A stretch of 62,060 nucleotides of DNA, counting the filler, from Sluysia triapertura (taxonomy: Eukaryota), in assembly GCA_046118255.1 (NCBI GenBank). It is 5 parts of 5 records of this genome, joined end to end, with 100 filler letters (N's around TTAATTAATTAA, not from the genome) between each part and the next. Parts side by side here need not be neighbours in the genome. Positions count along the whole stretch, not along the records: positions 11,513 to 22,612 come from JBJNIA010188887.1; 4 more parts are not named here. One strand, 5' to 3'. This document shows, piece after piece, positions 1 to 62,060 of the stretch. The translations under genes were made by a program, and so were the position numbers. The notes below the pieces were generated by a model that did no database searches, was not told the origin of the DNA, and saw only the letters and a list, made by a program, of their open reading frames with translations. The number at the start of each line of letters is the position of its first letter. Positions within the stretch are counted from its first letter, which is position 1.

Positions 1-14299: not shown

Positions 14300-16665
14300 A
14301 AATTTCTGCCTAACCCTCTCTGCTGGTGGACCTGACACGCAACAACTCCTGTGTCGCACTAATCAGCATGATACCTCAGGCGTATCTCAAACGTGCTGAA
14401 ATGGAACTCAAAACGAATTGTAACGTCAGTATTTATGCACTACTGATGAACTATCAAAACCACTTTATTCTGCATATTCCGTTATCCTGGCGAATTCCGA
14501 AGAACACTCTTGCATATCTCCGTAAGATGTTGCAGAAAGTTAATGTGGCTCTTGAATTACCAGCAACAACATTGCTGCTAAAGGCACAATTTCCGTACCA
14601 ACAACTCTTGTGACTGCTGCATCCTGGTATGCGGGTAACTCGGAAGAAGGAATACGTTTCTCGACATCAACCCAAAGACAATAAGATCAACAATGCGACC
14701 CAAACAAACACTTTCAAACCCCAAAACTCATCAAAAACTCGAGAAGCAATTGCGGAAATGCGAGAACAAACAATACCGAATAGAATGCAAAATATCACCA
14801 CCAATACTGTAAAACCCAAAGTGACTCAAATATTCAATAGTACTTCATCTTATAATAAAGTGCCACCGGCGTTGTCCAGTCACCGAACTCGGAACCAAAA
14901 AACCCATTCAATTCAGTTTCGAATCCACAACCAAGGCACCAAGACGACCTATATTGACGTGAATCGACAGGAACACATCAATTCACAATGAACCACAACA
15001 GACTAATGAACATTCAACTGTTATGCAACTGCCAATCAGGTGTTATGCAACCGCGAATTAACAACATACATTCGAATAAGTTGCAATCAAGTATTACACC
15101 TACTACTAAAACATCACGAAATCCAAGAAATCAAAGAACCAACAAGGAGCAAAATATCACGTCCGCAAAATCATCGAACCCTCTAATCATATTATTATTA
15201 TGTGGCCAAACCAAAGTGATGATTACCAATACCAAATGTCGACAAGCAATGCCAAAAACAACAACTAATAAAAGAAAGAAAACAAATAGTAGAAATTCTA
15301 TAACAAAGAAATGAGAAAAGACAAGCAATCGAAATAACACCAGATGAACAGAAAATGCACCTCTCCTAAACACAAACCAGCTAACCCACAGAAGAATCAC
15401 ATACACCATCTCTGAGCGCACATGGTTGCAAGTGGTTTCATCTAACAATTTCCCACCCTTCAAAAATTCCCTAAATTCAAATCCTGTTATATCTGATCTA
15501 CCATCCAACATTGCCAAATATACTGCAAACAGTACCGATCTATTTGCGCCCCTATGCAGAGCGGGGCAAACCCAGATCGCAGAACAATAAATAACACCAC
15601 ACTACAATGCAATGGTGCTTTTGCCAGAATAACCTGAAATTCAACCCGAAAGATGGAAACAACCTAAGAAGACACCATCAGAAAAACCGCCATAACGAAA
15701 TGCACATGCAATCTGATATTTAGTTCTCACTTCCACCTAAGAAAATATCTTCTCTGTCATACAACCCCAAAAAACCTACCAGAAAAGTGACGGTAGTTGA
15801 TCTCGACTTTAACCATGAGTCAGATTGTCTAACTACATGCGCCATTGCAATTTATTTCAACCTATTGGAACCCACACTGCCGATCCGGAATCTGTAGTTA
15901 TCGACAGTACGATATCGATCTATAATGACAAGCAATCATTTTTCAATAACTTCCCCCTATCCAAACGCGGGATACTAATAATCTTCAATAATAATGACAA
16001 CAGTTACACCGTAATCGACCCATTGGATCACAGCCTGACCATCTTAAATCCGCACTTCAATCAAGAACCTAGAACGGAAATACAAAATCAAAGCTTCATT
16101 CTTCTACTCAAACGACTCCAATTATGTCCAACTATCACTACAATCAGATATCCTGTGAGAGAACCCAATCATTATCAACAAATACTGCAAAATCAAAATT
16201 GAGAGTACCTCCATGAGTTAATTAATACTTTCAACACGCACGAATGGAAGCCTCGGAAATGCCAGGGAATCTATGTCGAGTGCCTAAAGCAGAATCCATT
16301 TCCAACAAGTGTCTTACACTCAACTTGGGAAATAAGGCTTGGTTATTCATGATCAAAGCGAGAAATAACATTTTCCTCAATTTCGATCCCCAGAACATCC
16401 ACCTACATCTTCCAACGTCGTGCCGATAGTGTGGTTTTGAAACAGATTCCCTTCTGCATGTACTGTGACTGTGTGCCTCAATTGCCTTACCGAAATGATG
16501 ACCCTAGAAGATTCTCTCTCACCAAGGACTCCTCAGCATCAATCACTGGATCACCCCGGCGACCCGAGATACAAGCCAGAGGCACCTCATCTCGACTGTT
16601 CCTGGTCGATGTCAAAACTCAAATGGACCTAAAGAAGAACTTTGAAATTGCTCGGTTCCTCGATA
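14300..16665 (+). mobile_element. Degenerate RLE-type non-LTR retrotransposon (R2/NeSL/Utopia-like), RT domain deleted
   Basis: GC-richer block. Decayed C2H2-like fingers at about 15500-15850 (e.g. KCTCNLIFSSHFHLRKYLLCH). AWLFMIKARNN...CR*CGFETDSLLHVL*LC at about 16330-16480 is a CCHC knuckle. RRPEIQARGTSSRLFLVDVKTQMDLKKNFEIAR at about 16555-16655 is a PD-(D/E)xK restriction-like endonuclease. The 5' boundary is approximate. Confidence 0.8.
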
Positions 16666-16977
16666 GAAGTTTTAATTTTAATTTTAATTAATAATTTTAA
16701 ATTTTAATGTTGATTTTGAATTAAGATTTTAAATTTTAATGTTAATTTCAAAAGAAATAATTACCTTGACTAATTCAATAATTCAAAAAATATTTCCAAA
16801 AATTATCCAAATAAATGTAAAAATCAAAATACAAATTATTAAAATTAATAATGTGTGTACAAATATAAAATCAATCGATAATTTAACTATCAGTGCAAAT
16901 GTATTTTTAGTCACAAAATCATAAAGTCACAAAGTTAGCTATTAACACAATAATTAATAGTCACAAAGTTGTAGTTA

Positions 16978-18162
16978 TTAGTCATCACAATAACATTCCC
17001 CGAATGAGGAATTGGTCTCCAATTTGAAATCTGTGAGGTCGATGATGTTATCGAGTGTAATTGATAGGTATTGGTAATCACTATTGGTTGATGTGTCGTC
17101 GTCGTCCAGGTCAACATTTGGCGAATGGCGAAGATTCAGATTGACGTCAATTACTTTTATTTCATTGAGATCCACTGGTGGAGAAGATGATGGCGATTTT
17201 GTTCTTCGTTTTTTGGTTGAAGATATATTTATGTTATGCGTATTTTGCATGTTTAAAATAGGAGTATCGAAATTAAATTTATTACAAGAATTATTTGTGT
17301 CGCATTTGTTAGTAATATTTTTGTGTATAGTAGAAGAAGAATGAAAGGAGATAATTTTATTATTATCATTAGGAGTTAGATTGATATTGTCGATTTTTAT
17401 GATTTTTTGTTGTGGCAAGAATGATTCATCCCTTGTGCACAAAATGTCAAAGGTAGCAATAGTGTCTCTTGTGTGTTGTTCGAATGTAAAAGTTTTTGGA
17501 GGAAAAGTATAAAGCAATTTAAGAACCTTCCTTGCTTTCGTAATGGGATTAGATGAAGAGTATGAGACGAGATTGGTGCAGGTCAAATTAATGACGCCGC
17601 GCAACCAACCATATGGTATTTCAAGAGCCTTGATTATTAGTTCCGGATAAAAGGATACTAATACCTTATTGTATAAAGAAGTGAGCCAAATTTTCTTTAT
17701 ATGATTTACGTTCTTTGCATTATTAAAATCCTCGTCTTTCAATCCGTGATCTATAGTTAGGAAGTTCTTAATCCTAATGCGAGGTCTTGTTGATTCAGTA
17801 GAGTGAAAGGACTGATGATAGTGAATCTGACAGATTCGTATAATTTGATGCCTATTTTTAAAATCTAAGGCAAATTGTGCTGCAACAAAGATTAAATTGA
17901 TTTTATCTTTTAACGAAATCTCAGGAATGTCGGTGAAGGTCACACACTTCTCCCACTTATATGCGGAGTCTATATCTGAGATGTAAAGGAGAGGATATTT
18001 TTTCAGGTTTAATTGAACTTTTTCTTTGGCGAACAGTACTGCAAAATATGTGGGAACTTCATGAATGTCTATATAAATACGACATTTATCAGATGCGTTA
18101 GTAATGTAAAGCGAGGTAAAACTTTGCAAGCGAATTTGTAAAGGGCTGAAATCTACATACAT
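16978..18162 (-). CDS. Intronless 394-aa orphan protein with a basic NLS-like patch (KKRRTK) and an acidic C-terminus; probably element- or virus-encoded
   Basis: Longest uninterrupted ATG-initiated ORF in the window. Same strand as the adjacent virus-like ORFs. Confidence 0.6.
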   Translation of the reverse strand: MYVDFSPLQIRLQSFTSLYITNASDKCRIYIDIHEVPTYFAVLFAKEKVQLNLKKYPLLYISDIDSAYKWEKCVTFTDIPEISLKDKINLIFVAAQFALDFKNRHQIIRICQIHYHQSFHSTESTRPRIRIKNFLTIDHGLKDEDFNNAKNVNHIKKIWLTSLYNKVLVSFYPELIIKALEIPYGWLRGVINLTCTNLVSYSSSNPITKARKVLKLLYTFPPKTFTFEQHTRDTIATFDILCTRDESFLPQQKIIKIDNINLTPNDNNKIISFHSSSTIHKNITNKCDTNNSCNKFNFDTPILNMQNTHNINISSTKKRRTKSPSSSPPVDLNEIKVIDVNLNLRHSPNVDLDDDDTSTNSDYQYLSITLDNIIDLTDFKLETNSSFGECYCDD

Positions 18163-18544
18163 TGTGATTCTTAAGTTCCTAAAAAAGATAGGGGTGAATC
18201 ATGCTGGCCACAATAACGGTCTATGCCGTTGTAAAAAGCGGAGATGTTGTTGACTATTTTTGCTTGTGGTGTAGTCACGTGGAGTGGTGGTGAAATTCTG
18301 AATGGAACAGTGCATATATAAAAAGAGAAAAATTACAATACAAAATAATAGTTAGTTTATTTATTAATTCATTTTATTTCATTTATTCAATTACTATACC
18401 TTATATAATTTTAGGAGTAAAAAAGTAAAAATCCTAATTATGGTTTTTCTTAATGAATTGATTGATTACTTTATTTTTATTGTATAAGCCTGCCCTCTTG
18501 TAAAAACATCTGCAATCAGATCGTCAGCAACCTTAATTGTGCTT

Positions 18545-18781
18545 CTAATTATGCTTCTGGGACTTTGTTAACCCAGAATGAAAGTTTGGAGGTGGTATTG
18601 CTATTGTATGTTCATTGCTTTTCTTGAAATGTTCTGGGCGATGAACTATCACTTCTTGTACCTCAATGTGCTGGTTTTGAAGATAATGTGGAATATTTTC
18701 TAAGTCATATGAGAATTGATATTTTCCCTTATAAAAAGTATGAATTTCTTTTACCGATATTTTGCATAAAGGGCAGTTCAT
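18545..18781 (-). CDS. Small CxxC-containing ORF (MNCPLC...), possibly truncated; part of the virus-like cassette
   Basis: ATG start and an N-terminal CPLC motif. More Cys-rich sequence follows the stop codon. Confidence 0.35.
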   Translation of the reverse strand: MNCPLCKISVKEIHTFYKGKYQFSYDLENIPHYLQNQHIEVQEVIVHRPEHFKKSNEHTIAIPPPNFHSGLTKSQKHN

Positions 18782-19183
18782 ATATTCTGTGATAGTATAA
18801 TGAAATTAGTTAATAACGCATTTGTAATGAAATTTATGAGAGCAAGGGTATGTTTTTATGAAGTGTTTATAAATGGAACGTTGGTAGATTGAGCAGTGAA
18901 AAGGAAAACAAAAATATAATAAAGCAATAATATTTTAATGTGAGTTAGTTAATTAATTAATCAAAATACTATGTTATGATCCTAATTTATGTACATGGTA
19001 AAAACTATGAAAGATGTTAAACAATATTTTGTAAAGTTAGGTGACCGGCTGGACAGGAAATAACCGTCGACAGCGATGGCTCGTAACCTTTTTTATATAT
19101 ACTGTTTAATCCTATACTTTAATTGTATGTGTCAATCTACGAGGTATTCTTATATACATTTTTATGGCTTCAGTCGCAAGATT

Positions 19184-19732
19184 TTAAATGTTGATGAATG
19201 TTGATTTTAAATTATTTAATTTCATAATTGTGTTGACGATTTTAGGATTAATTAAGCTGATTTTATTAATTTTATTTGGTTTTTTAGTTATTTTTTGAGG
19301 TATTATTGACTTAGTTACAGTGTTCTTATTTAGTTTGTTACTTATAGTTTCCTTAATAATAGGTATAACGAAATCATATAGTTGTGTGATTGACCAATCG
19401 TTCATACTCATTGTTTCGTTAACATAAAGTATCCATACGTATACAGTCGGAAAGGTTAACTTAGGATGATAGCTCAGCATAATTGTTTCTTTAGGTGGTA
19501 TTAATTCTAAAACTGCTTCTCTATCCAATGTTGTAACTAAAATTCTTTCTTGGTAAATATTTAGTATTTTCATGTCTTTTATTTTAAGTCTCTTTGGTCT
19601 TGATTCGTCACAATCTTCGATGTCCCATAAAGAAAATTTTCTGCCAATCTGGGGTTGGCTACAGTCACAAGCCTTTATAGAATTGATTTTGTGAATTCCA
19701 AATAATGCCAATAAAACTATGAAAAACAACAT
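19184..19732 (-). CDS. Truncated envelope/fusion glycoprotein-like ORF (chuvirus/gB class III-like N-terminus)
   Basis: A signal peptide (MLFFIVLLALFGIHKINS) is followed by IKACDCSQPQIGRKFSLWDIEDC...LNIYQE. This resembles the AYDC....SL.DV..C....LLQ start of chuvirus-like/gB-like glycoproteins. At 182 aa it is too short to be complete. Confidence 0.5.
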   Translation of the reverse strand: MLFFIVLLALFGIHKINSIKACDCSQPQIGRKFSLWDIEDCDESRPKRLKIKDMKILNIYQERILVTTLDREAVLELIPPKETIMLSYHPKLTFPTVYVWILYVNETMSMNDWSITQLYDFVIPIIKETISNKLNKNTVTKSIIPQKITKKPNKINKISLINPKIVNTIMKLNNLKSTFINI

Positions 19733-19773
19733 ATTGATGTTCCGAATTGTGAGAATGATTCATTGGTATTTCC

Positions 19774-19836
<63 letters not shown>
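19774..19836. repeat. (TTA)n microsatellite
   Basis: Directly visible. Confidence 0.98.
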
Positions 19837-19839
<3 letters not shown>

Positions 19840-20580
19840 TAGTCGGGATATCGTATTAAGTGGTTCATTTAAAATATTCTTTTCTTCTTTTTCTTTATCT
19901 TTATCTTTTATAATATTTTTCCAACCTCCTATTTGTTCATTTAGAGTACCTAATTTCTTATCAGTAAAGTTTATAACCTTGTCTATTTTTTCTTTAGTTA
20001 CATTGAAATATTATATAAGCTATTATTATTTTGAGTTTATCTCTATTAATTTCCAGCATTAATCTGTCTACTTTATATATTTTTATATTGTCCGTTATCT
20101 ATGAAATCACTAATGTCTGTATTCTTATATTTTTATTCCATAATTTTAATTATTTTGGTTAATGCAACTTTGTATTCCTTTAATTCAGGTAAAAGTGCTT
20201 TATACTTATCAAAATTAGAAAATTTATTAGATAGTAAAGCGTAAATTATAGTTTTAGTACTTAAAGTTTCTTCTATATTCTTATAAGTAATTTTAGTTTA
20301 ATCAATAGGTTTTCTATGTATTGGGGTTGATATTATTGTTTCGTCATCATTATTCTTTCTAGGTCTACCTGGCCTTCTTTTAAATGTATTTGTTTCTTTA
20401 TCTTCAGTTTCAATATGTGGATTTTTATTTAAATCTATTATGTAATCGGGTTTATCATCAGTATAATCATCATTGTCATTTGTAATATCTATGGTTTTAC
20501 TATCATTATGATTATCTTTATCATCTTCCATTAATTCTCTTAATAATGAACGCGGGGTTCTATCTAAATCAACATCGTTA
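19840..20580 (-). pseudogene. Degenerate intronless ORF with acidic region and AT-hook (KRRPGRPRK); dispersed repeat copy 1
   Basis: Frame continues across lesions (..ELKEYK..IMEXKYKNTDISDFIDNG..VINFTDKKLGT..GGWK). Clearly homologous to 59820-60716. Confidence 0.7.
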
Positions 20581-21786
20581 TCATTATTTATAAATAATTA
20601 AAAGAAATAAGAAATTATAATTAAATTGAAATTGCCATTAAATTGAAATATTATAATAAAAACATTTATAAAAAATTATTTAATCAAAATAATATAAAAT
20701 TATTATTTTAAATTAAAACAAATAATAATATTATTAAACTCTAATTGTTTAAAATTATTATTTAAATATTTACTATATTGTTTACGACGCCATAAACTAT
20801 AAACAGGAGATGCTGTTTTAAAAAATTTTAGTAAGAAAAAATATGATATCAATCAATATGTCAAAGTTATTTGTATTTTATAATGTCTTATTTTCTTCGT
20901 GTTATCATTTTATTATAGTATTATTTTATAATAAATTTTGTTATTAATTTTAAATATTATTCCTAATATAATTAACTAAATCATAAAATTATTATTAAAT
21001 TCAAAAATTAAAGAAAATTTAAAAATAAAATATAAAATTTAGAAAATGAAAATATCATAAAACTATTTATATAGTTTTATAAAACTATTTATATATAAAA
21101 CTATTAAATTTAGAAAATTAAATGTATTTTCATAAAATTATTAAAATAAAATTTAGATAAAATTATTAAATTTACAAAAATTAAATAAAATAAAGAATTT
21201 TGTTTTAATGAATTGATTTTCCAAAATGGATCTTTAAGAAAAGCTTGAATATAAATAGGTTAGAAAAAATTTTAAGACAAAATTTTTAGATAATTTTTCG
21301 AGAACAATTTTTTGATAATAAAGAATAACTTGGAAATTTTTCAGAAGAATTATTTTTACTATTCTTTTCCGTGCACAAGTAATTTAGTTTTTTATAAGTT
21401 GTAGATTCACCTTCGCAGGGAATCTTAAAATATACGAAAATTATTTTTTCATTTTTGTGAAACATCTTAACAAGAGTTGCGTAACGTTACAATGAATTTA
21501 TATTACGATCAACCGAGGTTGAATCATATATTTAAAATCACTATCACTATTATAACCGTCAATTGTAATCAATTAACCTAAATATTTTCATAATAAACCT
21601 TAGTGAATTAAGTTTTTGGTTGAGTAATTTTATAATTTATTAATTTATCAATTAATATTTGCTGATTTGGATTTTAAAAATTCATTTATGTTGTATATAA
21701 AATTTTACTAAACTATTAAAAATTTTAAGTATATTTTATAATTAATTTAAATTCTTTAACTTACAAAACACTATGACACTAACGAT

Positions 21787-21960
21787 TGCTGCAGAAAATG
21801 AATTAATTTTCTATCTTCATATTTTACAATTTCTTCAAAGTAATTTCTTTCAAATATTTGATTAACAAAAGTTGCTGCGGAAATAAATTGGCTTTCTACC
21901 TTCTGTATAATTATTTGATTAATAACAGCTGCTGCGATAATAAATTAGCTTTCTTCTTTA
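21787..21960. repeat. Three imperfect direct repeats with core TGCTGC.G..AAT.AATT..(C/T)TTTCT
   Basis: Cores near 21787, 21873 and 21932. Confidence 0.6.
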
Positions 21961-22543
21961 AAATTTATAATTTCTTCAAAATAATTTATATGGATTATAA
22001 TCTTCTCCAATTATATAAAAACAACAGAATAGCTATTGTATAAAAATGTCTTTTTTGTAAATAATTTGTCCTTTTTATTTTATTTCTAAGTTTACAAACA
22101 ATTGGTTGTTATTGTAACAGCCAATTTAATAATGCTAATAATAATAAATTTTTAATAATTTTCTAAATGTTTTAAATATTAAATACTTATTTATTTTAAT
22201 ATAATGATTTTATTTATAACTACTATAATAATAATTTTAAATATTTAATATTTACATATTTATGATAATTTAATAATTTTTATTAAATTATTTTTCCGAT
22301 TAAGTAACCGTGAAAATCGACTTTGGCAACTTAAACTAAACTTTTAGTTTCCAACCAATCAAATCACTGAAAACTTCTGTAAGTTTCTTTATCCATATAA
22401 AGTATTTAAGTTTGCTATTTAAAAACGTTCCAGTATAATCCAAAAAGTATATAAAATATTGTTGTAATCCGAGTGCTTTTTCAAACAGTTCGACAATCTT
22501 TGATATATATGATAAACAAAGACACAATTAAAAATCAATTTAA

Positions 22544-22612
22544 CCCATTCGCTGCCAAGGACGAGTATACTCGTCCTACTTTAAATGTATTATAACATGC
22601 AGGCTTTTGAAT
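22544..22612 (+). mobile_element. piggyBac-like element left end (cut by the gap)
   Basis: TTAA followed by CCCATTCGCTGCC and the perfect palindrome AGGACGAGTATACTCGTCCT (22558-22577), typical of piggyBac termini. Confidence 0.65.
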
Positions 22613-22712
22613 NNNNNNNNNNNNNNNNNNNNNNNNNNNNNNNNNNNNNNNNNNNNTTAATTAATTAANNNNNNNNNNNNNNNNNNNNNNNNNNNNNNNN
22701 NNNNNNNNNNNN
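22613..22712. other. Artificial contig linker
   Basis: N44-TTAATTAATTAA-N44. Confidence 0.97.

Positions 22713-22757
<45 letters not shown>
22713..22757. repeat. (TTA)n microsatellite at a contig start
   Basis: Directly visible. Confidence 0.95.
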
Positions 22758-22758
<1 letters not shown>

Positions 22759-25700
22759 TAATTGATAAAAAAGTTAATCCTAAAGTTTTATATGATTTCC
22801 GTAATTAATTCATGGTTAAATAAATATAAATAACAAAAGAAATAAGCAAAAAGCAATTGCCTTCTTATTTAGATTCGTTAAAATTGTAACAAAATCTTAT
22901 GTGGATGCCAACTTTATTATAGACAGATCCATTCTTTGATTAATAATTTGGTCATTGATTAAATTGCGTTGTTTAATAAAATAATAGATAGAAAAAAAAC
23001 GTTAACAAATTTAGAAACACTAAATGTTTAAAAACTAAATATTTCTGCTCTATTTTATTATGTTTACCTATAAACAGTTAGTGCATTCATGAATACTGCT
23101 TCTACTTATAATTCCATATTATTCAGAAGTTCAGCATCCACTTTTTATTATTAAATTTATTTAAAAAATTACTGGTAAACACAGAAAATCTTGAATATTA
23201 CAATATTCATCATGATTTCGTTCATCAGTAAAAGTTGTCGATATTTTCAGCAGCTTAGTACGCCAAATCACTAAAATCACAGCATGTCTATAATTTTTCG
23301 AGTTAACCTGATTTTTTTCCAATGCTAATGAAAATAAACAAACAAACGTACAAGTACAGTTTTATTGGAATACTACTTAATAGTTTTTGTGTAAGTAATA
23401 TTTTAACAAGACCTACCAGGACGGATTTAAACATACTTAATGAAACCAACATTAATATCATTTAAATTTGATGAAACTACTTTTATAAACAAAATAGGGA
23501 ATAAGGGTAATTATTCGGTCTTTTATAGTTTGATTGATTTATACCAAATTTGTAGAAAATCATTTTATAATTGAAAATCACGTGTAACTGAAAACTTTTC
23601 GACCTAAATTTTTATTTCCTCAGAAAGAAATTAATATTTATGTGGGCATAGATACTCTGTGCATACATGCTACACATTTTACAGCTTTGAGAAGTGAAGT
23701 TCAATCTACAAATAGTGAAAGACAAAAATATCCAACGATTTGTGAAATAAGGCGGGTTGTTTATGAAAATCATGGTACAAGTAGCACTAAAAAGGGTTAA
23801 CACTCTGTAAAGCAATTGGACAATATATTTACAAATTAAGAAATACTCAGCAAGCGTTTTTGAAATTACTTACCAAATAGAAATAAAGAGTAGATTTTTA
23901 TCACAATATTAGGATTATAAATGTTTGACAAAACCAAATACCTTTATTTTAATTGATGAATGTCATACGTATTTTATGTATACCTTATATTGTCATTGAC
24001 TAATAATACAAAATTAGTAATATATTTCATATTTATTTTAACAAAAGACAGTCAATAAGTAATATGTAACAATTGAATAAAAATTAATATTTAATCAAAT
24101 ATAATTACTATTACCTTTATTATTACTTTACATATACTTCTAATTGTAATGAATAAATGTGTTAAAACCCTTTTGTAAAATTTAAATAACATTAATTTAT
24201 TTTATTTATTTTATTTTATGTGTGCATCTATTTACTTTTACTATAGATATCTAACTTTAAAAATTCTTTATTTTTATTCAATTTGAAAATCAAATCGATT
24301 GAACTAGTTTATAACTATTATTTGTGGAGATTAATTCAACCTTATCTCTAATGGACGAGACAGAAATGCTAAATAAATTAAAAATTTAATAAACTTGTAT
24401 AAATATTAAACGAAATGCAAAATAGCATAGATTGGAACTCATAACACTTAATTAGCAAGGAAATGATATTCAGAGAGAATGTAAAAATTATGAAAAAATA
24501 GATACTAATAAATACAAAGTAAAGAAAACCAACACATAACTATAAAATGAATGTATTACGTAATTGCATAAATTTGAATAATTTTTATCTATAAAAAGTA
24601 ATTATTAGGAAAAATTAACCATAGAAAAGTTATTATAGAATGGAACTAAAAAAATTTATAGCTGATAAAATAATAATGGCAAAGTACTTCTATACATCGG
24701 GATATAATGTTATGTAAAACAATGTATATATTTATGTAATATAAAATATTACTTCATTAGGTTTCGATTATTAAAATTCAGATTCTGGTTTTTGTTGTCA
24801 ATCTATGTTATGTAACTGAACGTAGTTTATATTTTGTGCTATTGATGTTTGATAATAATCAATATTACGAATCTGAATACAGTTTATAATTTATATTATG
24901 ATTATTTCGTAATATTGGACATTGAAATCTAATTTTTTACGATTAAAACCATCATATGAATCAACATTCCTTTCAATAAATGATGTTACAATTACTTTCT
25001 CTTTACACGTTATATAAATATTACGACATTTTATCGACTTGATGCTAATTGCAGCTTCAAATTTGAAAACTACGAAGTTCCTTTTGTATATTTGCCTTTT
25101 GGGCCTAATTTTAAAGATCCACGAGCTTAATTGTCATTATTATTAAGAAGAGGTAATAAATTTTGAGTTTCATCAATATATTCATCGATTCAACAACATA
25201 TACATCTCAAGCAATTCGTCTAATACCCTCAACCATCTACCTTACACTATATTTTGATAAATTAATACCGAACAGTCCATAACATTCATGCAATAGGCTA
25301 TTCTCATAAACCAAATCTCAATCACAACTTATAACATACAAAACATTTACGTTATAACCTCGAATCAATTACACTAAGCCAAACTCATTTCATCCACACA
25401 TAATCATTATCAACATTTCACAACAACACCATAAATACCCAAAGATTTATTTTGTAAATTTTTTTTAAAATTAAATAAACTATAACCTTTTAACAAACCT
25501 TTCAAACCATTATGTGCAATGCATAAATCTTGTTTTCAATTATAAACCTTCAATAAATCTCAACAAATTATTCTAACATTCTTCATTTCACTTACAATTC
25601 AAATTATTTAACTTCAAGAATTCTGAACAAATTTAATACAGCTTTAAAGAATTTATTTCCTTATAATCAAGCAGCAACGACAACTGAAGTATAGTATACC

Positions 25701-26278
25701 ACATTACCGTTGCTAATTCACGTAACACCAATTGTTTTCACTTTTAATTTTACTTTATAGATGTAAGAAATACTAGATTTCGAAAGAAAAGGTCGTGTAA
25801 TTTTTATTAAAGACAAGATTTATGCGTTTTATTCCCAATAATAATAGCAATATTATTATTGTTATTATTATTATTATCAATTCATTAAAATACTAAAGTT
25901 TTTATTTAATGACGATCGACTTGGTCGCTACCATCACCAGTGTTGACACTATATGTTACATTTTTCATTAAAGTGCCAACGCTGATGATGGTCAATCATC
26001 AGTCATGCTTACTATTAATTTTTAATAAAATTATTGCACACTTCATCCAATCGAGACCTAGTTTTATATATATCATTTTTAAAAGGCCTTGATTGAATGA
26101 CCAATAACAGCAGACTTAAAAAATAAAAATTGTTATGTATCTAAAAATTAATTTTTCGTAACAAAAATTTTTATTAGATCAATTATTTTGTATAAAACAA
26201 TAGTTAAAAATTTAAAGTAATAATCAGTAGTGTCTTTTAAAAAAATAACAAAATTCTGAATTTATTCTTGGTGAATTA

Positions 26279-27456
26279 ATGGAGAAAAATCCAGAGACTA
26301 TACAGAGTGATGTACATATGGTATCGATATCCAATAATGCACACTCGTCACACAAACCAGAACGAAGAAATTTAACAAATGAATAAGCTCAACAAAAAAT
26401 TGATCGAACTTCTGAAATCATAACTAAACAATTGGATTATATTAAGCCATTTAAAGATGAATTAGAAAACTATAATAGTAAAGACTTTCACAACAGTTCA
26501 TGGATTGTATACAATCAATATTATGCATTTCAAAAATATAAAATACTACTTACTTTCGTTATGAACTGCGACAAACAAAGGTCAAAACATTGATGCGAAT
26601 AATCGTAATTGATATAATTGCAAATCGCTTAATTTAGTGTTGCAAAGTTATACTATGAACGATATTAAGAACAGCCTTTTCCGTTTTATTATAAAGCTAA
26701 TAATCCCTTCGTCAAATTATTCTGATACTTCAGTCGAGCTCGACCGAAATTTGTACAAAATTGATCATTATTTAACAATGTGTCGAAAATTTCTACAAAC
26801 TTATGTTTCAATTAATATCAATGAAAGAATAAACTCAAAACATTTTGATGCGTTAGAGAAACTTCTATTGATGATATATGATATGTTGCTACGTGAAAAA
26901 GAAGATGATTCAACTGTAATAACAAGAAAGAATAATTATATAGTCATGAAACCATTACTTCAAGGTGAACGACAAAGATTTAATTCATTAATTCTATTAC
27001 TTAATAATTACATTGATACTAAGCCAGAATTTATATAGATTTATTAGAACAAGTAATAACAATTTGTTTTCTCAAACGCGACGAATATCAACTTCGGAAG
27101 AAGAATGTCATTTATACATAAAATTACATTCGTCCTATTTATTCTATCCCGTAGTTAAAACGATTCTCGTCACAATGCGTTTATCAAACGAATATCCTAA
27201 GAACCAGGTACCTTATAATGTACTACTTGTTGTTGAATTCATTTTTAATTATATTTTAGATTTTAAGTTCAGACTTCGCAGCAATGGAGTACCATGGGAT
27301 GTAATGAAGAACAATTTACGATTAATTCAAAAACTGACTTTTAAAAATAATATTTTTATTATCTATAATAAAAATGTACTTTATGTGATTTATTTTGATT
27401 GTAATAGAAATTGTATTAATTTGGTCGTATTAAAAATGAATTTAATGTCTTTATAA
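26279..27456 (+). pseudogene. Decayed gene of unknown product
   Basis: ATG 26279 opens about 100 codons broken by one TAA (26384). ORFs 26637-27038 and 27013-27456 follow in shifted frames. Confidence 0.45.
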
Positions 27457-29489
27457 AATAAGTCAAAACAAAAGAAATCATGAACAGAGATTAATAATTA
27501 AAAATTTCAAAAATAACAGTCCTAAACGCAGATTAATAATCTTTATAATATTGGGAGACTTATTTTGCTTATTGTCTACAACAATTATAACTAATTCAAA
27601 TATTCATCGAGTTCTCCTTCTTTACATTTTAATAATTAAATATAATTTAAACACTACAATTAATACTCGGTCATTAAGTCAAATATTAACCGACACAAAA
27701 GATACGAAATATAATTTTTTTATCAATATAAAATCTTTAGTGAAGAACAAAATACTTGAAACTTATAAAGTTATAGGATGTTATAAGTTACTTGGAATTA
27801 AATTACTAAAATTATCAATTCATTTTCAGCTAAAATTTCTAAATTTATTTCATATACTCAAGTATAAAACTCTATGTTGTTATCGAGATGGCACCACTTT
27901 AAAGCTGTGTGGGTAGTCCACCTCCCCAAACTGGTGTCAGGAGCATAACTACCCAAAAATATAAAGTTATAAAAGTCAATTATAATATCTGTAAAGTATT
28001 TCATAAATTTTGTATTGAAACATTTTATCTTTAATGCATCACAAAATTCATTAAAATAAACAAAATAAAAATATGCAATTTTATTTATTAAAACATCAGA
28101 TTTAAGTTTTACTAAAATTTTCTGCTTGATTTTCCTTACTTTCTTAACCTAACAATTATAATTTTAAACACAGGTTCGACTGCGGTATACGGTTTAAAAC
28201 GTCAAGTAAACGTATCCACAGAAAATAATTACGAAAGAAGTTGCCTTACTCTTACGAATAAAAATTACTTAATAATATTTTGCAATATTAAATTGTTAAA
28301 TTCATTTAATTCATCTTCTTGATTAAATAATTAGTCAATAATTATTTAATTATATGTAATTCTAAATATTTCTCTCTTCAAAATCGTGTAAACCTATCGA
28401 AAATCGTGCAATTATATCGTAACTAACAATTTAATTCTAAATATTTCTTTAAACTTATCGTGTAATTCAATTACCACCAAAACAACTTAATTTATTTTAT
28501 ATTTGTTATTGTAACAAGTAACCAACAATAAAGACAATGAATTTATTAAATAATTAAGGCTGTTTACAATAAACAAATATAATAATAATAAGTTAAACAA
28601 GGGAAATGATTTCTGTTTGTTAAATATGAAATTTGGTTCAGATTTTAATCCAGGCTTAATACTTGGGTTGAAAAGGTTAAATGATTTTAAGTAATGATTT
28701 TAAAGCTAAATTTATCAAAGCTTATCTTAATATTATCTTACTGAATTTTGACGACAAATAATCCAAAGAAATATTATTCTCCATATTCGAGAGTCGATCC
28801 AAATAATAAATGTAATCTTATTATCCAAAATCAACCCATATAAATGGTATCCCAAATCAAAATTCGTCCAAAAACTGATTTATAAAAAATACTACGATAA
28901 TAGCTTTATTTCCAAAATAAGTATTTATAAAAATTCTCCATCGATAATTATGTGAGTTTAGACGTACTTACTCGTATTTATATGGTTGTTGATGATGAAC
29001 ATTAAAATCAAATAACAATATTTTTATTCATAAAAATTCAATAATTAGACCATAAAATTATTTTTAATAATATTTTTATTATTTTTCTAAGTTATTAAAA
29101 CTCAATAAAAAGTACTAAATAATTTTTGTATAATGATGATAATAATTTTCTTTAAAATATAATTTATAATTTTATGAGATATTTACAAATTAAAATTTTA
29201 TTTAATTTAGAATAAAATATTAATAATATTAAATATTTACAATTTTGTAATTTTAATATTTACCAATTTTTAATACAATTTTAATTAATTTATCAACATC
29301 AATATACGGATTTCAATACAAGAAATTTTAATATTTACATTCCTATTTTAAGATTTCCCATATCTACAGTCGGATACTATTGCATTGCTTCTGGTCGTAG
29401 ATTCCTATAAAATAAACAATAATTATATAAGTCTTTATACATAGTTAAACAAATGTAATTTACATTGTAAATAATATCATTATTTTAAT

Positions 29490-30230
29490 AGTAGCCTTTT
29501 AGTTGATTATCGTTGAAATGCCGGTGGTATTGCTAATTTCCGTATTTTATTGATGCTAATAAATCGTCCAATCTTTTCCTATGTTCGATCGCTTGTTCTT
29601 GATTAGTGTTGATTTCGAATACGTTATGATAATGTGGACAGCATAATCCATACTTTATACAAATATTAGAGGAATCGACTATGTAGGGACATTGTGATAC
29701 TAGTAACTGATTGGCGGAAATCGCCTTTAAAATGGCGTACGAATAGATTGTCTTTGAACATTTGTCTTAGTATAATAAACAATATTCAACCACGGTGAAG
29801 CTGTCTGAAAACATCTTTTGGTCATTACAGAAGATGTAAAAGGCAGTGTCACGACACCACTCGATATAAACTGTGGGATCTTTAACTCCTTTGGTAGAGG
29901 AACATTAGCATTTTTTGGTTATATAGATTTCTTCAATTTCATTTTCTTACAACAATCGTATAAGTATTGTGATTTCCATAGCGGAACTTGATTTTTGATA
30001 CTTAATCTCTCATTTCCTATAAAACCATCGTAAAACTTATTATCATTTGAACAATGTTGTTGAATGTCCTCATGGGAACTTTTCATGATAACACCATTAT
30101 TAAATATGAATTCAATCTCACTAAGATTTATTTTTATATCATCAATATTTTGATTATTGAGAGCAAAAAGACTTGTAGCTTTAAGGTTGAATAATGAAGA
30201 CAAATGTTCAAAATTTGTCTAAACTTTACA
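29490..30230 (-). pseudogene. Decayed gene with a BRCT-like N-terminal segment
   Basis: NNG...FIG...VPLWKSQYLYDCCKKMKL resembles the C-terminal helix motif of BRCT domains. Coding-like frames continue through stops and a frameshift. Confidence 0.3.
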
Positions 30231-32989
30231 ACAATTTTAAATTCAGATCATACAGAAATAATATGAAATCTAAATTTACAAACGTTAGGATTTTGACTAG
30301 TATGCGATATAGTACGAAATTTATATGAATGTAATTTTGGTACTTTATTTATAATATGCATGAAATTAATAATAATGAATTTATGTACAACATAAGCTAC
30401 TAAAATACTGGAATCAAGACAAAGAATGAAATATATAATTCTTTATTTGTTAAAATATTAAAGTACATTTGTTAATTAACTTAATTAAAATTTGTTTACT
30501 TTGATAACTCAATAAAAATGTTTGATCATGATATAATGATACTAGATTTAGTGTATAATATTGAGTTTTATTAATGATGAATTATTGCGAAGCACGTTAA
30601 CGTAGATAACGTAAAAATTAATTTTTAATTAATTTTTATAATTTAAAATAAAAGTTTATATATGTTCCGACGTCTAAGTATTAATAAAGTATATATCAAA
30701 TTGATGCTTATAGAGTGACTAATGCAAATATGTTGTTGAACTTGACGTGCGACATAAGGTTGGCGCACAATGTATTATGGAAAAGATTCATGTGAGAAAC
30801 ATATTTATTATTTCATTAATTTTATCTTTAAATTAAGTTGACAAATTACGTTATTAATATAATAACAGTATAATAATGATTTTAAATTTTAAATAGATGA
30901 CATTCAGATGATAAGGGGATTGTTTATCACAATTTCCATTACCTTTGGATAATTAAAATAATAATGAAGTAGAGCTGTGTAAATCCAATACGTAAAATTG
31001 GTCGACTTATTGCCAACTAAAAGAGAGTCGACAGCTTTAATTTCCGTCTTGTTCAATTTCTAATTTTTAATTTCTCTAATTATCATAAAACTGTTATGTA
31101 AGCAGTTACATTTCTACAAGAAAGCAGAAGTGAAACCGCCAATAGGACAGAGTTAAGAAAAATCAAATTAACCAAACTTTCCAATTGTAGGGAATATGCT
31201 TTAGTTCATCAGTGGATAACGATGAAACTAAAGTTATTTATTTAGCAATTGATTAAAATAAACCAGTTTCTTTTTAGAACAAGGGTTAGTAATATATTTT
31301 ATATTTTGCATTAATACGGGTGCTAATGGTTCTGATTTGTCATTAAAGATTAATTTACATTATTATAAAGAGTAACTTGTATTGTCATTGTTATAAAGAA
31401 TAATTTACATTTTTTAGTTGTAATCTTGTGATAATATAAAGAATATATCGAGATTTTGAATTTATTTAGTTCTTGAGTTTAATTTAATAATTTGAGAAAA
31501 TAAAAGTAGTATAAGAAAATAATGATAAATTTAATATTAATACAGATGATTTAAATGACAACAGCAACAATTATAATAAAAAGAATAGTGACAATAATAA
31601 TAACTACTGCTAAGATTTCTTTTTATTTTATCTTTTATGAAACTTATATAATCTTAGGGTGTGCTTACAAATCTACGATTTGTATCGGAATAAAAATGTA
31701 TCTTTAAGAGTGCACGACTATATTATTTTTTAATTTCTTGTCCTTATGACTTATATTAGATACTGCCACGATTCTTTCAAAGAAACTTTTTTGAGGGTCT
31801 ATATTAATTTATTTTGATTTTAATTTATTAATTTATTAAGTGACTTTATGTATTATGAGACTGAGTTAACTATTTTATTTATAAGTAATAAGAAATAAAG
31901 ATGGGATATATATGTGTGTGTGAGAAAAGTAAAGCAATAGAATAAAGACTTAAAGTGAGTTCACCAACGTACTGGACTTACCAGCTAAGACCAGCCGTTT
32001 GATTTTGTAGGCAAGAGTAAAAGGAGTTGCGATATAACTGGGACAGAAAAACTTATCTATTGTATCTTGACTTTAAAAATTTTTTTAGAAATTCTGGAGA
32101 TTTTACAATTGAGTTATATTTTTAAATTTTTTGCGAGGATCCTATGAAAAGGATCGTAGATAAATATTTTACGAAGTTGGAATTAAATCCAACTATAGAA
32201 AGCTGTTTTTGGTAGTAAAAAATTTTATAATTGAAACTATCTAAAAAGAAAACTAGTAATTGTTAAAATTTTATTAAGTACAAATAAAAGAATTTATATA
32301 AATTACAAGCAAAAATGATAATAATAAAATGTCTAATAAAATATCTAAAGTTAATATTAATCGATTTTACTTGCATTTTGCGGAGGTATCACGAGGATAT
32401 CAAACCTTATTACAAATAAACTAACGTTTATATAAAAGAAAAATTCGAAAACCTGGTCAGGAACTCTGTTTAGATTGAAAATTGTTAACTTGATTTTAGA
32501 ATTCTTTGACGATGAAAGCCTTGTAAACTTAAATCAAATTATATGTTGTGTAAATTTTTTGAAATCGTATTTATATAAATTTTATTGGCCTTGACCAGAT
32601 TTAAAGAATTCAATTTTTTATGAAATTAAAATTAAAATTTAAAATATTTATAAAAATCTAGAAATTAACATTTAAAAACTTTACCGATTAAGTTTACAAA
32701 TCTAAATTTTATATTATTCTTATCAAAAATAAATTCAAGGATTTATTAACAATTACTTATAGTAAAATAATAATATAATATAATAAATACCACTAATAAT
32801 AATAGTAATAATCTAAACAACTCACAATGTTGAATAATATACATCTTTTTCTTGTTTTAAAATTAAACGTATACCTTATTTTGATAATGCATGAGTTTTA
32901 CACTTCTTTTCTATATAAACTTTAATGTCCTCACTAATATTTTAATTACCATACTTTAAAGTGCATCTTAAAAACTTTTTGGTTAAATT

Positions 32990-33100
32990 TTAGGAGCGCC
33001 TTATAATCAGGTGAAGTAGGCCAAATAGATGATTTACCAAATTTTTAGGATGCGCCTTATAATCCGGATAATTTTGATACTATTTTGATACTACTACGGT
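32990..33100. mobile_element. Tc2/pogo-like MITE terminus remnant
   Basis: Repeated GCGCCTTATAATC(A/C)GG motif ending near TACGG. This resembles the reverse complement of CCGTATTTTCCGGA.TATAAGGCGC TIRs. Confidence 0.4.
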
Positions 33101-33935
33101 GATTTTGATACTATTTAAGCTTAACATACAGTTTAAGAATAACTACAAATGTCACAACGCTGGAAGTGCTTCACTCGTTGGTTACATAGCACATTAAGTC
33201 GTTTTGTCTTTCTCGTTTTGACTCACAATACTTCTAAATTTTTTATCGATATCAGAAAGAAATGATTGAAATATTCATGTAGCTAACAAATTGGTGATCA
33301 TTATTGTTATTCTAAATGTTGTACATTAAATTGAGATGATTGTAATGAGGGGATAATTTCTAAGATCAGTTTTTGTAGTTATTGATATTTTTGAAAGATT
33401 ATCAATTGCTTGTTGAAATAATTGATGATTATAGGAAATATTTTAATGATCTGAAATGTGTTTATTTTATAGATTGTTATACTGTAGTCACTATGAATGT
33501 CATCATTATTTATGTTGCAATGAATTTTTTGGTATTAGTTAAACAATTTATAAAATATATTGTATTTATATGGAGATAAAAATTTTGTATGAGTTTTGGG
33601 GTTTCAATTCACTTTAAGAGGAACTTCACTGTTTCAAGATTGGTTTTTCTGAAGTTTTTTTTTGATAAAAAACAAAAACAATGATTTATTGTTTTACCAT
33701 TTTACGACATCAAATAAACTACTTTTAAACATAAGTAGCTAATTAATATAATGTTATTTGTTTAATTTCTTCAATTTTGAATGTCTTTTTCATCGATTAA
33801 AGAATTATAGTTTTTAAAGCACTCATGGAGAAAATGAAATTTGGAAATAGTGTGAATAAAATGAATACCTATCTTATAAAATGATAATAAATGCAACACA
33901 TCTGAATTTGGACAAAGGTAATTAATTTTGTGATT

Positions 33936-34413
33936 TCAATTAGCACTTTGAAGTGCATCAATTACTGCACGGTGGACATTGAGAGCAGCATCGAGAGTGT
34001 TGTGAAACTCGAGAACATCACGTTCAATTTTACTGTAATATGTCATTATTACGTCACCCGTAGTTCGATTGGCTAATTGCACTACTCTCATTGATCCAGG
34101 TATTGGAACTGCTTGAGCTCCACACCGTGTAGAAAGACTGCTTTGCAATCCGGTAAGTGGAAGTACTTGTTTGACCTTGTAAGTATGGGCTGTGCTTCCG
34201 CCAGAAGTTGTACCACTCCAAGGATGTTGTTGCTTTTTCGTGACAATCAAGAGATCATTAAAGAGAAAAAGGGTGCGATCTCTTAGAGAAGGTTTTTCGT
34301 GATGATGATGGTGGTGGGAATGAAGTGAAGTCGTCGCAGCAGTTGTAGATACAGCATTTGAAGAACCTGGTGGAAATTGAACCAAACACAAATCCACATG
34401 ACATATGACATAT
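33936..34413 (-). CDS. Terminal exon encoding an IQSEC/BRAG (Arf-GEF)-type PH domain
   Basis: RYVICHVDLCLV...LRDRTLFLFNDLLIVTK...TYKVKQVLPLTGLQ matches the IQSEC motif RRLVCYCRL..HQREIFLFNDLLVVTK..TYSFRQSFSLYGMQ. CAG acceptor at 34414-34416 and a TGA stop. The upstream Sec7 exons are not in this contig. Confidence 0.75.
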
Positions 34414-34596
34414 CTGAACATAATATTGATTAATTAATTTGTCTAAATTAAGAAAATACCTTCATTTATAACACTGTAATTAAATATGTATCATTTCTGC
34501 AGTTAGCATCATAAACTTTTTTAAGTTAATGAATTTGCCGATGCTTATATTGATAAATTTTAAATGATACACATGTATACGTTATAAAGATATTAT

Positions 34597-34598
<2 letters not shown>

Positions 34599-34656
<58 letters not shown>

Positions 34657-34674
34657 GTAGTAGTAGTAGTAGTA
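34599..34674. repeat. (TTA)n(TAG)n microsatellite at a contig end
   Basis: Directly visible. Confidence 0.95.
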
Positions 34675-34774
34675 NNNNNNNNNNNNNNNNNNNNNNNNNN
34701 NNNNNNNNNNNNNNNNNNTTAATTAATTAANNNNNNNNNNNNNNNNNNNNNNNNNNNNNNNNNNNNNNNNNNNN
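34675..34774. other. Artificial contig linker
   Basis: N44-TTAATTAATTAA-N44. Confidence 0.97.
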
Positions 34775-36728
34775 TATAAATAATCCAAAAAATGAATTTG
34801 ATAAAAGATTTTACTATGCTATCGATAAATGATAGCGATAATGTACAAAATGAATGTTAAGTTTTATTTTGGTAAGGCAATATTATAAATTGCTGAAATC
34901 CTATTATAAAAAACTAACGAAATGAAAATAAAATGATCCTCCGAATTGAATTGTGAAAAATCTTCTGTTATAGAATTATAAAACTCGAAATCTCTAATCT
35001 TTTCAAAAACCAAAATTACGCTCCAACTATTACGAAAAAACTTATAAAAAAGGTTGTGTTTTAGTTCTAAAATGTGCTATCTTATATAGATAGTTTAGAT
35101 GACCTTGGCTGTATTTTTTTAATTTTGGTTAATTAAAACAATTAATAATAATTTTAATGATAATAATAATATTTATAACAAAATAATAATTTTATAATAA
35201 TAGGATATTATTAACCTGGATTACAACGATGATGACAAATAGATTAAATTTATTCCAATTATATTTAAATTACATATATTCCAATTATATTTTCTTAAAT
35301 AATTAATAATTCTTAAATTATGAACTTTAAATAAACTTTGTACGATAATAATAATTCTAATAATTCGAAATTCTGATTCGGACTTTGATTATATTTTTTA
35401 CAATTATGTGTTGACTTTAATTTTTTTACAATACTGAAGCATCGAATTATGACGTTTATGATAATAAACATTACAAACCAAACAAATTAGAGTTTACTAC
35501 TGCATTGGATAAAAGAACTTATGGTAAAATAAGTGATTAGTCGTTCTATCAACAATACAAAATTAAATGTACAAATAATAAAATGTATCCTATACTCGTA
35601 AAAACACACAATTCTCCAAATTCCGAGTATCATGAAGCTTTTGGAAAAGTTTAAAGAACGGACGAAATTTGCTCCAAGCATATTAAAAACTATTAATCGA
35701 AATATTGATTTAAACCGTTATTACTCCGTACATATTGGATTGGAACATGTTGCATGCAGACTAGTCAAAGTTCGTGATTACAAAACATGACATGTCGAGC
35801 TTTATGCTATGAACTCCAATTGGAATAATAAGAGCAATGAAATAACAAATATGTATGTCATCACGGTAACTAACACCAAATTCCATGAATTCTATCAACA
35901 ACTCTATTCGATTACTTACATTTCTGATCTATCTTACAGTTATCAATTATGGTAGAGATTTTATATTTACGCCCTCGTCTAAATTACATAACCACTCATA
36001 TAGACGTTTGACATTCAGCGATATCAAAACTCCAGTCTGGTATAAAACACATTATCTAGATAAAACTCCAAAGAAGAAAATGATATTGATAGATCTGGTG
36101 TAAAATCGCTGTTAGTTTGATCATATTTTGTCCATATTTCCAAAAATGACCAAAATAATCAATATTAAATCACATTGACATAACATTATTGCCAGACAAT
36201 TAAAATATTATTGTCGTATGCTATTATAATAAATCTCCTTTAATATGCGTTAAAATGTGATAAGTTATAATTTCGCTGAAAATTGATGTGATTTCACTAT
36301 CATTATTAAGCTTTAAAAATATTTTAAGAGGATTTTAGGATGTTGAATGTTTGAAACTTATGGATTTAGATTGAAAAGTTTGTTATTTGTGTTGTGACTA
36401 AAACTTTTGTTATGTGATGGTCTTTGTGTTAAAATTAGATATAATGAATTGGAAGTTAATAAATAAATCCTAATACAATACTTAAAATGATATAAAAAGC
36501 TCATTAAACCATCATTTTATTAAATAAATTTTAAAAATTCTTATTTTGAAAATAATAAATTATGTTTTACTTGTTATGTTGTATGTGATTTACTTACAGT
36601 ATTTTAGTTTACATCTTTTAATGCTAAACAACACTTCTATTATTATAAGTTTATTGTTTTTCGGAATAACTTCAATATTGTTTTAATATGTATTGTATCT
36701 ATAGCAAACTTATACTTTTTAGTTTAAA

Positions 36729-38384
36729 ATGTTAACATTATTTATTTGTATTTTTATTGCATCAACTTTTTGTCAGATTGTTATTGAAAATAATGGTCCC
36801 TGCTCGTGCGATTATAATGACAATATTTGTGATCAAAATTGTTGTTGTGACACTGTTTGTACTGCAGCAGAAAGAGGTACGTATAACTGCGAAAATTCTT
36901 ACGTAACGCCATCTGGATTAAAGTGTTTTTCTAAAACTTTGCTATTTAAAAATAATACAGATTTTAATGTAATAGATGGTAATCAGTACTGCATTCATAA
37001 CGATAATTGTATATTTATAATCTATTTTGTATTAATTCTATGTAGATAGCGTTCGTAATTTTTATTACAAACCCACAGCATTGTCTTCTGCGAAGATTTT
37101 AAATTATACATCAAATCCATATTTACCTACTTTGAGTTCATTTTATTCAATTAGTATGTTTAATAAAAGTAGTTATAAAGTACATTTTTAATAATTTTAT
37201 CGCATCATTAAGTTAGGAGATCCCATTATTACCTATATGCCGAATGAATTTGTTAGTTCTTTAACTATTTCAAATCGTAATTTGGATGGATCTTGTATTC
37301 GTAGTTACTCTATTGAATATTTAACTCAAATGGATAATGAATGTGTATTTACAATTTCATGTAAATCCGTGCCTGCAATTCGTGATTATTTGCCATTTAA
37401 TTCTTTTAGAGTGCTTTTATCACCAAATGTATTGCTTCAATCACTGAATCCTTTGGATTTACCTCAACGTTCATATATTAATATAAATTGTACAGGTGAT
37501 TGTAATACTTCATTAGTACCAGAAAATAGCTCTATAAATTTATGTAAGAATGTTGTTGTTAATATTTGTTATATTATTACCATTACTGATAATATAAATG
37601 ATTTAAAATTTTTATCCAAATTGGTGAAAAGTATATAAATCAACAGTTTACTCAAAAGTTATTAGTACAATTTATTCACTCAAGTTTACAACTGTTGGGA
37701 AATCCTGGCTGCACTGCTGGAAAGTCGATTAGAACAGTATTACATAAATCAGTGTCATCAAATATTAATGAATATAATTTAAACGACGCATTGAAAATGT
37801 TAAATTATGGTACTTTTAATATTTGTAATATTAACATTATTTTCTTTGGACATAATATCAATAGAGATTGTTCCATAACAATGAAAGCAAATACCACCGA
37901 AACTAATTCATATGTAGTTAACAATTTATTAAATCATCTTCAACCGGGCTATGTGGCTCCTTTTGCTAATATAATAAAAGGAAATGCGAATAATTTAGTC
38001 AAATCAATAGTACAAAACGTTTCAACTGGATCCTTATTAACAGAATATAACCTTTACATTGTTTTTGCTCGAAATGGAACTCTTACAAAACCTCAAAATA
38101 AAATCATCGGTCTCAGAACACGTTTTGTTTACACTAGTTTAAGTGTTGTGGATGGTGAAAGATATCGGTTGAAAAGTAATGTAAAATTTCTAGATAATTC
38201 TGAAACAATTTTTTCACTTTATAATCAAATTAAATACGCCAAATTGCATAGATCAATTCGAGAGTTTTTCTATTTGTTTTATGTGGAAAATAATGTGTCA
38301 AAATATGGAGCAATAATTATCACATTATTATATCAACTGCTTTACTTTGTTTGGTGTATTGAATTACTCATCGTTTATGATTGA
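36729..38384 (+). CDS. TCTN: Tectonic family (DUF1619) ciliary transition-zone protein. Exons 36729-37008, 37046-37179, 37213-38384, with a -1 frameshift near 37605
   Basis: Signal peptide; CSCD...CDQNCCCD..C; YCIH.DN; YK/LGDPI; C.NVV..I.Y.I; QQF...VQF...GNPG; G...PQNKIIG; C-terminal hydrophobic tail. GT-AG introns of 37 and 33 bp keep the frame. Confidence 0.9.
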
Positions 38385-38555
38385 AAGACGTTTTAGTTTA
38401 AGTGTTAACTGCATTTCATTTTTATCTTAAATTGCTTTATATAATAATTGTATTTTTAAAAATATTCTTTAATACAATATTTGTAAATGATTTTATAAAA
38501 ATTATAACTTTTTCTTAGCATATATCGTCAAATAGTTTCATTATTGTAATTAAAA

Positions 38556-38558
<3 letters not shown>

Positions 38559-38613
<55 letters not shown>
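38559..38613. repeat. (AAT)n microsatellite
   Basis: Directly visible. Confidence 0.97.
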
Positions 38614-38615
<2 letters not shown>

Positions 38616-40795
38616 AAATATTTGTAATTTATGTTATATTGTGAAAATAATCTACTATTTCTAAATTCATTGAGAAAAATATGAAAATAAGAATCAAAAT
38701 AAATATATTAAATATGTCTTCATCAATATGCTTTAAAATCGATTTTTTGGAACATAATTTTAAATTAATGAATAGATAAAAGGAAGTGGTCGAATTCATG
38801 TCTTAACGAAAGTCGTGTTATGTTGTAAAACAATATTTTGACGTTAAAGGCAAATAAAGAAACTACAATCGCAAAAAATCAAAAAACCTACAATCACAAA
38901 TAAGCTTTTAATCAGTGCGTTTACCTGCGACATAAGTCTTACGCAGTTAAAGTTTTGTGTACAATATTTATCTTATGGAGGCCAAATGTACGAGTATGCT
39001 TACTTAATTCAAATACACTTGTGTAATAATTGTTAAACCAAGATTATTATTAATTTAAACATAGCTCGACTCCCTAATGAACATATTCCTCATATTTATA
39101 AATTAATAAAAGATTTTAATTTCTTTATTGTCTTTAATAACTTAACTATATAATTTAGTACTCATTTTAAGTCCTTATTTAAAAACCGCGCAATAATTTA
39201 TAATTTTTGGAAAATAAAGTTTAAATCAATGATATAGTTTTACAAGATCGCAGTATGATCTGCAAATGATTAAAAATATTTAGATAATTTTATAGTTCAA
39301 AGGTACAACTTTAAAAATTCTCAAAATATTTTATTTATTGATTTTAAGTGACTCTTTAAAATGCCATGCGAAGGTAAATGGAAAATAAAGTTAAATTTTA
39401 AAATATAGTAAAAGTGGAAAAACTTACGTACTCGGAAAACTTTCGTCGGTTTCTTAGAAAATTAAGGCTGCTTTTAGATTTATGTCCTTGTGGTTATTTA
39501 AACTTGCAATACGTAATATTGTTGTGAAGCAATAATTTGTAAGGATCCTTCATTTCCATATTGATTTTGATTTTAAACAAAATTGTTCTTTCAAATCGTT
39601 TCTGTTTTTAGATAATTTTCAACCCATTTATTGATTCAAAAATATAATCTTGTATTTTCGAAAAGTATATATGTAAATGTGCTGGATGTATTTTTAATTT
39701 TTATATAATTTTGTGTGGTTTAAGTACATATATAATTTTCTATATATTTTAATTTACTTTATAAAATTTTAATTATTATTATGATAAATTATTATTATCA
39801 AATTATTATATTAATTATTATTATTTTGTTAATTATTTGTTTTAAATAAAAGTCTAAATTATTATTTTGTTAATTTGTTTTAAACAAAAATCTGAAAATA
39901 AAATTTAAAAATAAGAATATGTGTTATAATATGATTGGTCGAAAAGACCTATAAATAAACTGTAATTTTGTAATAGAATTCAACGAAATTGAATATTTCA
40001 ATTAATTTTATAATAATTAGAGAGAAGTTTTTGTCAATTGAATTTTTAATCCTTGGAAAAAAGTTTTATTTCAGTTATTTGTAATTGTTAAAAATGATCA
40101 ACATTACCTTGGAATGATAACTATTTTTATATTTTAAAAACAGACTAATCGTTAGGTTTTTTCATTTTTAAGTTAAATTTATTGAACATATATAAAATAA
40201 ACTTAAATTCAAGCCATAATTTTAATACCACAATTTTATTTAAAAATTTTTTCAACTAAATATTAATTATATATATTTTTAATTGAACCTAAATAATATT
40301 TTACTAATTAAAATTAATATTATAATATCCATTATAGTCTTTGATATCAGTTTTGTATCTCTTAATAAATCATTAAGGTTTACACTATTAAATTTTAAAG
40401 TTTGATACTTAATTATTAGCATTTTGAATTTTTGAATAAAATAAAAAATCTCTTAATAAATCATTAAGGTTTACGTATTTTTATTACGTTGTGGGACAAT
40501 TTTTCGAGTAAAATAAAATTGATTTAGTATTGTTGTACCTTTTAATAAATAATTATTTTATTCTTCGTATCATTATAATAAAAGTCTCAGTCAAATCATT
40601 ATTAGAAAGAATATAATTGTAAAAAGTGATATTAACGAAGAAACATGTAGAACCTCCAGTTTTAATCTCTTTTCTTGACGCTGCAAATCTATGTACTGGC
40701 CCTTCGGTGAGTGAGTCCAGTATCATAGAGAATTCAAGAACAAAAAGATAAACTATTATAGTAAATAAAATCTTTTCTTATCGCATAATCTTCAC

Positions 40796-53464: not shown

Positions 53465-55679
53465 GTTAGCTTATTTAATTTTTAAAGTTTTATATTTAAA
53501 TTTGTTAATTTTATGAAATTTCAAGTGATGTATTTATATTTTAAGTGGTGAATTTATTATGAAGAATCGCGCAAATGATCTGATAATCCAAAATATAATT
53601 CTTGAAATGGATCCGAATGTTTCTTGATATAATGTACGGGCATTTATAATATGAGTGTTATATCAACTTCAGACTTTATTTCATTGTATAATTTTTAGTT
53701 TTATCTTTTTCGATTTAGTTTACATTTATATTCTGTAAATAGAAGATTTTCGGACTTGTAATGCTCTGATTTGTATAAGTTAATATTACTTTTTGTGTTA
53801 GTAGAAATACCGATAGATGTTTGCATTTCAGTTGTGAATTGCTCTAATCTTTTTCACACCACGTTTGTCTAAAGGCTATAAATTTCTCAGTAAATGTTTT
53901 CGAGGAATGTAATTTAATTATAATAGTGTTTAATCTTAAATCAACAGCCACATTTTAATTCCAAGGTAATTAAATTAATATTCTATATTTTTATCTTAAT
54001 TAAGACTAATGTTCACTCAAAGTCATTTCTAATTTCTAATTAAAGATATTCCTTCAGTGATTCTAAAATCAAAGAATTATTAATCTACATCAAAATAAAA
54101 TTATTGTGTTTAATAAATCAAAACAACAATTTACAACGATATTTCATCTATATCTGAGTTTTACAATTTATGTCAGCTTAATTACATCCGAAAAATGGCA
54201 CGTTGTCGTTGCGAGCGCTCCGGTGTTAAAATTTTGATAAAACTCAGTTGCAAAATAAATTCCTTTTTAGGTTCGCTTGTAGTTTACGACTTATAGGGGC
54301 GTATCTACAAGAAATGTGAATTCAAATAAATCTTTCAATTTTAGTACAATTCGTTTAGTAACTTCCCTCCTATTGGTATCTTTATTTCTATATAAAAAAT
54401 TAATTAAGTTAAAGTGTATTTAATCCAAAGGTCCTGCTTTATACAATTTTAACTAGTATAATTATACATCCTGCATTAAACAATTTTAATTAATCAATAT
54501 CTTAATAAATTAATTAAAGCAATTCAATGTTAACTAAAATCCAAATTTTTTAAGCTGTATTTGACTTTATTATAAATGATAAAGATTTTATAATTGACCA
54601 AAGGCCAACTTTTAATTAATGAAGTTTATTACTCCAAAAAATTGAGTGAAATCTATGTAAAATAAATTTACTACTTGATAAAGTAAGCTTTTTTAAAGGA
54701 TGATAATTTACTGTCAGTCAATCGAGGGACCAAAATCGTTAAGCCAATGTAAGATCCAAATATCAACGGTTGATAGTCGTTCGTTGATCATCTGTATTTA
54801 ATTGTCTTTTACTTTTTAACCCCACGATAATTAATTTGCAAAACTTATGCAACTTATGTGAAGTAATTAACTAGTGTCTCATTTATGTACTCTTTATTTT
54901 GCAATTATCATCCATTACTTTAGAAATCAATTAATTTAATGGACATTTCATTTATTTTGCTAAAAATCCATTAGTTAATTTATTATTTATATGTTTCATT
55001 ACTTCACTAATCCATTAGTTAATTACCTTTAAAATATTAATTTTATACAAACGCTTTTAATTTTATAATTGAAGTATAAAATTCTTAATTTTATAATTTT
55101 TTACAAATATTTTTTAATTATAACTTTTTACACATGAATACAAAATAGAATTTAAAGATTTATATCTTTACAAACACTTTTTACAAAGTGCTTCATGATG
55201 TATTCAAATACCATTAAATAAGCAGTTTTGTGCATATCTTCCAATTTTTGCCCGATACGCACTCTAGTTAGGTCTGCCATTTATCTGCTCATTATGTGTT
55301 AAAATTAAGGTACATTCTACAATCTGTACAGGTTCTTATGTCTTAAAACCATAATCATACTAGTTTCAGCATTTATATTATCTTTAACAGACATTGAATA
55401 TTTCGTCGAAGCATTTTGATTGTGAATTTTGGTTTTGCTTTTTTGATAAAGCAAATTTCAAACTTATTTATTTTGTATGAGCAGTAGTTATATTCTGTGC
55501 GATGTATAAGTCCTCTTTTGTATAAAAGTTATTTTCATCTTCAAGCAATAGTAAAATGTTGCTAACATTAGATAAATCTAAGTGATAAGTGCTGAATTAA
55601 TTTAGTTGGTTACGATAGCAGATAATAATAATAATAATTTTATTTTTTACTAAAATGCTTTTGGGTGTTTACATAAAAT

Positions 55680-56260
55680 GCGTTGTTGCACTTTTTGTGC
55701 TGGGACCCATTTTTCCTGTTCAAATTTTTTCTTGACTCCTAGGGATTAAAATTAAAATAATAAAGTAAATTTTTTAGTAAAAAATTTTTTAACACCAACA
55801 AATTAAAATATATTTAATAATAATAGCAAATTCTGGCATAAAACATCAAATATTGGCTCTGTTTCGTTGATGGTCTCAGTACTAATTCCAGATCTTTAAA
55901 ATTCGATCGACATTTTGTCTTAATATAAGTCAGTGTCGAAAATGATTTTTCACACAAATAAGTATAGGCAAAGGAAGAAGAGAAAGTATGGCTAGTTCCG
56001 ATAATAGTGGATATTCTACTTTTACACTAGCCCAAAAGGAGTATACTTTTTTTTGAAAAAAATTACTTTCAAGCTCAAATCATGAAAACTCTTAAGGTTT
56101 TTCTGTCCAATGGTTTATAAACTCACAGGAATTGGTTAGCATCTAATTCTGGCATAAAATACTTTTACCAGTGGTTTCATTACATCAAAGTCTAGCTTAT
56201 TTTCTTGGATGAAATCCTCTATACATGTAAGCATTTCGTTGTGGTGACCAACCCAATATC
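55680..56260 (-). mobile_element. hAT (Buster/Charlie) transposase C-terminal fragment with a degenerate right end
   Basis: FWASVKVEYPLLSELAILSLLPF/AYTYLCEKSFSTLTYIKTKCRS is the hAT dimerisation motif (FW...YP.L...A...PF.TTYLCE.GFS...IK.K.R), with frameshifts. Confidence 0.85.
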
Positions 56261-57629
56261 TTAGGGTTTTGTTTTAAAAAAAATATATACCAAAATCACC
56301 TTTCACAACGTTTCGTAATTCATAATATTTCCAAACATAAAATTACATAACATCAAATTCACATTCAATTCCAAAAATCATGAAATATTTACTTAAAAAA
56401 TTAATTCAAAAACATTGCAAACTTAATCCAACATACTTCACATAAAATCATATTCATAACACTCTAACCATTTTCCATTAAAACCTTTTTTTATTTTATT
56501 TCATATTCACTAAAATCATTTTTTAAAGTCTCAATCTGTCAACATCTAAACCACAATTATATTCAAAATCATCAATGTACATCTAAAAACCCTTTTATTC
56601 ATGATTTTATAACACTAGAATCACCATTACATCTCACATTATCAAATATGCATCTTAAAATCAATCCAAAATATTTCAAGTTTACAAACATCAATACTTA
56701 ATCTCTAATATCATTGAAGACATTAAATCAACACTTTAAAATCATCTCAAACATTGTAATCAAATTGTTTCTTCTATAACACCCTTTGTTACACAGTATT
56801 TCCTCTAAACATTCTTCTACCAACTCTTTCTACACATTACATATTTAAGTAATCAGAGAACAAGGTCTTCTTTAAAAGAATCTTAATAGAATTTTATTTT
56901 TATATATGAAATTATTTCCATGAATTTTATATATGTCAAGAAATAAGATAAGATACAAGAAAAGCTCATGTTAAGACAAAAAAAGACATTTATGTTTTTT
57001 TACAATTCATTTCATTTATTTTCCATTATAATTATTATTCCGTCATTTTTATTATCATCATTATTTATTATTACTATAATTATTATAATCATTATTATTT
57101 CTCATTAATTTTAATAAAATTGTTATTTCGTGGTTTCTACCACTATATTTTCTGTTATTTAGTCAAATACTTGTTTAAATACTTACAATTTCATTGGTTG
57201 TCCAACCAAAATCCACTTTTCACAGCATTACTATTTGTTTTGGTTGAACAACCAATAGATACTTTAACAAATATTCAATCCTATTTTTATATTGTTTCTC
57301 ATACAATTAACCTTATAGCTTTGTATTCGTTATATATGAGTGGCATGCAATCAACATTGTACTGAAAGTAGCACTGTCACAGTGTATCTCTGTATTATTT
57401 GTATACTACAACAAAAATTTTCATAGTGAAAGAAGTGGACATAGTTGTATTAGTGATATACTTACAAAAACATACGTAATTAATAGTTGTTTATAAATAA
57501 ATTAATAATCGGTGTTATTAATATAAAATATTTTTGTTGTACAGTTAATTTTATAATATCTTAAAAAGTTAACGTCGGCAAAAATTTAGCAACGCTTTCT
57601 TAAATTGTACAATATTAAATAATTAAGTG

Positions 57630-58893
57630 ATGTCTGATGATTCTGACACAGAATATCGTGAAGCAAGAGATGATTATTTTGATGATAATTATAAAGACGA
57701 TGAACCCAAAATAGATACAAAACATTTACTTTATGAAGAACTACAAACTAACAATGCTGAAATGTTAAATAAAATTATCAATGGATTGGCAAATAAAATT
57801 AATGTTTCTTTTATTATCGTAAAATGTTACTTATATCATATAATTCGTCATTAGATAAAATGTATCTAGATATATCCAATAATCCGTACAACGTTTTGTT
57901 TAAAGCTCGCACATTGCCTAATTATATCAAAGTTCATTACGAATGTCAAAAAATGCAAAATAATATGTTATGGCCTTCATATCCATCACGTTTCAAAAAG
58001 ATTCGTAACACCTCGGAATTATTCTTTATGAACAACATGGCTAATTTAAAATGGTTAAAATCGGATCAACTCCGACCACATGCTACTTCAGTTTTGATTA
58101 AACACAAAGATGCCATTGGTCTATTTGAAACCTGTTGTAAAAAAGCTGTTACTTATTATGTTCATGTTATGCGGCACGTTTTATATAACAACCAACCTCT
58201 AATGGACATAAAGACTGATTGCCACAATTGATTTGATAAAGCAAGAATGTGGTGAATTATTGAAGAAAAGTGAAGGATCAAATCTAAATATAATGCATTT
58301 AACTGAAGATACAGATATGACCGTTCGAATTATTGAACTTAGAAATTTTCATGTCGATACGGTTGCAGAAACTCCTAGTCAAATTTTGATGATGCTACAG
58401 CGTAAGAATCTAATTAGAGAAATTTTTTATTATATTCAACATTTAGCAATGGATAAGTTGATAATGGATAAAATGATAAGCTGTCAATTAATCCTAAACA
58501 TCGATAAAGCTTTATTAATTCTCCCATCAGAATCATGTATTAAAGATAGCAAGAATAATAAAAAGAATTTTAGAAAATCACAAATGATGAACTTTTCAGA
58601 ATCAAGAAATGCATGTGATGTAGAAGACGTTTTTACAAATTTAAAATTTATTGAATCGATAATTGTTTGTCTATCATAATAGAATTGGCTTTAGTTCGTC
58701 AATCTCTAATGTGTATTACAAAACGGCTCTTTGCCCATATGCAATAAATCAGGATGGGAAATGCAGAAGATTTGACTTAAAATGCAAATATCTTCTTGCA
58801 ATTAATGAATTAGAAGAGCTTCATGACAACCCTGCAGTCCGATCGGCATATTACAGTAGGATAGCTCATTTATTCGCAGATATCAGTATTTAA
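57630..58893 (+). CDS. Multi-exon gene of unknown function with a C-terminal Unkempt-like CCCH finger; apparent frameshift near 58212
   Basis: Four consecutive coding-like ORFs. The last has YYKTALC-x9-C-x6-C-x3-L, the same spacing as Unkempt YYKTGTC-x9-C-x6-C-x3-H. Confidence 0.55.
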
Positions 58894-59249
58894 GATATCA
58901 AGACTATTGTCAACAGTCCTACAAATCGACAATCAGGCATACATTTTCTTAGCAACAATGAAGTAATCATTCCTTATAATTACAGGAAGATATATACAGA
59001 AATTAAAGTTTATTAACGCCAGCAATTTTAGTTCTAGTATTATAAATAAATTTTTCGTTGTATACAAATTGTTATTTATTTTCAATAAACTTAAAATCTT
59101 ACATCTCGTAATTATCATAACAAAATATAAATTTAATTTTCAATTTTCTAATAAAAAATTAAATTTTAATAAAGCATTTACAATTTTAATGATCCTAGTT
59201 GTAATTAATAAACTACATTAATAAAACCTACATTCGTATAAGGAAATCT

Positions 59250-59797
59250 GAACTTTTATATCCATATACTTATTTTTTTTCATGAATGCTTAAACCATTG
59301 AAATCAATTTGAAAATTTTCAAGCTTTTTTGTAAAGACAAATTTAAATCATTCAATTTTTCAAAATATCTGACAAATAACAAAGATTACATAACTAGTTT
59401 TTATTTCGAAAAAATCCACCAATTCCGAATTACTTTTCAACAGAAATTGCATTACCTCATTCTTTAATAAAATCAGTCTTTTTAAAGCTTTGCCTCTTGA
59501 TAACCATCTTACTTCTGTATGATGCAAAATAGAACTAAACTCTGAGTCCATTTCTTTACCTTCAATAAAATTTATAATTTTTACGGCATTTTGCAAAACT
59601 TCACAATTCAGAAGAAATTCTTTTGTCGCCAATGTTTCACGATGAATAGTAATGTGTCTAGTAATTAACTTTGATATTACTAAAATATTAATTTCTATAA
59701 TTTCTATTAATTTCTATAATATCAAAGTTAATTACTAGACACATTACTATTACACACTGCATAATTCATCGTGAAGCATTGGTGACAAAAAAATTTC
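59250..59797 (-). mobile_element. hAT (Buster/Charlie, ZBED5/ZBED8-like) transposase central fragment with a fold-back
   Basis: HRETLATK...VLQNAVKIINFI..EM...LHHTEVRWLSRGKAL.R...LKNEV..FL...DIFEKLNDLNLSLQ. An inverted copy on the plus strand has HCIIHREAL. Confidence 0.9.
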
Positions 59798-59819
59798 ATT
59801 AAGTTCATTAAGTTTACTC

Positions 59820-60716
59820 TTTTCTTTTTCCATCCTCCATGTTCCTTTTTCCAGGTACCAACTTTCTTATCAATAAAATTTATAACGTCATGTATTTTTT
59901 CTTTATTTATCAACACAGCTTTAGTACATTGAAATATTACATAGGCTATTATAATTTAAGTCTTTCTTTATTGAAAGCAGCATTAATTTGTTTAGTTATA
60001 ATGGTTTTATAGTGTCCATTATCTATATAATCACTTATGTCCGTAATTTTATACTTTACTTCCATTATTTTAGTTATCTTTGATAACGTCGTTTCATATT
60101 CTTTAAGTTCGAGTAATAATGTTTTATAATTATCATAATTAGTAAACTTATATGATAACAATACATAAATTAAGCTCTTTGTATTAAACGTTTTTTCTAT
60201 AATATTTTTATAAATAATTTTTGTTAAGTCAATAGGTTTTCTTTGTATTGCATTTAGGATTAATATTTCATCATTATTTCTAGGCCAGGTTTTATTTTAA
60301 ATGTATTAGTTTACTTATTTTCTGTTTCGATGTGAGGGTTTTTATTTAAATCAATAATATACTGGGGTTTTTCTTCATTAAAATCATCATTAGTCATATC
60401 TATAATTTCATTCTTATTATTGCCCATATATTTTTATCATTATCATAATCATCTTCAAGTAATTCTTTTAATAGTGAGCGTGGGAAATTATCTAAATCAA
60501 CATCTGACACTTTATCATAGTGTGGTTTATTCTTAGCTAAATTATCAAAAATTTATTACTAATTTTATTAGATTCTGAAGATTTACTATGAGCCATAATT
60601 GTTGCGGAGGCTATTAACGTTTCCTCTTGGTTTCCATTTATTGATGGATAACCATAATCATTTATAAATTCATGTGGTATTAATTTTCTTTCGAGGAAAT
60701 ATAAGTCAACATCGGT
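59820..60716 (-). pseudogene. Second degenerate copy of the acidic/AT-hook ORF at 19840-20580
   Basis: Shared peptides DVDLD..PRSLL.EL.EDD, YIIDLNKNPHIETE, ELKEY, TDISD.IDNG.YK, VINF.DKK.GT and GGWK. Confidence 0.75.
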
Positions 60717-62060
60717 TATAGTAGTATTATAGTAGTATTATTATTATAGTAGTATTAATATTTTCTCACAGTAAACGTAATATAATTATCAAATTTGGAT
60801 AATTATTTAAGTTTAATAATTGAGTTTAAAAAAGATTTTATTGATACTGAAACAAAACGAATTTAATTTTAGATTAATTGCTTCACCCGAAAAATTTACG
60901 ATATAATATTGATTACAAAATAATCACGTATAACATTAATAGGAAGTTTATTTTGAACTCTGATATGTTGGCAAGCAATACAGCATTTTCTGTAGTTTTT
61001 CTATCACTTAACCTAGGCAAAATATTTTTAGCAGTTCCGTTTTCAGTAAACGACTTACAACGTACAAAGCACAATTTTTTTAATCCTGAAAATAATATAC
61101 TTACTCGTGAATGTGTCTTAAATTCTAATTATTAACAATTTTAAATCCTTCGCTTAATTATGCTAATGAAAATATAAATTCAAACACTTATTAAAAAATT
61201 TACAAAATTTTAAAAATTAAAAATTATTCGTTCAATAAGATTGGAAGATGGAGTAAATAAAAATTAAACTCTTCAATTAAAAGAAGAGGTTCTTTAACTA
61301 TTTTTATAGTAAAGTAAATTTAAGTATATTTTATCCCTGAATATATAGGGGAAACATTTTTAAAAATAAATTTAAGTGTATTTTATGATACTAATTTAGA
61401 TAAATTAGTACCCTCCTAACAAAAAATAACTTACGAAAAGCATGGAAAGATTTATATGAATAAAATACTGCCACAGATATTGAATAATAATTTTTCTACT
61501 GTTGATAAACAACGAAGAACTAAAATTGCAACCAAAATGGTGGATTGAATAGAATAATTATTAGAATCGAATAAAAACAAGATGGCGGATAAAAAATGGT
61601 TGTTATGATTGTACTTATGCTAGCTTATATACAAGTTATCAGCCAATAGGATTCGATGGAATGCTCTAGAAGCGTCTATTCTATTTTTAGGAACAAATGT
61701 TCTTTTTAAGTAATTTTATTTTTTTTGGAAAATAAATATTTTTTAAAATATTTTTATGGTGTGGTTAGATGTAAAAGAAATGTCTTTTAACAAATTAATA
61801 ATTAAATTTTGTAATTTAAACATTTTATCACTCTTCGAGGGCCTATAATTACGATTACAAAAACTAGAATTCAATGTGTCGGATATACTTATGTAATTTA
61901 ATATGAATTTTATCATAAACTCAATTGTGTCAGAGTTTGAATTAATTTTGAGTACACATATGATAGCTTTCTTTAATTTCGAGTCTAGAGAATTAGGTTT
62001 AATGGTAAATAATTCTAAAATTTGGTATATTGTAATACTATAAAATATAAAAATCCTAAG

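Follow-up and report, generated by a model that had tools for sequence, protein, structure and literature searches.

The virus-like cassette analysed here, which lies in a 62,060-nucleotide stretch of Sluysia triapertura DNA (the window, five parts of the genome assembly joined end to end), is very probably what remains of one copy of an abundant Ty3/Gypsy LTR retroelement, decayed, internally deleted and non-autonomous; the element carries a gB/chuvirus-type envelope gene (env) between gag and pol, and its host is likely a flatworm. The cassette falls in the part at 11513-22612, which is contig C188887 of an AT-rich, 619-Mb assembly of 263,945 contigs; its homology to other copies of the element spans 20595 to 16670, and unrelated repeats flank it on both sides. 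The first-pass annotation described four minus-strand ORFs, and these are present as described at 20298-20531 (acidic, with an RRPGRPRK AT-hook), 19184-19732 (182 aa, with a hydrophobic start and a cysteine motif), 18545-18781 (78 aa, with a CxxC motif) and 16978-18162 (394 aa). All four have many homologues genome-wide and are therefore not chance ORFs. They are, however, fragments of one decayed retroelement and not four separate genes: the AT-hook ORF belongs to a long polyprotein whose frame is interrupted by premature stops and frameshifts, the signal-peptide ORF is a deletion chimera of which only residues 1 to about 72 are envelope, and the CxxC ORF represents the C-terminal half of a RING gene that is broken here. 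The parts of the window copy are as follows.

20298-20595, minus strand: acidic AT-hook segment of the gag-env-pol polyprotein; the match with other copies ends at about 20595.
19733-20315, minus strand: helical, weakly Bcl-2-like segment (below the Pfam cut-off) and linker before env, with premature stops and frameshifts.
About 19837-19775, minus strand: expanded AAT repeat inside the Bcl-2-like segment/linker.
19526-19732, minus strand: start of env, first ~70 codons, chuvirus/gB-type, with the hydrophobic leader and first cysteine motif.
19517-19525, minus strand: junction of a ~7.7-kb internal deletion, with 7-base microhomology (a word common to env and the 3′ accessory gene).
19115-19516, minus strand: 3′ part of an accessory ORF, joined in frame to the env start and frameshifted near its end.
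18437-18895, minus strand: accessory RING-finger gene with an arginine-rich tail, here with premature stops; the CxxC ORF is its second half.
16978-18281, minus strand: accessory gene for a predicted cupin (double-stranded beta-helix) domain and an ISG20-like DEDDh pseudo-exonuclease.
16670-16989, minus strand: first ~320 bp of the 3′ LTR, starting TGTGA; an unrelated repeat stands in place of the remainder.

Because the match gives out at about 20595, with other repeats filling the 2 kb upstream, the window copy is 5′-truncated and lacks the 5′ LTR and gag. At the other end, the start of the 3′ LTR (16989) overlaps the last codons of the cupin-DEDDh gene. Stops and frameshifts have done further damage to the Bcl-2-like, RING and accessory membrane genes. 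In other copies the accessory ORF at 19115-19516 has a hydrophobic C-terminal segment. For this copy, the suggestion of a possibly infectious element fails. The sequence at 14250-16660 was considered as a long LTR and ruled out; it is a separate repeat.

No polymerase is visible in the window because the copy there has lost pol by deletion. A walk from paralogues, as the first-pass annotation had proposed, led to RT, integrase and LTRs on longer copies; these longer paralogues contain no introns, and in them env is linked to the other ORFs. The longer contigs carry, in order, a CCHC gag, an acidic AT-hook segment, the helical (Bcl-2-like) segment, env, an aspartic protease, RT, RNase H and integrase. 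Everything from env to integrase is found in order on single contigs (L066, L070, L071, L074), and the protease-RT-RNase H-integrase series that is deleted in the window copy is present in L066, L071, L074 and a database relative (P0113), in which env, protease, RT, RNase H and integrase lie within a single 3036-aa ORF. Downstream of integrase follow a second protease-like domain, membrane-protein ORFs, the RING gene and the cupin-DEDDh gene (L129, L126, L128). In L071 the CCHC knuckle of gag matches zf-CCHC (E 5e-4), slightly under the curated cut-off, and gag-like ORFs lie downstream of a primer site that begins TGG and follows the LTR end (L075, L158). A solo LTR (L137) measures 1163 bp, with TGTGA...TCACA ends and a 4-bp target duplication; Rfam gave no matches on three LTR-bearing loci, and the best database RT identity is 57-58%. 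Summed tiling distances put the full element at ~16-17 kb. Its single polyprotein ORF is pieced together from overlaps because no copy has the polyprotein unbroken: the frame is open from the Bcl-2-like motif to env in 8/17 copies and from env to protease in 5/15, and, all copies being decayed, it is open across env in 0/10, from gag to the next motif in 0/2 and from protease to RT in 0/5. A full element would make one polyprotein, cut by the host signal peptidase and the element protease, and would bud as enveloped particles. As to the host, the assembly contains one COX1 with AAA where Asn is conserved, which is the flatworm/echinoderm code. Three further COX1 contigs are fish-like, so assignment by COX1 is not secure and a flatworm host is likely rather than certain.

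The 182-aa ORF matches PF24664 (Monjiviricetes_fusion) weakly, over residues 2-56 (E 0.008). It has at least 151 matches in the genome (150 scored of 2042 candidates), most of which cover only residues 1-75 or only about 65-170. Stops are found in 8 of the 12 best matches in one piece. Copies matching residues 1-75 run on into a long cysteine-rich glycoprotein (L025, L028). Searched genome-wide, PF24664 returned 79 matches, the best at E 1.5e-69 and above the cut-off, and none in 14 control genomes. On these profile matches the element's env is a class III (gB/chuvirus-type) glycoprotein, and the earlier recognition of a gB/chuvirus-like fusogen remnant of an enveloped mobile element is borne out. 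The helical segment that precedes env is harder to place. It matches Bcl-2 in Pfam below the cut-off (E 0.0034), and its model has a pLDDT of 52. Among its matches to PDB sequences 35/38 belong to the Bcl-2 family, the best at E 0.18 and the top two being unrelated, while its Foldseek rows are mostly Bcl-2 at E>1, with a VIA Z of 5.8 that is not the top one. The Bcl-2 assignment is weak, if consistent across the three methods. Segments at fitting positions for ubiquitin-like (Ubi2/SUMO-like) and dUTPase-like domains gave no relevant match in profile searches.

In the window the start of env is joined to a 3′ accessory gene at 19525-19517, where both parent sequences carry the same 7-base word. 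The missing part, most of env and all of pol, amounts to ~7.7 kb, the sum of 4.7 kb measured in L066/L071 and 2.9 kb in L129; in two contigs (L126, L160) the sequences that meet at the junction are separated by several kb that include pol. The junction is found in 16 contigs by alignment and 16 by pattern, at least 18 in all with the window included, and the pattern search gave no control matches. One deleted copy (L145) retains the primer site and gag, and another (L147) an LTR end. In trees of the flanks, a single origin of the deletion is not rejected on the left (p-AU 0.36, 41 rows) and is rejected on the right (p-AU 0.0001, 36 rows, three rows of unknown status having been dropped), where the window copy falls within a six-copy clade with support of 99/93. 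A single deletion, after which deleted copies recombined with full elements, would account for this pattern, and so would deletions that arose repeatedly at a hotspot. The deletion itself would likely have arisen by template switching of reverse transcriptase, and the shortened RNA would then likely have been copied and re-inserted in trans by the enzymes of full elements, with which it would recombine.

Three other readings of the cassette have to be weighed against a decayed deletion copy of a Ty3/Gypsy element. In one, which we judge unlikely, selection maintained the deleted form as a semi-autonomous satellite lineage that needed gag, the Bcl-2-like and accessory proteins and perhaps the chimera. 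It would account for an env/accessory fusion that is in frame and common to at least 18 contigs, for the supported right-flank clade of six copies, and for the low shared pN/pS in deleted copies of the Bcl-2-like part (0.09, 12 copies) and the nuclease gene (0.06, 5 copies). These low values can, however, be inherited by recombination from full elements, and the chimera itself looks to be under relaxed constraint: its shared pN/pS is 0.40 in the env part, against 0.05 in the env starts of undeleted copies, and 0.60 in the accessory part. The stops in most of the best one-piece chimera matches also count against it, as do several other, unrelated deletions within the element family.

Far less probable is that the cassette is a domesticated host locus and that the 394-aa ORF or the start of env is in use. 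Both the 394-aa and the 182-aa frame are open, but open frames of such length are common among copies; this copy lacks sequence at each end, its Bcl-2-like and RING genes are broken, and it has lost most of its cupin domain to a private deletion. We give least credence of all to the classes that the first-pass annotation had named as candidates, that is, a non-retroviral endogenous chuvirus glycoprotein or the remnant of an env-bearing Bel/Pao or Maverick element. The glycoprotein does fall in the Monjiviricetes_fusion family, and capture of such genes by Bel/Pao elements is reported in the available part of one study (PMC7642597). In the collinear contigs, by contrast, the env frame continues into a retroviral protease, after which come RT, RNase H and integrase of Ty3 type. 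The element is bounded by LTRs and a primer site, and none of the families Pao peptidase, RdRp, nucleoprotein, pPolB, ATPase and capsid was found among 47 proteins scanned. The longer copies place the element instead among Ty3/Gypsy elements of GAG-ENV-POL layout.

The Ty3/Gypsy reading makes the cassette itself debris of a known kind of element, and its value lies in the accessory gene set. The 394-aa ORF had been called an intact orphan, and neither word survives comparison with other copies. Homologous ORFs run to 470-600 codons, the window ORF having lost about 85 N-terminal residues, and at about 18183 it has a gap of ~156 bp, accompanied by a change of frame, that removes most of the cupin domain; no other locus compared is continuous there, and 40 locus rows have extra sequence. 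The ORF has at least 108 matches in the genome (105 scored of 4271 candidates). Relatives beyond the genome were harder to reach: a word-based homologue search with the full accessory protein gave no matches among 4996 candidates, Pfam found nothing real on the window ORF and its paralogues, and atlas matches to exonucleases, scored at 0.77-0.80, were a lead only. A profile of 34 copies searched against 1.84 billion proteins returned nine relatives, three of them with RNase_T matches. Alone, that profile matched no PDB nuclease; joined with the relatives, it matches ISG20L2 (E 1.1e-14) and ISG20 (E 1e-7), and the reciprocal search returns the family. Modelling from 34 natural rows gave a structure that can be trusted over the first 135 residues only (pLDDT 64-87 over residues 11-130), its C-terminal domain being unreliable (pLDDT under 50), so that it is sequence profiles that identify this domain as a homologue of the ISG20/REXO4-type DEDDh fold. 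The N-terminal domain is, by prediction, a double-stranded beta-helix (cupin) fold: its model aligns with vCPH over 128 residues (VIA Z 10.1, rmsd 3.0), tied with ALKBH6, Ofd2 and ALKBH3, and Foldseek returns cupins and viral AlkB.

The exonuclease domain appears to have lost its active site. Of the catalytic D, E, D, H and D, the first four are each kept in 0/34 rows (the His column being the least sure part of the alignment) and the last D in 24/34, whereas 4/7 aligned database relatives retain acidic and His residues. As to the HxD...H metal triad of AlkB/2OG-Fe(II) dioxygenases and cupins, the N-terminal domain shows no conserved HxD, but it has one His in 16/17 rows, another in 15/29 and two conserved Glu, and may have a different metal site. 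In the active relative P0124, cupin-level similarity is undetectable by pairwise comparison. Median dN/dS for the gene is 0.09-0.19 (177/561 pairs with measurable dS). The protein is predicted to be catalytically inactive, yet under strong purifying selection. In sister Gypsy families of the same genome, the gene lies downstream of integrase or RT with its motif intact (L211, L213, L217, L228, L229).

Purifying selection on a degenerate exonuclease, alongside sister families in which the active site is retained, points to a role in RNA binding, as part of the contest of retroelements with small-RNA defence. The cupin-DEDDh protein is predicted to bind RNA without cleaving it, most likely shielding or handling element RNA, and we hold the shielding role only tentatively. 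At its end the RING gene encodes a conserved arginine-rich motif, complete in 27/44 distinct rows and matching Pfam REV at E 0.079. HIV Rev is itself the product of an accessory gene 3′ of pol and acts on element RNA, and the arginine-rich RING tail recalls it. One might go further and suppose that a captured cupin-ISG20-like exonuclease lost catalysis and was retained to shield RNA ends from host piRNA trimming or to act as a decoy against it, that with the RING protein and its Rev-like tail it forms an RNA toolkit in the style of complex retroviruses, and that a deleted satellite lineage spread keeping exactly these genes; taken whole, this scheme is rather doubtful. If it is true, the occurrence of catalytic and inactive forms of the gene in sister families within a single genome would permit a direct test. 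A literature search whose coverage left out most subscription papers and Repbase found no description of a degenerate exonuclease accessory gene.

Several known elements invite comparison. The Cer1 gene CERV, in the available part of its description, is an accessory gene 3′ of pol that acts on element RNA and retains a predicted inactive enzyme fold (PMC10309623); its function is likened to that of the Sluysia accessory genes by role and analogy only, with no sequence homology seen. Closer in content are the bdelloid LTR elements Juno and Vesta, which likewise have a DEDD-superfamily exonuclease gene (ORF3) downstream of pol. From what is accessible of that study, their ORF3 is RNase D-like, of DEDDy type with catalytic residues kept, the elements lack env, and inactive DEDD derivatives function in piRNA biogenesis (PMC5408684). 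The Sluysia gene differs in being ISG20-like and DEDDh, in its predicted cupin fusion, in its catalytic degeneracy and in belonging to an env-bearing element. The overall layout has close precedents: the portion available of a recent survey describes GAG-ENV-POL elements with gB-type env in Nematoda, Bryozoa and Platyhelminthes and lists flatworm errantiviruses with spans of 14.5-18 kb (PMC13524379). Its Smed_errantivirus_1-6 share with the Sluysia element a Ty3/Gypsy pol, a gB-type env between gag and pol and multiple copies, and the env row of Smed_errantivirus_1 has, compared by eye, the same cysteine layout as L025 (PMC13524379). They are likened here by layout and not by sequence or tree; that same portion makes no mention of Bcl-2 cargo or of 3′ RING and nuclease genes (PMC13524379), and the window copy differs from them in carrying a deletion. 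Planarian Burro (GYPSM1) encodes Gag, Ubl, BCL2, env in frame, protease, a dUTPase-like domain and RT (PMC6431247). In the place of its Ubl/BCL2 region the Sluysia element has a segment that is weakly Bcl-2-like and gave no Ubl profile match. Shared with it are Gag, env in frame, protease, RT, RNase H, integrase, accessory ORFs and thousands of copies (PMC6431247). Burro is, however, longer than 30 kb, against ~16-17 kb for the Sluysia element; it has 2-3 CCHC knuckles where one is seen here, and it carries BIR, MATH and ankyrin cargo, of which there is none in the scanned ORFs of the Sluysia element (eight BIR matches occur genome-wide), while 3′ RING and cupin-DEDDh genes are not mentioned for it (PMC6431247). 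The GAG-ENV-POL layout is already published for planarian Burro and the flatworm errantiviruses, and it is the accessory gene set that sets the Sluysia element apart.

The surroundings of the decayed, internally deleted element copy in the window are occupied by other repeats:

13127-13424, short decayed piece resembling the C-terminus of a Tc1/mariner transposase, a likeness judged by eye only
14250-16660, dispersed repeat, GC-richer and C/A-skewed, without a long ORF
20900-22370, two more repeat families, non-coding, upstream of the truncated element copy

The dispersed repeat bears no relation to the element and stands in place of most of its 3′ LTR. A second piece of the element family lies in another part of the window (60728-59827, minus strand) and corresponds to the segment preceding the AT-hook and Bcl-2-like region. 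Additional internal deletions within the family were found at loci L160, L097, L128 and L198 of the same genome, some of which fuse the integrase in frame with accessory genes.

The exonuclease accessory gene is also present, with its catalytic residues kept, in sister Gypsy families (L211:1435-2325, L213, L217, L218, L228 and L229), where it comes 3′ of the integrase or RT and of ORFs for membrane proteins. In more distantly related families of this genome (L063/L064 on contig C194822, L065 and L067), a gB-type env is likewise situated ahead of the protease or behind gag, and L063 carries a RING gene farther 3′. The assembly itself contains three distinct, fish-like mitochondrial COX1 contigs (L233, L234 and L235), which are likely contamination, together with a single COX1 that uses the flatworm code (L236).

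Finally, a second aspartic-protease-like domain follows the integrase at locus L129 (1191-2288), and such a domain is present too in the proteins P0113 and P0115.
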